NCBI GenBank assembly: GCA_001784175.1
Contig: MFPR01000004.1
Location: 62,001 to 126,000 of the forward strand
Reading direction: 5' to 3'
DNA from: Candidatus Lindowbacteria bacterium RIFCSPLOWO2_12_FULL_62_27
Lineage (GTDB): Bacteria > Lindowbacteria > 2-12-FULL-62-27
DNA length: 64,000 nt
Part shown: positions 1 to 64,000 of the stretch, one piece after another
How the letters are laid out: each line of letters begins with the position of its first letter
Position numbering within the stretch: position 1 is the stretch's first letter
Program-made: the position numbers and the translations under genes
The notes under the pieces: generated by a model
What the model saw: the letters and a program-made list of their open reading frames with translations, nothing else
Database searches by the model: none
What the model was told of the DNA's origin: nothing

Positions 1-1
1 G

Positions 2-580
2 GCGGCCGTGCAGTTTCCGCTGTCGACCACGCCGGGATTTTTCGGCATGGGCGCCGTCCTGTCGCCGTCCAATATATGGCATTGGAAGGCGGACATTCAG
101 GCGGACATCGATCTCCGAAAGGCGGACCACCGGCGCCGGGACGTCGAAACCGCCTATCCCAACATGGCGGCCGACGCGTATCCGTTTTTGGGCAAGGATT
201 GGAGCGGCGCCGCGCATGACGACCGGCGGCGGCCCGCAAAAGATTATGACGACCCCGCGTTCCTCACGGCCTGGGCGGCCGACAATCCCCTCGCCGATCC
301 CGAACGGAAAAGTCCCTGCACCGAATACAACGCCGAAGGACCCGGCAGCCTGACGGTCCAGCCGCATGGCCATCAGAGCATCAACGGCGCCGGCGTCTGG
401 CGCGGCGGCGTCTGGACGCTCGTGCTCCTGCACGAGCTGCACTCCGGCGACGAGATGGACGCGATGTTCACGATGGGCGACGAGCGGCCGGTGGCGTTCG
501 CGATCTGGGACGGCGCCGCCGGCGACCGCGACGGCCAGAAGGTCGTGTCGCAGTGGCACAAGATGGTGCTGCGGCCGTGA
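2..580 (+). CDS. DMSO reductase type II heme-b (gamma) subunit / EB_dh domain protein, NxrC-like; 5'-truncated by window edge
   Basis: AAVQFP...FFGMG...NIWHWKAD...G.G.W..G.W.LV...VAFAIWDGAAGDRDGQK motifs of EbdC/NxrC-type subunits; frame is open to the window start. Confidence 0.75.
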   Translation, partial: AAVQFPLSTTPGFFGMGAVLSPSNIWHWKADIQADIDLRKADHRRRDVETAYPNMAADAYPFLGKDWSGAAHDDRRRPAKDYDDPAFLTAWAADNPLADPERKSPCTEYNAEGPGSLTVQPHGHQSINGAGVWRGGVWTLVLLHELHSGDEMDAMFTMGDERPVAFAIWDGAAGDRDGQKVVSQWHKMVLRP

Positions 581-1503
581 AATCCGAAATCCGTAATCTG
601 AAATCCGCACAGCCGTGTCCGTTGGTCACCTACGACCCGGCGCTGATCGAGGCCCTCGTCCGGTCGAAGGTCGATGCGGCGGCGGACGCGGATCAGAGCT
701 GGATCAACGCCTACCGGGACGAGCTGGACGACATCTATGAGCGCAGCCCGGAAGAGCGCGAATCGCTCTTCGCCTCCCTGGATCGCCGCTATTTTCAGCG
801 CGTCGGCATTCCGGCGATTGTGGAGGAGTGCCTTGCGGAGCGCGCCGGGGCGCTGCCCAAAACATGCAATGTGACCATGCTGTCGGCACAAGACCGGTCG
901 GAAGAGGGCGCGGACGTAAACCGCGCCGGCCAGATGATCCTGCGCTTCCGGACCGCGACGCTGGCCGACTCGGAAAAATTTCGGCGGCGGCTGCGCAGGG
1001 AGATTGTCCAGGCGGCCGATTGTTTCAACCCGGAATTCGGCCATGCCCCGGAATTGCTGGACGCGCTGCTTCCATCCGAAAGAGAGCGCATCCGCGCGGC
1101 CCTGACCCTGCTCTGGGCGCTGACGGCGCAGATTCGGCTCTGCGCCGAGGAACCGTTGAAGACCGGCGCAACCGCGCAGGTTGAGAAAGAACGCCTGGAC
1201 CGGCTGGCCGCGGATCTGCGCGCCGCGCTGTGCGGCGACGCCCATGCGCCGCTGGCCGAACTTCTCCAGGACCTCCCGGCTCGGCCGCCGGCCTTCGGCC
1301 GGATGCTTGAGTTTTGCCGCCGGCACGCGGGCTCGGAGGCCGCGGCCTCCGGCATCTGCGATCTCTGCCGCTTTCCCTCCGAGGACGTTCAGACGTTGAG
1401 CGTCCTGCCGGACAACGTCCGCCGGGCGCTGACAGCGGAATTTACGTCACTCCAAAATATGTCACACGTCTGCGCACGCTGCGCCGAACGGTCCGCGATA
1501 TGA
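577..1503 (+). CDS. Hypothetical protein with C-terminal CxxC...CxxC (putative Zn finger), nxr-cluster associated
   Basis: GTG overlaps the upstream stop (GTGA); its stop overlaps the nxrA ATG; CDLCRFP...VCARC. Confidence 0.7.
   Translation: MKSEIRNLKSAQPCPLVTYDPALIEALVRSKVDAAADADQSWINAYRDELDDIYERSPEERESLFASLDRRYFQRVGIPAIVEECLAERAGALPKTCNVTMLSAQDRSEEGADVNRAGQMILRFRTATLADSEKFRRRLRREIVQAADCFNPEFGHAPELLDALLPSERERIRAALTLLWALTAQIRLCAEEPLKTGATAQVEKERLDRLAADLRAALCGDAHAPLAELLQDLPARPPAFGRMLEFCRRHAGSEAAASGICDLCRFPSEDVQTLSVLPDNVRRALTAEFTSLQNMSHVCARCAERSAI
580..607 (+). repeat. 4 x 7-bp tandem repeat (AAATCCG-like) encoding KSEIRNLKS
   Basis: aaatccg aaatccg taatctg aaatccg. Confidence 0.7.
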
Positions 1504-4500
1504 CCTGGTCCGTATCCCGCCGCGCGTTCCTCCAGGCCGGCAGCCTCGCCGCGCTCCTCGCCGCCTGCGGCAAATCCAATCTCCGCCAGCTCAAAGGCAT
1601 CGTGGGCGTCGAGAACCCGCTCGAATATTATCCGGAACGCGGCTGGGAAAAAGTCTATCGGGACCAGTACCGGTACGACCGTTCCTTCACCTACGTGTGC
1701 TCTCCGAACGACACCCACGCCTGCCGCGTGCGGGCCTTTGTTCGAAACGGCGTGATCGTCCGCGTCGAGCAGAATTACGACATCCAGAATTACGCCGACC
1801 TCTACGGCAACAAGGCCACGCGCAACTGGAACCCGCGGATGTGCCCCAAGGGCATGACGTTCCCCCGCCGCGTCTACGGGCCCTACCGCCTCAAGCAACC
1901 GCTCATGCGGAAGGGCTGGAAGGCATGGGCGGACGACGGCTTTCCGTATCTGACGGCGGCGCTTCGGACCAAATACAAATTCGACAGCCGCGGCGCGGAC
2001 GAATTTCTGCGCGTGTCGTGGGACGAGGCGTTTGGATACGCGGCGCGCGGATTCGTGGCGATCGCGAAACACTACAGCGGCGACGGAGGCCAGCGGCGGC
2101 TTCTGTCCGAGGGATACGCGCCGGAGATGGTGCGGGCGATGGAGGGCGCGGGAACGCGCACGATCAAGACCCGTGGCGGGATGGGCCTCCTCGGCGTCAT
2201 CGGCAAATACGGCATGTACCGCTTCTGCAACACGCTGGCCTTGGTCGACGCGCACGTGCGCGGCGCGGACAGGGAACACGCCAAGGCCGGCCGCGTCTGG
2301 GACAATTACACCTGGCACGGCGATCAGGCCCCGGGCCACCCCTTCGTCCACGGCATCCAGACCTCCGACTGCGATTTCAACGACCTCCGCTTCACCAAAC
2401 TGCACATCCAGTGCGGCAAAAATCTCGTCGAAAACAAAATGCCCGACTCCCACTGGTTCATCGAAACCCTCGAACGCGGCGCCAAGATCGTCGTCATCAC
2501 GCCCGAGTACAGCCCGCCGGCCACCAAGGCCGATTACTGGATCCCGATCCGGCCCAACAGCGACACGGCACTCTTCCTGGGCATCACCAAACTTCTCATC
2601 GACGGGAAAAAATATGACTCGCGATTCGTCAAACGCCACACCGATTTCCCCTTGCTGGTCCGGACCGACACGCTCACCCGCCTCAAGGCCGCGGACGTTT
2701 TCCCCGGCTACAAGAACCGCGATCTTCACGGGGGGCCCAGCTACGAAGTCCAGGGCCTGACGGACGATCAGCGCGAGAAACTGGGGGATTATGTGGTCTG
2801 GGATTTGAAGCGAGGCGCGCCGGCGCCCGTCACGCGGGATGACGTCGGCGGAGTCTATGACAAACTGGGCGTCGACGCGGCCTTGGAGGGAAAATTCGAC
2901 GTCACATTGACGGACGGCCGCAGCATCCAGGTCATGCCGCTGTTTGAGATGTACAAGGTACACCTCCGCGATTACGATCTCGACAGCGTCCATGAAATGA
3001 CCAACGCGCCCAAGGAACTCGTGCGGCGGCTCGCCGACGACATCGCCACCATCAAACCGGCCGCCGTCCATGTCGGCGAAGGCATCAACCACTGGTTCCA
3101 CGCAACGCTCGTCAACCGCGCGACGTATCTGCCGCTCATGCTGACCGGCAACATCGGCCTTCCCGGCGCCGGGTCGCATACGTGGGCGGGAAACTACAAG
3201 GCCGCGAATTTCCAGGCGGCGCCGTGGTGCGGCAAGGGATTCAAAACATGGATCGCGGAGGATCCCTTCGAGCCGAACCTCGATCCGAACACGGACGGCA
3301 AGGACATCCACGTGCACTCCTACACCCGCGACGAGGCGGTCGCCTACTGGAACCACGGCGACAAACCCCTGGTGGTCGACACGCCGAAATACGGCCGGAA
3401 AATGTTCACCGGAAAATCACACATGCCGACGCCCACCAAGGCCATCTGGTACACGAACGTCAATCTCATCAACAACGCCAAATGGGCCTACGAGATGATC
3501 AAGAACGTCGATCCCAAGGTCGACATGATCCTGTCGAACGACATCCAGATGACGGCAAGCATCGAATACTCGGACTTCGCCTTTCCGGCCAATTCGTGGT
3601 GCGAGACGAAGACTGCCGAGATCACCAACTCCTGCTCGAATCCTTTCCTCCAGATCTGGAAGGGCGGCATCGAGCCGCTCTATGATTCGCGCGACGACGT
3701 GATGATCCTCGCGGGCATGGCCAAGGCCGTCGGCGACGCGATCGGCGACAAGCGGTGCGAGGAGTACTGGAAATTCGCGCTGGAAGGCCGGCCGGAGGTG
3801 TATATTCAGCGGCTCCTCGACGCGTCCTCCACCCTGCGCGGCTACAAATACGAAGACATCATGGCCGGAAAATACGGCGAGCCCGGCGTGTGCCTCATGC
3901 TGTACCGGACGTACCCGCGTATTCCGTTTTACGAGCAGGTCCACGAGGACCATCCGTTCTGGACCGACACGGGACGCCTGAACGCCTACTGCGACATTCC
4001 GGACGCGATCGAGCACGGAGAAAATTTCATCGTCCACCGGGAAGGACCCGAGGGGACGCCCTACTTGCCGAACTGCATCGTAAGTTCGAATCCGTTCATC
4101 CGGCCGGACGATTTCGGCATCCCCGAAACCGAAATGCACTGGGACGCGCGGCATGTCCGCAACATCAAAAAGCCGTGGCCGCAGGTCGTCCGCACCGTGA
4201 ACCCGCTCTGGGCCCGGGGATACCGCTTTTTCTGCCTGACCCCGAAAACCCGCCACCGCGTCCATTCGCAGTGGAGCGACACCGACTGGAACCTCATCTG
4301 GGACTCGAATTTCGGCGACCCGTACCGCGCCGACAAGCGAATGCCCGGTGTGGGCGAGCACCAGCTTCACATGAACCCGCAGACCGCGCGCGACCTCGGG
4401 ATCAACGACGGCGACTACGTCTACGTCGACGCCAATCCGGCCGACCGGCCCTACATCGGCTGGAGCCCGACCGACCCGTTCTACCGCGTGGCGCGACTGA

Positions 4501-4961
4501 TGCTGCGCGTGAAATACAATCCGGCCTATCCGTACCACACGGTCATGATGAAACACGCGCCGTACATTGCGACCGAGCGCAGCGTCAAGGCGCACGAGAC
4601 GCGGCCGGACGGCCGGGCGCTGTCGGCCGGCACCGGATATCAGGCCAACCTTCGATATGGCTCCCAGCAGTCGATCACGCGCTCCTGGCTCATGCCGATG
4701 CACCAGACCGACACGCTGTTTCACAAAACCAAAATCGGCATGGCGTTCATGTTCGGCGGCGAGGCCGACAACCACATGATCAACACGACGCCCAAGGAAA
4801 CGCTCGTCAAGATCACCAAGGCCGAGCCCGGCGGGATCGGCGGCAAGGGCATCTGGGCGCCGGCGACCTCCGGGTTCACGCCGGGCAACGAAAGCCCGGC
4901 GATGCTGTCCTACCTGACCGGCGACCTGACGAAGGTTCAAGGGGGCGGCAACCATGCCTGA
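1500..4961 (+). CDS. nxrA: Nitrite oxidoreductase / nitrate reductase alpha subunit (periplasmic anammox/Nitrospira type, Mo-bisPGD)
   Basis: Tat motif SRRAFL; NPLEYYPERGWEKVYRDQY; FS0 motif CSPNDTHAC...MCPKG with Asp; NYTWHGDQAPGHPF Mo-ligand region; TPKTRHRVHSQW. Confidence 0.92.
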   Translation: MTWSVSRRAFLQAGSLAALLAACGKSNLRQLKGIVGVENPLEYYPERGWEKVYRDQYRYDRSFTYVCSPNDTHACRVRAFVRNGVIVRVEQNYDIQNYADLYGNKATRNWNPRMCPKGMTFPRRVYGPYRLKQPLMRKGWKAWADDGFPYLTAALRTKYKFDSRGADEFLRVSWDEAFGYAARGFVAIAKHYSGDGGQRRLLSEGYAPEMVRAMEGAGTRTIKTRGGMGLLGVIGKYGMYRFCNTLALVDAHVRGADREHAKAGRVWDNYTWHGDQAPGHPFVHGIQTSDCDFNDLRFTKLHIQCGKNLVENKMPDSHWFIETLERGAKIVVITPEYSPPATKADYWIPIRPNSDTALFLGITKLLIDGKKYDSRFVKRHTDFPLLVRTDTLTRLKAADVFPGYKNRDLHGGPSYEVQGLTDDQREKLGDYVVWDLKRGAPAPVTRDDVGGVYDKLGVDAALEGKFDVTLTDGRSIQVMPLFEMYKVHLRDYDLDSVHEMTNAPKELVRRLADDIATIKPAAVHVGEGINHWFHATLVNRATYLPLMLTGNIGLPGAGSHTWAGNYKAANFQAAPWCGKGFKTWIAEDPFEPNLDPNTDGKDIHVHSYTRDEAVAYWNHGDKPLVVDTPKYGRKMFTGKSHMPTPTKAIWYTNVNLINNAKWAYEMIKNVDPKVDMILSNDIQMTASIEYSDFAFPANSWCETKTAEITNSCSNPFLQIWKGGIEPLYDSRDDVMILAGMAKAVGDAIGDKRCEEYWKFALEGRPEVYIQRLLDASSTLRGYKYEDIMAGKYGEPGVCLMLYRTYPRIPFYEQVHEDHPFWTDTGRLNAYCDIPDAIEHGENFIVHREGPEGTPYLPNCIVSSNPFIRPDDFGIPETEMHWDARHVRNIKKPWPQVVRTVNPLWARGYRFFCLTPKTRHRVHSQWSDTDWNLIWDSNFGDPYRADKRMPGVGEHQLHMNPQTARDLGINDGDYVYVDANPADRPYIGWSPTDPFYRVARLMLRVKYNPAYPYHTVMMKHAPYIATERSVKAHETRPDGRALSAGTGYQANLRYGSQQSITRSWLMPMHQTDTLFHKTKIGMAFMFGGEADNHMINTTPKETLVKITKAEPGGIGGKGIWAPATSGFTPGNESPAMLSYLTGDLTKVQGGGNHA

Positions 4962-6258
4962 CGTCTACAACTGGCATCTCGGCCGGAAAATGTCGTATCC
5001 ATACGAGGAGGCGCATCCGCGCCGGCAGTTCGCGTTCGTGTTCAACATCAACCGCTGCATCGCCTGCCAGACCTGCACGATGTCCTGCAAGTCGACATGG
5101 ACATTCTCCAAGGGCCAGGAATACATGTGGTGGAACAACGTCGAAACAAAACCCTACGGCGGCTACCCAAAATTCTGGGACGTCAAACTCCTCTCAATGC
5201 TCGACGCCGCCAATCCCGGCGGGCAGGTGTGGGACGCGGCGGTCCAAAATGGCCCGTCGAAACCGTACGGTCTCTTCAACGGCATGACCATTTTCGAAGC
5301 GGCCCGAAAACAGTTCGGCCCCGCCGGCCACAATCACGCGATCGGATTCATCCCCGACGAAGAGGCATGGCGCGGCCCCAACCACGGCGAGGACGCGGCG
5401 GTCACGTTCGAGGACAGCTACCGCAAGGCCAGCGCGGCCCGCCCGATCTCGGCCGAAGGATCCGCCCTGCCGGAACACCGCACCTGGTTTTTCTATCTTC
5501 AGAGGCTGTGCAATCACTGCACCTACCCGGCGTGCCTCGCGGCCTGCCCGCGAAAGGCGATCTACAAACGCGAAGAGGACGGCATCGTGCTGATCGACCA
5601 GGAACGCTGCCGCGGATACCGCAAGTGCGTGGAGGCCTGCCCCTACAAAAAGCCGATGTACCGCGGCACCACGCGGGTTTCGGAAAAATGTATCGGATGT
5701 TATCCGCGAATCGAGGGCAAGGACCCCATTTCAGAGGGCCGCCCGATGGAAACCCGCTGCATGACCGCCTGCGTCGGCCAGATTCGTCTCCAGGGTCTGG
5801 TGAACATTGACGAAAAAACGGGCTTGTGGGCCAACGACCGCCAGAATCCCATCTACTATCTCGTTCACGTCGAAAAAATCGCCCTCCCGCTCTACCCGCA
5901 GTTCGGGACGGAACCCAACGGGTACTACATCCCGCCGCGATGGGTGCCCCGGCCGTACCTGAGGCAGATGTTCGGCCCGGGCGTCGACGCCGCGATTGAA
6001 AAATACGTCGCACCGAACCGCGAACTCCTCGCGGTCCTCCAGTTGTTCCGCAAACATCAGGACATCGTCTTCCGATACGAGATCGAGGAGGGGAAGAAAG
6101 TCTACGAGCGGGAAATCGACTACCGCGGCCGGAAAATCCCGTTCACGCTCTACAACGACACCGTCATCGCCTTCGACGCGGCCGGCAAGGAAATCTTCCG
6201 CACGGCCGTCGAAGAACCCATCCACGTCCGGCCGGCGAAACACTCCAATTCGGTCTGA
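4954..6258 (+). CDS. nxrB: Nitrite oxidoreductase / nitrate reductase beta subunit (Fe-S)
   Basis: VYNWHLGRKMSYPY; CIACQTCTMSC, CNHCTYPACLAAC, CRGYRKCVEAC, CIGC...CMTAC; PLYPQFGTEPN. Confidence 0.93.
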   Translation: MPDVYNWHLGRKMSYPYEEAHPRRQFAFVFNINRCIACQTCTMSCKSTWTFSKGQEYMWWNNVETKPYGGYPKFWDVKLLSMLDAANPGGQVWDAAVQNGPSKPYGLFNGMTIFEAARKQFGPAGHNHAIGFIPDEEAWRGPNHGEDAAVTFEDSYRKASAARPISAEGSALPEHRTWFFYLQRLCNHCTYPACLAACPRKAIYKREEDGIVLIDQERCRGYRKCVEACPYKKPMYRGTTRVSEKCIGCYPRIEGKDPISEGRPMETRCMTACVGQIRLQGLVNIDEKTGLWANDRQNPIYYLVHVEKIALPLYPQFGTEPNGYYIPPRWVPRPYLRQMFGPGVDAAIEKYVAPNRELLAVLQLFRKHQDIVFRYEIEEGKKVYEREIDYRGRKIPFTLYNDTVIAFDAAGKEIFRTAVEEPIHVRPAKHSNSV

Positions 6259-6259
6259 C

Positions 6260-6955
6260 ATGGAAAACGCCATCCGCTCCGCCCATCTTCGCACCGCCGT
6301 CTACGAATTGTTCGGACGGATTCTGTCCGCGCCCGATCCCGAACACGGCCGGCGCGCCCTTCAAATCGCGTTCACCCTCGGGCGCATCGAGAGCCTCCCG
6401 GCCGGGTTGCGGCGCCGGTTCGGCGAATTCACCGACACCCTCGCCCGGCTGGGACTCAACGAAATCGAGCGCGACTGGCAGGAAACGTTCGGCCTGACCG
6501 ACGGAGGGCCCTTCAGCCTCTGCGAGAGCGAGTATGGCATGGCGCACATTTTTCAAAAATCCAACCGGCTGGCCGACATCTCCGGATTCTACAGGGCGTT
6601 CGGCGTGGAGCCCCGGGCCGGCGCGGAGCGCCCGGACCACCTGAGCGTCGAGTTCGAGTTCCTTTCGTTTCTGGCCGCCAAGGAGGCCCACGCTCTGTTG
6701 GAGAACAGGACGGACCGCGCCGAAGTTTCACGCGAGGCCGAACGGATGTTTTTGTCTGATCACACAGGCCATTTCTGCGTGGGACTCTTCAAGCGATTGG
6801 TGGACGGCCAGGGATTCTATGCCTCCGTCAGCCGGCTCGGCTTGGAGGCCATCGAGTGGATATTCTCTCAACTGAGCATCTCCGAGCCCTGCCAAGCCGC
6901 GCTCGCCGGCGCGATGGGTCCCGAAGAACCCATGCAATGCGGCGGCTGCAGATGA
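6260..6955 (+). CDS. TorD/DmsD-family molybdoenzyme maturation chaperone
   Basis: ESEY...LADISGFYRAFG...ERPDHLSVEFEFL motif; starts 1 nt after the nxrB stop. Confidence 0.85.
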   Translation: MENAIRSAHLRTAVYELFGRILSAPDPEHGRRALQIAFTLGRIESLPAGLRRRFGEFTDTLARLGLNEIERDWQETFGLTDGGPFSLCESEYGMAHIFQKSNRLADISGFYRAFGVEPRAGAERPDHLSVEFEFLSFLAAKEAHALLENRTDRAEVSREAERMFLSDHTGHFCVGLFKRLVDGQGFYASVSRLGLEAIEWIFSQLSISEPCQAALAGAMGPEEPMQCGGCR

Positions 6956-7227
6956 AAAATCTCGATCCGGAGGACCCCTTCAGCCTGACCGGTCACGCGG
7001 TGGCGCTCAGCGCCGAAGAGGCGGAAGAACACTTGATCGAAATGACCGATACGATCATCCACGAGTTCACGCTCCTCGGCTGGACACCGGAGAGAATACT
7101 CGGCATGTTCAATAATCCGTTTTATCGCATGCCGCACGAGATTCTCCGCAGCCGTGGCGCATCGTTCGTTCAGTCCCGCATGGCCGCGGTCACAGGAATC
7201 GACCTTACAGAACTTGTTACGAATTAA
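6952..7227 (+). CDS. Small hypothetical protein (DPEDP...EF...G...F.NPFY)
   Basis: ATGA overlap with the chaperone gene; last gene of the nxr operon. Confidence 0.7.
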   Translation: MKNLDPEDPFSLTGHAVALSAEEAEEHLIEMTDTIIHEFTLLGWTPERILGMFNNPFYRMPHEILRSRGASFVQSRMAAVTGIDLTELVTN

Positions 7228-7277
7228 GACAACTTGTCCGCCTGCCCGACCGAAGACCAGTTCGACAACCTTCAGAT

Positions 7278-7333
7278 AATCAATCCGTTAAAATAAGTTC
7301 ACGCCCCTCCCATCCTTTGGAATACGCTTTGCA
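7278..7333 (+). promoter_or_regulatory. Putative IHF site plus sigma54 (-24/-12) promoter
   Basis: AATCAA-TCCG-TTA (7278-7290) matches WATCAANNNNTTR; TGGAATACGCTTTGCA (7318-7333) has GG-N10-GC. Confidence 0.55.
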
Positions 7334-7383
7334 GACTCTCTCTCTTGGCTTGTTTTTTTAGACACACGAGGAGGCGACCGCAG

Positions 7384-9219
7384 GTGTATCGAAAGACGGG
7401 GATCACGTCGGACATGACGGTGAGAGAAATACTCAAAATGTTCCCGGCAAGCCGCGCCGTATTTGACAAGTATGGAATGATGGGGTGCGGTGGAGCGGAG
7501 GGACCGGCGGAACCGGTGTCATTTTTTGCCGAGATGCACGGGCTCACCACGGCGGAACTTCTGTCGGAGCTTCGAAGCGCCCTGCAATCGAACGGCGACC
7601 CCTGCCGTTGCGGGCCTGCGGCCGCAGGCGATATTTCGCCTCGCGCGGCGGGATTGCTTTCGGCCCCTGATCCGAATCCAGAAGGCTCCAAATGCACGCA
7701 CGGCGATCAATCCAAACGGTTGGCGAGGACGTTCATCCGGACGGCCCTCGTTGTTTTTCTGGCCTATGGCGGCGCCGTGGGCGCGTGGGCGTTCCTCTCT
7801 CTGGTAACGCCTGGCGTTTCTCTTCCCTCGGTCCTGACGTGGCCGGCGCTGGTGCAATCGCATGCACACGCGCAAATCGTCGGCTTCGCGGCGATGTTCA
7901 TCTTCGGCATTTCCTATCACGTCATGCCGAGATTCATGGGCGTGCCCCTTCAAAATGTCGCGGCCGCATGGGTCTCCTTCGGTCTGCTTCTCGGAGGAAT
8001 GATCCTGCGATGCCTGTACCAGCCTTTCGCGCACCACACGGCGGCCGGCGTCACGGCGCTTCTCGGGTCGGCCATGGAGGTGGGCGCGGCGGTTGCATAT
8101 CTGACCGTGGTCCGCGCGACCCTGCGGGAACACAAGCGGACTTTGGCGCCCGGCAGGGCAGGCCAGCCGTTCGTTCACGTCGCGTATCTGATCATCGGAA
8201 GCCTCGCGCTGCTGGCCTCCACGCTCGTGGTCCTCGCCGGGTCCGTGTTCATGCTCGTCCGGCAGGTCAACCTCCAACCGCCGCATCTTAATATGGTATG
8301 GATCCATCTCTCGGTCGTCGGATTCGCCGGGATGTTCATCTTCGGCGTCGGCCAGCGCACGATGCCCCATTTCCTCGGGCTCGAACACACCCGCCCGGCC
8401 GCCGGCAAGGCGGCGCTGGTGCTCTTGACCATCGGCCTCCTTTTACAGATTGCAACGCTCGCGATCCCGGCGCAAAAAATTCTCTCGGCCGGCTCGGCGC
8501 TCTTTGAGCTTGCCGGATTCATTTTTGTCTTATTGGCGGTGCCGCTCTTCGGTCGTCTCCCCGTCCATCGGCCGGCGGCGCCGCCTCTTTTTGCCTTATT
8601 CGTCCGTACCGCCTTCGCGTGGGGATTGGCGGGCAGCGCCGGCTTCGCGGCCGTCGCCATCGCCGAGGCCGCCGGCGCCGTGCCTTCGAGAGTGATCGTC
8701 GACGCCTGCCGCCACGCATGGACGCTGGGATTCATGACAACGCTGATCGTCGGCGTCGCCTACCGCCTCGTGCCGATTTTTTTCGGAAGGGAAATCCATC
8801 GGCCCGGCTGGATCCCCGTGATTTACGCCGTCCTCACGGCGGCCGTGGCAATCCGTGTCGGCGCGGATATCGCGTCCCTGTGGGCGCCCGCCGTCTATCC
8901 CTGGACGGCCGTCTCCGGCCTGCTGGTTCTCTCGGCTGTGTTACACTTCACCATCGAAATCTGGAGGCTGACCGCCCGCGACCGTGCGGCCGCCGACCTG
9001 CCGCGCGGCGAAATCAGCGACGCCTCCAACGTCGGTGCGGTGCTCGAAGCCCATCCGGAACTGTTACCGGTGTTCCTCCGCCATGGCTTTGGCGCCCTTC
9101 AGAATCCCGTCGCCCGCAAGACCGTCGCGCGGTTCGTCACGATCGGCCAGGCGGCCCGGAAACACGGCGTCGACACTGCACACCTCATCCACGAACTCAA
9201 CAGCGCGCTTCAGCCGTAG
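7384..9219 (+). CDS. NnrS-like multi-pass membrane protein flanked by N- and C-terminal DUF1858/ScdA-N-like domains
   Basis: GAGGAGG RBS; ITSDMTVREIL..FP...VF..YG..GC; HAHAQIVGF, HL..VGF and RHAWTLGF His-bearing TM helices; C-terminal V..VL..HPEL..VF...GF..L.NP..R.T. Confidence 0.75.
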   Translation: MYRKTGITSDMTVREILKMFPASRAVFDKYGMMGCGGAEGPAEPVSFFAEMHGLTTAELLSELRSALQSNGDPCRCGPAAAGDISPRAAGLLSAPDPNPEGSKCTHGDQSKRLARTFIRTALVVFLAYGGAVGAWAFLSLVTPGVSLPSVLTWPALVQSHAHAQIVGFAAMFIFGISYHVMPRFMGVPLQNVAAAWVSFGLLLGGMILRCLYQPFAHHTAAGVTALLGSAMEVGAAVAYLTVVRATLREHKRTLAPGRAGQPFVHVAYLIIGSLALLASTLVVLAGSVFMLVRQVNLQPPHLNMVWIHLSVVGFAGMFIFGVGQRTMPHFLGLEHTRPAAGKAALVLLTIGLLLQIATLAIPAQKILSAGSALFELAGFIFVLLAVPLFGRLPVHRPAAPPLFALFVRTAFAWGLAGSAGFAAVAIAEAAGAVPSRVIVDACRHAWTLGFMTTLIVGVAYRLVPIFFGREIHRPGWIPVIYAVLTAAVAIRVGADIASLWAPAVYPWTAVSGLLVLSAVLHFTIEIWRLTARDRAAADLPRGEISDASNVGAVLEAHPELLPVFLRHGFGALQNPVARKTVARFVTIGQAARKHGVDTAHLIHELNSALQP

Positions 9220-9267
9220 TCCCACCGCCGGCCTGAAGGTTCTCGTCCAAGCGGGCGGAGAGCCTTA

Positions 9268-11703
9268 ATGTCTGAAACCGTTCTCATCCTCTCGGGCCTT
9301 CTGGCCGTCGGCTTTCTGACGATCCAGCTCGCGCGGTCGATGAACATTCCGCACTCCGTGTTCCTGGTCATCATCGGCGGCGCGGCGGGACTCACCATCC
9401 GCGCGGTTCATCCGGAGTGGGTCCGGGGCGTCTCGGAGGCGTTTCCCGGGATCATCCTGTACGTTCTTCTGCCGCCGCTGATTTTCGAGTCGGCCTACAA
9501 CATGGATTTCTCGGCGTTGAAAAAGGACGTGCTGCCGATCACGGTCCTCGCCGTGATCGGACTCATCATCTCTGCCGTCCTCATCGGCTCGGGGATGCAT
9601 CTGTTCCTTGGGTTCCCCCTCATGGCCTGCCTGCTCTTTGGCGCATTCATGTCCGCCACGGACCCGGTGGCGGTGGTGGCGCTCTTCAAGGAACTGGGCG
9701 CGCCCAAGCGGCTGACGATGCTGGTCGAGGGCGAGAGCCTCTTCAACGACGGCTCGGCCATCGTGTTGTTCCAGGTCCTGCTGGCCGCCGCGATGGCGCC
9801 GGCGATGCCGGTGGGTGCGGGGATGGTGGGGACGATCTGCAAGAGTTTCATCATCGTCTTTTTCGGCGGCGTGCTGGTCGGTCTGGTCATCGCCGTGATA
9901 ACGAGCTGGCTGCTCAAGATGATCCCGACCGGCAGCGGCCAGATGGGCATGACCGTCGCGGCCGCCTACCTGAGCTTCATCGTGGCCGACCACGTCTTTC
10001 ACGTCAGCGGCGTCATGAGCACCGTGCCGGTCGGCCTGTATCTTGGCAACCGCGCGCGGCTCGAGTTCAACAAGGAAGCGCTTCACGGCATGCATTACCT
10101 GTGGGAGTTTCTGGCCCTCGCGGCCAACATCATCGTTTTCTTCGGCGTCGGCCTCACCGTCGAGCCGAAGGTCTTGCGGGAATGCTTGAAATACATCCCG
10201 GCCGTCCTCTTCATCGCCTACGCCGCACGCACCCTGTCCGTGGTCCTCACGGTGCCCGTCATGAACCGGTTCAAGATGACCGAATACATTTCCGGTTCCT
10301 ATCAGGGCATCCTCATCTGGGGGGGACTGCGCGGCGGCCTCGCGCTTGCGCTCGTGCTGCTCCTGCAGGATTCGTTCGAGTACAAGCAGTTGTTCCTGGG
10401 ACTCGCCACCAGCGTGGTTCTGGCGACCCTCCTCATCAACGCGCTCACGATCAAAACGGCGATGAAGCTTTTTGGGCTCAGCAAGCTGACCGACCAGGAG
10501 GAGAACCTGTTCATGCGGACCATCCACAAACTCCAGCATCACCTGTACCCGCCGCTTTTTCGCGCCGCTGAGGACGGCAGCCTCTCCAACGCCCTCGTCA
10601 ACCGCAGCCGCGCCGACGCGGAGGAGGCCTTAAAGGACTACTCGGTCGCGCGGCCGGAGACGGACAGCGAGCGGTTTGATTTCGAGTTCAGAAACCTCAT
10701 GCTGTCCGAAAAATCCTATTACGACGAGAAGCTGGAAGACGGCATCCTGTCGAAAACGGCCTATCGACGGCTCATCCGCATCATCCAGCAGCGCTTTGAC
10801 GCCTACTGGACTGGAGGGAACCTCGCCCTGTTCGAATACAAGTTTCCGCTGCTGGAAAAGGAGCGCGCTTCGTCACGATTCTTCTCGGCCATCGCGCCGC
10901 AAACCTACCACAAACTCCGCATCCGCCGGCTCACCCGCGTCCTCGAGGAGTGCCTCCACCTGCGGTTCGCCATCCGCGAGGCGTTGACCGACGTCGAACA
11001 CGAGGAGGCCCGGAAACTGGCCGACGGATGGCTGGAGCAGATCGCGGACCGGCTCCATTATTTCTTCACGCTCTACCCCAGCTACGCCAATTCGATCCAG
11101 TCCCTCTACATCGCCAACACGCTGGCGGCCTCGGCGGAAAAGACACTCGACACATACATGAATCTCAACCTCATCACCGGCGGCGTCTACGCGAGGGCCC
11201 GCCAGTACGTGGAAGACCTGCGCCGGCGCGAGGTGTCGTCGTCCCGCGCCTATCTCAATCCGTCGATCGTCTACCTCCTCAAACATGTCCCGCTCTTTTC
11301 GCGGCTGCCCGACGCCGTCCTCGTCGAGGTCGCCGCGGCGGCCAAAATCCTCGAATTGCCCCCGGGCGCGCAGGTGGTCCGCGAGGGCGAGGCCGGCGAT
11401 TCGATTTATCTGCTGACGGCCGGGATGCTGAAAGTGACGGGGACGCGCGTGGCGAAGACCAAATCGCACAAGCTCTTTGCCGGAGACGCCATCGGCGACC
11501 CGACCCTCCTCACGGGCGATTTCTTCGGCGAGATGTCGCTCCTCCGCAAGGCGCCCCGCAGCGCCACCGTCACGACCGTGACGGACGCGACGATCGTCGA
11601 GATCAGCTACGCGGAGGTGGAGAAGATGATGGGGAATTTTCCTGAAGTTAGAAAAACGATTGAGGCCGGGGCGCAACAACGGATGGCGGCGCAGACCGCC
11701 TGA
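9268..11703 (+). CDS. CPA1 (NhaP-like) Na+/H+ antiporter with C-terminal cyclic-nucleotide-binding domain
   Basis: LLPPLIFESA, SATDPVAV, EGESLFNDG, WGGLRGG; C-terminal VPLF...REGE.GD...FFGEMSLL...PRSATV. Confidence 0.9.
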   Translation: MSETVLILSGLLAVGFLTIQLARSMNIPHSVFLVIIGGAAGLTIRAVHPEWVRGVSEAFPGIILYVLLPPLIFESAYNMDFSALKKDVLPITVLAVIGLIISAVLIGSGMHLFLGFPLMACLLFGAFMSATDPVAVVALFKELGAPKRLTMLVEGESLFNDGSAIVLFQVLLAAAMAPAMPVGAGMVGTICKSFIIVFFGGVLVGLVIAVITSWLLKMIPTGSGQMGMTVAAAYLSFIVADHVFHVSGVMSTVPVGLYLGNRARLEFNKEALHGMHYLWEFLALAANIIVFFGVGLTVEPKVLRECLKYIPAVLFIAYAARTLSVVLTVPVMNRFKMTEYISGSYQGILIWGGLRGGLALALVLLLQDSFEYKQLFLGLATSVVLATLLINALTIKTAMKLFGLSKLTDQEENLFMRTIHKLQHHLYPPLFRAAEDGSLSNALVNRSRADAEEALKDYSVARPETDSERFDFEFRNLMLSEKSYYDEKLEDGILSKTAYRRLIRIIQQRFDAYWTGGNLALFEYKFPLLEKERASSRFFSAIAPQTYHKLRIRRLTRVLEECLHLRFAIREALTDVEHEEARKLADGWLEQIADRLHYFFTLYPSYANSIQSLYIANTLAASAEKTLDTYMNLNLITGGVYARARQYVEDLRRREVSSSRAYLNPSIVYLLKHVPLFSRLPDAVLVEVAAAAKILELPPGAQVVREGEAGDSIYLLTAGMLKVTGTRVAKTKSHKLFAGDAIGDPTLLTGDFFGEMSLLRKAPRSATVTTVTDATIVEISYAEVEKMMGNFPEVRKTIEAGAQQRMAAQTA

Positions 11704-11709
11704 ACCGGA

Positions 11710-12828
11710 CTACCTTCTTCTCAGATAGGCGAGTGGATTTTGAGGCAGGCCGTTCTTACGCACCTCGAAATGCAGGTTGGGACCGGTCGCCAGGCCCGTC
11801 GCGCCGATCGCGCCGATCATCTGGCCCTGCTCGACCCGCTGGCCCCTCGACACCCGCGTGCTCGACAGGTGCGCGTACCGCGTCGTGACGCCGTCGGCGT
11901 GCCGGATCACGACGATCTTGCCGTAGCCGCGCATCCAGCCGACGAAACTCACGCGGCCATCCCCCGACGCGAAAACGGTCGATCCGCGGCCGCCGCCGAT
12001 GTCGATGCCTTCATGGAAGATCCGCCGCTTGCGGATGGGATGCATTCGGAATCCGAACTCCGAATTGACGAGCCGGTAGGAGGCGGGCCACGCAAAACCG
12101 CCGGACGATCGGGCAAGCTGCTTCTGCACAGGTTGAAACGCCAGGTTCGGGTTCGGCACATACAGACGGTCGCCGCTCTTCAGGCCCCGCGCATCCTGGA
12201 TCCGGTTGAACTTCAGAATCTCCGCCGTGTTCACCGAGAACCGCGACGCCACCGTCCAGACGCTTTCACCCGACTTCAAACGCACCTCGATGGCATCCAT
12301 GTTCGGAATCTGGATCTCCCGGCCCACCGGAAGTTTCCCGGCGTCGGAAATCACACCCGCATTCGCCCAGAGCAGGGTGCCGCTCCGGATCCCGTGTCTT
12401 CGCGCGAGTTCCCACACGCTGTCTCCGGATCGAATCCGGTACTTCGTGAACTTGAGTTCCATCCGCGTCAGCGCCGTCGCCGGCTTGAGTTCCTCCACCA
12501 CCTCCTCGATCCGGTCCATGCTGTCCGGCTCGAACTCGTCCGGGTTGGTCAGCGGCACGCTCTGGAACGACGACAGCACCACCGGCCGCACCAGGAGCCC
12601 GGTGTCGAGCGGAGGCTGATAGGCGAACGAAAATTTCCGGCTGTTGAACATCGCAACCCCGGCGACCGCCAGGAGTACGCAGAGCAAGGCGAGTTTGATT
12701 TTTCGAAATCCCGCGCGCACGGCCTCCCGGCGGTGGCGGCGCCACACGCCCAGCCGGCCGAAAAACCCGAGCCTCTGGAAAAACCTCTCCTGAATGTCCG
12801 CGCCTCGAAACCTCGAATAGACCTTCAT
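11710..12828 (-). CDS. LysM x2 + M23 peptidase
   Basis: Two LysM repeats (GDSVWELA, GESVWTVA); HEGID, YAHL and GPNLHFEVR motifs; N-terminal TM helix. Confidence 0.88.
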   Translation of the reverse strand: MKVYSRFRGADIQERFFQRLGFFGRLGVWRRHRREAVRAGFRKIKLALLCVLLAVAGVAMFNSRKFSFAYQPPLDTGLLVRPVVLSSFQSVPLTNPDEFEPDSMDRIEEVVEELKPATALTRMELKFTKYRIRSGDSVWELARRHGIRSGTLLWANAGVISDAGKLPVGREIQIPNMDAIEVRLKSGESVWTVASRFSVNTAEILKFNRIQDARGLKSGDRLYVPNPNLAFQPVQKQLARSSGGFAWPASYRLVNSEFGFRMHPIRKRRIFHEGIDIGGGRGSTVFASGDGRVSFVGWMRGYGKIVVIRHADGVTTRYAHLSSTRVSRGQRVEQGQMIGAIGATGLATGPNLHFEVRKNGLPQNPLAYLRRR

Positions 12829-12922
12829 CCCTTTTTCTCTCTTATACTTATCGGCCGCGCGAGATTGACGCTTGATTGCGGTCAATGGTAGTTTTGCGAG
12901 TTTGGGAAGGGAGCATAAAACC

Positions 12923-13453
12923 ATGCGCCATGTGATTTCAATTCTGGTCCAGAATAAGTTCGGCGTGCTGGCCCGGATCTCCGGTTTGATCTCGGCACGC
13001 GGATTCAACATCGACAGCCTCACGGTCGGCGAAACCGAGGACACAAAAATATCGCGCATGATCATCGTGGTCCACGGCGACGATCCGGTGATCGAGCAGA
13101 TCATCAAGCAACTCCGCCGGCTGGTCGATACCATCAAGGTAATGGATCTGGCCGAGGGGAAATACGTGGAACGGGAGCTGCTCCTGGCCAAGATCGAGGC
13201 GACGCCGGCCAAACGGCTCGAGATTCTCCAGATCGCCAACGTCTTTGGCGCCAAAATCATGGACATGACCGGCAAGGACATCATCATGGAACTCGCCGCC
13301 GAGGTGGGCAAGGTCGATGCGCTGATCGCGATCCTGAAACCCTACGGCATCCGCGAACTCGCCCGAACCGGGTCGGTCGCGCTGGCCCGGGGAGGCGCGG
13401 CCCAGGTCCAGGCCGCGGCCGGCGCCACGGCGTCTGGAATCAATACCCTCTAA
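12923..13453 (+). CDS. ilvN: Acetolactate synthase small subunit
   Basis: MRHVISILVQNKFGVLARISGLISARGFNIDSL; ERELLL; ELARTG. Confidence 0.95.
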   Translation: MRHVISILVQNKFGVLARISGLISARGFNIDSLTVGETEDTKISRMIIVVHGDDPVIEQIIKQLRRLVDTIKVMDLAEGKYVERELLLAKIEATPAKRLEILQIANVFGAKIMDMTGKDIIMELAAEVGKVDALIAILKPYGIRELARTGSVALARGGAAQVQAAAGATASGINTL

Positions 13454-13474
13454 AATCGAAAGGAGCATGTGATC

Positions 13475-14494
13475 ATGCCAGAGATTTGTTACGACAAGGA
13501 CGCCGATTTGAAGTTCCTGAAAAACCGGAAAATCGCCGTCATCGGATACGGGTCCCAGGGACACGCACAGTCCCAGAACTTGCGCGACAGCGGCCTCGCC
13601 GTCATCGTCGCCGCGTCCGCGCCCGGCAGCCCCTCCTGGGAAAACGCCACCAAGGCCGGCTTTACGGTCAAGACCGCCGCGGAGGCCGCCCGGGAGGCCG
13701 ATATCTTTGTGCTCCTGGCGCCGGACGAGAAACAGAAGAACATCTTTGAAAAGGACATTCTTCCCAACGCGAAGGAGAAGTCGGTCCTCATCTTTTCGCA
13801 CGGTTTCAACATCCGCTTCTTCCGCGTCGTCCCGCCCAAATGGATGGACGTCATCCTCGTCGCGCCCAAGGCGCCCGGACACACCCTCCGGACCATGTAC
13901 AAGGAGGGCAAGGGCGTGCCGTGTCTCCTCGCCGTCCAGCAGGACGCCAGCGGCCAGGCGCGCCAGACGGCGCTCGCTTACGCCAAAGGCATCGGCTCCA
14001 CCCGCGCCGGCGCCCTCTGGACCACGTTTACCGAGGAATGCGAAACCGATCTCTTCGGCGAGCAGGTCATCCTCTGCGGCGGCGTCGCGCATCTCATCCA
14101 GGCCGCCTTCGAAACGCTCGTCGAAGCCGGATACCAGCCGGAGGTCGCGTACTTTGAGGCGTGCCACGAACTCAAGCTCATCGTCGACATGATCCAGGAG
14201 GGCGGCATCTGGTGGATGCGGTACTCCTGCTCCGACACGGCAGAGTTCGGAGACTACACGCGCGGCCCGCGGATCGTCACCGATCAGACCCGGCAGGAAA
14301 TGAAGAAAATCCTGAACGAGATTCAGACCGGACAGTTCGCGCGCGAATGGCTCCTCGAAAACGAGGTCGGCCGGCCCTTCTTCAATTCCATGCGGCGCAA
14401 ACACAAGGACCATTTGATCGAAAAGGTCGGAGAACAGGTGCGGTCCATGATGTCCTGGATCCGCCGCCGCCGGACGGAAACCGGCGAGGATTGA
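13475..14494 (+). CDS. ilvC: Ketol-acid reductoisomerase
   Basis: [31 protein letters not shown]. Confidence 0.97.
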
Positions 14495-14509
14495 TCGTTC
14501 GCCCGCGCC

Positions 14510-15136
14510 ATGGCCCGTGAAGGGTTGAAATACGCCGTCCCGATGGCGGCGGTCGCTGTCCTCTCCGCCGTGCTCGGCTATCACGCGCTGGTGTGGACGG
14601 CCGCACTCTTCGCGGGCGCCTTCGCAATTTTTTTCCGGCTTCCGGCCGCGCCCGCGACGGCCGGAAACGGCGCGATTCTCTCCCCCGCCGGCGGGTTTGT
14701 CATCGAAGTGGTCCGGGAGGAAGAACCTGTTTTTTTCAAGACGCCCGCGCAGCGCATCAGCATTTTCATGTCGCCGCTCGACGTCCACGTCAATACCGCG
14801 CCGCTGACCGGGTCGGTCCGGTACGCCGAATACCGCCCCGGCGCGTTCTGGCGGGCGGACCGGCCGGAGGCCCGTCTTCAGAATGAGCGGATGAGCGTCG
14901 GATTCGAAACCGAAACCGGCGTGAAATGCCTCGCGACCCAGGTCGCCGGCTGGCTCGCGCGGCGGATCGTCTGCGACGTGCGCGTCGGCGACACGGTCCG
15001 GCGGGGCCGCAGGTACGGAATGATCGAATTCGGCTCACGGCTCGACTTGCACGTGCCGGAACACGCGCGGGTCACGGTCAAACCCGGACTCCATGTCCGC
15101 GCCGCCCGGACGGTCCTTGCGGAGGTGCGGCCGTGA
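14510..15136 (+). CDS. psd: Phosphatidylserine decarboxylase proenzyme
   Basis: ISIFMSPLDVHVN, QVAG.LARRI, FGSR cleavage motif. Confidence 0.92.
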   Translation: MAREGLKYAVPMAAVAVLSAVLGYHALVWTAALFAGAFAIFFRLPAAPATAGNGAILSPAGGFVIEVVREEEPVFFKTPAQRISIFMSPLDVHVNTAPLTGSVRYAEYRPGAFWRADRPEARLQNERMSVGFETETGVKCLATQVAGWLARRIVCDVRVGDTVRRGRRYGMIEFGSRLDLHVPEHARVTVKPGLHVRAARTVLAEVRP

Positions 15137-15911
15137 ACCCGGCTGAGCCTCAGAAGTGGCGGTCCCGGTTTTCGATCCGGCGCGGCGTATATCTTTTGCC
15201 CAGCCTCTTCACGCTCGCCAATTTGTTTTTCGGATTCTACGCCATCATCCTTGCCTTCCGCGGCCATTACGTGGCCGCCTGCATGGCCATCATCTGCTCC
15301 TACGTGGCCGACATCCTCGACGGGCGGATCGCCCGGCTGACCGGCACCACCAGCGAGTTCGGCGTGGAATTCGATTCCCTCGCCGATCTCGTCTCCTTCT
15401 GCGTGGCGCCGGCCCTCATGCTCTATCTCCGCTGGCTTCACGATATCCCGAAAATCGGCTGGGTCTGCGCCTTTGTCTTCGTCGCCTGCGGCGCCATCCG
15501 CCTCGCGCGCTTCAACGCCTATGACACCACGCACGACACGGCCTATTTCAACGGCTTCTCGACGCCCGCCGCCGCGGGCGGGGCCATTTCGCTCGTCTTT
15601 CTCGAACACCGCATTTTTCCCGGCCAGACCCACGTCAGCGTCATCGTGCCGTGGCTCTGCATCGTCCTCTCCTTTCTCATGGTGTCGAACATCCGGTATC
15701 CGAGTTTCAAAAACTTGAAGCTCGAAGGCCGGATCCCGGCCCGGCTCCTCATCGCGATCGTGTTTTTCGTGTTCATCTTCGTCTCGAAATTCTACGTCGC
15801 CTTCGCCGCGCTCTTCTTCGTGTATCTCTTGTCCGGCCTGTTTGTGCAGCTCGCGTTCCTCAAGAGCGTGAGGGACGCCCGGCGGATTCAAAAAGAGGAG
15901 ATGTCGACCCG

Positions 15912-15915
<4 letters not shown>
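15133..15915 (+). CDS. pssA: CDP-diacylglycerol--serine O-phosphatidyltransferase
   Basis: DILDGRIAR...G.EFDSLAD.VSF, RLARFN. Confidence 0.92.
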
Positions 15916-17445
<1,530 letters not shown>

Positions 17446-17459
<14 letters not shown>

Positions 17460-19965
17460 AGCGGCCACGCCTGCTCCCGCCGCACCGCCGCCGAAACCGG
17501 AAAAATTAAAGTTTGAGGCCGGCGACCTCATCTGCGTCCAAGGTGAAGCCAGCCGCGAACTCTATCTCCTCAACAGCGGCAAGCTCGAAATTCTCGTGTG
17601 CGATCTCAACCCGCTGCCCAAGAGCAAGGATGAGATCGCCCGCAAATCGAGCCGGGTCGCCGTCATCGAAGAACCGGGGCCGTTCGGCGAACTCGCCTTT
17701 CTCCTCCGACTGCCCAGAACCGCCACCATCCGCGTCCTCGAAAACGCGCAGGTCACCAAGTTCGCCGCCGTCGACGGCGCATTCCAGTCCATGGTCGCCA
17801 AACAGCCCAAGCTCGGTGTGGATTTTTGCCGCAACCTTCTCAAGCGATACACCCTCTCTCTGCAGGGCATCTCGGAGGCCAACAAGCTCCTCAAGGCCCT
17901 CCAGCGGCTCTATGACAATTCCTGCCTCATCCTCGCCATCCACGCGGCCGAGGCGCTGGAAAAACAAACGTTTTTTTCCGGCCTCAAGTTCGATGAAAAG
18001 GCGTCCAAGGCGTTTCAGCATGGCCAGCGGGTGTATCAGATCCTGTCCAAGGCCGAAAAACTCCCGAAAAAGATCGGCCCGGCCATCCTCGAAGTCGACC
18101 ACTCGGACGCGCTGGGCGTCAAATATGGCGCCAAGACCGTCCGCATCTCCGAAATCAAGGAGGCCGACTTCTTCCGGAGATTGATCGCAAACGTCGACGG
18201 ACATTTCTTCGCCATGCTCGACGCCGACCCCTCCCTCGTGGTCTTTATGACCGAACGGCTCGCCGCCAAATTGCCGGCGGTCAATGCCCTCTTCCTCTCC
18301 CACAAGGACGCGGTGGACGATGCGATCGGGCGGTACATCGGGAAATCCGAAAGCATCCTCTCGGATCTCCTGGAGCTGACGGAGGCAGTGACGCAAAAAG
18401 AGGATCTGGCAACCCTGAAATCCCACCTCGACGAATTGCTCCATTCCATCTGCCGCGCCGGACGGCCCTGGGTCTCCCTCTATGTCGATCTCTGGGGCGC
18501 CCCGCCGCCGCGCCTCTCCGGAAGTTTCCGAAAGGTCGTCACCGACCTGGAAAAAAAGGAGGAGGAGGACCGCAAGGCGGCCGAACGCGCCGCGGCGGCA
18601 AAGGAGGCGGCGGCGGCCGGCAAGGGCGAGGCGCTGATCAAGGACATCTTTCAGAAATTCATGTCGCACTTCGACGCGCCCGAGGAAGTCAAAACGAAAC
18701 TCAAGAACGCGCTCGAAAATTTTCAAAAACTCGAAGACAAAATGGACATCCACGGCGACGGGCGCAAGGTTCGAAACGAGGTCACAAGTTCCTACTGGAA
18801 TTTCTACAAGACCGCCATCCGGTCCTATTTTGAAAATCCCGATGCCTTCCCGACCGAAGCCCGGATGCTTCTGCGATTCGGCATGATGGACGAGAAGATG
18901 ATCGCCGAGGACGATACCGAAACCCTCTCCAAGTTCCCATTCACACAGATTTGCGATGACTATCAGATCTTCTACGTCGACGAATGGCTCCGCAAGGTCT
19001 TCGAAGGCAAGGAGGGGCCCAGCTCGACGGAGCTCGGCGAAACGTTCCAGGAGGTCGTCAAACGTGGAGAGGACGAGGTCAAAATCTACACCGAGGACGC
19101 GACCTTCGGCCTGGTCGCTTACGAGGCCGACCACATGCTCAAAAGCGCCGTGCGCATGTGCGCCGGCGGCCCGGCCTACGCCTTTCCCGTTCTCACCAAG
19201 GATTTCTGCGGGGCGGGCTTGGAGAAAAAACTCGTCACCAAGGAAAAACTTGCGGCGGCCATCACCGAAATCATGAAACTCGATTACCGCGTCTTCGTCC
19301 GCGACGTCAAGGTCGTCGTCGCCGACAAGGCCTATTTCGTCGACAAGGAGGTCTCCCCGAACTTCATTCTCCTGCCTTCCACCGGATCCCAGGCGATCTG
19401 CTGGCAGGAACTGGACGGGCGCAGCAAGGAAACCCGGGCGCGGGTGGTCATCCCCACGATCCTTCAGGGCGACCTCAAGGAAATCCTGATGGACGTGTTC
19501 GCCAAGTTCCGCTGGAACCTCTGCCGGAGCATCGCCGGATACAACTGGGCCAACCCCGCCGAGGGCGGCCTCACGGGCGCATACTTCGATTATGTGAGCT
19601 TCTACAAAAAGAATTCGGAACTCACCGACGAGGAAAAGGAGAAACTGAAGGAAAAATTCGACAAGTATCCGGACATCGGCAGCAAGTTCGCGGCGGACTA
19701 CACCGAATGGCTGACCTTCGAGAAGGAGGGCATCCAGAAACTCAACGGCGTCGTCCGCGGCATCATGTTCAAGTTCGTGCCGTTCATGAAACGCATCCGG
19801 GAAAAACTCGCCGGGTTCCCCGCGTTCGAAAAACACATCTACAAGGACAACAATCTGCGGATCAAAAGAATTCAGGAACTCGAAACCCGCATCAAAGCCT
19901 TCGAAACCGACGGCGTCGAAGTCCCCCAGGAATTCCGGGACGCAATCGAGTTTCAGAAAAAGTGA
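17446..19965 (+). CDS. Large protein with N-terminal cNMP-binding domain and uncharacterised helical C-terminal region
   Basis: GDLICVQG...LYLL.SG...[13 protein letters not shown]; strong codon bias; overlaps the leuA end. Confidence 0.8.
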
Positions 19966-21542
19966 CCACGCACCTCCCGATGAAAATCCAGCACCCGCTG
20001 GTTCAGGCCCAACGGATGCGGCGGATATCGGGCAGCCTCACGGTACAACTGTTCTGCAGTCGCAGTATCGCCCTTTAATCGCTTCGCCTCCGCCAAACTG
20101 AGGATCGCCTCCGGATCGGTCGGCGCGGCGGCATACGCGGCCGAAAACCACCGTTCGGACTCGTCGCTCCGGCCGGCAGCCCGCTCTACCCGGCCAAGAT
20201 CGATGAAGGCGGGATAAAAGAGCGGATCGAGTTCCAATACCCGCGTCAACCACCGCCGGGACTCCTCGTAATTCCCGGCCGAAAATTCGATCCGCCCAAG
20301 ACCCCAAGTCGAAAGTTTGCTGTTCGGATGAATGTCGAGTTCTTTCGTATAGAGCGTCCTTGAGTCCCGGAAATCCCGGCCCCGAAGATGAGTGCGAACG
20401 CCTAATGAGAAAAGAAGAATCACCGCAAGACCAGCCAAAAGATAATACAAATGCGCCGCCTGAAGCCCGCGTTGGATCAGGCAGCCGGCGCCCAACGCGA
20501 GAAAAATACTTGGAATATACAGATACCGCTCCGCAGAAGCATTGGTCAGCGGCACGATTCCGGCCACCGGAAGGAGAAACACGAAGAACCAGAAACCGAA
20601 AACACACGATATAGATCGCCTCGCGAAACACAGGAAACTCGACGCGGCAAACGCCAAGAGTACCGCCGGGCCGATCCACCCGATGGAAAGCGGCAGCGAC
20701 GTCGCCGCCGCATGGTCGATCGATAGAACAGAAGGGAAAAACAGAATCTTCACGTAGCCGGTCCACACACCTGCCTGTTCCACCAGCCAGGGAATCTGCC
20801 GCGGCGCGGCAAAAAGACCCGGACCCGGTAAAACGGCGATCCGGATCACGGCATACGCAATATCCACCGCAAACAGGGCGATCAGCACCCCCCCTCTCCC
20901 GCCTCCGGCGGGAGAGGGTTGGGGTGAGGGTGGCGGGTTTCCGCCAACACCATCCGCCCCCCTCACCTCATTCCTCTCCCCCCTTCGGGGGGAGAGGAGG
21001 TAAACAGCCGTCACGAGAAACGGAAACCCGACGGCAGTCTCCTTCGACAAAAGCGCCGCCCCGAAAAAAAGCGCGGACCAGAAAGTCTTCGCTCGAAGCG
21101 CCGCCCAAAACGCCGACGCCAGAAACACGCCGCACAGAAGATCCTCCCGGAACGTGATCACGTAGACGGCCTCGCTGTAGGCCGGATGAACCAGAAACAG
21201 GAGCGTCCCCCACAGCGCGGCAGATCGACCGAAGAGCGATTTTCCCAACGCATAGAGGACGGTGCACGTCACCGCATGCAACGCAAGGTTCAGCGCATGG
21301 CCGACGGCCAAACCCCACCAGCGGTCCAGGACATGCGTCAGACTGACGACCGGCCGGTACGTCAGCTCCCGGCTGAAGATAAAATAATCGGCCCCGAATA
21401 TCCATTCCAGAATGGGAATGTCCAGATCGCGGTTCTGACTGATGACGTAGCCGTCATCCATCACCCAGCCGTTTTGGAATGCCGGCAGATAGGTCAGTGC
21501 GGCGACCGCGGACAGGCAAAGCAGGACGCGGAGGTTGCTCAC
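19953..21542 (-). CDS. GT-C fold membrane glycosyltransferase (TMTC-like) with C-terminal TPRs
   Basis: WVMDD, YRPV, HP..SEAV, LLSKE, AERYLYIP motifs followed by TPRs; GTGA overlap with the kinase stop. Confidence 0.8.
   Translation of the reverse strand: MSNLRVLLCLSAVAALTYLPAFQNGWVMDDGYVISQNRDLDIPILEWIFGADYFIFSRELTYRPVVSLTHVLDRWWGLAVGHALNLALHAVTCTVLYALGKSLFGRSAALWGTLLFLVHPAYSEAVYVITFREDLLCGVFLASAFWAALRAKTFWSALFFGAALLSKETAVGFPFLVTAVYLLSPRRGERNEVRGADGVGGNPPPSPQPSPAGGGRGGVLIALFAVDIAYAVIRIAVLPGPGLFAAPRQIPWLVEQAGVWTGYVKILFFPSVLSIDHAAATSLPLSIGWIGPAVLLAFAASSFLCFARRSISCVFGFWFFVFLLPVAGIVPLTNASAERYLYIPSIFLALGAGCLIQRGLQAAHLYYLLAGLAVILLFSLGVRTHLRGRDFRDSRTLYTKELDIHPNSKLSTWGLGRIEFSAGNYEESRRWLTRVLELDPLFYPAFIDLGRVERAAGRSDESERWFSAAYAAAPTDPEAILSLAEAKRLKGDTATAEQLYREAARYPPHPLGLNQRVLDFHREVRGHFF
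20885..21010. repeat. Degenerate copy of the MITE at 35160-35296, inserted in frame in a CDS (boundaries approximate)
   Basis: cccctctcccgcc..ggcgggagagggt.ggggtgagggtggc ... cccctcacctca.tcctctcccc..ggggagaggaggt shared with 35173-35286. Confidence 0.85.
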
Positions 21543-22558
21543 TCCTGAACGCGAGTCGCCGGAAGGATCAGCCGGAAGGACGCGCCGCCCAGGGCCGGAT
21601 GGCGCGGGCTGGCCAGATCCAGTTGGCCGCCCAAGGCTTGGGCCCACAAGCGCGAAACGAAAAGACCAAGGCCGTGGCCGCCCTCCGCGGTCGTGAAAAA
21701 AGGACGGAAGAGTTTGTCCACCAGACCTGCCTGAATGCCCGGGCCGTCGTCCGTGACGGTCACCACGGCCGTCCCCTCGTTCCGCTCCGCCGTCACCGTC
21801 ACTTTGGCGCGCGCATGCCGCCCGGCGTTCTTGAGCAGATTGTCCAGCGCCTCCGCCAGGAGCACTTCGTCCGACAGTACCTCGATCGGATCCGCCGGAG
21901 GGTCGAACACGAAGGAGACCTGCGAGTGGTTCAACAGGTGGATGCGATCGGAGACAAGGGTGTTCAGCATCACCGGCCGCACGGCCACTTTCCGGTCCCG
22001 AAACAGCGCCATGAACCGTTTCATCCGCTCCGCAAGATTTTTCGTCTCGCTCGCCATCAGCTTGGCGGACTCGGCGTCACCCTCCGCCGCGAGTTTCGCC
22101 AGCGTGGACAGCGCCGACAGCGGCGAGGCCAGCTCGTGCACGAGGCCGTCCGCCTGGATGCCGAGGGCCACCATCTGGGACTGCAGGAGCCGCTCGCGCT
22201 CCAGACGCTGCCGTTCCTGCCGCTCGCCCTGGAGCGCGTTCACCATCTGATTGTAGCCGCCCACCACGTCGCTGATCTCATCCCGCGCCGCCGGCTGTGT
22301 CATGCCTTCAAGCCGGTCCTTGCCGGCGCGCTGGAATTTCTGGCGCAGTTCCCGGAGCGGACTCAAAATCCGGCGGCGAATCATGAAATAGAGCGTGATG
22401 GGGATCCAGGCCACAAGGAGGCCAATCAATCCGATGGTGATCAGACGGAATTCCGGGACCCGCGCAAACGCGCGGTCGATGGAGACAACCACCATGAGCG
22501 CAAGAAGCATGAGACTGAGGGGAAGAATCAGCGACAGCGTCAAACTTCGGCGGAACAT
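21539..22558 (-). CDS. Sensor histidine kinase (2 TM, HAMP, HisKA, HATPase)
   Basis: DEI...YNQM HAMP; HELASPL H-box; NLLKNA, DDGPG, FRPFFTT, GLGL. Confidence 0.92.
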   Translation of the reverse strand: MFRRSLTLSLILPLSLMLLALMVVVSIDRAFARVPEFRLITIGLIGLLVAWIPITLYFMIRRRILSPLRELRQKFQRAGKDRLEGMTQPAARDEISDVVGGYNQMVNALQGERQERQRLERERLLQSQMVALGIQADGLVHELASPLSALSTLAKLAAEGDAESAKLMASETKNLAERMKRFMALFRDRKVAVRPVMLNTLVSDRIHLLNHSQVSFVFDPPADPIEVLSDEVLLAEALDNLLKNAGRHARAKVTVTAERNEGTAVVTVTDDGPGIQAGLVDKLFRPFFTTAEGGHGLGLFVSRLWAQALGGQLDLASPRHPALGGASFRLILPATRVQE

Positions 22559-22564
22559 GAAAAA

Positions 22565-22615
22565 AGTATGGTACACCCCGGATGCCTTGTCAATCAAACG
22601 GAACTTTTCTAATCT
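22565..22615. promoter_or_regulatory. Back-to-back sigma70 promoters with overlapping -35 boxes
   Basis: Minus strand: TTGACA-17-CATACT-6-ATG; plus strand: TTGTCA-17-TAATCT-9-ATG. Confidence 0.55.
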
Positions 22616-22624
22616 GCCACTCGG

Positions 22625-25054
22625 ATGATCATCCCGATTTTCTTCGTGTCCGGCGCGATCAGCCTGGGATATCAGGTTCTGTGGAGCAGGATGATTCTGA
22701 GTTTCCTGGGCGTGGGCGCCTATTCCTATGCCATCGTCCTCTCAACCTTCATGGCAGGGCTGGCGTTGGGAAGCGCCTGGATCGGCCGATGGGCGGACCG
22801 CGTCCGGCGCCCCCTGGTCCTTTTCGCCGGCCTTGAGATGGGCGTCGGCCTTCTGGCGCTGGCGTTTGACCCGGCAGCCGACTGGGCCAGATCCGTTTAC
22901 CTCAATGTGGGAATCGCATCTAACTTGTGGATCAAGGCCGCGGTGTCCTCCATCCTGATTCTCCCGCCCACCATCCTCATGGGCGGAACCTATCCGGCGC
23001 TCCTGAAATTTTCGACGACACATTCCGGTTCGGTGGGATCTCATGCAGCCCGGCTGTATGCCGCAAACGCCGCCGGGGCCGCTTTCGGCGCGCTTCTGAC
23101 CGCCTACGTGCTGATGCCGGCCATGGGAATATCCTCGAGCCTCCTGGTCCTCGCGGCCGGCAACGCGATCGTCGCCACCCTTTCTTTTGTACTGTCTACA
23201 TCCCCCCTTGCAAAGGGGGGAATGAGGGGGGTTGACCAATTTTCATCGACTGGCTGCCCCCAACTGCCTTCCATCCCTGACGCAGGCCGACAGGCCTCTT
23301 TAGCTCTTCTCCTGATCTTTCTTTCCGGCCTCGTCAGCTTTTCGTATGAAATCGCTTGGACACGTTTCTTCGAAATGGTCCTCGGTTCCAGCACCTATTC
23401 CTTCGCCGTCATGCTCGCCGCGTTCACGCTCGGCATCGCCGTCGGCAATCTCTGGCTGGCCCGGCATGAAGGCCGCTTTCGCCGGCCGATCGTTTTATTC
23501 GGATGGACGCAGATCCTCGCCGCAACGGCCGTCATGGCGCCGATCCCCCTCTATCCCGTGATCCCCTGGACCCTCGTGCGCCTCGGCGCGCTTTTCCCTC
23601 CGGACCCGGCCGCTTTCTATGGATTCGAGATCTTGAAACTCGGAACATGCCTCCTCATCATGCTGCTCCCGACCCTTCTGATCGGAATGTCCGTGCCGCT
23701 CATGGTCAAGGGATTGGCCGGGCGGCCGGAGATGCTGGGCGCCGATTGTGGCAGGATATATGCTTGGAACACTTGGGGGAACGTCGCAGGCGCCGCTTTG
23801 ACCGGACTGTTTCTTCTTCCATGGATCGGCGCGGACAAACTCATCCGCGCGGGCGCTGTCGCCAACGCTCTCATCGGCGCCATCGCCATCCTTATGTATC
23901 TTCCCAAGGGAAACTGGCGGCCCCGATTGGCCAAACTCTCGGCGGTCGGCCTCGCGGCCGGCCTCGCGGGAATTTCGATCTGGATCGATCCATGGAATCC
24001 GGCATGGTTTACGCTGGCGCCGTTCCGGCGGCATTTCGCGGTGGCTACCTTCGACGAAACAAGAACACATCTGGCCCGCACCCGCGTCTTGATGGCCGCC
24101 GACGACCCCTCGGCCCACGTGATGGTCACCTCCACTGAGGACCGTCGCCTCACGCTCTATGTCAACGGACGCGCCGACGCCTCCTCCCATGCCAACCTCC
24201 CGACCCAGATCCTCCTGGCGCACCTGCCGATCCTGCTCCATCCCGCGCCGCAGGATGTCTGCATCGTGGGCTTGGGCAGCGGCATCACGGCCGGCGCGGC
24301 CCTGGCCCATCCGGTGCGGCGGGCGGACGTCGTGGAACTTGTGCGGATCCTGCCGCAGGCCGCGGCCCTGTTCGACGAATGGAACAACGGCGCGCTGTCC
24401 GACACGAGGTGCCGGATCATCATCAATGACGCCCGGGACCACCTGTCGGCCGCGTCCCACAAATACGATGTCCTCATCTCGCAGCCCTCCAACCTGTGGG
24501 TGGCGGGAACCGGATATCTTTTTTCGCGCGAATTCTACGAGCGGTCCAGGTCGTCGTTGAACACCGGCGGCCTCTTCTGCCAGTGGCTCCAGAGTTTCGA
24601 AATCGGGGACGCGACCCTCTCGGCCGCGATTCGCAGTTTCAGACTTGCCTATCCGTACGTTTACGTGTTTCAAATCAATGTCGGCGACCTCCTGCTCATC
24701 GGCGGCATGGAGCCCCTCCGGCCGGACTGGCCGGCGATGCGAAAGCGGATGGAACGGCCGTTGGTCAAGGACCAGTTGAATCGCATCCGCATCACGAATC
24801 TGTCCGACCTCCTGTTTTTCCAGCGGCTTTCCCCCCACACCGTGGACGGCATCGCCGCCGTTACGCCGCGGGAGCATACCGATGACAATCTGCTGATCGA
24901 ATCGATGGCGCCGAAGGACCTGTTTCTTAAAAGGGTTTCGAGTCTGCCCTTCCTGCTGGACGAACGACGGGTCGCGGCCCCCTCCCTCCTCTGGTCCCAG
25001 TGCGTCCGCGAGGCCGGCGCTCCTCTCGAATTGCCGACGCCCTACAGCAAGTGA
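22625..25054 (+). CDS. Fused multi-TM (MFS-like) / spermidine synthase-like SAM-dependent protein
   Basis: FFVSG...YQVLWSR repeated TM unit; VCIVGLGSGITA, VVEL, NDAR, YDVLISQPSN. Confidence 0.85.
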   Translation: MIIPIFFVSGAISLGYQVLWSRMILSFLGVGAYSYAIVLSTFMAGLALGSAWIGRWADRVRRPLVLFAGLEMGVGLLALAFDPAADWARSVYLNVGIASNLWIKAAVSSILILPPTILMGGTYPALLKFSTTHSGSVGSHAARLYAANAAGAAFGALLTAYVLMPAMGISSSLLVLAAGNAIVATLSFVLSTSPLAKGGMRGVDQFSSTGCPQLPSIPDAGRQASLALLLIFLSGLVSFSYEIAWTRFFEMVLGSSTYSFAVMLAAFTLGIAVGNLWLARHEGRFRRPIVLFGWTQILAATAVMAPIPLYPVIPWTLVRLGALFPPDPAAFYGFEILKLGTCLLIMLLPTLLIGMSVPLMVKGLAGRPEMLGADCGRIYAWNTWGNVAGAALTGLFLLPWIGADKLIRAGAVANALIGAIAILMYLPKGNWRPRLAKLSAVGLAAGLAGISIWIDPWNPAWFTLAPFRRHFAVATFDETRTHLARTRVLMAADDPSAHVMVTSTEDRRLTLYVNGRADASSHANLPTQILLAHLPILLHPAPQDVCIVGLGSGITAGAALAHPVRRADVVELVRILPQAAALFDEWNNGALSDTRCRIIINDARDHLSAASHKYDVLISQPSNLWVAGTGYLFSREFYERSRSSLNTGGLFCQWLQSFEIGDATLSAAIRSFRLAYPYVYVFQINVGDLLLIGGMEPLRPDWPAMRKRMERPLVKDQLNRIRITNLSDLLFFQRLSPHTVDGIAAVTPREHTDDNLLIESMAPKDLFLKRVSSLPFLLDERRVAAPSLLWSQCVREAGAPLELPTPYSK
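23202..23230. repeat. REP-like GC hairpin element within a CDS
   Basis: CCCCCCTT-GCA-AAGGGGGG followed by AATGAGGGGG; encodes PLAKGGMRG. Confidence 0.65.
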
Positions 25055-26832
25055 CGCTCGTACCGGTAAACGCTTCGGGCGGATGAGGCCGCAAGGCCGC
25101 GGAGAATCCCGGGCTCATACAACTGCCGGAGCCGCTCCGCCAGCGTCCGGAAGCGTTCGGCGCGCCCGGCGTCACCGGCGGACGCCGCGATTCGCGCCAT
25201 CGACTCGTAGGCGCGGACTGCGCGCGGCTCCAGGCTGAGGACCCGCCGCAGACGCCAGCGAATCTCGCTGTCGCCTCGCGACCACGCGATCCCTTCGAGA
25301 TACATGGGAACATCGCAAGGCTGCAGGTCGTTTAACGTAAACATCAGATGGCGGCTCTTGTGAAAAAGCCTCGCCCCTGTTTCCCCGCGGCCCTGGACGA
25401 ACATCTCCCGGCAAAATCCGGCGCCATGATACCGCGCCGCGCCCTGACCCTGGTCCAGACGCAGCGCTTGATCGATCGACGCCTCGGCCAGATCCCGCCG
25501 GCCCATCGCGACGGCCGCGTGGGCGATGTGAAGCAGCGCCTGCTCGTCCCAGGGCCGGCGGGTGCGCGCGTCTTCATATGACTTCAACGCCTCCGCGCGA
25601 TTCCCGCGACCCTCCTCGTTGATGCCGATCCGCACGGACTGGCGGGCCATGAGGTCGTTCCACCCGACGAAGATCATGGCACCCCCCAGAACCAGCAGGC
25701 ACAGTCGAACCGCCTTCGGTGAAACACGCGGCAGGGGGACCGAGTACTCCGTCGTCAGCGCCAGCACGCCCACCAGGCCCATCCACCGGATGAAAGAAAG
25801 ACTCTCGGTCACGTTCAACATCAGTTCAAAAACAAACGCCGGGCACCACGCCACGGCGGCAACGATGGGCCAGCCGCCGGCCCGGCGGCGCATCCGGTTC
25901 GCGAGCATGAGACCGCACGACGCGAGGATCCCGATCACGGTCGCCATCCCCGTCACGCCGCCCTCCGCCGCCCACTGCAAAATCACGTTGTGGGCATGCG
26001 GGATGATCTTCGCGTACCGGGACAAATACCGGTGGTCATCCACGGGGAAACTTCTCGAAAGAGATTCCGTCAAAAATGTCCCGGCGCCGGACCCTGCCGG
26101 ATGTTCGCTGAAGATCTGCGCGGCCAGCATGTAAACGTGCCCACGGACTTCGGCGTGCGGGTCCGCCGCCATCCGCTGAAGCGACAAACCGACCACAATC
26201 GTTACCGCCGCCATCGCGATCAACGCGCACGTCCAATAGGCCTTTCGGCGCATCCACAAATATCCGGCCAGCAACATCCCGGCGCCCAGCCACGCCGACC
26301 GGCTTCCGTTGGAGTATACCCCGTAGCCGACAACCACGAAGCCGACGATCTGCCACAACCGCGACCCATTAGGCTTGAACAGAAGACACGCCAGCGCGCC
26401 CAACAGAACCTGCGCTTCCGCGCTCCGGGCATAACCGAACCCGCGCACCGGCAACGCCAGCGTATCCTGGATCAAATAGAGGATCGTCAGGACGACTCCG
26501 CAACACAGGACAAGATAGAAGAGAATCTCTCCGATGGCCTCACAGTTTTCGTTTCGCGTCGGAAGAAAAATCATTAGGAACAGGCCCAGAAACCACCAGC
26601 ACAGATTCTGAACAACCATCGACGTCCACACCCACGGCAACGCCAGCGCGGCCAGCGCCGGCAGGAGAAACAAACTCAGTACATGGATTCGCAGGGGTCG
26701 CCCGGAAAGCAAAAAGGCGCCGCACGCAACGGCGCCCCCGCCCCACCAGTAATCAAACTGCTCCCAACCGCTGGTATACCCGCCAAACACCAGAAGGAGG
26801 ATAAAATCCAACCCTAGCAAAAAAGGCAGCAT
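25042..26832 (-). CDS. O-antigen ligase (Wzy_C) family protein with C-terminal TPR; candidate pilin O-oligosaccharyltransferase
   Basis: GSRSAWLG, R..VY..A...F.EHP.GSG.GTF, HAHN..LQ..AEGG..G; directly downstream of the pilin. Confidence 0.8.
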   Translation of the reverse strand: MLPFLLGLDFILLLVFGGYTSGWEQFDYWWGGGAVACGAFLLSGRPLRIHVLSLFLLPALAALALPWVWTSMVVQNLCWWFLGLFLMIFLPTRNENCEAIGEILFYLVLCCGVVLTILYLIQDTLALPVRGFGYARSAEAQVLLGALACLLFKPNGSRLWQIVGFVVVGYGVYSNGSRSAWLGAGMLLAGYLWMRRKAYWTCALIAMAAVTIVVGLSLQRMAADPHAEVRGHVYMLAAQIFSEHPAGSGAGTFLTESLSRSFPVDDHRYLSRYAKIIPHAHNVILQWAAEGGVTGMATVIGILASCGLMLANRMRRRAGGWPIVAAVAWCPAFVFELMLNVTESLSFIRWMGLVGVLALTTEYSVPLPRVSPKAVRLCLLVLGGAMIFVGWNDLMARQSVRIGINEEGRGNRAEALKSYEDARTRRPWDEQALLHIAHAAVAMGRRDLAEASIDQALRLDQGQGAARYHGAGFCREMFVQGRGETGARLFHKSRHLMFTLNDLQPCDVPMYLEGIAWSRGDSEIRWRLRRVLSLEPRAVRAYESMARIAASAGDAGRAERFRTLAERLRQLYEPGILRGLAASSARSVYRYERHLL

Positions 26833-26915
26833 TCTAGCTTATGGAAACGCCGTTCAGAAAACAGACAAATATTCCAAACGATCGCTCCCTTTTCGAATGC
26901 CGCTCCCCGCTCTTC

Positions 26916-27314
26916 TTACGGACAGTTGGATCCGCCCGTAAGCACCTCTCCCTTTGAACTCTCAAAATACGCATAACACGCCGGGCTCGACTTGTTCACC
27001 TTGCAGGTGATCGTATACGCCCCACCCGCGCCTGTCGCGTACGCCACATCCGCGTCCCCGGCGCCACCCATCGGAATGTTGTCGAGAAACTCCGTCGTCA
27101 ACGCTCCCGTGTTGGGCGGATAATATCCCTTGTCCATGTTGTACATCAGTGAGGCTGATTTCACCGCCGCAATGTCCGCCTGACACCGGCCTACGCGCGC
27201 TTTGTCCATTGCCTTCATCAGCTTTGGAATCGCCGCGGCGGCCAAAATACCGATGATTGTTACGACAACCAATAGCTCAATTAACGTAAATCCCTTTTCC
27301 TTCCGGCTTGACAT
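26916..27314 (-). CDS. Type IV pilin / pseudopilin
   Basis: KKGFTLIELLVVVTIIGILAAAAIP-type class III signal (KEKG|FTLIE); AGGAGG RBS; AT-rich upstream region. Confidence 0.9.
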   Translation of the reverse strand: MSSRKEKGFTLIELLVVVTIIGILAAAAIPKLMKAMDKARVGRCQADIAAVKSASLMYNMDKGYYPPNTGALTTEFLDNIPMGGAGDADVAYATGAGGAYTITCKVNKSSPACYAYFESSKGEVLTGGSNCP

Positions 27315-27481
27315 GCCTATACCTCCTTTGGCTTTTCGCTACTTACTAATGAAAGCAATATTCATTCATATTCCTAAAAAATCAAATGGCAATATCTTAA
27401 CTATAAAGAATACAATAAGTTAAATTTGAGCCCCGATCATGGCCCTGCACTGTATTTTTCGCCGCCCGTCAAATTCTTGAC

Positions 27482-28903
27482 CTAATTCCTATCGCCTTGA
27501 CATACAGCCTCTACAACTGTCCCGAGCTTCACTTGATTCGATGCCTTGAATAGAATCAACATCTTTCGCTCTGTTCGCATCCAGGATTGAATCTCCGTCT
27601 TCACGTCTTCTAGGCTCTCCATCAACGTGAGGGCCGTCCCACGACCTCCGGAAATTAGAAACCCCTTGCGAAAAGAAGGCCCTTCTTTCCCGACAAACAG
27701 TACACGCGATGGACGAATCCGGCGCGCCTCTTTTCCGAGCAGTACATGATAATATTTCGATTTCGAGCCCAACTCCAGCATGTCTCCCAAAACCAGAACC
27801 ACGTCCCGCCGGTCGTTGCGAGCCGCCAGAATACGCCCCAGGGTCCCAACCCGTTTGAGGGCCGCCGACATCGATCCCGGATTGGCGTTGTAACTGTCGT
27901 TGATGATCCAGTGCGGGCCGGCCCTGACAATCTCTCCCCGGCCGGGCGGCAGCTTCAGCGACCTGATCGCCGCCTCTATTTTTTTTGCCGGAACCGCGAA
28001 CTGCGCCGCGATGCCGATCGCCAGCGCGACATTGGCCAGATGATGCTCCCCGAAATTGGGACACCGGTACAGGTGCTGCGACACGGCAAACTCCATCCGT
28101 TTCAAACTGGATCGAACCGGCTTGACCCGCCAGTCAGCGGACGCCGCATATCCAAAGGTAATGACCTTCTTCCGCGCGGCGCGCCGTTTGAGGAGCGGCA
28201 GGAAAGGCGAATCCGCCGGCAGAAAAGCCGGGATGCCGTCGGCGCCGGCCGTCAGAATTTCGGATTTCGCCAGCGCCACATGCCGGAGGGATTTGAAAAA
28301 TCCGAGATGCGCGGCGCCGACGGTCGTGATGGCCACCAAGTCCGGATCGGCCATCCGGCAGAGCGCGTCGATTTCGCCCGGATGGTTCATCCCGATTTCC
28401 AGAACGCCGGCCTGCGTGTCCGGGGTCATCCGAAGAATCGTCATCGGAACGCCGATCGCGTTGTTGAAACTCCGCACCGCCGAAACGGTCCGGTACGTCG
28501 TCGTGAGGATCGCATGGACAAAATCCTTGACGCTCGTCTTTCCGGCCGACCCCGTGATCGCGACGATCTTCACGCCCAGCTTCGACCGGTACCCCCGCGC
28601 CAGATCGCCGAGCGCCTTAAGACTGTCCGGCGCCACGGCGGCCGCGCCCAGTTTTCCCTCCGCGTGCAGCTTCCTCGCCAGAGCGAGGGCGCGGTCTTCA
28701 ATCAAAAGACACGCCGCGCCTTTCGCGACGGCCTCCGGCACAAAATCATGCCCGTCGACCCGCGCGCCCCTCAGCGCCACATACAATTTTCCGCGCAGGT
28801 CCGCTTCACGGCTGTCGGTCGTCACACCGGCCAGCGGTTGATGGGGATCGCCAAAGACCAAACGGGCGGCAGCCGCCACGTCTCCGACGGTCAACCCCTC
28901 CAC
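27482..28903 (-). CDS. murF: UDP-MurNAc-tripeptide--D-Ala-D-Ala ligase (start approximate)
   Basis: TDSR, DGHDF, ITGSAGKT, NN.IGVP, EIGMNHPGEI, NDSYNANP, GDMLELG, KAS. Confidence 0.93.
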   Translation of the reverse strand: MEGLTVGDVAAAARLVFGDPHQPLAGVTTDSREADLRGKLYVALRGARVDGHDFVPEAVAKGAACLLIEDRALALARKLHAEGKLGAAAVAPDSLKALGDLARGYRSKLGVKIVAITGSAGKTSVKDFVHAILTTTYRTVSAVRSFNNAIGVPMTILRMTPDTQAGVLEIGMNHPGEIDALCRMADPDLVAITTVGAAHLGFFKSLRHVALAKSEILTAGADGIPAFLPADSPFLPLLKRRAARKKVITFGYAASADWRVKPVRSSLKRMEFAVSQHLYRCPNFGEHHLANVALAIGIAAQFAVPAKKIEAAIRSLKLPPGRGEIVRAGPHWIINDSYNANPGSMSAALKRVGTLGRILAARNDRRDVVLVLGDMLELGSKSKYYHVLLGKEARRIRPSRVLFVGKEGPSFRKGFLISGGRGTALTLMESLEDVKTEIQSWMRTERKMLILFKASNQVKLGTVVEAVCQGDRN

Positions 28904-28913
28904 GCAGCGCGCC

Positions 28914-30182
28914 CTAAATTGTTTCCGGACGGACGACCGATTCGAATCGACGGCGGAATTCTTCAGGCTCGAGCCGCGCCAGCCTGGCCAGCCGCCCGAG
29001 AACGGCCGCATCCTCCATGTCTTGCCGTTCCAGCCGGATCATATACTTGCGGGCGATCCGGTAATGGATGGAGGAGATGTTGACCATCCTGACTTCGGTC
29101 TTGCCCGTGGCCGGGTCCATCATCTGATCAAAGGGAATGGGGACAATGTGATTTTCCTGGACGGACACGAGAACGTTCGTCTTGTTGTTCTTCAACAGCT
29201 CCACCGCGCCGTACCCGAGGTGCCTCGCGTACTCAATATCAAATGCGATCGGATTCGCGCACCGCACCTCGTATCCCACCACGTGGTCGACGATCCGGAT
29301 CTTCACTCCCATCTCCGCCAGACGGCGCTCCACCTGGTGCTTGACGATCATGCCGAACTTGACCTCCGACAGCAGCATGTGGCCGAACTCGTCCCTCGGA
29401 ACCTCCTTCAGGCCCTCGAAATCCGACGGCTCCATCTTCTCCAGCAGCCCTTCGGCCAGAACGACAATGCCGTAGTTCCGGCCCTGGTCCATGCGCTTGA
29501 GCATCGAGGTGGCCACGATGTCCGCAACCGTGCTGAGGCGCACCGGACCCGGAAATTCCTCCGGGATGATGATCAGCGTCGCGCCGGCCGCCGTCCCGAT
29601 CCCCAACGCCAGATGTCCCGCCTTGCGGCCCATCGCAACGACCAGAAACCATCGGCCCGTTGTCCGGGCGTCCTCGGCCAGATTCTGCACGATGGTGGAA
29701 CCGACCTGCCGCGCGGTTTCGTACCCGAACGTGGGAATCCCCTCCGGCAGGGGCAGGTCGTTGTCGATGGTCTTCGGAACATGGACCACCCGGATGTCGG
29801 CCTGCCGCTCCTCGCGGGCGAATTTGGACACGCGGTAGGCCGTAAAGGCCGTGTCGTCGCCGCCGATCGATACGAGGTCGGTCACGCCCAGCTTGAGAAG
29901 GGACTCCACCACCATTTTCAGTTTCTGCGGGTCCTTGCTCGGGTTCGTCCGCGAAGTCCTGAGGAGCGACCCGCCGCGGTGATGGATGCGGCTGACGTCG
30001 CCGATTTCCAGAGGCATGATCTGGGGGTTGCCGCCCACCAGATGCTTGTAGCCGTCCAGAAACCCGATCACGGACCAGCCGTTGTTGCACGCCTCGATGG
30101 TGACCGAGCTGATCACTCCGTTGATGCCAGGCGCAGGGCCGCCCCCGACCACAATTCCGACGATTCTCTTTTTTGTCTCCAT
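28914..30182 (-). CDS. pfp: Pyrophosphate-dependent phosphofructokinase
   Basis: GGGPAPGIN, IGGDDT (Asp of PPi-type enzymes), PKTIDND, MGR. Confidence 0.88.
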   Translation of the reverse strand: METKKRIVGIVVGGGPAPGINGVISSVTIEACNNGWSVIGFLDGYKHLVGGNPQIMPLEIGDVSRIHHRGGSLLRTSRTNPSKDPQKLKMVVESLLKLGVTDLVSIGGDDTAFTAYRVSKFAREERQADIRVVHVPKTIDNDLPLPEGIPTFGYETARQVGSTIVQNLAEDARTTGRWFLVVAMGRKAGHLALGIGTAAGATLIIIPEEFPGPVRLSTVADIVATSMLKRMDQGRNYGIVVLAEGLLEKMEPSDFEGLKEVPRDEFGHMLLSEVKFGMIVKHQVERRLAEMGVKIRIVDHVVGYEVRCANPIAFDIEYARHLGYGAVELLKNNKTNVLVSVQENHIVPIPFDQMMDPATGKTEVRMVNISSIHYRIARKYMIRLERQDMEDAAVLGRLARLARLEPEEFRRRFESVVRPETI

Positions 30183-30187
30183 GGGCC

Positions 30188-31129
30188 TCACGTTCCTATG
30201 GTCCGAAATCTCTTCCGCCGGCGCCGGCAAAGCTCGTCGACCGGGGCCTGCAAAACGTCCGCCAGGGCCAGTTCAAGCGTCCGGCGGATTTCATTCGCGC
30301 TCTGGATGACGTCCCGGTGCGCCCCGCCCAGCGGCTCCGGAATAATCCCGTCGATCAAACCCATTTTCAACAGCTCGTCCGCCGTCAGCTTCAGCGCACC
30401 CGCCGCTTCAGGCGCGCGGGCCGCGTCCTTCCACAGAATGGCCGCGCAACCTTCAGGCGAAATCACAGAATAAATTGCGTTCTCAAGCATGTAAATACGG
30501 TCGGCCACCGCAAGACCCAGCGCGCCGCCGCTGCCGCCTTCCGAAATGATCACCGTCAGGATCGGCGCGCCGAGATCCGACATCTCCAGGAGATTTCGGG
30601 CGATGGCCTCGGCCTGGCCGCGCTCCTCGGCCGCAAGACCCGGATAGGCGCCGGGCGTGTCGACGATCGTCAGGATGGGACACCCCAACCGGGACGCGGT
30701 TTCGAAGATCCGAAGCGCCTTCCGGTATCCTTCGGGATGGGCCATGCCGAAGTTTCTGCGGAGCGTCTCCTGCGTGCCCTTTCCTTTGGCCTGCGCCGCC
30801 ACCAGCAACGTCTTGCCGCCCAGACGCCCGAGGCCCGTGACCACCGCGGGATCGTCCCGGAATTGACGGTCCCCGTGGAGTTCCAAAAAATCGTCGAGAA
30901 GATGGGGCAGGATCTGCAGCGCGCCGGGACGCATCGGATGCCGGGCAAGCTGGACACGCTGCCAAGAGGTGAGGTTGGCGTAAACCTCCCGCTTCTTCTC
31001 CAGGAGCCTCGCCTCAAGCTTGTCGAGCCTCTCCCGGACATCCTGGCCGGCCGCTTGCTGCTGCTTCAGTTTTTCAACGTCCTCGTCGAGCGATTCGATG
31101 GGCTGCTCGAAATCGTAGTAAAAGGGCAT
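30188..31129 (-). CDS. accA: Acetyl-CoA carboxylase carboxyltransferase alpha
   Basis: ELHGDR, PEGYRKA, DTPGAYPG, EGGSGGAL, ISPEGCA. Confidence 0.97.
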   Translation of the reverse strand: MPFYYDFEQPIESLDEDVEKLKQQQAAGQDVRERLDKLEARLLEKKREVYANLTSWQRVQLARHPMRPGALQILPHLLDDFLELHGDRQFRDDPAVVTGLGRLGGKTLLVAAQAKGKGTQETLRRNFGMAHPEGYRKALRIFETASRLGCPILTIVDTPGAYPGLAAEERGQAEAIARNLLEMSDLGAPILTVIISEGGSGGALGLAVADRIYMLENAIYSVISPEGCAAILWKDAARAPEAAGALKLTADELLKMGLIDGIIPEPLGGAHRDVIQSANEIRRTLELALADVLQAPVDELCRRRRKRFRTIGT

Positions 31130-31132
31130 GGT

Positions 31133-34100
31133 TTATCGGGTGAGGGCGGATTCGTTGGATTTCAGAAAAAAAACGGAATAGGGGCCCAGCAAAAGTTCCA
31201 GTTTCCGGCGAAGCGCTCCCGACGGCCGGCAGCTCCAGCCCACCCGGTACTCATACGAGACGCCCCCTTCGGACATTTCAACGTGCACCGGGCGGTCTCC
31301 CAAGTGATCTTTCAGAATCTCCTTGAGCTTTTTCATGGTGTCCATTCCAACGCTTTCATCAAGTTTGAGCCAGATCGATTCGTACAGCCTCTCCGGATTG
31401 TCGGTCTCGACCACCTGATCGGCCAAAAGTGTAACAGACGCGCCTTTCTTTTCAAGACGGCCTTGAATCAAGAGCGGCGCGCCGGGCGCAAGAAGCGGTT
31501 TGGCCTTGACGTAAATGTCATGAAAGAACACCACGTCCACGCTGCCCGTGCCGTCCTCGATCTTCGCAAATCCCATCTCCCGGCCCGCACGGTCCACATG
31601 CGGGCGCACCGACACGACCAGTCCCGCCACCGTCACGGCGCGGTTCGCCGGTTCTCCGGGATGCGAGGCTGACTGGCGCTGGAGCGCGTCGGTCAGTTCG
31701 GCGAGGGCGCCAGTGCAGAATTCCGATACCAGGTCTTTCATCTCCTCCAGCGGCGATCCGGTGGCGAAGAATCCGAGAGATTCGTGTTCGAGAAACAGCA
31801 GGCGCCGGGCGGCGCCGGCGTCCCCTTCGGGCGCCGGAGACGCTTCCACGGGCGGGGACATCGCTTCAAACAGTTCCGTCTGAAATCCGCCGGGCGAAGA
31901 CGATTTCTTGAACCTCGACATCCATTGCGGCAGACTCCCCAGAAGATCCATGCGGCTGCCGGCCAGACTGTCCAGCGCGCCGGACTTGCACAGCATCTCG
32001 AGCGTCTGATGCTGCGCCAAGCCCGCAACTTTCATCAACAGGTCCGGGATGTCGGCGAAGGGCCGCATCCGGAGAATGTCCGCTGCCGCGTCGCCCGATA
32101 CATGGCGGACCGTCCTCAAGCCGAGCCGGATCTGCCGGCCATCCGGGTCCGGCATGCAGTCGGCGCCGCAGCTCTGGATATCGGGCGGCAGAACACGTAT
32201 GCCGAGACGGCGCGCCTCGGAGAAAATATCGCTCAGTTGTTTTCGGTCCTCAAGATGCACATTGGCCGACGCGGCCAGAAAAGCGGCGGGATGACGGGTT
32301 TTCAACCAGGCGGCCCGACAGCAAAGCGTGGCATAAGAAACCGCGTGCGCCTTGTTGAACGAGAATCCCCCGTCGTGGGCGATCTGATGGACCAGCGACG
32401 CGGCGTCGCTCTCGGCCATGCCCGTCTTCCGGAGCGCTTCTTCAAACCGCCGGCCGGCGGATTGCATGAGATCCGCCTTCTTTTTCGAGATGGCCAGCCG
32501 GAAGTCGTCGGCCTCGACGGCGGTCAGGCCCGCGCGGCGGGCGCAGGCCAGAACTTGTTCCTGGTAGAGAACCAGACCGAACGTTTCTTTCAGGATGGAT
32601 TCGAACAACGGGTGCGGCGGCCGGCTCTCCATCCGGCCGTGCTTTCGCTCAACATAGTTTCTCGGCAAATCCGATTCCAGCGGGCCCGGCCGGAACAGCG
32701 CCAGAACGGCGGCCAGCGTCTCGATCGAGTCCGGCGCCACATCCCTCAGCATCTGGCGCATCCCCGGACTCTCAAGCTGGAAAATCCCGGCGGTTTCGCC
32801 ACGCGACAAACTCGCGTAGACTTGAGGATCGTCCAATGGGATGGATCGCAATTCCAGATCGGCAATCCCCGCGATCTTCAACCAGCGCACGGTCTCCGAC
32901 AGAACGGAAAGAATCTTCAACGGAAGAATGTCCAGTTTCGGAATGCCCATCCAGTCCAGATCCTCCGAATCGTACTGCAGCCACGTCTGGCCCTCCAAAG
33001 ACGCGTAGAGCGGAAGAAACGCCTCGAACGATTTCGGCACCATCATAAGCGCGGTGGGATGAACGTGGGGTGCGCGCGGGAGCGGCGCGATCAGGTTGAT
33101 CAGCGGCGCCAGCTCCTTCCAGGGCGGCTTGTCGTCCGGGTCCAGCCGCGCGGCGCCGGCGGCCAAGCTCTGCAGCTTTTCGTCAACGTCACGGTAGGAC
33201 AGCCCGCGGGCCCTCGACACTTCCCGGACGGCGGTTTTCAAACCGATTCCGACGATCGTGCCGGCCTGGAACACCCGGCGGGAAGGATTCAGGTCATGAA
33301 GAATTTGAATCACGGCCTCCCGCCGCGTAAAATCGACGTCCAGATCCACGTCCGGCAGGGTCCGCCGGGACGGGGACAGAAAACGCTCGAAGGACAGGCC
33401 GTACACCATCGGATCGATTTCCGTGATGTCCAGAAGACGCGCGACCAAGGACCCCGCCGACGATCCGCGGCCGGGGCCGACCGCGATCCCCTGACGCTTC
33501 GATTCGGATACCAGCTCGTGAATCATCATGAAATATTCCGCCATGCCGGCCGCTTCCAGTTCCTTCAGCTCCTGCTCGATTCGGGATTGGATTTCCGCCG
33601 GCGCATTTCCCCGGCGCTGTTCGACCGACCGAAACACGGCCAATCGCATTCGCTCGGCCGCGTCTTCGCGCTCGGCGCCCGTCCCCGGACGAATGTCAGC
33701 GGGCCGGATCGAACAGCGCTTCGCAATCGACACGGCTGTGTCGAACACTTCCGGCAAGTCCTTCCCAAAATTCTTCTTCCACTCGGATTCCGTCAGGAGA
33801 CCATAGGCCGGTTTCAGAAACCGTTCCCGGCGCGGATCCGTCGGCAGCTTGCGCGACCGCAGGTCCATCGCCTGCTGGTGGGCTTCGGCGTCGGCCGCGT
33901 TGAGATAATGAACGTCGTTGGTGGCCACGATCCCGAGCCGGCGGCGGCGCGCGAGCGCGACAAGTTTTTCCAGGAGCGGCTCCTCTTTCTGATCGAGACC
34001 GTGCCGCTGGACCTCCACAAAAACCCGGTCCCGGCCGAACACCTCCTCATAATATCCGACCAGCCGTTCCGCCTCCGCGTCGTCCGGCTTGAGCAGCAGC

Positions 34101-34531
34101 TCCGACAGCGCGGAATGAATGCACCCCGTCAGGACGATCAACCCGCCGGCGTTCGCGGACAGAAGTTCGCGGTCCACCCTCGGACGATGATGAAACCCTT
34201 CGGTGTAGCCAAGCGTTGACAGCTTCACGAGATGGCCATATCCCTCCACTGTCTCCGCCAGAACCGTCAGGTGATGCCCGACCGGCCTGAGATCCGGCGA
34301 ATGGTCGGTTCGCGTGGTGGGCGAAACGTACATCTCGCACCCAACGATCGCCTGGAGGCCCGCCCGTTCCGCGGCCCTGAGAAACTTCGGAATCCCGAAC
34401 ATCCCGCCGTGATCCGTCAGCGCGATGGCCGAATATCCCAGCTCTTTCGCCCGGCTCACCAACTCGTCGGGCGACGCCAGCGCGTCGAGAAAACTGAAAT
34501 GACTGTGCGCATGCAGCTCGATCAGCTTCAT
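31133..34531 (-). CDS. dnaE: DNA polymerase III alpha subunit
   Basis: PHP HAHSHFS...TDH...GCE; GRGS, PDVDLD, FQLES, FNKAHA; OB fold. Confidence 0.95.
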   Translation of the reverse strand: MKLIELHAHSHFSFLDALASPDELVSRAKELGYSAIALTDHGGMFGIPKFLRAAERAGLQAIVGCEMYVSPTTRTDHSPDLRPVGHHLTVLAETVEGYGHLVKLSTLGYTEGFHHRPRVDRELLSANAGGLIVLTGCIHSALSELLLKPDDAEAERLVGYYEEVFGRDRVFVEVQRHGLDQKEEPLLEKLVALARRRRLGIVATNDVHYLNAADAEAHQQAMDLRSRKLPTDPRRERFLKPAYGLLTESEWKKNFGKDLPEVFDTAVSIAKRCSIRPADIRPGTGAEREDAAERMRLAVFRSVEQRRGNAPAEIQSRIEQELKELEAAGMAEYFMMIHELVSESKRQGIAVGPGRGSSAGSLVARLLDITEIDPMVYGLSFERFLSPSRRTLPDVDLDVDFTRREAVIQILHDLNPSRRVFQAGTIVGIGLKTAVREVSRARGLSYRDVDEKLQSLAAGAARLDPDDKPPWKELAPLINLIAPLPRAPHVHPTALMMVPKSFEAFLPLYASLEGQTWLQYDSEDLDWMGIPKLDILPLKILSVLSETVRWLKIAGIADLELRSIPLDDPQVYASLSRGETAGIFQLESPGMRQMLRDVAPDSIETLAAVLALFRPGPLESDLPRNYVERKHGRMESRPPHPLFESILKETFGLVLYQEQVLACARRAGLTAVEADDFRLAISKKKADLMQSAGRRFEEALRKTGMAESDAASLVHQIAHDGGFSFNKAHAVSYATLCCRAAWLKTRHPAAFLAASANVHLEDRKQLSDIFSEARRLGIRVLPPDIQSCGADCMPDPDGRQIRLGLRTVRHVSGDAAADILRMRPFADIPDLLMKVAGLAQHQTLEMLCKSGALDSLAGSRMDLLGSLPQWMSRFKKSSSPGGFQTELFEAMSPPVEASPAPEGDAGAARRLLFLEHESLGFFATGSPLEEMKDLVSEFCTGALAELTDALQRQSASHPGEPANRAVTVAGLVVSVRPHVDRAGREMGFAKIEDGTGSVDVVFFHDIYVKAKPLLAPGAPLLIQGRLEKKGASVTLLADQVVETDNPERLYESIWLKLDESVGMDTMKKLKEILKDHLGDRPVHVEMSEGGVSYEYRVGWSCRPSGALRRKLELLLGPYSVFFLKSNESALTR

Positions 34532-34537
34532 GGGGAG

Positions 34538-34565
34538 ATTGTAGGTTAGTCGGAAAAAGTTGCAA
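34538..34565 (-). promoter_or_regulatory. Sigma70 promoter for probable leaderless dnaE mRNA
   Basis: TTGCAA-16-TACAAT-6-ATG; no SD sequence. Confidence 0.55.
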
Positions 34566-34583
34566 GCGGGGTCTATCCGCCCT

Positions 34584-34937
34584 TCACCGACGCCCTGCGT
34601 TCCGAATCGTCGTCGCGCGATGCTCATAAAAACCGGCCTCTAAAGACCGCCCCCTCTTATTGTAAAGCCGCCCTATCTTTTCGCACGTCAACGCCACATT
34701 CGAATCGTTCGGACCCAGGGCTTTCTCGAAAATGTCGAGCGCGCGCCGGAGGGCGGTTTCCGCTTCGGCGAATCGGCCCACGGTTGTGAAAAGCACGCCG
34801 AGATTGTACAGGTCGCCGCCCACCAAAGGATGGTCCGGACCCCGGCTTTTTTCCTGGATGGCCAGCGAGCGCTTGTACAATTTTTCCGCGTCCTCATCCG
34901 CAAAATAGTCAGCGAACCAATGACGGCCATCTGCCGT
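34584..34937 (-). pseudogene. 5'-truncated TPR (kinesin-light-chain-like) protein remnant
   Basis: AEKLYKRSLAIQEK..GPDHP..LYNLG repeats; an in-frame stop lies shortly upstream; C-terminus resembles that of 35354-37450. Confidence 0.6.
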
Positions 34938-35159
34938 TCATGGATGGATTAGAGCCGCGTTTATTGATACTACTTGACTATGAAATCGGAATTCGGCATG
35001 AGTCCGGAGCTGGAATCCGCGCCGAAGGAGGCGCTTAAGGGGTTGCGTCTCCGTCGAATGGTCGTAACGCCGGCCATCCGCCTTTTTAACGTACTGGAGC
35101 ATGGCCGCAGATTTATTCAAGGAACGGGTCAGAACATGTGAAAAAATTGAAGAAAAAAC

Positions 35160-35296
35160 GTAACTGTTCAGGTACCCCCCTCTCCCGCCCTTGGCGGGAG
35201 AGGGTCAGGGTGAGGGTGGCAATATTTGCCTGACGACGCCTGACCCCCCTCACCTCAATCCTCTCCCCCCTGCGGGGAGAGGAGGTGAATAGTTAC
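35160..35296. mobile_element. 137-bp MITE with 11-bp TIRs and 8-bp target-site duplication
   Basis: GTAACTGTTCA...TGAATAGTTAC (10/11 inverted match); GAAAAAAC on both flanks (35152-35159, 35297-35304); two internal GC hairpins. Confidence 0.85.
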
Positions 35297-35353
35297 GAAA
35301 AAACCGTTTTGTCCACGAAGGAGCACGAATCTTTGGAATCGTTTCTCATTCCC

Positions 35354-37450
35354 ATGAAGAGATATTCCTGCTCATTCGTGACAGGCTGTTTGTTTTTCGT
35401 TTTCTTGTTTTATCCGATTTCGGCTTCGGCAATTTTGGTGTTCAGGGAGGATTTCGATACACCCACGGCTCTCATCAACGAGAATTATGATACGCGGTAT
35501 TCAGAATCTCAGATACAGAATGGAAATCTGGTTTTGTTCTATGTGACCGCGACCAACAGCGAGCCATCCGGTGTCGAATGCAGATTGCCCTCCGTGGGCA
35601 AATCGCCGGACGTACGAAGAATCGTTTTGCACTTCGGTGAGAGCGGTTCTGAGATGTCAAATTCCCTTTTCATTTCTTATGCCATAGGTCCCGGTCGTGG
35701 CCTGTCCTTGGTCCCTTTCCCTTACGGAAAGCTGTCGAATATTCGATCCGGGCCCAGAACGGGTTATATCCTCCGGTTCCTTCGGCACGGAGATGGAACC
35801 AACGAAATGGAAATTTATAGAAATGACACGGGATGGGTTGATAAATTGAAAAACGTCTGGATTCCATCCAATCCTGTCAAGACACTCCGGCGGGTGGAAA
35901 TCACACATCGCAAAAGCGGTGACCATACCATCACCACTTCATTTGATACGGGTTCCCGTTATGAATATACGGTCGGCTTCCATGACGATGCCTATCCGCC
36001 CGGGGACATTCAGAGGGGCCTACAGGTCACAGGGAAGGCGCACTCGGGCATTGCCGCCGCGGGGGAGGTGCGACTTCAGACAGACACTTGGACCGTTGAA
36101 GATGAGTACATATCGACGGAGCCGTCGGGGAATACACGTTTGAAGAAGAATCGGATGCCCAAGGAAGAACCGGGAAACGAAAATACGCCATCCAACCTTG
36201 GACAGAAGAAATATGACTCGGCGAGCAGTCTTGCAAGCGCATTTGCCGAGGCCCGGGTGCTGTTTGAAAAATCTGACAGTCTTGCCGCCAGAGCCATCGT
36301 CCTGGATATACTTTCGATGGATTCCGCGCATGCCGATGCGCTCGAATTATTGGGGATGATAGAAATGGCGTCACAGAAATACTCTTCCGCCAACAATTGT
36401 CTGTCTCGGGCGCTGGCCCTGCGTCAGGCCGTATTGGGTCGGGCCCACCCCAAAGCAGCCGACAGCATGGATCGGCTGGCCCAACTTTATGAAAGCTGCT
36501 CAAAAGATCCAGCGGATGTTGAACGACTCTATGAAGATGCGTGGCGGATACGAGCGCAGGCCTACGGAGTGGAGGATCCCCGGGTTGTCATCAGTCTGAA
36601 AGAACTCGCAAACTTGTACATATCCCAGGGCAAAAATACGGAGGCCCGGAAATTGCTTAATACGGCCGTGCGCATATTGGAAACGGCTCATGGTCCACAT
36701 CACATTGACATCGCCGACAATCTGAATCTTCTTGCCAGGACATATCGGGTTTACGGACATTTCAGTGCGGCGGAGAAATTATATCTTCGGGAGCTGGCGA
36801 TTAAAGAAAAATATTATGGGCCCGATCATCCTGTCGTCCAGGCCTGTGTGTACAATTTGTCGTATTTCTACATGGCATTTGCTCAATATGCGAAGGCAGA
36901 ACCGTTCGAACAGCGGTTATTGGGCATGCTGGAGAAGACGCTGGATTTTGGGCACCCGGAAATCGGCGGACGTTTTTATAATCTTGGCTTCATCGCGTCA
37001 TCCAAGGGTCAATACCCGGAAGCCGAAAACTATTACAGGAAGGCTCTGGCCATCCGTGAAAAGGCCTTGGGTCCCGGTCATACGTTCACAGCCACAACAT
37101 TAAGTAATTTGGCGTATGTTCTATCCATGCTGAAACGGTACGACGAAGCGGCACGGATGTATCGACGCGCTATAGGAATTACGGAAAAAGAAATGGGCAT
37201 GGATCATCCGCATTTGTCCGATTACCTGAACAATTTGGGAGTCATCTACATCGAACAGAGCAGATTTGGAGACGCCGAACCATTGTTGAAAAGAGCGTTG
37301 GTCATTAAAGAAAAAACGGCCGGTAAAGAAAGCCCTGAGTTGAATGGTATTTTGGGCCACCTGTCCATGCTTTGCAGAAAAACCGGCCGCCCGATGGAGG
37401 CCGATTTTTACGCGCATCGCGTTCAGGAAATCAAAAATGGCGGACCGTAG
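35354..37450 (+). CDS. Secreted protein: signal peptide, beta-rich N-terminal domain, kinesin-light-chain-like TPR array
   Basis: MKRY + hydrophobic core + ASA; many L..AL.I.EK..G..HP...LNNL repeats; visibly lower GC. Confidence 0.85.
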   Translation: MKRYSCSFVTGCLFFVFLFYPISASAILVFREDFDTPTALINENYDTRYSESQIQNGNLVLFYVTATNSEPSGVECRLPSVGKSPDVRRIVLHFGESGSEMSNSLFISYAIGPGRGLSLVPFPYGKLSNIRSGPRTGYILRFLRHGDGTNEMEIYRNDTGWVDKLKNVWIPSNPVKTLRRVEITHRKSGDHTITTSFDTGSRYEYTVGFHDDAYPPGDIQRGLQVTGKAHSGIAAAGEVRLQTDTWTVEDEYISTEPSGNTRLKKNRMPKEEPGNENTPSNLGQKKYDSASSLASAFAEARVLFEKSDSLAARAIVLDILSMDSAHADALELLGMIEMASQKYSSANNCLSRALALRQAVLGRAHPKAADSMDRLAQLYESCSKDPADVERLYEDAWRIRAQAYGVEDPRVVISLKELANLYISQGKNTEARKLLNTAVRILETAHGPHHIDIADNLNLLARTYRVYGHFSAAEKLYLRELAIKEKYYGPDHPVVQACVYNLSYFYMAFAQYAKAEPFEQRLLGMLEKTLDFGHPEIGGRFYNLGFIASSKGQYPEAENYYRKALAIREKALGPGHTFTATTLSNLAYVLSMLKRYDEAARMYRRAIGITEKEMGMDHPHLSDYLNNLGVIYIEQSRFGDAEPLLKRALVIKEKTAGKESPELNGILGHLSMLCRKTGRPMEADFYAHRVQEIKNGGP

Positions 37451-37479
37451 TCCGGCCACCCTCGACCCTGAACAAAAAG

Positions 37480-37508
37480 TTGCAAGTAAGACCCATCAGG
37501 GATACAGT
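37480..37508 (+). promoter_or_regulatory. Sigma70 promoter of rnpB
   Basis: TTGCAA-17-TACAGT just upstream of the P1 helix. Confidence 0.6.
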
Positions 37509-37512
37509 TGGG

Positions 37513-37916
37513 GTGCGGGGGTGTTCAGGGCGTCGCTCCTTTCGCTTTGGGCGGAGGGAGAGGAAAGTCCGAGCGCCGCGTGGCCCCGTCCGATGGCGGG
37601 GTGGATGGTCGCTAACGGCGACCGGTCGAGTGGGAGGTCAATCGGGCTAAACCCGAAAGACTTCAAACGAAGATCAGGGAAAGTGCCACAGAAATCAAAC
37701 CGCTCTCCGGAGTTCCGCGGCGCCTCAACGGGCGACGCGGAGGGGAGCAAGGGTGAAACGGGGAGGTAAGAGCTCACCGCCCTGATGGTGACATCGGGGG
37801 CACGGCAAACCCCATCCGGCGCAAGACCCTCTTTGGGTCGCTCGAATCCGCCCGTAAGGGCGGATCCAGAGAAATGACGTCCCACGACAGAACTCGGCTT
37901 ACGAACACCCCCGCAC
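37513..37916 (+). ncRNA. rnpB: RNase P RNA
   Basis: GAGGAAAGTCC, AGTGCCACAGAAA, GGGTGAAAC, GGCAAACCC, ACAGAACTCGGCTTA; P1 gtgcgggggtgttc/gaacacccccgcac. Confidence 0.96.
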
Positions 37917-37917
37917 T

Positions 37918-38580
37918 TTATCTCCCGCCGCGCACCCGCTTGATCGCTTTCTCATAGTCCGCATTCCCAAAAACGGCGCTGCCCGCCACCAACAGCGTGA
38001 CGCCGGACCGGCGGGCCATCCGGGCCGTGCGCTCGTCGATCCCGCCGTCCACGGAGAGGATCATGTCCGGACGGTGCTTCGAGATCCAGACATGCGCCAT
38101 ACGGAGTTTGGGCAGAACATCGGTGATAAATTTCTGGCCGCCGAATCCCGGATGGACGGTCATGCAAAGCAGTAGATCAAAATGATTCAAATAGGGAACA
38201 ACCCGCGAAAAGGGCGTTTCGGGATTGATCGCGACGCCCGGCCGCGCGCCCATCGACCGGATGGCCCGGGCCACCGCCGGCAGACGCCGGCCGCAGGCTT
38301 CGACATGGACGGTCAGCCAGTCCGCGCCGGCTTTCGCAAAGGCCTCCAGATATTTTTGCGGATGGGTCATCATGAGGTGAACATCGAACGGCAGTGAACT
38401 GGCGCCGCGCACGGAGCGGATCACGGGCGGGCCGAGGGTCAGATTCGGAACGAAATGGGCGTCCATCACGTCCACATGGATGACATCGGCGCCGGCCCGG
38501 GTCACGGCGCGGATTTCGGCGCCCAGCCGAGAAAAATCCGCCGACAAAATCGACGGAGCCACCCGCACGCGCCGGTTCAT
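37918..38580 (-). CDS. rpe: Ribulose-phosphate 3-epimerase
   Basis: APSILSADF, HVDVMD.HFVPN, MTVHPGFGGQ, VDGGI. Confidence 0.97.
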   Translation of the reverse strand: MNRRVRVAPSILSADFSRLGAEIRAVTRAGADVIHVDVMDAHFVPNLTLGPPVIRSVRGASSLPFDVHLMMTHPQKYLEAFAKAGADWLTVHVEACGRRLPAVARAIRSMGARPGVAINPETPFSRVVPYLNHFDLLLCMTVHPGFGGQKFITDVLPKLRMAHVWISKHRPDMILSVDGGIDERTARMARRSGVTLLVAGSAVFGNADYEKAIKRVRGGR

Positions 38581-39014
38581 AGTTCGAGCAGGATGGTGAC
38601 CGGGCCCTCGTTCAGGAGTTCCACATTCATGAAGGCCGCGAATCGCCCGGTCTCGGTGCGGATGCCCTCCTGCCGCAGCGCCCCGACGTACTTCTCATAC
38701 AGCCGCTCGGCCAATTCCGGAGGCGCCGCGTCGGTGAACGCCGGCCGGTGGCCCTTATGGGTGTCGGCGTACAGCGTGAACTGCGAAATCACGAGGGCCT
38801 CGCCGGCCGCGTCTTTGAGGGAGATGTTCATTTTGTGGTTGTCGTCCGGAAAGATTCTAAGGGCGGCCGATTTTCTTGCGAGTGTTTCCGCTGTTTCCTC
38901 CGAGTCGGATTTTCCGACTCCCAGCAAAATCAAAAATCCCCGGCCGATTTTCCCGATGACCTCTTCATCCACACGGACGCTGGCCCGCGACACACGCTGA
39001 ATCAGCGCCCTCAT
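38577..39014 (-). CDS. dtd: D-aminoacyl-tRNA deacylase
   Basis: MRALIQRV, SQFTL, N.GPVT. Confidence 0.97.
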   Translation of the reverse strand: MRALIQRVSRASVRVDEEVIGKIGRGFLILLGVGKSDSEETAETLARKSAALRIFPDDNHKMNISLKDAAGEALVISQFTLYADTHKGHRPAFTDAAPPELAERLYEKYVGALRQEGIRTETGRFAAFMNVELLNEGPVTILLEL

Positions 39015-39027
39015 TCCGCTCCGCGGG

Positions 39028-40026
39028 TCACTTCGTCAAAAATTCCTTCCACTTGGCCTGCAGCGCTTTCATGTACTGCTCATCCAGACCGAACTTCTTG
39101 GCGATGGGGCATAACACCAGCTCCGTCTGGCCGCCTTCCTCCGCCAGGGCCTTGACGGTCCGGTCAAATTCGGTCACGGTCCGCTTGAACTCGTCCAGAC
39201 TGCCCTTCGCGTATTTGCCCAGCATGAGTTCCTTCAGGATCTGTTCCCGCATCGCGAAAGGCATCGTTTCCTCGATCAACGAAACCTCTGACCCCAGCCG
39301 GCTCAGGCCCAGATTCTGATGGTCGCTCAGGTGCCGGATCAGCGTCACGGATTTCTCCGCGATGGACAGGGCCGCCGCGCGGAAATCCGTGAAGGTATCG
39401 ATCCGGGGAATCTTGTAAGGCTTGAGGTCCATCGGGCTGAACGTCCGAAACCGGGTCGCGACGCTTTTTTCATACTTTTCCTTCACTGAATGCTGGCCTG
39501 CCATCCGACTGAGCGCGGCGGAGTCCTCCACGGCGTCCTTCCGCGTCAACAACTGGCTGAACGCCACTTCCACTTCCCGCCGGACCAGCTTGATATCCGA
39601 AAACGGCAGTTTCTTCTCGATGATCCTTTTTTCGGAAACGTGAACGGCCAGGACCTTCATGCATTCCTCGAGATACTGGTACTGATAGTCGTTGACGCGC
39701 TCGCGGATCATGTCGAACCGCTCGTTGAGGCTTCGAAGAAACTTGGACCCGAGCTCGCTCTGAAGCGTGAGCTTGGACATCATCTCCTTGCCGTTGTACA
39801 CGTCCATGGAGGCCGGCGTTTTCGCGATGACGCTGGCCACCCGGCTGCTGCCGAGGATGGGGCCGAGTCCTCCGACGAAACAGGTCGGTTTCACCTGGCC
39901 GATCAGGATGTCGCCTTTCAGAAGCAGGAGGGTTCCGACACGGAGAAAATAGATTTCGGTCGAGGCGTCCTTCTCGTGAAAGAGTTTCTCTCCCTTGTTC
40001 AGGCTCCGCGTCCGGACGTACTCCAT
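39028..40026 (-). CDS. cNMP-binding domain protein with helical C-terminus
   Basis: KGEKLFHE...IYFLRVG...FVGGLGPI...RVASV.A (degenerate phosphate-binding cassette). Confidence 0.7.
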   Translation of the reverse strand: MEYVRTRSLNKGEKLFHEKDASTEIYFLRVGTLLLLKGDILIGQVKPTCFVGGLGPILGSSRVASVIAKTPASMDVYNGKEMMSKLTLQSELGSKFLRSLNERFDMIRERVNDYQYQYLEECMKVLAVHVSEKRIIEKKLPFSDIKLVRREVEVAFSQLLTRKDAVEDSAALSRMAGQHSVKEKYEKSVATRFRTFSPMDLKPYKIPRIDTFTDFRAAALSIAEKSVTLIRHLSDHQNLGLSRLGSEVSLIEETMPFAMREQILKELMLGKYAKGSLDEFKRTVTEFDRTVKALAEEGGQTELVLCPIAKKFGLDEQYMKALQAKWKEFLTK

Positions 40027-40039
40027 GCCGACCCGCCCC

Positions 40040-40636
40040 CTACCGAAGCGCCTTCAAACGGCTCTCCGCCCGGTGGGCGCGCCACCGCTCGGCCTCGAGG
40101 ATGGTCTTCACCCGCTCCACGGCGGCGTCGATATCGTCGTTCAGGACGACATAGTCGTATTGCTGCGCCATCGAAATCTCCCGTTTGGCCGCCATGAGCC
40201 GCTTCTTGATCTCTTCGGCGCTGTCCGTGTGCCGCTCCCGGAGCCGGCGGGACAATTCCCGGAGGGTGGGGGGAATCAGAAAAATGTAGACGCCGTCCGG
40301 ATATTTCTTCTTGAGCTGGATCGCGCCCTGAACGTCGATGTCCAGGATGGGGAAATAGCCGAGAGAGATCTTGGCGTCCAGAAATTTTTTCGGCGTGCCG
40401 TACAAGTAGCCGTGGACGTTGGCCCACTCCGCCAGCTCATGTTTCCGGACCATTCGTTCGAAGGCGGGTTTGGAGACGAAAAAATAATCCCGGCCGTTCC
40501 GTTCCCCCGTCCGGGGCGGGCGGGTGCAGATGGAAACCGAATACGCCGCCTTGGGCATGTCCGCCAGAATCCGGTGCACCAGCGTCGTCTTGCCGCCGCC
40601 GGAGGGTGATGAAATCACTATGGGGTAACCACGCAT
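40040..40636 (-). CDS. gmk: Guanylate kinase
   Basis: SPSGGGKTT, TRPPR.GE.NGRDY, YGT, IDVQG. Confidence 0.96.
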   Translation of the reverse strand: MRGYPIVISSPSGGGKTTLVHRILADMPKAAYSVSICTRPPRTGERNGRDYFFVSKPAFERMVRKHELAEWANVHGYLYGTPKKFLDAKISLGYFPILDIDVQGAIQLKKKYPDGVYIFLIPPTLRELSRRLRERHTDSAEEIKKRLMAAKREISMAQQYDYVVLNDDIDAAVERVKTILEAERWRAHRAESRLKALR

Positions 40637-40648
40637 GACTGCCTCCTG

Positions 40649-41536
40649 TTATTCGATGTTCTGGACCTGCTCCCGCATCCGTTCCACATAATCCTTGGAT
40701 TCGACCACCCACCGGGACAGGTCTGTGTCCCGGCCTTTGGAGCCGATCGTATTGATTTCCCGGTTCATTTCCTGAAGCAAAAAATCCAGTTTCCGGCCGA
40801 CCGATGCGCCCGGCGCCGCCAGGGCGCGCTGGAATTCCGAAATGTGAAAATTCATGCGCGCGCATTCCTCCGAAACGTCCAGCCGGTCCAGCGCGGCCGC
40901 GATCTCAAAGCCGATCCGGTCCCGGAGCGCCCCGCTGTCCTGGCAGAACCGCCCGGCCAGCGCATGGATTCGCTTTTCCTCCCCCTGCTTCAGCCCGGTC
41001 GACTTCCTCGACATCTGTTTCGACAGCGCCCGCAGCTTTCGGGCGTAGGCCCCGAGTTCCGCGCGAATTTTCCGGCCTTCACGGCTCTTGAACCGGATGA
41101 AAGAATCCAAGCACCGGTTCAACAGGCTGCACAAGAGGTTCCGGCCCTTCGCGGACAACTCCTCCATGCCGCTCATTTTCAAAACGCCCGGAATCCGCAA
41201 CGCCTCCCATTTGGCCGTCAGGCCCTGAGACCCTTGCGTCGGCAGGCCGAGCGTTTGGCAGATCGCCAGATAATCCTGAACCGCATTCTTGTCACAACAA
41301 AGTTTCGTTCGCGTCAGCGCCTCCAGATTTCCGTTCACCGTCAGCGTCACTTTCCCGCGCTGGATCCGGCGCGCAAGCTGCGCGCGGAAATCGTGCTCCA
41401 GCGCGGAAAGCGTCGGCGGAAGCTTGAAATTGTATTCGGCGAACCGGCTGTTGACCCCCTTGATCAGAACTTCAACCGCAAATCCGTTGTGCTCATGGGC
41501 CGCCCGGCCGAATCCGGTCATGCTTTTCACCGTCAT
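40649..41536 (-). CDS. yicC: YicC/YloC family endoribonuclease
   Basis: KSMTGFG, GRKLDFLLQEMNREINTIGSK, REQVQNIE. Confidence 0.95.
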   Translation of the reverse strand: MTVKSMTGFGRAAHEHNGFAVEVLIKGVNSRFAEYNFKLPPTLSALEHDFRAQLARRIQRGKVTLTVNGNLEALTRTKLCCDKNAVQDYLAICQTLGLPTQGSQGLTAKWEALRIPGVLKMSGMEELSAKGRNLLCSLLNRCLDSFIRFKSREGRKIRAELGAYARKLRALSKQMSRKSTGLKQGEEKRIHALAGRFCQDSGALRDRIGFEIAAALDRLDVSEECARMNFHISEFQRALAAPGASVGRKLDFLLQEMNREINTIGSKGRDTDLSRWVVESKDYVERMREQVQNIE

Positions 41537-42060
41537 GGCGCAGGCGCCGCCGCCCGACCTTCCACATTCGATAGCTTCAAAAGAAACCGGATCTCCGCGA
41601 TGCCCAGACCCGTCTTCTGCGCGATCTGCCGTTCGGTCAGACCCTGCCGGTACAGGCCGCAAACGGCGTCGCCCCGCGAGGATCGGACGGGCGAGGGCGG
41701 CGGCGGAGCAATCTCTCCGTCCGCTTCATCGGACGGCTTTCCGAGCGACTGTTTCACACGATGGATCCGATTCAACAGGATTTCCAGATCCGTCAGACTG
41801 CCCCGGATCCGCTTGAGCCGCTCGTCCGCAAGACCCCCAACCTCCCGCAAGGCGTCAATGCGGCTTTCCAGAAGCTCCACGTTCGCGCTCGTCACCCGGT
41901 GGACTTCCGTCATGAGACGCTCCATCCGGGTTTCAAACCCCGCCAAGTCCTGCGCCGGGCCCGGCCGGAACCATTTATTTCGACGGAAGAGATAAAACGT
42001 CCAAGCCAGGTTGGCGATCAAACCGGCGGCGAAAATCAAAATGAGGAGGATGTGGGTCAT
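41533..42060 (-). CDS. Membrane-anchored coiled-coil protein with C-terminal HTH
   Basis: N-terminal TM; heptad region; LYRQG...IAQKTGLGIAEIRFLL. Confidence 0.7.
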   Translation of the reverse strand: MTHILLILIFAAGLIANLAWTFYLFRRNKWFRPGPAQDLAGFETRMERLMTEVHRVTSANVELLESRIDALREVGGLADERLKRIRGSLTDLEILLNRIHRVKQSLGKPSDEADGEIAPPPPSPVRSSRGDAVCGLYRQGLTERQIAQKTGLGIAEIRFLLKLSNVEGRAAAPAP

Positions 42061-42398
42061 GGGCCATCCGGCGCCGGTGGCGGTGGCGGTTCTTTTTCGG
42101 CCGCGGCCGCCGGCGGCGGCGCGAGGGACGTGTATTTGGCGAGGATGGCGCCCGTCAATCCCGCGCGGGCCGGTTTGGTCAGCGGGAAAAACGAATCGCG
42201 CCAGTTGCCGTCCTTGTCCCGCTGAGACGGCATGCTGACCCACGGTCCCTTTTCGCCCGTCATGACCTTGAATCCGCGCACAACATACTTGCTGTACAGC
42301 GTCACGTCGGCAAACGCAAGGACATTCCCGGTGCCGTCCAGTTTTCTGATCTTAACGTCCGTTACATCCGCAAAGTCAGTCGTCATCGGCAGAACCAA
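42057..42398 (-). CDS. spoVG: SpoVG family nucleic-acid-binding protein
   Basis: VTDVKIR...AFADVT...VRG.KV..G..G.WVSMPS...G.WRD..FP. Confidence 0.9.
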   Translation of the reverse strand: MVLPMTTDFADVTDVKIRKLDGTGNVLAFADVTLYSKYVVRGFKVMTGEKGPWVSMPSQRDKDGNWRDSFFPLTKPARAGLTGAILAKYTSLAPPPAAAAEKEPPPPPAPDGP

Positions 42399-42428
42399 CT
42401 TACCTCAATCTTTGAAAACTTTCAACAG

Positions 42429-43307
42429 TTACGATTTTCGCTTCGTGGTGAGGGAGGCAACGAGGTCCGAGAGAAACCCGACGAACAAAATAATCAAGCC
42501 TGAAAGGACGAGCAGGATGGGAAGTTCTTCAAGACGGCCCCAGAAAATGCCCTGATAGATCAGGATCGCTCCGCCCGCCAGAAACAACACCAGGCCCGGC
42601 GGGACGAACACGCGCACCGGCTCGAACAATACCGCCAACCGCACAATGATGGTCAGAAATTTCAGCCCGTCCCGGAACGGCCGGATCTTGCTCACACCCT
42701 TTTTCCGCCGGCCCATGCCCTCCACCGGCAGATACTTCACACGGTACCCGCCTTTTAAGAAAGCGATGGTCGAGGTCGTCGGATACGAAAAGCCGCTGGG
42801 GAAGAGGTGGACATATTCCAGGAGGGCGTCCCGGCGGGCGGCGCGAAAGCCGGAGGTCAGATCGAGAATCCTGCGGCCCGTCATCACGCGCGCGAACTTG
42901 TTGAGGATGGCGTTGCCGAAATGCCGGAACGGAGACTGCGCGTCCGGCGATCGGCAGCCGATCACAAGGTCCGCCTCCCGCAATGCCTCGAGCAGCGACG
43001 GGATCGCCTCCGGAGGATGCTGGCCGTCCGCGTCCATCAGCACCACCACGGGGGTCTTCGCGGCGCGGATGCCGGTTTTGACCGAGGCGCCGTTTCCCAG
43101 GTTGCCCTCATGGACGATCACCGAAGCCCCCGTGACCCGCGCGGCGTCGGCCGTCCGGTCCGACGAACCGTCGTCGACCACCAGAACCCCGAATTCCGGC
43201 GATATCCGCCGGATGCGGCCGATGATATCCCCGATCGTATCGGCCTCGTTGAAGGCCGGCAAAACGACCGTGATGTCGGATGCGGAAAATTCGATGGGAT
43301 TAAGAAC
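42429..43307 (-). CDS. GT2 family glycosyltransferase (DPM1-like) with C-terminal TMs; start uncertain
   Basis: ITVVLPAFNE, VDDGS.D, N.G.G, MDADGQH, DLTSGFRA. Confidence 0.88.
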   Translation of the reverse strand, partial: VLNPIEFSASDITVVLPAFNEADTIGDIIGRIRRISPEFGVLVVDDGSSDRTADAARVTGASVIVHEGNLGNGASVKTGIRAAKTPVVVLMDADGQHPPEAIPSLLEALREADLVIGCRSPDAQSPFRHFGNAILNKFARVMTGRRILDLTSGFRAARRDALLEYVHLFPSGFSYPTTSTIAFLKGGYRVKYLPVEGMGRRKKGVSKIRPFRDGLKFLTIIVRLAVLFEPVRVFVPPGLVLFLAGGAILIYQGIFWGRLEELPILLVLSGLIILFVGFLSDLVASLTTKRKS

Positions 43308-43316
43308 CGGTGGAGG

Positions 43317-44765
43317 TTATTCGCCGCGGAACGCGAAATCGAGGACCTTGGTGCCCGCCAGCGTGAACCGCTTGAAATCCTCCGGATTGGCCACGCGTTT
43401 CAATGTTTTGACGAAATATTTCGGCCGCGCATAAAATCTCCGGTAGGCGCGCCGGATGCCGCTGGAGAGAATCTTGCTGTCCACCTGCGTGTAATGTTCG
43501 TTGTAGAGGCCCTCGGTATGGAGCACGGAGAAATCGGAGGCGGTGCCGTCGCCGATCTCCGGGAACCGCTTCTCCACCATCTTGAACATCGGCGTGCCCG
43601 GATAGGGCGTGCAGACGCCGAAGGTGGCGGTGGTGGGATCGATCTCGGTGATGAACCGGATGGTGGTCTCGATCGTCTCCTCCGTCTCGCCCGGAGAGCC
43701 GAGCATGGTGTGGGCGTGGGAGTCGATCCCGACCTCGTTCATCCACCGGAAAGCCTGGCGGGTTTCCTCGACCGTGATGCCCTTGTGGATGTTGTCCAGG
43801 ATTTCCTGGACCCCCGATTCCACGCCGAACTTGATGTAATGACACCCGGCGCGCCGGGCCAGCTTGAGCAGCTCCTTCGAAACTTCGTTGACCCGCGTGT
43901 TGCAGATCCATACGATGTCCCATTTGTTCCGGATGATCTCCTCGCAAATCTTGATGTCGCGGTCCTTGTCGACGAAAAACGTCTCGTCGCGGAAGTAGAT
44001 CTCCCGGTAGCCCCTTGAGATGAGATGCTCCATCTCGCCCAACACCCGGTCCGCCGATTGAAAACGGGTCTTGGTGCCGTACAAAAACGGCGCCGTGCAG
44101 AAACTGCAGACCGCCGGACAGCCCCGCGAGGTGATCAGGGTCATGTACGGCATCCGCATGACCAGCGGATTGAAGTAATGGATGTCTTTCGGGAGTAAAT
44201 CCACGTTGAGATAAGGCAGCGCGTCGATGTCGACATATTCCGCGCGGTCGTTGACCACCGGGCCGGCTTGCGGATCCATGTACGCGATCCCCGGCGTGGG
44301 CCGCCAGTCCCGGCCGTCCTTCATGGCCTGAAGCACGTCCCGGACGGTATGCTCAGGCTCCCGCCGGACCGCCACATCAACCGCGCGATGCTGAACGGCG
44401 GCCTTGGGCATGAAGGTCGTGTGGGAGCCGTAGACCACGGACAAAAGACCGGGATTTTGCTTTTTGAAATGGTCCAGCACGTAGGCGTCCTCGCCGAAAC
44501 TCATGGTCGAGGTCGACGTCACGACGGCGCGGTAGGGCCGCACGTCTATTTTGCCGAGCGGGATATGTTCGGCCATCGCCTCGATGAAGGTCACATCAAA
44601 GCCGGAATTTTGCAAAACGGTGGCGATCGAAATCAGAAAAAACGGCGGTACCGTCCCGCCGCCGATCCGCTTGCCCTTGCACCAGCAACCATAGATCACG
44701 TCGCGCACGACATTCTGCGTGTACCGGCTGGGCGGGTTGATCACCAGCACCTTGAATTCGCTCAT
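43317..44765 (-). CDS. B12-binding radical SAM protein
   Basis: SRGCPAVCSFC (CxxxCxxC), DETF, GVESG, PYPGT; N-terminal cobalamin-binding-like domain. Confidence 0.92.
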   Translation of the reverse strand: MSEFKVLVINPPSRYTQNVVRDVIYGCWCKGKRIGGGTVPPFFLISIATVLQNSGFDVTFIEAMAEHIPLGKIDVRPYRAVVTSTSTMSFGEDAYVLDHFKKQNPGLLSVVYGSHTTFMPKAAVQHRAVDVAVRREPEHTVRDVLQAMKDGRDWRPTPGIAYMDPQAGPVVNDRAEYVDIDALPYLNVDLLPKDIHYFNPLVMRMPYMTLITSRGCPAVCSFCTAPFLYGTKTRFQSADRVLGEMEHLISRGYREIYFRDETFFVDKDRDIKICEEIIRNKWDIVWICNTRVNEVSKELLKLARRAGCHYIKFGVESGVQEILDNIHKGITVEETRQAFRWMNEVGIDSHAHTMLGSPGETEETIETTIRFITEIDPTTATFGVCTPYPGTPMFKMVEKRFPEIGDGTASDFSVLHTEGLYNEHYTQVDSKILSSGIRRAYRRFYARPKYFVKTLKRVANPEDFKRFTLAGTKVLDFAFRGE

Positions 44766-44789
44766 GGATTCGGCTTTTCCGACCTCCGT

Positions 44790-45113
44790 TTAAGTGGTGA
44801 CGTCGATCCGGATGCCCTTGCCGTCTTCCGCTGCGGCCACCGGCTTCCCGGCATCCCCGTCTTTGTCCTTCTCCGCTTCCGCCTGCCCTTTCTTGCCCTT
44901 CTTCTTTTGCTCCGCCTCTTTCTCTTTTACCTTGATGGCGTTCGATTCGCCGTCCTTCTCGACCTGCATCTCCCGCTCGTGCGTCTTTTCCGGATACTTT
45001 TGCAACGCCTGCGCCTGCACCTGACCGGCCATGTTCTGCTGACCCTGTTCGACGCCCGCGACGTTGGTCTGCTGAGCAACCACGACCTGCATGTCAATCG
45101 GCCGGATGGTCAT
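44790..45113 (-). CDS. Small hypothetical protein (IRPIDMQ...G..ID)
   Basis: RBS and own promoter; Q/K/E-rich. Confidence 0.7.
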   Translation of the reverse strand: MTIRPIDMQVVVAQQTNVAGVEQGQQNMAGQVQAQALQKYPEKTHEREMQVEKDGESNAIKVKEKEAEQKKKGKKGQAEAEKDKDGDAGKPVAAAEDGKGIRIDVTT

Positions 45114-45141
45114 CCCTCACACCTCTCTTCCGACACCCATG

Positions 45142-45170
45142 AGTCTACCGAGAGATTGATTTTAAGTCAA
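45142..45170 (-). promoter_or_regulatory. Sigma70 promoter
   Basis: TTGACT-17-TAGACT. Confidence 0.6.
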
Positions 45171-45178
45171 TGGAGCGG

Positions 45179-45211
45179 AAAAAAAGACGGGGCGACCCGG
45201 CGGATCGCCCC
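45179..45211 (-). terminator. Rho-independent terminator after the cheX-like gene
   Basis: GGGGCGATCC-GCC-GGGTCGCCCC followed by GTC and a T-run. Confidence 0.8.
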
Positions 45212-45246
45212 TCAAGGGGGAATGTGGCATTCAAGCGGGATAATGG

Positions 45247-45765
45247 TCAGGCGGTGCGAAGATGAAAGGCCAACTGACAGACCCCGTACGCCGTGTGCAG
45301 GGAAATCGCGATCATCGGAACTTTGCTCATCGGCGTCTTGTTCCATTCAAACCGGCTGTAGACCTGCGGGGCCGACACACTCACACGGATGTTGACCTGA
45401 TCGAGAAGATCGAGCGCGGAAACCAGAACGTCGTTCGCCAGCATCTGAACGGCCAGCCGAAACTCAAAATCGCTGACTTGAAACCGCTTCATCAGCATTT
45501 TTCGGACCATCTGGCGCGCCATCCGCGGGTCCATTCCCAGCACGACATCGCCTTCGATCATTCCGCGAACCTGCGTGTAGACCGCGTATCCTTCGGCCAG
45601 CCACCCTTCCTTGCAGGCCCTCGCTTTGCCGACCCGCACGTCCGCAATCTCCATCTCGGTCAGCATCGTCATGGTCGTCCGCAGAATCGTGTTGATGTTG
45701 CTGCCGACCATCGATGATTTCGTGGCCTCTTTCTCTTTCGTCTCCACCGCCGGCGCCTGGGTCAT
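45247..45765 (-). CDS. CheX/CheC-like chemotaxis phosphatase family protein (degenerate)
   Basis: G.IEG.VVLG...A..MV..ML...AV..LAN...S.P...T.YG pattern; ExxN reads MLAN. Confidence 0.65.
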   Translation of the reverse strand: MTQAPAVETKEKEATKSSMVGSNINTILRTTMTMLTEMEIADVRVGKARACKEGWLAEGYAVYTQVRGMIEGDVVLGMDPRMARQMVRKMLMKRFQVSDFEFRLAVQMLANDVLVSALDLLDQVNIRVSVSAPQVYSRFEWNKTPMSKVPMIAISLHTAYGVCQLAFHLRTA

Positions 45766-45848
45766 CTGGACACACCTCTCTCGTTGTCGTTTTCAGGTCT
45801 TTCATCCGTATGCGTCTGTGAAAGAACACCTGCTACTGCCTTAATCTC

Positions 45849-45865
45849 AGCAAGAGACATGCCAG
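45849..45865 (-). promoter_or_regulatory. Sigma54 promoter
   Basis: CTGGCATGTCTCTTGCT, near-consensus; AT-rich IHF-like AATCATCTGTTTA upstream. Confidence 0.8.
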
Positions 45866-46006
45866 AACATTAGAACGGAGGATTTTGTAGTTAATATCCT
45901 GTTAAACAGATGATTACAAACCAGGGGTCGCTGGGGGGTAAAGGCAAAATCAGATGAGATTTACAACAACCTGAAGGCCCATGTTGTCTTTTTGGTCAGT
46001 AATCCG

Positions 46007-46843
46007 TCACTTTTGAATCTGCTCTGCGACCGTCCGTATCGCCTCCATCAGGGGCGTGTCCTTCGCGAGTTGAAATCGCGTGGTCGACGTTGGCGTCGGC
46101 CAGGGTTCCGCCGACGTGTAGGCATAAAACGCAAATCCCTCCGATCCCGCGGCCAGCGACATGGCGACCATGGCCCGAAGTTCCTCAGGCGTCGGCGGGC
46201 GCGGCCAGTTCGGAAGACCCGCGAAGGCCTGGATCACGGCGAAGACCGGTTTGGTCTTGACGATGTTCTTCGCGAGAAGCACCGACTGATGCACCCTCAT
46301 CAAATCCATTTCCGTCAGAGGCTCCTTCCGGGTGACGACATAGGGGACCACGGCCAGAATGTCGCAGTAGGGAGCATAGTCCGCGTATCGAAGCGGATTC
46401 CAGACGGCTTGATAGACGGGATGGAGCGGGTCCAGCGATTTCATCAGCCGGTAAAAGGCCGCGACTTCCGACAACGGTTTCCGATTGAGATCGGGTTCGT
46501 CATAAATCGCCCACGCGTACAACGCCGGATGCGATTTCAGTTCCAAGACACGCTTCTTCCATGCAGCCGTGTCCGGGAAATGCAGAGGCGCGATGTTGAC
46601 GATTCCTCGCACCCCCGCGGCCTGCGCCTCATCCAGTTGGCGGCGCTCGGGCCAGATCACCACGGTATTGAGAGACAATTTTTTTGCGAAGGCATACTGC
46701 CCCTGCGGGACGTTGTAGAGCGCGAGGATCGGACCGGTTTGGGAATGGACGGCCACCGGAAACGTGAAACAGACAAGGGCAAATACAAAACATAAACATT
46801 CAACACGAATGGTCACGAATGTGTTCGAATGAACACGAATCAT
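46007..46843 (-). CDS. Secreted hypothetical protein, possible glycoside hydrolase-like TIM barrel
   Basis: Signal peptide; HPALYAW.IYDEP, LDP.HP, D....PY, VIQAF motifs. Confidence 0.65.
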   Translation of the reverse strand: MIRVHSNTFVTIRVECLCFVFALVCFTFPVAVHSQTGPILALYNVPQGQYAFAKKLSLNTVVIWPERRQLDEAQAAGVRGIVNIAPLHFPDTAAWKKRVLELKSHPALYAWAIYDEPDLNRKPLSEVAAFYRLMKSLDPLHPVYQAVWNPLRYADYAPYCDILAVVPYVVTRKEPLTEMDLMRVHQSVLLAKNIVKTKPVFAVIQAFAGLPNWPRPPTPEELRAMVAMSLAAGSEGFAFYAYTSAEPWPTPTSTTRFQLAKDTPLMEAIRTVAEQIQK

Positions 46844-46850
46844 GTCGAAT
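46801..46850. repeat. 5 x 10-bp imperfect tandem repeat ending in CGAAT
   Basis: caacacgaat ggtcacgaat gtgttcgaat gaacacgaat catgtcgaat. Confidence 0.7.
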
Positions 46851-46856
46851 TGTTTC

Positions 46857-47177
46857 TCACGCCATCCCGAGTTCCAGCCGCGCGGCGTCGGACATCCGGT
46901 CCGGCGTCCACGGCGGGTCCCACACCAGCTCCACCCGGGCCGACCCGACGCCTTCCATGGAGGCCAGCTTGGCCTGCGTCTGGGCCTGCATCATGGGCGC
47001 TTCCGGACAACCCGGCGCGGTCAAGGACATCCTCACCGAAACGCTGGATTTGCCGGGCTGGTCGGACAATGGATTAATCTTGACGTCATAGATCAGCCCA
47101 AGGTCGACAATGTTGACCGGTATTTCGGGATCGTAACAGGTGGACAATACATCCATCACCTGGTCGTTGGAAACCAT
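46857..47177 (-). CDS. DUF59 / SufT-like Fe-S assembly protein
   Basis: YDPEIPVNIVDLGLIY, LTAPGCP, WDPPW. Confidence 0.9.
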   Translation of the reverse strand: MVSNDQVMDVLSTCYDPEIPVNIVDLGLIYDVKINPLSDQPGKSSVSVRMSLTAPGCPEAPMMQAQTQAKLASMEGVGSARVELVWDPPWTPDRMSDAARLELGMA

Positions 47178-47182
47178 TCCGA

Positions 47183-47464
47183 TTACCTCCTTCCGCCCGC
47201 AATCGAGGGCACGATACTGACTTCGTCGCCATTTTTGACAGGAGCGTTCATGTCCCCTTTTTGCCGGATGTCGTCTTCGTTCACGAAGACGTTCACGAAA
47301 CTCCGGAGTTTTCCGTTGTCCGTAAAAATATGGGTTTTCAAGCCGGGATGGGCCGCTGCAAGGTTCTGCAATGTGTCCCCGACCGTTTTCCCGTCCACGG
47401 CGACGGTCGCCTGATTCCCCGTGTACTGCCTCAGGACCGTCGGAATTAAAATCGTCACCGGCAT
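47183..47464 (-). CDS. MoaD/ThiS/CysO-family ubiquitin-like sulfur carrier
   Basis: IPTVLR.YTG, VNVFVNEDDIR, VPSIAGG followed by RR. Confidence 0.9.
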   Translation of the reverse strand: MPVTILIPTVLRQYTGNQATVAVDGKTVGDTLQNLAAAHPGLKTHIFTDNGKLRSFVNVFVNEDDIRQKGDMNAPVKNGDEVSIVPSIAGGRR

Positions 47465-47468
47465 GATG

Positions 47469-48395
47469 TCATGCCTCCTTCCAGAACCGTTCCGTCAGAT
47501 ATTTGTCCGCGTTGTCCGGCAGGACGGTCACCACAAGACCCCGCTGCCGGGCCTTGATGAGCCGGCCCGCCACAAGTTCTGCGGCAGTCAGCGCCGCGCC
47601 CGAGGACAAGCCGACGAGCAACCCTCCCTTTCGGGCGGTCTTGCGAATGGCGGCATGGGCCGCCTCCGTCGAGACAAACAGCGTCTCGCCTGCAAACCCT
47701 CGGTCGTATATTTTCGGGACGATGGAGGTCGCCATGTGTTTCATCCCTTCCAGGCCGTGAAACGGCGAGTCGGGCTCCACCGCGATCACCTGGATCGATG
47801 GATTCTTTTCCTTCAAAAACCTCCCCGTCCCCATCAAGGTCCCGCCGGTCCCGACCGTCGCGACGAAGTGCGTGACGGCGCCGCCGGTTTCCTCCCAGAT
47901 CTCCGGGCCGGTCGTTGCGTAGTGCGCCCGCCAGTTTTCGTCGTTTCCGTACTGGTCCGGATAATAGTAGCGCTCCGGGTCCTCGTCAAACAGCCGCCGG
48001 GCCTCCCGGATCGCGCCATCCGACCCTTCCTGGGCGCTCGTGTATATCACCTCCGCGCCCAGCGCGGCCAGCATGTGTTTCCGCTCGGGACTGATGTTGG
48101 CCGGCACACAGAGTTTCAGCCGGTATCCACGAGCGGCGGCGAGACAGGCGTAGGCGATCCCGGTGTTGCCGCTGGTCGCGTCGAGAATGATTTTGTCCTT
48201 CGTCAGCCGCACCCCGCGCTCGCCCTCGAGGATCATCCGCGCGGCCGGCCGGTCCTTCACGGACCCGCCCGGATTCGTCCACTCAGCCTTGGCGACCACC
48301 CTCACATCGCCGCCGGCAGAAACCACATGGGACATGTCCACCAGCGGCGTGTGCCCCACCAAGCCGATGAAATCTTTTCCTGTCGCTAGCGCCAT
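47469..48395 (-). CDS. cysM: PLP-dependent cysteine synthase (CysM/CysK family)
   Basis: NPGGSVKDR, ATSGNTG, GTGGT, SSGA. Confidence 0.88.
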   Translation of the reverse strand: MALATGKDFIGLVGHTPLVDMSHVVSAGGDVRVVAKAEWTNPGGSVKDRPAARMILEGERGVRLTKDKIILDATSGNTGIAYACLAAARGYRLKLCVPANISPERKHMLAALGAEVIYTSAQEGSDGAIREARRLFDEDPERYYYPDQYGNDENWRAHYATTGPEIWEETGGAVTHFVATVGTGGTLMGTGRFLKEKNPSIQVIAVEPDSPFHGLEGMKHMATSIVPKIYDRGFAGETLFVSTEAAHAAIRKTARKGGLLVGLSSGAALTAAELVAGRLIKARQRGLVVTVLPDNADKYLTERFWKEA

Positions 48396-48496
48396 ACCCA
48401 AGCCTACCGCAGCCGGATTGAGTTCGCAATAGAAACCCGTCCATTGTGTTTAACTTCCCGCACAGATAATATCAACAATAAGGGGAGGTGATACTC

Positions 48497-48898
48497 ATGG
48501 CCGGCAAGCTGCAGGCCGATCTCGTACAACTCTTCAACGACGTCACGGCCTACACGGGAGAGGGAACCCGGCGTCTGGACTTCCCGCCCTGGCGGGTGCA
48601 GTTGTACAAGGGCGCGATGGAGATCCCTCTGGTGGCGTTTTATCCGGCGGCGCGGATTCCGCTGGACGCCGCGTGGGTACAGGAGTTCGCGGCGCTCCTC
48701 GCGACACTGGGTCTGGACCTTGAGTGCGTGGAGGAGGAAAACAATTACAAGATCAACACGTCCGACACCAAACTGTATCTTGGCCGTGTGACCGGCGAGG
48801 CGCTGAAACTCCACGCGCCCCGCATGAAGGAAATGGGATTCGACACGTTCCGGCAGATCGTCGGCGGATATTTCAGGCTTCATGAGGTCCGGTCATGA
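48497..48898 (+). CDS. Hypothetical protein
   Basis: GGAGG RBS; ATGA coupling to the downstream gene. Confidence 0.7.
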   Translation: MAGKLQADLVQLFNDVTAYTGEGTRRLDFPPWRVQLYKGAMEIPLVAFYPAARIPLDAAWVQEFAALLATLGLDLECVEEENNYKINTSDTKLYLGRVTGEALKLHAPRMKEMGFDTFRQIVGGYFRLHEVRS

Positions 48899-50517
48899 CA
48901 CGCGCGGGGGGAAACGGCGCCCGCGGCAAACTCTATCTCGTTGGCTTCGGGCCCGGCGATCATGACCACCTGACGTTTCGGGGCCGGGAAGCCATCGGCG
49001 AGGCGGAGGTGGTGATCGGATACCGGACCTACATCCAGCTCGTGAAGGAGCTGCTGGACGGCAAAGAGGTCGTCTACACGGGAATGACGGAGGAACTCTC
49101 TCGCGCCCGCAAGGCGATCGAGCTTGCCTACGCGGGGAAAAAGGTCGCGCTGGTGTCCAGCGGCGACGCCGGAATCTACGGGATGGCGGGGCCATGCTTT
49201 GAGCTTCTCAAAGAGCGCGGCTGGACGCCGGCGGAGATGGAGGTCGAGGTGGTGCCGGGCGTGACGGCGATCTCCTCCTGCGCGGCGGTCTTGGGCGCGC
49301 CGCTGGTTCACGATTTCTGCGCGATTTCGCTGTCGGATTTGTTGACGCCGTGGGACGTGATCGTGTCGCGGATCGAAGCGGCGGCGAAAGCCGACTTTGT
49401 GATCGGGCTGTACAATCCGAAAAGCGGCCGGCGCACGCGGCAGATCGCGGAAACTCAGAAAATTCTGTTGAAGTACCGGTCGCCCCAAACGCCGGTGGGT
49501 CTCATCAAGTCCTGCAAGCGTGACATGGAAAAAATCGTCGTGACGGATCTTTCGGACATGCTCAATCACGAAATCGGAATGCTCACGACGGTCATCATCG
49601 GCAACTCCAATTCCTCCCGGTACCTCGATTTCATCATTACGCCTCGCGGATACACGAACAAGTATAACCTTGAAACGAGCGCGGTGCGCGAAGGGCAGAA
49701 ACCGGGGATTTCGTTGAGAATCGATCCCGGAAAAGTCAGCCAGACCCGATGGGGAACCCTCTACGGCATCGGCGCCGGACCGGGTGACCCGCAGCTCCTG
49801 ACGGTCCGCGCGTCCCGGATTTTGGGCGGGGTCGAAGACGTGTTTTACCCGTCTTCGAGCGGAACGGACGAGAGCATGGCCCTCAACATCATCGAGCCGT
49901 ATTTGAAAGAAGGCGTGAAAATTCACAGCCTCTTTTTTCCGATGACGAAGGACCGCGCAGAGCTGGAACAGGCGTGGACGACGGCGGCGGGAAAGGTTGC
50001 GGAGATATTGGGCCAGGGCAGGGATGCCGTCTTTGTGACGCTCGGCGATCCGATGATTTACAGCACTTATTTTTATCTGCTCAATACCCTCCGGCGGCTC
50101 CACCCACACGCAACCTGGGAAACCGTCCCGGGCATCAGCTCGTTTCAATCCGCCGCCAGCGCCGTTGACGCGGCCATCTCCGAGGGAAAAGACCGCGTGG
50201 CGCTCGTGCCGGTGAACCGGGACGCGAGCAACATCGAAGACGCCCTGGACCGGTTCGACACGGTGGTTATGTTCAAGGTGGGATCCAAACTGCCGGCCGT
50301 TCTCGAGATCCTCGAACGAAAGGGCCTCCTGGAACAGGGACGGCTCTTCAGCTACCTCGGCACCCCCGACCAGAGAATCGAAACGGACCTCACAAAAGTC
50401 AAACGCGAAAAGATCGGGTACATGTCGCTGCTCATTGTAAAGAAGAAAAAGACAGGGGCGGTCAATGCGGAAGAACCTGAGGAGGTGAATATTTACACAC
50501 CGGGCACGGACACATGA
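48895..50517 (+). CDS. Fused precorrin-3B C17-methyltransferase (CobJ/CbiH) + precorrin-2 C20-methyltransferase (CobI/CbiL)
   Basis: N-terminal GKLYLVGFGPGD...SSGDAGIYGMA...SLSDLLTPW...YNPKS...TPRGY; C-terminal GTLYGIGAGPGDPQLLT...FPM...TLGDP.IYST...YMS. Confidence 0.9.
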   Translation: MTRAGGNGARGKLYLVGFGPGDHDHLTFRGREAIGEAEVVIGYRTYIQLVKELLDGKEVVYTGMTEELSRARKAIELAYAGKKVALVSSGDAGIYGMAGPCFELLKERGWTPAEMEVEVVPGVTAISSCAAVLGAPLVHDFCAISLSDLLTPWDVIVSRIEAAAKADFVIGLYNPKSGRRTRQIAETQKILLKYRSPQTPVGLIKSCKRDMEKIVVTDLSDMLNHEIGMLTTVIIGNSNSSRYLDFIITPRGYTNKYNLETSAVREGQKPGISLRIDPGKVSQTRWGTLYGIGAGPGDPQLLTVRASRILGGVEDVFYPSSSGTDESMALNIIEPYLKEGVKIHSLFFPMTKDRAELEQAWTTAAGKVAEILGQGRDAVFVTLGDPMIYSTYFYLLNTLRRLHPHATWETVPGISSFQSAASAVDAAISEGKDRVALVPVNRDASNIEDALDRFDTVVMFKVGSKLPAVLEILERKGLLEQGRLFSYLGTPDQRIETDLTKVKREKIGYMSLLIVKKKKTGAVNAEEPEEVNIYTPGTDT

Positions 50518-50809
50518 CCCGGAGTCGATCGAATGCGTAGATGCCGGTGGCGTGGCCGTCGCTCCAGGTGATCTGGATCGCGTAGCGGCCCACCGGCAGG
50601 ATGTTGAGCGGCCGCACGCCCTCCGGAACGGATGTGGGGTTGATCAACGTATGGCCCGTGAATTCGTGGACGCAGGCGGCGCAGGCGCAGGCTAAGCGGA
50701 GGGACCGCGCCGGGTAGACACTTTCGTGACCATCCCGCCATTTGATTTTGACGTCGTGCTGGTTGGCTCTTGAAATTTCCTCCGGAGTCCGGGACAGATC
50801 CGCGTCCAT
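50462..50809 (-). CDS. DUF971 (GBBH-like N-terminal) protein
   Basis: W.DGH...LR.AC.CA.C...VGRYA..I.WSDGH.TGIY. Confidence 0.9.
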   Translation of the reverse strand: MDADLSRTPEEISRANQHDVKIKWRDGHESVYPARSLRLACACAACVHEFTGHTLINPTSVPEGVRPLNILPVGRYAIQITWSDGHATGIYAFDRLRVMCPCPVCKYSPPQVLPH

Positions 50810-50816
50810 GACGCGG

Positions 50817-51899
50817 TCAGAAAGTGATTTTGACCGGCGCCGCGCCGCTCATGTTCTGGATGCTGATCTGCGCCGCCACGTTTTCGGCGGCGTGCAGGAA
50901 GGCTTTCGCGTACGGCGAATCCGGATCGGACAACAGAATCGGCCGGCCGTCGTCGGCGGATGTCCGGATTTCCGTGGCGAGCGGGATATCCCCCAGAAAG
51001 GGGACGTCGAGGTCGACCGCAGCCCGGCGCGCGCCGCCGCTGCCGAAGATATCGTCGCGCTCGCCGCATTTTCTGCAGACGTAATGACTCATGTTTTCAA
51101 TGATGCCCAGCACGGGACAATTCAGTTTCTGAAAGAGCGCGATGGCCTTCTGGGCCACCTTGAGCGCCACGTCCTGCGGCGTCGACACGATGACCGCGCC
51201 GGTGAGCGGGATGGTCTGGCACAGCGAGAGCTGGATGTCGCCCGTGCCCGGCGGGAGGTCCACGACCAGGTAGTCCAAGTCGCCCCACTCGACGTCGCCG
51301 AGGAACTGGCGGATCATCTGGATGAGCATCGGGCCGCGCCAGATGACGGCCTCTTTTTCCTGAAGGAAAAACCCCATCGAGATGATTTTGACGCCGTTCT
51401 GCGCCGGCGGGATGATGCGACGGTCATCCACAATCTCCGGACCCTCCGTCACGCCCATGATCATCGGGATGCTCGGGCCGTAGATGTCGGCGTCCATGAG
51501 GCCGACGCGCGCGCCCATCTGGGCCAACGCCACCGCGAGATTCGCGCTCACGGTCGACTTGCCGACGCCGCCCTTGCCGCTGGCAACCGGAACGACGTTC
51601 CGGACGCCCGGGATGAGCTGATTCTTGATCTCGGACTGCGACGGGCGGACTTGCGACGTCATTCGGACGTCCACGGAGCCCACACCGGGAATCTGCGACA
51701 CATGCGCACGCGCTTCGGCCTGGAATTTTTCCCGGACCGGGCATGCCGGCGTCGTCATTTCGATGGTGAAGGAAACTTTGCCGCCGTCGATCTTCATGTC
51801 TTTGATGAATCCCAGAGAAACGATGTCCCGGTGCAGGTCCGGGTCCTCGATCTTGCGCAGCGCGTCGAGGACGGCCGCCTCTGTCACACGATCAGGCAT
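50817..51899 (-). CDS. mrp: Mrp/ApbC Fe-S carrier ATPase with N-terminal DUF59
   Basis: DPDL..DIV.LG...TTPACP; SGKGGVGKST; DADIYGPS; DLPPGTGD; ENMS...C..C. Confidence 0.95.
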   Translation of the reverse strand: MPDRVTEAAVLDALRKIEDPDLHRDIVSLGFIKDMKIDGGKVSFTIEMTTPACPVREKFQAEARAHVSQIPGVGSVDVRMTSQVRPSQSEIKNQLIPGVRNVVPVASGKGGVGKSTVSANLAVALAQMGARVGLMDADIYGPSIPMIMGVTEGPEIVDDRRIIPPAQNGVKIISMGFFLQEKEAVIWRGPMLIQMIRQFLGDVEWGDLDYLVVDLPPGTGDIQLSLCQTIPLTGAVIVSTPQDVALKVAQKAIALFQKLNCPVLGIIENMSHYVCRKCGERDDIFGSGGARRAAVDLDVPFLGDIPLATEIRTSADDGRPILLSDPDSPYAKAFLHAAENVAAQISIQNMSGAAPVKITF

Positions 51900-52938
51900 G
51901 GGCAGGAACCTCCCACGGATTTTCGCGCGGGACGGCGATGTCCACCACCACCGCGCCGGGCCCCTCCGGGCCTCCGATGCGCACCACGGCGCCGGGCACG
52001 GCGGCCGGCTTGGCGACCATCGCCAGCGCGACCGACTTCGAAAACGCGAGCGACCGGGCCGCCGATGTGACCGCGCCGCATTCGGCGCCGTTTCGAAAGA
52101 CCCTGTCGCCCGGCGCGGCCGGAGGGCCGTCCAGCACGAGGCCAACGAGCCGGCGGTTGACGCCGCCGTAGGTCTTGATGCGCGCCACGACCTCCTGGCC
52201 CGTGTAACAGCCCTTGGTGAAACTCACGAACTGCTCCTCCAGCGCCGCCTCCTGCGGGAAATGCTCTCCCGAAAAATCGACACCGAAGGCCGCAATCGCC
52301 GCCTCGATCCTCAAAATGTCCGCCGCGATTGTGCCAACCGGGCCGCCGCCCAGCCGACGCGTGGCGGCCTGCAATTTCTCGAACCACGCATCCGCATCAG
52401 CCGACGCTACAATGAGATCGACGCCAGGCCGCAGGGTCCGGCGGCGCCGGACCACCGTCACCGGCCCCGCGGAAATCCACGACAGTTCGGTGCCGGTCGG
52501 AATCGGAAGCGAGAGGTCCGCCATGATGTCCGCGGAACGCATACCGGCCAGATGAAACACCTGGAACTCGGCGGCCGTGTCACGCACCGCGACATCTTCC
52601 ATGACGAGGGACGATTCCAGAAACTGTTTGAATGCCGCATGGTACCGGTCGGCCGCCTGCACCCACACCTGAGACGCGCTGACCCGCGCGGCGAACGGAA
52701 ACAGGATTTTCCCCTTCGGTGTCAGCATCAACGCGCAGCAGCCCTGGCCGCGGCCGAGGGACTTGAGGTCATTGGAACAGATATTGTGCAGAAAGGCTGT
52801 TCGATCCTCACCCGCCAGCGAGAGCGTCGACTCCGGAACGACCATCACGCCGACCGAGCGATGAACGGACATCGCCTCGGCGCAGGCATCCCCATATTCC
52901 GGCCGGGCCTTAAGCCCGGTCGCGGCGAAGACGGCCAT
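51892..52938 (-). CDS. ygfZ: Folate-binding YgfZ/GcvT-like Fe-S maturation protein
   Basis: KGCYTGQE signature. Confidence 0.88.
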   Translation of the reverse strand: MAVFAATGLKARPEYGDACAEAMSVHRSVGVMVVPESTLSLAGEDRTAFLHNICSNDLKSLGRGQGCCALMLTPKGKILFPFAARVSASQVWVQAADRYHAAFKQFLESSLVMEDVAVRDTAAEFQVFHLAGMRSADIMADLSLPIPTGTELSWISAGPVTVVRRRRTLRPGVDLIVASADADAWFEKLQAATRRLGGGPVGTIAADILRIEAAIAAFGVDFSGEHFPQEAALEEQFVSFTKGCYTGQEVVARIKTYGGVNRRLVGLVLDGPPAAPGDRVFRNGAECGAVTSAARSLAFSKSVALAMVAKPAAVPGAVVRIGGPEGPGAVVVDIAVPRENPWEVPAHA

Positions 52939-53324
52939 CAGGCGGGGCCGGACGGAGCGTCTTGCTTGAAGGCGACCGACGATCCGCAGCCGCAGGACGA
53001 GGCGACCCGGGGATTGATGATGGTGAACCCGGCGCCCTGATACTTCATCACGAAATGCAGGGAGGATCCGTTCAGCAGCCTCAGGCTCCTCTCATCGACG
53101 ATGGCACGCGCGCCGTTGTGCTCAAACACGGTGTCCGCGTCCTTGGGCCTGTCCATGCGCATGACGTACTCGTAGCCCGAACAGCCGCCGGCCTTGACGC
53201 CGACGCGAAACGCATACTCGGCCGGGTTCAGTTTCTGCTCGGTCATGAAGATGCCGATCCACCGGGCGGCATCGTCGGTCAATCGAATGAACGGTTTGAC
53301 CGCGGGCGTCTGGGGTTCCATCAT
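52938..53324 (-). CDS. A-type Fe-S carrier (IscA/SufA/HesB)
   Basis: GGCSG.EY, NP...CGCG.S. Confidence 0.93.
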   Translation of the reverse strand: MMEPQTPAVKPFIRLTDDAARWIGIFMTEQKLNPAEYAFRVGVKAGGCSGYEYVMRMDRPKDADTVFEHNGARAIVDERSLRLLNGSSLHFVMKYQGAGFTIINPRVASSCGCGSSVAFKQDAPSGPA

Positions 53325-53328
53325 CGTT

Positions 53329-53766
53329 TCATCCTTTCCTGGCGGCCCTGTCGTTGAGCGCCTTTTCGAGGGTGGTCCACGCGAGGAGCGCGCATTTGAC
53401 GCGCGCCGGGAAATCGGCCACGCCCTTCAGCGCCTCCATGTCGCCCAGCTCCTCGTCATTCAGCTTGTCCTCGCCGTGCATCATGGCCTTGATGCCGTCG
53501 ATGTACTTGTGCGCATGATCGTGGGCGTGGCCCTTGAGGGCCTCCGTCATCATGGAGGCCGACGCGAGGCTGATGGAACAGCCCTTGCCCTCGAACCGGA
53601 TGTCCTGGATGGTCCGGCCGTCGAGTTTGGCCTGGATGCGGATCTCGTCGCCGCAGAGCGGATTCGACTCGAAAATGTCGATGTCCGGATTCTCGACGGA
53701 CCCCCGGTTCCGCGGCGCTTTGTAATGATCGAGAATAATCTCCTGATACAGCCCTTCCAGACTCAT
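53329..53766 (-). CDS. sufU: SUF-type NifU-like sulfur transfer protein
   Basis: LYQEIILDHYK.PRN, NPLCGD, GCSIS.ASAS, ARVKCA. Confidence 0.95.
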   Translation of the reverse strand: MSLEGLYQEIILDHYKAPRNRGSVENPDIDIFESNPLCGDEIRIQAKLDGRTIQDIRFEGKGCSISLASASMMTEALKGHAHDHAHKYIDGIKAMMHGEDKLNDEELGDMEALKGVADFPARVKCALLAWTTLEKALNDRAARKG

Positions 53767-54995
53767 GTTTTGAAAATCTCCTCCGCTTTATGAATGCCTT
53801 CGACCAGCCGGTCGATGTCTTCCTCCACATTATACAAATAAAATCCGGCCCGCGCAGTAGCGGCGACGTTCAGGCGCTTCATCAGCGGCTGGGCGCAGTG
53901 ATGGCCGGCGCGGATGGCGACGGCCGATTCCCGGTCCAGAATGGTCGCCAGATCATGCGGATGAACACCCTCCACATTAAAGGAAACAACGCCGCCGCGC
54001 AAGGCAACGTCCCTTGGGCCGTAGAGGGTCACGCCCGCCATTTCGCCGAGCCGGCCGATCGCGTATCCGGTCAAGGCCCGTTCATGTTCCTGCAGCGCAT
54101 CCAGCCCCACCGCGGACAGAAAATCGATGGCCGCGGCGAGGCCTACCGCATCCGCGAAATTCGGCGTGCCGGCCTCGAACTTCCACGGCAGGTCGTTCCA
54201 GGTCGCGTGGTCCAGAAAGACCTGGCGGATCATGTCGCCGCCGCCGTGAAAGGGCGGCATCGTCTCAAGGACGGCTTTGCGGACATAGAGCGCGCCGATG
54301 CCCGTCGGCGCGAGCATCTTGTGGCCCGACAGGACAAAAAAATCGCAGCCGATGTCCCGGACGTCGACGGCCATGTGCGGAACGCTCTGGGCGCCGTCGA
54401 CCAGGAGGAGCGCGCCGCGCTCGCGCGCAAGCTCGGCGATCCGCCGGACCGGATTGATCGTGCCGAGGACGTTGGAGACCTGCGTCATCGACACGAGCCG
54501 CGTGCGCGGCGTGATGAGGGCGGCGGCGCGGGTCACGTCGATCGTGCCGTCATTTTCGACCGGCACGAATCTCAAAACGGCCTTCTTCTCCTGTGCGAGC
54601 AGTTGCCAGGGCACGAGATTGGAATGGTGTTCCATCTCGGTGAGCACGATCTCGTCGCCTTCCGCAACGTGTTTGCGGCCCCAGGCGTAGGCGACGAGAT
54701 TGATCGATTCGGTGGCGCCCCGGGTGAAAATGATCTCCTCGACCGACGCGGCGTTGAGAAACCCCCGGACCTTCTCCCGCGCGCCTTCATACGCCGCCGT
54801 CGACTCCTCGGCCAGGCGGTACGCGCCGCGATGGACGTTGGCGTTGGAGTGCTCGTAAAACCGGGAAACGGCGTCGATCACCGCGCGGGGTTTCTGGGTC
54901 GTCGCGGGATTGTCGAGATACACGAGCCGCTTGCCGTCGAACTCCCTCGACAGAATCGGGAATTCCTTGCGGAGGCCGGCGGCGTCAAATCGCAA
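53763..54995 (-). CDS. sufS: Cysteine desulfurase
   Basis: YLDN.ATTQKP, EHHSN, SGHKM, RAGHHCAQP. Confidence 0.96.
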   Translation of the reverse strand: MRFDAAGLRKEFPILSREFDGKRLVYLDNPATTQKPRAVIDAVSRFYEHSNANVHRGAYRLAEESTAAYEGAREKVRGFLNAASVEEIIFTRGATESINLVAYAWGRKHVAEGDEIVLTEMEHHSNLVPWQLLAQEKKAVLRFVPVENDGTIDVTRAAALITPRTRLVSMTQVSNVLGTINPVRRIAELARERGALLLVDGAQSVPHMAVDVRDIGCDFFVLSGHKMLAPTGIGALYVRKAVLETMPPFHGGGDMIRQVFLDHATWNDLPWKFEAGTPNFADAVGLAAAIDFLSAVGLDALQEHERALTGYAIGRLGEMAGVTLYGPRDVALRGGVVSFNVEGVHPHDLATILDRESAVAIRAGHHCAQPLMKRLNVAATARAGFYLYNVEEDIDRLVEGIHKAEEIFKT

Positions 54996-55296
54996 CGTCG
55001 ACCAGCACCCGGTCGCCCTCGACCTTGACCGCGTAGGTCCGCACGGGCGTCACGGCGGGCATGGTCAGCGCCGCGCCGGTTTTGATGTTGAACAACGCCC
55101 CGTGCCATGGACATTCGACCGTCTCCCCGTCCACCCTACCTTCCGCCAGCGAAGCCTCTTCATGAGTGCAGATATCATCCATGGCATGGAAACTCCCGTT
55201 CAAATGGAACAGCGCAACCCGGTGACCTTCGACCTCGAACAGTTTGCCCGCGCCGGGCGGCAGGTCCGTAATCGTCGTTACGAATTGGTACGCCAT
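54985..55296 (-). CDS. Rieske [2Fe-2S] ferredoxin
   Basis: CTH...CPWHG. Confidence 0.93.
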   Translation of the reverse strand: MAYQFVTTITDLPPGAGKLFEVEGHRVALFHLNGSFHAMDDICTHEEASLAEGRVDGETVECPWHGALFNIKTGAALTMPAVTPVRTYAVKVEGDRVLVDVAI

Positions 55297-56669
55297 TCCA
55301 TATCCCCTCCTTCGATGTCCGGCGTGTCATGATCGCGCATATCGAATTTGGCCTGCAGGGCCCGCCGGACGCGCTCCTGAAGCGCGGCGGCCGGAACGCC
55401 CTTGAGGACCTCTTCGTAGAATCCCAGAATGATCATCTTTTTCGCCAGCGCCTCCGGTATGCCACGGCTGCGGAGGTAAAACAATTCCTCCTCCGAAATT
55501 TCTCCGACGGTCGCCGCATGCTTGCAGACGACATCGTTCGCCTCGATCTCCAGCGTCGGGACCGAATCGGACCGCGACTTGTCCGAGAGCAGCATGGTGT
55601 GGTCGGCGAGGAAGGACTGGGTCTGGTTGGCGGCGTGCTGGACGACAATGCGCCCGCGAAATCCCGACCGGGCGAAATCGTCGCAGACGCCCTTGTAGAG
55701 GATGTTGCCCTCCGTGTGCGGCGCCTTGTGCGTGAGAAGCGTCACGATGTCGGACTGCTGCCGGCCGTTGATGAAGTAGAGCCCCAGAAGCTCGCACCGG
55801 CCGCCGCTGCCGGTCAGATCGCAGTCGATGAATCCCTTGTTGAGCTTGCCGCCCAGCTCGGCGGTCAGCCACGCCACGCTGGCGTCGCGGCCGCCCACGG
55901 CCTTTTCGGAGGAAAAATTGTAGGTCTGCGGGTCGTATTCCTGGAGCGACATGAACCGTATCTGCGCGCCGTCCTTCATGTGGATTTCGGCGACGCTCGA
56001 CACCAGGTTCTGCCGGGCGCCGGGCGCGGGCCGCGAGGCCACGCGCTCCTCGAAATACGTCAGGCGGGCGCCCCGGTCCAAGACGATCAGCGTGTGCGGA
56101 AACAACCCGAAGCCCGGCGCGTCCGCGAACACGAGGTTTCGAAGCGGCACATCGATCTGGACGCCGGGCGGAACGTACAGGAACGCGCCGCCGGATTGGA
56201 ACGCATAGTGCAGCGCCGTGAATTTTCCGCCCGCCGGCGGCCGGACGGTCCCATAATAAGTCCGGACGATATCTTCATGCCGGCGGACCGCCTCGTCGAA
56301 TCCACACCAGATCACGCCCTTGGCCCGAAGGCCGGCGCTGAGTTCCGAATGGATGTCCTCCGAGTTGCGCTGAATCAGGAGGCCGTCCGAATGCGGCCCC
56401 AGATCGACCCGCGCCTGCAGGACCTCTGGCCGGTCCGACCGGGCGCCGACCACCGGCGCGAAGGGCGCGATGTCGTCAAACCGGATGGACCGCAAATCCA
56501 CCCGGCGCCACTCCTCGTCCTTGCGCGTGGGCATCGGAAGATTCTGGAACAGATCCCACGCGATCGTCCGTTGCTCGGTCATCCATGCCGGCTCGCCGGC
56601 GCGCCGCGCGAGGAAGACGGCGAAGCCTTCGGGATTCAGACCCGTGCGTGTCAGTTCTGCGGTTTCCAT
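55278..56669 (-). CDS. sufD: Fe-S assembly protein SufD
   Basis: PTRKDEEWR, P.LEI..NDV.C.HAATVG, FYLRSRG. Confidence 0.93.
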   Translation of the reverse strand: METAELTRTGLNPEGFAVFLARRAGEPAWMTEQRTIAWDLFQNLPMPTRKDEEWRRVDLRSIRFDDIAPFAPVVGARSDRPEVLQARVDLGPHSDGLLIQRNSEDIHSELSAGLRAKGVIWCGFDEAVRRHEDIVRTYYGTVRPPAGGKFTALHYAFQSGGAFLYVPPGVQIDVPLRNLVFADAPGFGLFPHTLIVLDRGARLTYFEERVASRPAPGARQNLVSSVAEIHMKDGAQIRFMSLQEYDPQTYNFSSEKAVGGRDASVAWLTAELGGKLNKGFIDCDLTGSGGRCELLGLYFINGRQQSDIVTLLTHKAPHTEGNILYKGVCDDFARSGFRGRIVVQHAANQTQSFLADHTMLLSDKSRSDSVPTLEIEANDVVCKHAATVGEISEEELFYLRSRGIPEALAKKMIILGFYEEVLKGVPAAALQERVRRALQAKFDMRDHDTPDIEGGDMEWRTNS

Positions 56670-56705
56670 ATTTGTTGTGAGCGGCCCGGTGTCAGCGAAG
56701 GAGGA

Positions 56706-58136
56706 TCAGCCGCAGGCGCCGGTCATCTCAAGCTCGATGAGCCGGTTGAGCTCGACAGCGTATTCCATCGGGAGTTCCTTGACGAGGGGTTCGATGAATC
56801 CGCGGACGATCATCGTCATGGCCTCGCCCTCCGGAACGCCGCGGCTCATCAGGTAAAAGAGCTGCTCGTCGCCGATCTTCGACACGGTGGCCTCGTGGCC
56901 GATCGACACGCGGTCCTCCTCGTTCTCCATGTACGGGAACGTGTCGGACTTGCTTTCCGGATCCAACAGAAGCGCGTCGCAGCGGACGTGGGATTTCACG
57001 TCCTTGGCGCCTTTTTCGACTTTCACCAGGCCCCGATAGCTCGTGCGGCCGGTGCCTTTGGAGATCGACTTGGAGATGATCTGCGACTGCGTGTGGGGCG
57101 CGCAGTGGACCATCTTGCCGCCCGCATCCTGGTGCTGGCCGTCGCCGGCAAAGGCGATCGACAGGACCTCGCCCTTGGCGCCGGGCTCCATCATGTAGAC
57201 CGCCGGGTACTTCATGGTGAGTTTCGATCCGAGATTGCCGTCGACCCATTCGACCGTCGCGCCCTCATAGGCCATGGCGCGTTTGGTGACGAGATTGTAG
57301 ACGTTCTTGGACCAGTTCTGGATGGTGGTGTACCGGAGCCGCGCGCCCTTTTTGGCGATGAGCTCCACGACGGCCGAGTGGAGAGAGTCGCTCGAGTAGA
57401 CCGGCGCGGTGCAGCCCTCCACGTAATGGACATAAGAGCCTTCGTCCGCGATGATGAGGGTGCGCTCGAACTGTCCCATGTTTTTGGCGTTGATCCGGAA
57501 ATACGCCTGAAGCGGAACCTCCACATGCACGCCGGGCGGAACGTAGACGAAGGACCCGCCGGACCAGGCGGCGGAATTGAGCGCGGCGAACTTGTTGTCG
57601 GCCGGCGGGATCACCGTGCCGAAATACTGTTTGAACAGGTCCGGATACTGCTTCATGGCTTCCGAGGGGTCGAGGAAGATCACGCCCTGTTTGGCCCACT
57701 TCTCCTGCAGGCTGTGGTAGACGACCTCGGACTCGTACTGCGCGCCGACGCCGCCCAGGAATTTTTGTTCGGCCGCCGGGATCCCGAGTTTATCGAAGGT
57801 GCGCTTGATGTACTCGGGCACGTCATCCCAGGAACCCTCGTTCGAACGGTCGGAGGGTTTGACGTAGTAATAGATGTCGTCAAAATTCAGCGTCGAGAGG
57901 TCTCCGCCCCAGGTCGGCATCTGCTTCTTTTCGAAAATCTGCAAAGAGCGCTGCCGGAACTGGCGCATCCATTCGGGCTCTTCCTTCATGTGGGAGATCT
58001 GGTCGACGACCCGGGTGTTCAGGCCCTTCTGGGACTTGAACGAGTAGTCCTCCCGGTCCGAGAATCCATAGACCTCCTTGTAGTCGTCTTTCGCCCTGGT
58101 CAGTTCCTGTATCCTGGTTTCGTCCGAGGTTGCCAT
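56706..58136 (-). CDS. sufB: Fe-S assembly protein SufB
   Basis: [33 protein letters not shown]. Confidence 0.97.
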
Positions 58137-58158
58137 GTTGAAGCTTCTCCTTATTTGA

Positions 58159-58983
58159 TCAGGCGGCCGCCGAGGAGGCGACGCCGTATTTTTGCCGGAT
58201 CCAGTCATATCCCTTCGCCTCAAGCTCCAGCGCGAAGTCTGGCCCGCCGGAGGTGACGATCCGGCCATCCATCATGACGTGCACCACCTGGGGCCTGATG
58301 TAATTGAGCAGCCGCTGGTAATGCGTGATGACCAGCGCACCCATCGCGGGTCCGACCATGCGGTTGACGCCGTCGGACACGGTTTTCATCGCGTCGATGT
58401 CAAGCCCGGAATCGGTTTCGTCCAGGATGGCGATCTCGGGTTTGAGGACCGCCATCTGGAGAATCTCGACGCGCTTCTTCTCGCCGCCGGAGAATCCGTC
58501 GTTCAGATACCGGAACGCGAAATCCTCCTTGAGCCCCAGGTTCTTCATGTTTTCCTTGAGTACTTTTAAAAATTCCCGCGCGGAAATCTGGCTCCCGTTC
58601 TTTCCGGCAATCTCCGCGTCCTTTCCCGTCAGCGCCTTCACCGGCGCGCCGCCCGCACGCTTGGCGTTGACGGCGGTCCGGAGAAAATTGCCGACCGTGA
58701 CGCCCGGGACGGCGGCGGGATACTGGAAGGCCAGAAAGAGGCCGGCCCGCGCGCGCTCGTCCGGGGGCATCGTCAAAAGATCCTCTCCCTTGAACGTCGC
58801 CGATCCCCGCGTGACCGTATATTTGGGGTGCCCAGCCAGCGCGAACGAGAGCGTGCTTTTTCCGGAGCCGTTCGGCCCCATGAGCGCGTGTACCTCGTTC
58901 TTGTTGACCTCGATGGAAACCCCTTTGATGATCTCCTTGCCTTCCACCGAAACGTGCAAATCTTTTATTTCAAGCGTTGCCAC
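58159..58983 (-). CDS. sufC: Fe-S assembly ATPase SufC
   Basis: [35 protein letters not shown]. Confidence 0.97.
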
Positions 58984-59000
58984 CTTGCATCCACCTCCAG

Positions 59001-59486
59001 CTAATTCGCCGCAGGCGTCGCTGCAGCAGCAGGCTGAGGCATCCGGCCGGCCATCAGCCGCACCACTTCCTGCTCCTCCAGCAACATGTCCGCCAGCGTC
59101 GTCCGATTTAGAGTCGTGTAGATTTGCCTCGACAGGATCATCCAGATGGGCCGGATGCCGCAGTTGACCAGATGACAACACTCATGCAGTTTGCCCGGAT
59201 ACTCGGCGCAGATATCCTTGGGATAAAAAAATCCCCCCAAGGACCGCATGACCTCCCCAAGACTGATGTCAGCCGCCGGCCGGTGCAACGTGTAGCCGCC
59301 GTTGATGCCGCGGACACTCGTAACCAAACCGGTCCGGCGAAGCGTGACGAGGAGCTTGGTGACGTAGTCGGTCGAAAGACCTTCCTTCTTCGAAATTTCT
59401 GTGACCGCCACCGACTTGCCGTGTCCGGCACGCGCAAGCTGCAATATGCATCTCAACCCATACTCTTCCTGTTTGGAAATCTTCAT
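59001..59486 (-). CDS. Rrf2-family (IscR-like) regulator with Cys cluster
   Basis: EYGLR...SVRG.NGGY.L; C...CC....C. Confidence 0.92.
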   Translation of the reverse strand: MKISKQEEYGLRCILQLARAGHGKSVAVTEISKKEGLSTDYVTKLLVTLRRTGLVTSVRGINGGYTLHRPAADISLGEVMRSLGGFFYPKDICAEYPGKLHECCHLVNCGIRPIWMILSRQIYTTLNRTTLADMLLEEQEVVRLMAGRMPQPAAAATPAAN

Positions 59487-59494
59487 ACAACTGA

Positions 59495-59542
59495 ACTCTA
59501 GCGAAACCTGACTTGAATGTCAAGTATTATACGAAAAAAAAG

Positions 59543-59550
<8 letters not shown>
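59495..59550 (-). promoter_or_regulatory. Sigma70 promoter with overlapping IscR-like operator
   Basis: TTGACA-17-TAGAGT; ATACTTGAC-ATTCA-AGTCAGGT over the -35 box; upstream half-site ATACCTGACT. Confidence 0.7.
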
Positions 59551-62245
<2,695 letters not shown>

Positions 62246-62339
62246 GGCGTTGCTAAAATAGGTTATTTGGGAATTTCTGACAAGCCGTATATGCGGTGTG
62301 CGCGGTAAAAACGATTTAGTAGATGAATCTATCATTTTG

Positions 62340-62368
62340 TTGATTTGCGCCCCCGTCTGCGGTATGAT
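62340..62368 (+). promoter_or_regulatory. Sigma70 promoter for probable leaderless mRNA
   Basis: TTGATT-17-TATGAT-6-ATG; no SD sequence. Confidence 0.6.
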
Positions 62369-62374
62369 CCCGCC

Positions 62375-63592
62375 ATGAGAAACTTTGTCCGCTCCCAGAC
62401 GCGGATGCTGATGGGCAGATTGGCGGAACCCCCAAGGCTGATCCAGATCGTGGCCGGGCCGCGGCAGGTGGGGAAAACGACGGCGCTGGCGCAGGCCGTC
62501 CGGGCGTTTCGCGGACGCGGATTTGCGTCTGTCTCCGTCAGCGCCGACGCCCTCGCCGCTCCCCCCCGGGACTGGATATCAGAACAGTGGGCCCGCGCCA
62601 ACCGGATCGCGAAGTCGGGCCGGCCGGTCATTCTGGCGTTTGATGAGCTGCAGAAGATTCCGGGCTGGAGCGAAACCGTGAAATTGGAGTTCGACCGCAA
62701 CCAGCGGCGGAGGCGGGGCGCGCGGCCGCGCGTGGTTTTGACGGGCTCGTCGGCGTTGATGGTGGAGAAGGGGCTGACCGAAAGCCTGGCGGGACGATTC
62801 GAGCTGATTCGATTTCCGCATTGGAATCTGGATGAAGAAATGCGGGCATTTCGCCGCCGGCCGGATGATTTCCTCGGCCTGGGCGGATACCCGCGTCTGG
62901 CCGAATTCAAATCCGACTTCCCACGGTTTCTTCAATACGTCCGGGACGCCGTCATCGAGCCGGTCCTGAGCAGGGACATTCTCCTGCTACATCCGGTGGA
63001 CAAGCCGGCGCTCTTGCGCCGCCTGTTTGAATTTGCCTGCCATCATCCGGCCGAAATCGTGTCTCTTCAGAAGATGCTCGGCCAGCTCACCGACCGCGGC
63101 AACGTCACGGTCATTTCGCATTACCTGGATCTTCTGGCCAAGGCGTTTTTGGTGACGCCGCTGCAAAAGTTCAGCCGGGAAATACTGCGAGTGCGCGCGT
63201 CCAGCCCCAAACTCATCGTGATGGCCCAGGCGCTCATCGCCGCCGTCCAAAACAAAACGCCGGCGGAGCTTGCCGTCGATCGCGAACGGCTTGGCCGCTG
63301 GGCCGAAAACGCCGTCGGCGCCCACCTGATCCGGTCCGGTCTCGACGTTTTCTACTGGCGCGACCGCGATCGGGAAATCGACTTCATCGCCGGGAAAGGC
63401 TCGGACCTGATGGCCATCGAAGTAACCTCCGGCGAACGCGGCCATTCGGCGGCGGCCGTCGAACGCCTGGCCGGCAACCTCGGCATTCACCGGTTCCTCC
63501 TCGTCGGTCCCGGCGGCGTGGACATCCCCCGGTTCCTCCGAACCCCTCCTGACCGCTGGCTCAAAAAACCCGGCGGTACTCTCGGCGGATGA
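62375..63592 (+). CDS. AAA_14-family ATPase with DUF4143-like C-terminal domain
   Basis: [35 protein letters not shown]...EIDF...AIEV. Confidence 0.9.
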
Positions 63593-63684
63593 AATGCGGA
63601 AACACGGCGGCCATCGAGGTTGCGGGGCTGACCAAAATCTTTCGCATCACGATATATCCAAAACGTGAGAGGTTGGTGGATCAG

Positions 63685-63975
63685 TCAAGCTGCCCTGCGG
63701 CGGGTCTTGCGCTCCTTTCGATCCGCCTCCTCCACCGCACGGACAACTTCTTTCCTGGAATATCTCCGCCCTTCGGCCGCGAGTCTTTGATTGAAAAGAT
63801 CCATCAGTCTCCTGCTGTTCGATACCAGGAAGACCTCGACGTCAAAATCATCAGCCAGCGGCAGAACACCGGCCCACGGCCGTCCGTGTTTGGTAATCAC
63901 CAGCGGCTCCTGCCTGACGCGGTTCATGCACAGGCTCAAATTCTGCTTGAAATCCTTCATGCTTCGGATTGCCAT
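63685..63975 (-). CDS. Phd/YefM-family antitoxin
   Basis: SMKDFKQNLS...V..EPLVITKHGRP..V..P; partner toxin is probably beyond the window edge. Confidence 0.8.
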   Translation of the reverse strand: MAIRSMKDFKQNLSLCMNRVRQEPLVITKHGRPWAGVLPLADDFDVEVFLVSNSRRLMDLFNQRLAAEGRRYSRKEVVRAVEEADRKERKTRRRAA

Positions 63976-64000
63976 TGCGCATACACCTTTCCGCGGACCC

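What the first reader, a model, noticed from the sequence alone, without database searches (positions are those of the whole stretch)
2..7227. Anammox/Nitrospira-type NXR operon in an unusual genomic background
Seen: six tightly coupled genes (EB_dh heme subunit, Zn-finger hypothetical, alpha, beta, TorD chaperone, small hypothetical). The alpha subunit has a Tat signal, the CxxxDxxxC FS0 motif and NYTWHGDQAPGHPF. Known: these features mark the periplasmic NXR clade of anammox, Nitrospira and Nitrospina rather than cytoplasmic NarG. Inference: the other genes (spoVG, cheX, SufU-type Suf, atypical rnpB) do not point to a classic nitrifier. This could be an unrecognised nitrite oxidiser or a nitrate reducer using NXR in reverse. 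Direction cannot be read from sequence.
Basis: partly seen in the sequence, partly recalled or inferred. Interest (0 to 1): 0.78.

Follow-up and report, generated by a model that had tools for sequence, protein, structure and literature searches.

The report
Periplasmic NXR operon in a Lindowbacteria genome
An uncultured groundwater bacterium that is neither a nitrifier nor an anammox bacterium carries a complete operon for the outward-facing nitrite/nitrate enzyme of those organisms, but the same enzyme occurs in many other uncultured bacteria, so this is an ordinary new member of a known kind.

Summary
Six translationally coupled genes encode a periplasmic NXR-type nitrite/nitrate oxidoreductase. 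NxrA scores 1880 bits over its full length against Kuenenia NxrA (PDB 7B04). It keeps every published FS0, substrate and Mo ligand and sits inside the Brocadiaceae/Nitrospinaceae clade in two trees.

- The gamma gene is cut by the window edge. It is a 513-aa fusion of a dihaem cytochrome c with EB_dh.
- The "Zn-finger hypothetical" and the small ORF are conserved NXR-operon genes, found in 45 and 26 of 80 related loci.

The host belongs to a four-species phylum labelled Candidatus Lindowbacteria, and 3 of the 4 genomes carry this NxrA. I found no hydrazine synthase, RuBisCO or acetyl-CoA synthase. The genome does hold two aa3 oxidases, NapA, NrfHA and an arsenite oxidase locus.

The "unusual background" is usual for this clade. 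Close homologues (64-76% identical) carry labels of about 18 phylum-level groups, published surveys report the same, and this scan has noted such operons in 14 other genomes.

Direction remains unreadable. I favour cytochrome c-dependent nitrate reduction (about 0.45) over supplementary nitrite oxidation (about 0.35).

Lineage-specific points are lipobox signals on NxrA and gamma, a rearranged gene order, and loss of the HExxH histidines in the accessory protein.

The parts
2..580 (+). 3' part of the gamma subunit gene (NxrC-like). The full gene starts 962 nt before the window (G000:C4:61039). It encodes 513 aa: lipoprotein signal (VSAC|G), two cytochrome c domains (CAPCH at residue 35, CAKCH at residue 153) and a haem-b EB_dh domain.
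   Evidence: Pfam gives Cytochrome_CBB3 87 bits (2 stretches) and EB_dh 82 bits. The dihaem part scores 206 bits to PDB 6H5L chain B and the EB_dh part 100-102 bits to KsNxrC 7B04_C. The KsNxrC haem ligands M155 and K305 align to M and K.
553..1503 (+). It has a helical zincin-like domain plus a C-terminal CxxC...CxxC ribbon. The family motif RHELxHxxDM reads RREIVQAADC here.
   Evidence: No Pfam or NCBIfam family. Homologues lie in 45 of 80 related loci, including Brocadiaceae. Alignment A1 has invariant E150, D156, C269, C272, C307 and C310. The AF2 model has pLDDT 89.9. Fold matches are weak only, repeatedly to HExxH peptidase folds.
1500..4961 (+). NxrA, the catalytic Mo-bisMGD subunit (1153 aa), with a Tat signal (SRRAFL) followed by a lipobox (LLAAC|G).
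   Evidence: 1880 bits to KsNxrA 7B04_B over residues 5-1147, against 214 bits to PcrA, 153 to EbdA and 105 to NarG. C67, N70, D71, C75, C115 and D275 are conserved. Tree placement. Single copy in the genome.
4954..6258 (+). NxrB, the iron-sulfur subunit (434 aa).
   Evidence: 635 bits to KsNxrB 7B04_A over residues 4-434. DMSO_red_II_bet 256 bits. Fer4_11 84.5 bits.
6260..6955 (+). TorD/NarJ-family maturation chaperone (231 aa).
   Evidence: Nitrate_red_del 67.6 bits. DMSO_red_II_cha 54 bits, below its cut-off of 152. Homologues in NXR loci.
6952..7227 (+). Small conserved NXR-operon protein (91 aa) of unknown role. In most other lineages it lies between nxrA and nxrB.
   Evidence: Homologues in 26 of 80 loci. 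Alignment A2 has invariant D9, P10, M32, E39, G44, F54, P57 and G70. No family match.
7345..9219 (+). Downstream neighbour, possibly functionally linked but not shown to belong: an NnrS/COX1-like membrane protein flanked by two DUF1858 domains.
   Evidence: Pfam gives DUF1858 82 bits (2 stretches), NnrS 53.7 bits and COX1 25.8 bits. It lies 118 nt after the operon. No homologue was found near NXR in the 80 other loci.

Best explanation
The operon encodes a complete periplasmic NXR-type nitrite/nitrate oxidoreductase.

Shown:
- NxrA (Tat-exported, Mo-bisMGD, Asp-ligated FS0), NxrB (FeS chain) and a gamma subunit whose high-potential haem-b domain (Met/Lys ligands) is fused to a dihaem cytochrome c.
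- One TorD/NarJ chaperone and two conserved accessory proteins.

Inferred:
- NxrA and gamma both carry lipoboxes and the operon has no quinol-oxidising membrane subunit. The complex is therefore probably lipid-anchored on the outer face of the cytoplasmic membrane and exchanges electrons only with c-type cytochromes.
- The host is a facultatively aerobic member of the candidate phylum Lindowbacteria in which I found no autotrophy marker. It acquired the operon before three of the four sequenced genera diverged.

Physiological direction (inferred, about 0.45): under anoxia, electrons run from quinol through a cytochrome b complex to cytochrome c, then through gamma and NxrB to NxrA and nitrate. 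This would be an energy-conserving nitrate reductase whose nitrite goes to NrfHA. The enzyme type is reversible, so nitrite oxidation under oxic conditions is not excluded.
For: Identity of the enzyme:
- NxrA scores 1880 bits, NxrB 635 bits and NxrC 100-102 bits to the three chains of 7B04.
- All ligands named by Chicano et al. (PMC8387239, passages read) are conserved.
- The IQ-TREE and FastTree trees place it with 100% support in the clade holding Brocadiaceae and Nitrospinaceae. SAR202/Gaiellaceae-type proteins (44-47% identical) form the sister group.

Coupling to cytochrome c:
- Gamma carries two CxxCH motifs and matches 6H5L_B.
- No membrane subunit lies in the operon.

For the nitrate-reducing direction:
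- NrfH (165 bits, above its cut-off of 134) and NrfA (458 bits to Pfam, five haem motifs) are present in G000.
- NrfA is also present in relative G002, where no NapA-like match was found.
- In my sample of 30 other NXR-bearing genomes, all 6 with NrfA lack both NapA and NarG.
- No RuBisCO or CdhC was found, and both controls rang.
- An NnrS/DUF1858 gene lies directly downstream.
- Four or more cytochrome b genes are available as quinol:cytochrome c links.
- Kuenenia NXR reduces nitrate about 25 times faster than it oxidises nitrite in vitro, with artificial partners.
Against: - G000 already has a canonical NapA (979 bits, above its cut-off of 904). NXR is therefore not needed to feed NrfHA.
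- Every characterised member of this tight clade comes from organisms that oxidise nitrite in vivo (PMC8387239).
- The genome holds two aa3-type cytochrome c oxidase operons and an aioBA arsenite oxidase locus. It is therefore already equipped to feed high-potential inorganic electrons to oxygen.
- 28 of the 30 sampled NXR-bearing genomes have a haem-copper oxidase. My earlier assumption that many carriers are oxidase-free anaerobes failed.
- No FNR-type box lies in the promoter region.
- Relative G003 has NXR but no NrfA was found there (88% complete).
- The lipoprotein status rests on sequence motifs only.
Confidence: 0.45

Rival explanations
1. Supplementary (lithoheterotrophic) nitrite oxidation. 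When oxygen is present, nitrite is oxidised by NxrA. Electrons pass through NxrB, haem b and the fused dihaem cytochrome c to the aa3-type oxidases. This adds proton-motive force in a carbon-poor aquifer without any need for CO2 fixation.
For: - Membership of the clade whose studied members oxidise nitrite in vivo (PMC8387239).
- Two aa3 oxidase operons in G000, and oxidases in 4 of 4 genomes of the phylum.
- NapA is already present for nitrate reduction.
- An aioBA-cytochrome c-sensor kinase/sigma-54 regulator locus lies 29 kb upstream. It shows use of another periplasmic high-potential electron donor.
- 28 of 30 sampled NXR-bearing genomes hold a haem-copper oxidase, while only 3 hold NapA and 2 hold NarG.
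- PMC10732223 proposes the same for non-anammox Planctomycetota, whose NxrA is the nearest outside this lineage (76% identical).
Against: - No RuBisCO or acetyl-CoA synthase was found, whereas known nitrite oxidisers are autotrophs (my own knowledge).
- In a heterotroph the cytochrome c pool is kept reduced, which disfavours the uphill step from nitrite (+420 mV) to cytochrome c (my own reasoning).
- The aa3 oxidases are of the type generally regarded as low-affinity (my own knowledge).
- NrfHA and NnrS point to a nitrite-producing, low-oxygen lifestyle.
Confidence: 0.35
2. The enzyme acts on another oxyanion or substrate (chlorate, perchlorate, selenate, or a hydrocarbon as in EBDH) rather than nitrite or nitrate.
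For: Type II DMSO reductases have diverse substrates. NCBIfam places the subunits only at subfamily level and below the cut-offs.
Against: - The score to KsNxrA is 1880 bits, against 214 bits to perchlorate reductase and 153 bits to EbdA.
- The substrate-coordinating Asn70, which is Ile in EBDH according to PMC8387239, is conserved, as is the NXR-specific Asp ligand of FS0.
Confidence: 0.05
3. The operon is a binning or assembly contaminant and does not belong to the Lindowbacteria genome.
For: NxrA is 68-76% identical to proteins of other phyla, while DnaE from the same window falls to 34% outside the lineage.
Against: - The operon lies inside a 507,730-bp contig.
- GC is 0.60-0.66 across it, against 0.55-0.66 in the rest of the window.
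- Contamination is estimated at 1.09%.
- 90%-identical copies with the same lineage-specific gene order and lipobox occur in two other genera of the same family.
Confidence: 0.02

Closest known systems
Kuenenia stuttgartiensis NXR-ABC (kustd1700/1703/1704; PDB 7B04; Chicano et al. 2021, PMC8387239, passages read)
   Same: All three subunits match over their full or domain length at 1880, 635 and 100-102 bits. They share the Tat signal, the FS0 ligands C67/D71/C75/C115, Asn70, the Mo ligand Asp275 and the haem-b ligands Met/Lys. The Brocadiaceae operons also hold the TorD-like gene and the Cys-rich accessory gene.
   Different: - The anammox gamma is EB_dh only (about 324 aa); here a dihaem cytochrome c is fused to it.
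- Anammox NxrA has no lipobox in its signal peptide.
- Gene order differs: gamma-beta-delta-cys-alpha in Brocadiaceae, gamma-cys-alpha-beta-delta-small here.
- The anammox loci show no small ORF.
- The host has no hydrazine synthase.
- I did not look for an NXR-T tubule subunit.
NXR-type operons of non-anammox Planctomycetota, KSB1 and other MAGs (PMC10732223; groundwater MAGs in PMC9562985; ODZ MAGs in PMC10359470; passages read)
   Same: Nearest NxrA outside the lineage (76% identical, L006 and L057). They share the fused dihaem-EB_dh gamma (34 of 55 other loci with a gamma homologue), the small ORF and the Cys-rich accessory gene. Direction is equally unresolved, and the genomes likewise co-occur with oxidases and metal(loid) oxidases.
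   Different: - The usual order there is gamma-alpha-small-beta-delta-cys.
- The accessory protein keeps HExxH there.
- The canonical LAAC|G lipobox on NxrA is seen only in the three Lindowbacteria-lineage sequences, out of 71 rows inspected.
NXR of Nitrospina and Nitrospira (aerobic nitrite oxidisers)
   Same: A Nitrospinaceae MAG NxrA is 66% identical and lies in the same 100%-supported clade. PMC8387239 gives about 60% identity between Kuenenia and NOB homologues.
   Different: The host here shows no RuBisCO or acetyl-CoA synthase. The rTCA marker test was uninformative. No Nitrospira sequence was available to me, so that comparison was not made.
Thermogutta terrifontis Nar-type nitrate reductase plus NrfAH (PMC5673643, passage read; placed in the NXR-containing clade by PMC10732223)
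   Same: A cultured polysaccharide-degrading heterotroph that respires nitrate to ammonium with a deep-branching Nar/NXR-like enzyme, a TorD chaperone, a neighbouring bc complex and NrfAH. It is a functional analogue of the nitrate-reducing reading.
   Different: Its enzyme is described there as NarGHI with a NarI subunit and a cytoplasmic orientation. I did not compare its sequence with the window.
NapA and NarGHI, the canonical dissimilatory nitrate reductases
   Same: Same reaction in one direction. NarG, NarH and NarJ are distant homologues (105 bits for NarG, 183 bits for NarH).
   Different: - NarG faces the cytoplasm, uses a His ligand in FS0 and a NarI quinol oxidase (PMC8387239). None of these is present here.
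- A true NapA is encoded elsewhere on the same contig.

Membership tests
Periplasmic NXR clade (anammox / Nitrospina / Nitrospira type) | Twin-arginine signal on the alpha subunit | tested here: met
   MTWSVSRRAFLQ at the N-terminus. RR-x-F/L motifs align across the clade.
Periplasmic NXR clade (anammox / Nitrospina / Nitrospira type) | FS0 ligand set Cys-x3-Asp-x3-Cys...Cys (KsNxrA C67, D71, C75, C115) instead of the His/Cys set of NarG and EbdA | tested here: met
   CSPNDTHAC at residues 67-75 and C115. They align residue for residue with 7B04_B.
Periplasmic NXR clade (anammox / Nitrospina / Nitrospira type) | Substrate-coordinating Asn70 and Mo-ligand Asp275 | tested here: met
   N70 is present, and D275 lies in WHGDQAPGHPF.
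Periplasmic NXR clade (anammox / Nitrospina / Nitrospira type) | About 60% or more identity to KsNxrA (Nitrotoga/Hydrogenobaculum type about 40%, Nitrobacter/NarG type about 20%; PMC8387239) | tested here: met
   68-70% identical to Brocadia NxrA and 66-67% to Nitrospinaceae/Nitrospinota MAGs. 1880 bits to KsNxrA over residues 5-1147. Percent identity to Kuenenia itself was not printed.
Periplasmic NXR clade (anammox / Nitrospina / Nitrospira type) | Branches inside the clade in an NxrA tree with type II DMSO reductase outgroups | tested here: met
   FastTree with 71 rows: 59-row clade at 100. IQ-TREE quick with 38 rows: 31-row clade at 100. No Nitrospira, Nitrotoga or Nitrobacter sequence was available. 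The outgroups were unnamed representatives, labelled through.
Periplasmic NXR clade (anammox / Nitrospina / Nitrospira type) | NxrB and a haem-b EB_dh-type NxrC with Met/Lys ligation | tested here: met
   NxrB scores 635 bits to 7B04_A. M155 and K305 of KsNxrC align to M and K.
Periplasmic NXR clade (anammox / Nitrospina / Nitrospira type) | Nitrite-oxidising activity of the enzyme | not testable with these tools
   Needs enzyme assays or tracer work. No RNA run holds the sequence.
Chemolithoautotrophic nitrite-oxidising bacteria (the organism, not the enzyme) | A CO2-fixation pathway (CBB, rTCA or other) | tested here: inconclusive
   RuBisCO_large 0 matches (5 of 14 controls rang). CdhC 0 matches (2 controls rang). 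The ATP-citrate-lyase marker PF16114 rang nowhere, not even in two Nitrospinota MAGs, so rTCA is untested.
Chemolithoautotrophic nitrite-oxidising bacteria (the organism, not the enzyme) | A terminal oxidase able to accept electrons from cytochrome c | tested here: met
   Two CoxB-CtaD-subunit IV operons (CtaD 590 and 562 bits, below the equivalog cut-off of 670; Pfam COX1 454 and 435 bits).
Anammox bacteria | Hydrazine synthase | tested here: not met
   HZS_alpha gave 0 matches in G000, G002 and G003. The Brocadia pituitae genome gave 2 matches at 102 bits. G000 is 94% complete.
Respiratory NarGHI | Cytoplasmic alpha subunit, His-ligated FS0 and a NarI membrane subunit | tested here: not met
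   A Tat signal is present and Cys/Asp ligate FS0. TIGR01580 narG scores 135 bits against a cut-off of 1084. The operon holds no NarI-like gene.
Zincin (HExxH) metallopeptidase fold, considered for the Cys-rich accessory protein | HExxH metal site and a zincin-like fold | tested here: inconclusive
   The family consensus is RHELxHxxDM, but the window protein reads RREIVQAADC and its two closest relatives RRELIQ and RRELLQ. The best fold matches are weak: Foldseek E 0.038 to 4l7a, and VIA Z 5.1-5.9 to aminopeptidase, Wss1 and ChlB-HExxH domains, within the noise range the tool states. Atlas structural rows have TM 0.30-0.44.

The most novel reading that the evidence does not exclude
Members of the candidate phylum Lindowbacteria are lithoheterotrophs. 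They top up aerobic respiration with nitrite, and with arsenite, through periplasmic cytochrome c-coupled enzymes. That would be nitrite oxidation without autotrophy, in a phylum with no known physiology.

The two unnamed accessory genes, conserved from anammox bacteria to Acidobacteriota, would then be undescribed NXR maturation factors.
Probability: 0.3. Interest if true: 0.7.

Novelty: new member of a known kind. Interest (0 to 1): 0.35.

Why it matters
Nitrite oxidation is usually credited to a few specialist lineages, yet NXR-type genes are spread over many uncultured phyla and nobody knows which way they run there. This genome adds a near-complete (94%), low-contamination example from a phylum with four sequenced species and no described physiology. 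In it the enzyme sits on one contig with aa3 oxidase, NapA and arsenite oxidase genes.

It is a reasonable target for testing direction, and for assigning a role to the two accessory genes that accompany NXR even in anammox bacteria. On its own it does not change what is known.

Tried and rejected
- Complex prediction of the TorD-like chaperone with the Cys-rich accessory protein (alignments A3 and A1) gave no verdict, scores 0.01 and 0.00.
- The look-up of sequencing runs listed no RNA holder. There were 12 DNA runs from groundwater and soil metagenomes, 5 of them possible sources.
- An FNR/CRP box search (TTGATN4ATCAA, up to 2 mismatches) over the 18 kb ending in the start of nxrA gave 10 matches against 5.5 expected. 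None lay in the 180-bp promoter region.
- The ATP-citrate-lyase marker PF16114 rang in no control and in no Nitrospinota MAG, so the test is uninformative.
- BLASTP of G000's CoxA, CoxB, NrfA, NrfH, NnrS-like, bd-like and cytochrome b proteins against all ORFs of the 80 NXR loci (up to 8-kb flanks) found nothing at E 1e-8. There is no conserved local linkage.
- Fold searches for the accessory protein gave no Foldseek match at E 0.001 or below, and a VIA best Z of 6.0.
- I assumed that many NXR carriers are oxidase-free anaerobes. This was rejected: 28 of 30 sampled genomes have a COX1-family gene.
- The paper search for kustc0457 found nothing relevant. That 6H5L chain B is the dihaem partner of an HAO-like protein is my recollection. 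Searches show only that it is a Kuenenia cytochrome in an HAO entry.
- nirK gave 0 of 4 genomes. Cytochrom_D1 gave only 25-28-bit partial matches, which I do not accept as NirS.
- The supplements of PMC9562985 (Fig. S8a, Table S7) may list the NXR of the related MAG.
Full report
**Observation**

The region holds six co-directional genes with overlapping or abutting stops and starts:
- gamma, ending at 580
- a Cys-rich ORF, 553-1503
- NxrA, 1500-4961
- NxrB, 4954-6258
- a TorD/NarJ-like chaperone, 6260-6955
- a small ORF, 6952-7227

Pfam and NCBIfam assign four of them to the type II DMSO reductase system (EB_dh; DMSO_red_II_alp 348 bits; DMSO_red_II_bet 256 bits; Nitrate_red_del 67.6 bits). 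They leave the other two unnamed.

The window cuts the gamma gene. In the genome contig it starts 962 nt upstream and encodes 513 aa. These comprise a lipoprotein signal, two CxxCH cytochrome c domains and the EB_dh domain.

**What the enzyme is**

- NxrA matches Kuenenia NxrA (7B04_B) at 1880 bits over residues 5-1147. The next solved structures are perchlorate reductase at 214 bits, EbdA at 153 and NarG at 105.
- NxrB matches 7B04_A at 635 bits. The EB_dh part of gamma matches 7B04_C at 100-102 bits.
- The residues that Chicano et al. (PMC8387239; passages read) name are all conserved, at the same residue numbers in NxrA. These are the FS0 ligands C67/D71/C75/C115, Asn70, the Mo ligand Asp275, and the NxrC haem ligands Met155 and Lys305.
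- I built two trees with unnamed outgroups that I labelled through cluster names (SAR202, Gaiellaceae, Halorussus, Thermincola).
- In both trees the window protein joins its two 90%-identical relatives with 100% support.
- That trio sits in a 7-row set with non-anammox Planctomycetota and an Omnitrophota MAG (99% and 98% support).
- The set lies inside a 100%-supported clade that also holds Brocadiaceae and a Nitrospinaceae MAG (FastTree, 71 rows; IQ-TREE quick, 38 rows).
- Rows with fewer than 1000 aligned residues were dropped before the trees.
- No Nitrospira, Nitrotoga or Nitrobacter sequence was available to me.

**Host**

- The host's GTDB phylum holds four species genomes in one family. 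Three of the four carry this NxrA at 90% identity. The fourth is 91% complete with 6% contamination.
- One of the three matches a 5232-bp contig titled Candidatus Lindowbacteria.
- DnaE from the window has one identical entry and six relatives at 56-64% identity, then drops to about 34% among the 120 listed hits. The lineage is therefore deep and thinly sampled.
- The operon lies in a 507,730-bp contig with uniform GC.
- G000 is 94% complete with 1.09% contamination.

**Genome context**

| Feature searched | Result in G000 |
|---|---|
| Hydrazine synthase alpha | None in G000, G002 or G003; a Brocadia genome gave two 102-bit matches |
| RuBisCO large subunit | None; controls rang |
| CdhC (acetyl-CoA synthase) | None; controls rang |
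| ATP-citrate-lyase marker | Uninformative; rang nowhere |
| aa3-type cytochrome c oxidase | Two operons |
| bd-like protein fused to cytochrome c | One, next to a cytochrome b gene |
| Cytochrome b genes | At least four |
| NrfH and NrfA | Present |
| NapA | Present, 979 bits, above cut-off |
| PhsA-like and TtrA-like Mo enzymes | Present |
| aioB-aioA with cytochrome c, sensor kinase and sigma-54 regulator | Present, 29 kb upstream of the NXR operon |
| nirK | None in 4 of 4 genomes |

**How common this is**

- The 80 related loci from one-genome-per-species contigs carry record labels of about 18 phylum-level groups, at 64-76% identity outside the host's own lineage.
- Every gene of the window's operon recurs there. 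The Cys-rich gene is in 45 loci and the small ORF in 26.
- The dihaem-EB_dh fusion is present in 34 of the 55 other loci with a gamma homologue. Nineteen are EB_dh only, two of them contig-end fragments, and two are partial.
- Gene order follows lineage:
  - most lineages: gamma-alpha-small-beta-delta-cys
  - Brocadiaceae: gamma-beta-delta-cys-alpha
  - this lineage: gamma-cys-alpha-beta-delta-small
- PMC10732223, PMC9562985 and PMC10359470 (passages read) already report such genes in non-nitrifier MAGs and leave direction open.
- A search for Lindowbacteria together with nitrite found seven papers. I read passages in three of them, and none discusses the nitrogen metabolism of the phylum.
- The scan itself holds 14 similar findings.

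**Direction**

I sampled 30 of the 80 NXR-bearing genomes. I chose them for long contigs and varied labels, so they are not a random sample.

| Gene family | Genomes with a match (of 30) |
|---|---|
| COX1-family oxidase | 28 |
| NrfA | 6 |
| NapA | 3 |
| NarG | 2 |

None of the six NrfA carriers has NapA or NarG.

For nitrate reduction in this host:
- NrfHA is present.
- The NnrS/DUF1858 gene lies directly downstream.
- No autotrophy marker was found.
- Relative G002 has NXR and NrfA but no NapA match (81% complete).
- The reaction runs downhill from a reduced cytochrome c pool.

For nitrite oxidation:
- The characterised members of the clade oxidise nitrite in vivo.
- The genome has two aa3 oxidases.
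- NapA is already present.
- The arsenite oxidase locus shows use of another high-potential donor.

I put nitrate reduction at about 0.45 and nitrite oxidation at about 0.35, and regard the enzyme as reversible.

**Lineage-specific features**

- NxrA has a canonical lipobox (LLAAC|G) after its Tat motif only in the three Lindowbacteria-lineage sequences, out of 71 rows inspected. Gamma also has one.
- The Cys-rich accessory family carries a conserved RHELxHxxDM motif and two CxxC pairs. This lineage has lost both histidines.
- Its AF2 model is confident (pLDDT 89.9). Fold matches are weak and only hint at a zincin-like fold.

**Verdict**

This is a real and correctly recognised NXR-type operon in a non-nitrifier, and an ordinary new member of a widespread, already reported clade.

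Noticed in passing
G000:C4:29318-38998 (outside the window, 23-33 kb upstream of its start; L126:3318-12998): Arsenite oxidase locus. AioB (TIGR02694, 112.5 bits, above its cut-off) and AioA (TIGR02693, 428 bits, above its cut-off) are followed by a cytochrome c lipoprotein, a sensor kinase, a sigma-54-dependent response regulator and a 313-aa unassigned protein. Two MauG/MbnH-like dihaem enzymes lie just upstream.
   Followed up: partly
G000:C4:9131-18970 (L125): An aa3-type cox operon is followed directly by a canonical napA (979 bits), two unassigned small genes and a 736-aa protein with a DsrP/NrfD-like membrane domain (416 bits). This looks like an unusual Nap electron-input module.
   Followed up: partly
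L003:2295-14857 (G000:C4:48295-60857, just upstream of the operon): Arsenic-type genes: an LMWPc (ArsC-like) domain fused to an SBF/Acr3-like permease; an 844-aa radical SAM-SPASM-methyltransferase fusion; and a pyridine nucleotide-disulfide oxidoreductase.
   Followed up: no
G000:C6:249671-251063 (L098:389-2781): A 356-aa cytochrome b gene is followed by a 441-aa protein. Its N-terminal half matches cytochrome bd subunit I (43 bits, positions 5-190 of 418) and its C-terminus is a cytochrome c domain. A similar weak bd-I-like match occurs in all four genomes of the phylum. Such bd-like proteins are discussed as NXR partners elsewhere.
   Followed up: partly
L086 (G003:C365:3473-9922): A relative in the same family carries a second NxrA-like paralogue (42-43% identical). 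The search reported one in-frame TGA. It groups with the Gaiellaceae/SAR202-type sister clade.
   Followed up: partly
L003:15004-15041 (just before the gamma start codon): A sequence resembling a sigma-54 -24/-12 element (TGGACC-N5-TTGCA) and an inverted repeat TTGCA-N9-TGCAA overlap the start codon of the gamma gene. This could be chance.
   Followed up: no
L102:1312-2697 (G000:C10): NrfA here has five CxxCH motifs and no CxxCK at the first haem.
   Followed up: no
window 37517-37916: RNase P RNA class A at 212 bits, covering model positions 1-367 of 367.
   Followed up: yes
window 9268-11703: A Na+/H+ exchanger (195 bits) is fused to a C-terminal cyclic-nucleotide-binding domain (57 bits).
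   Followed up: no
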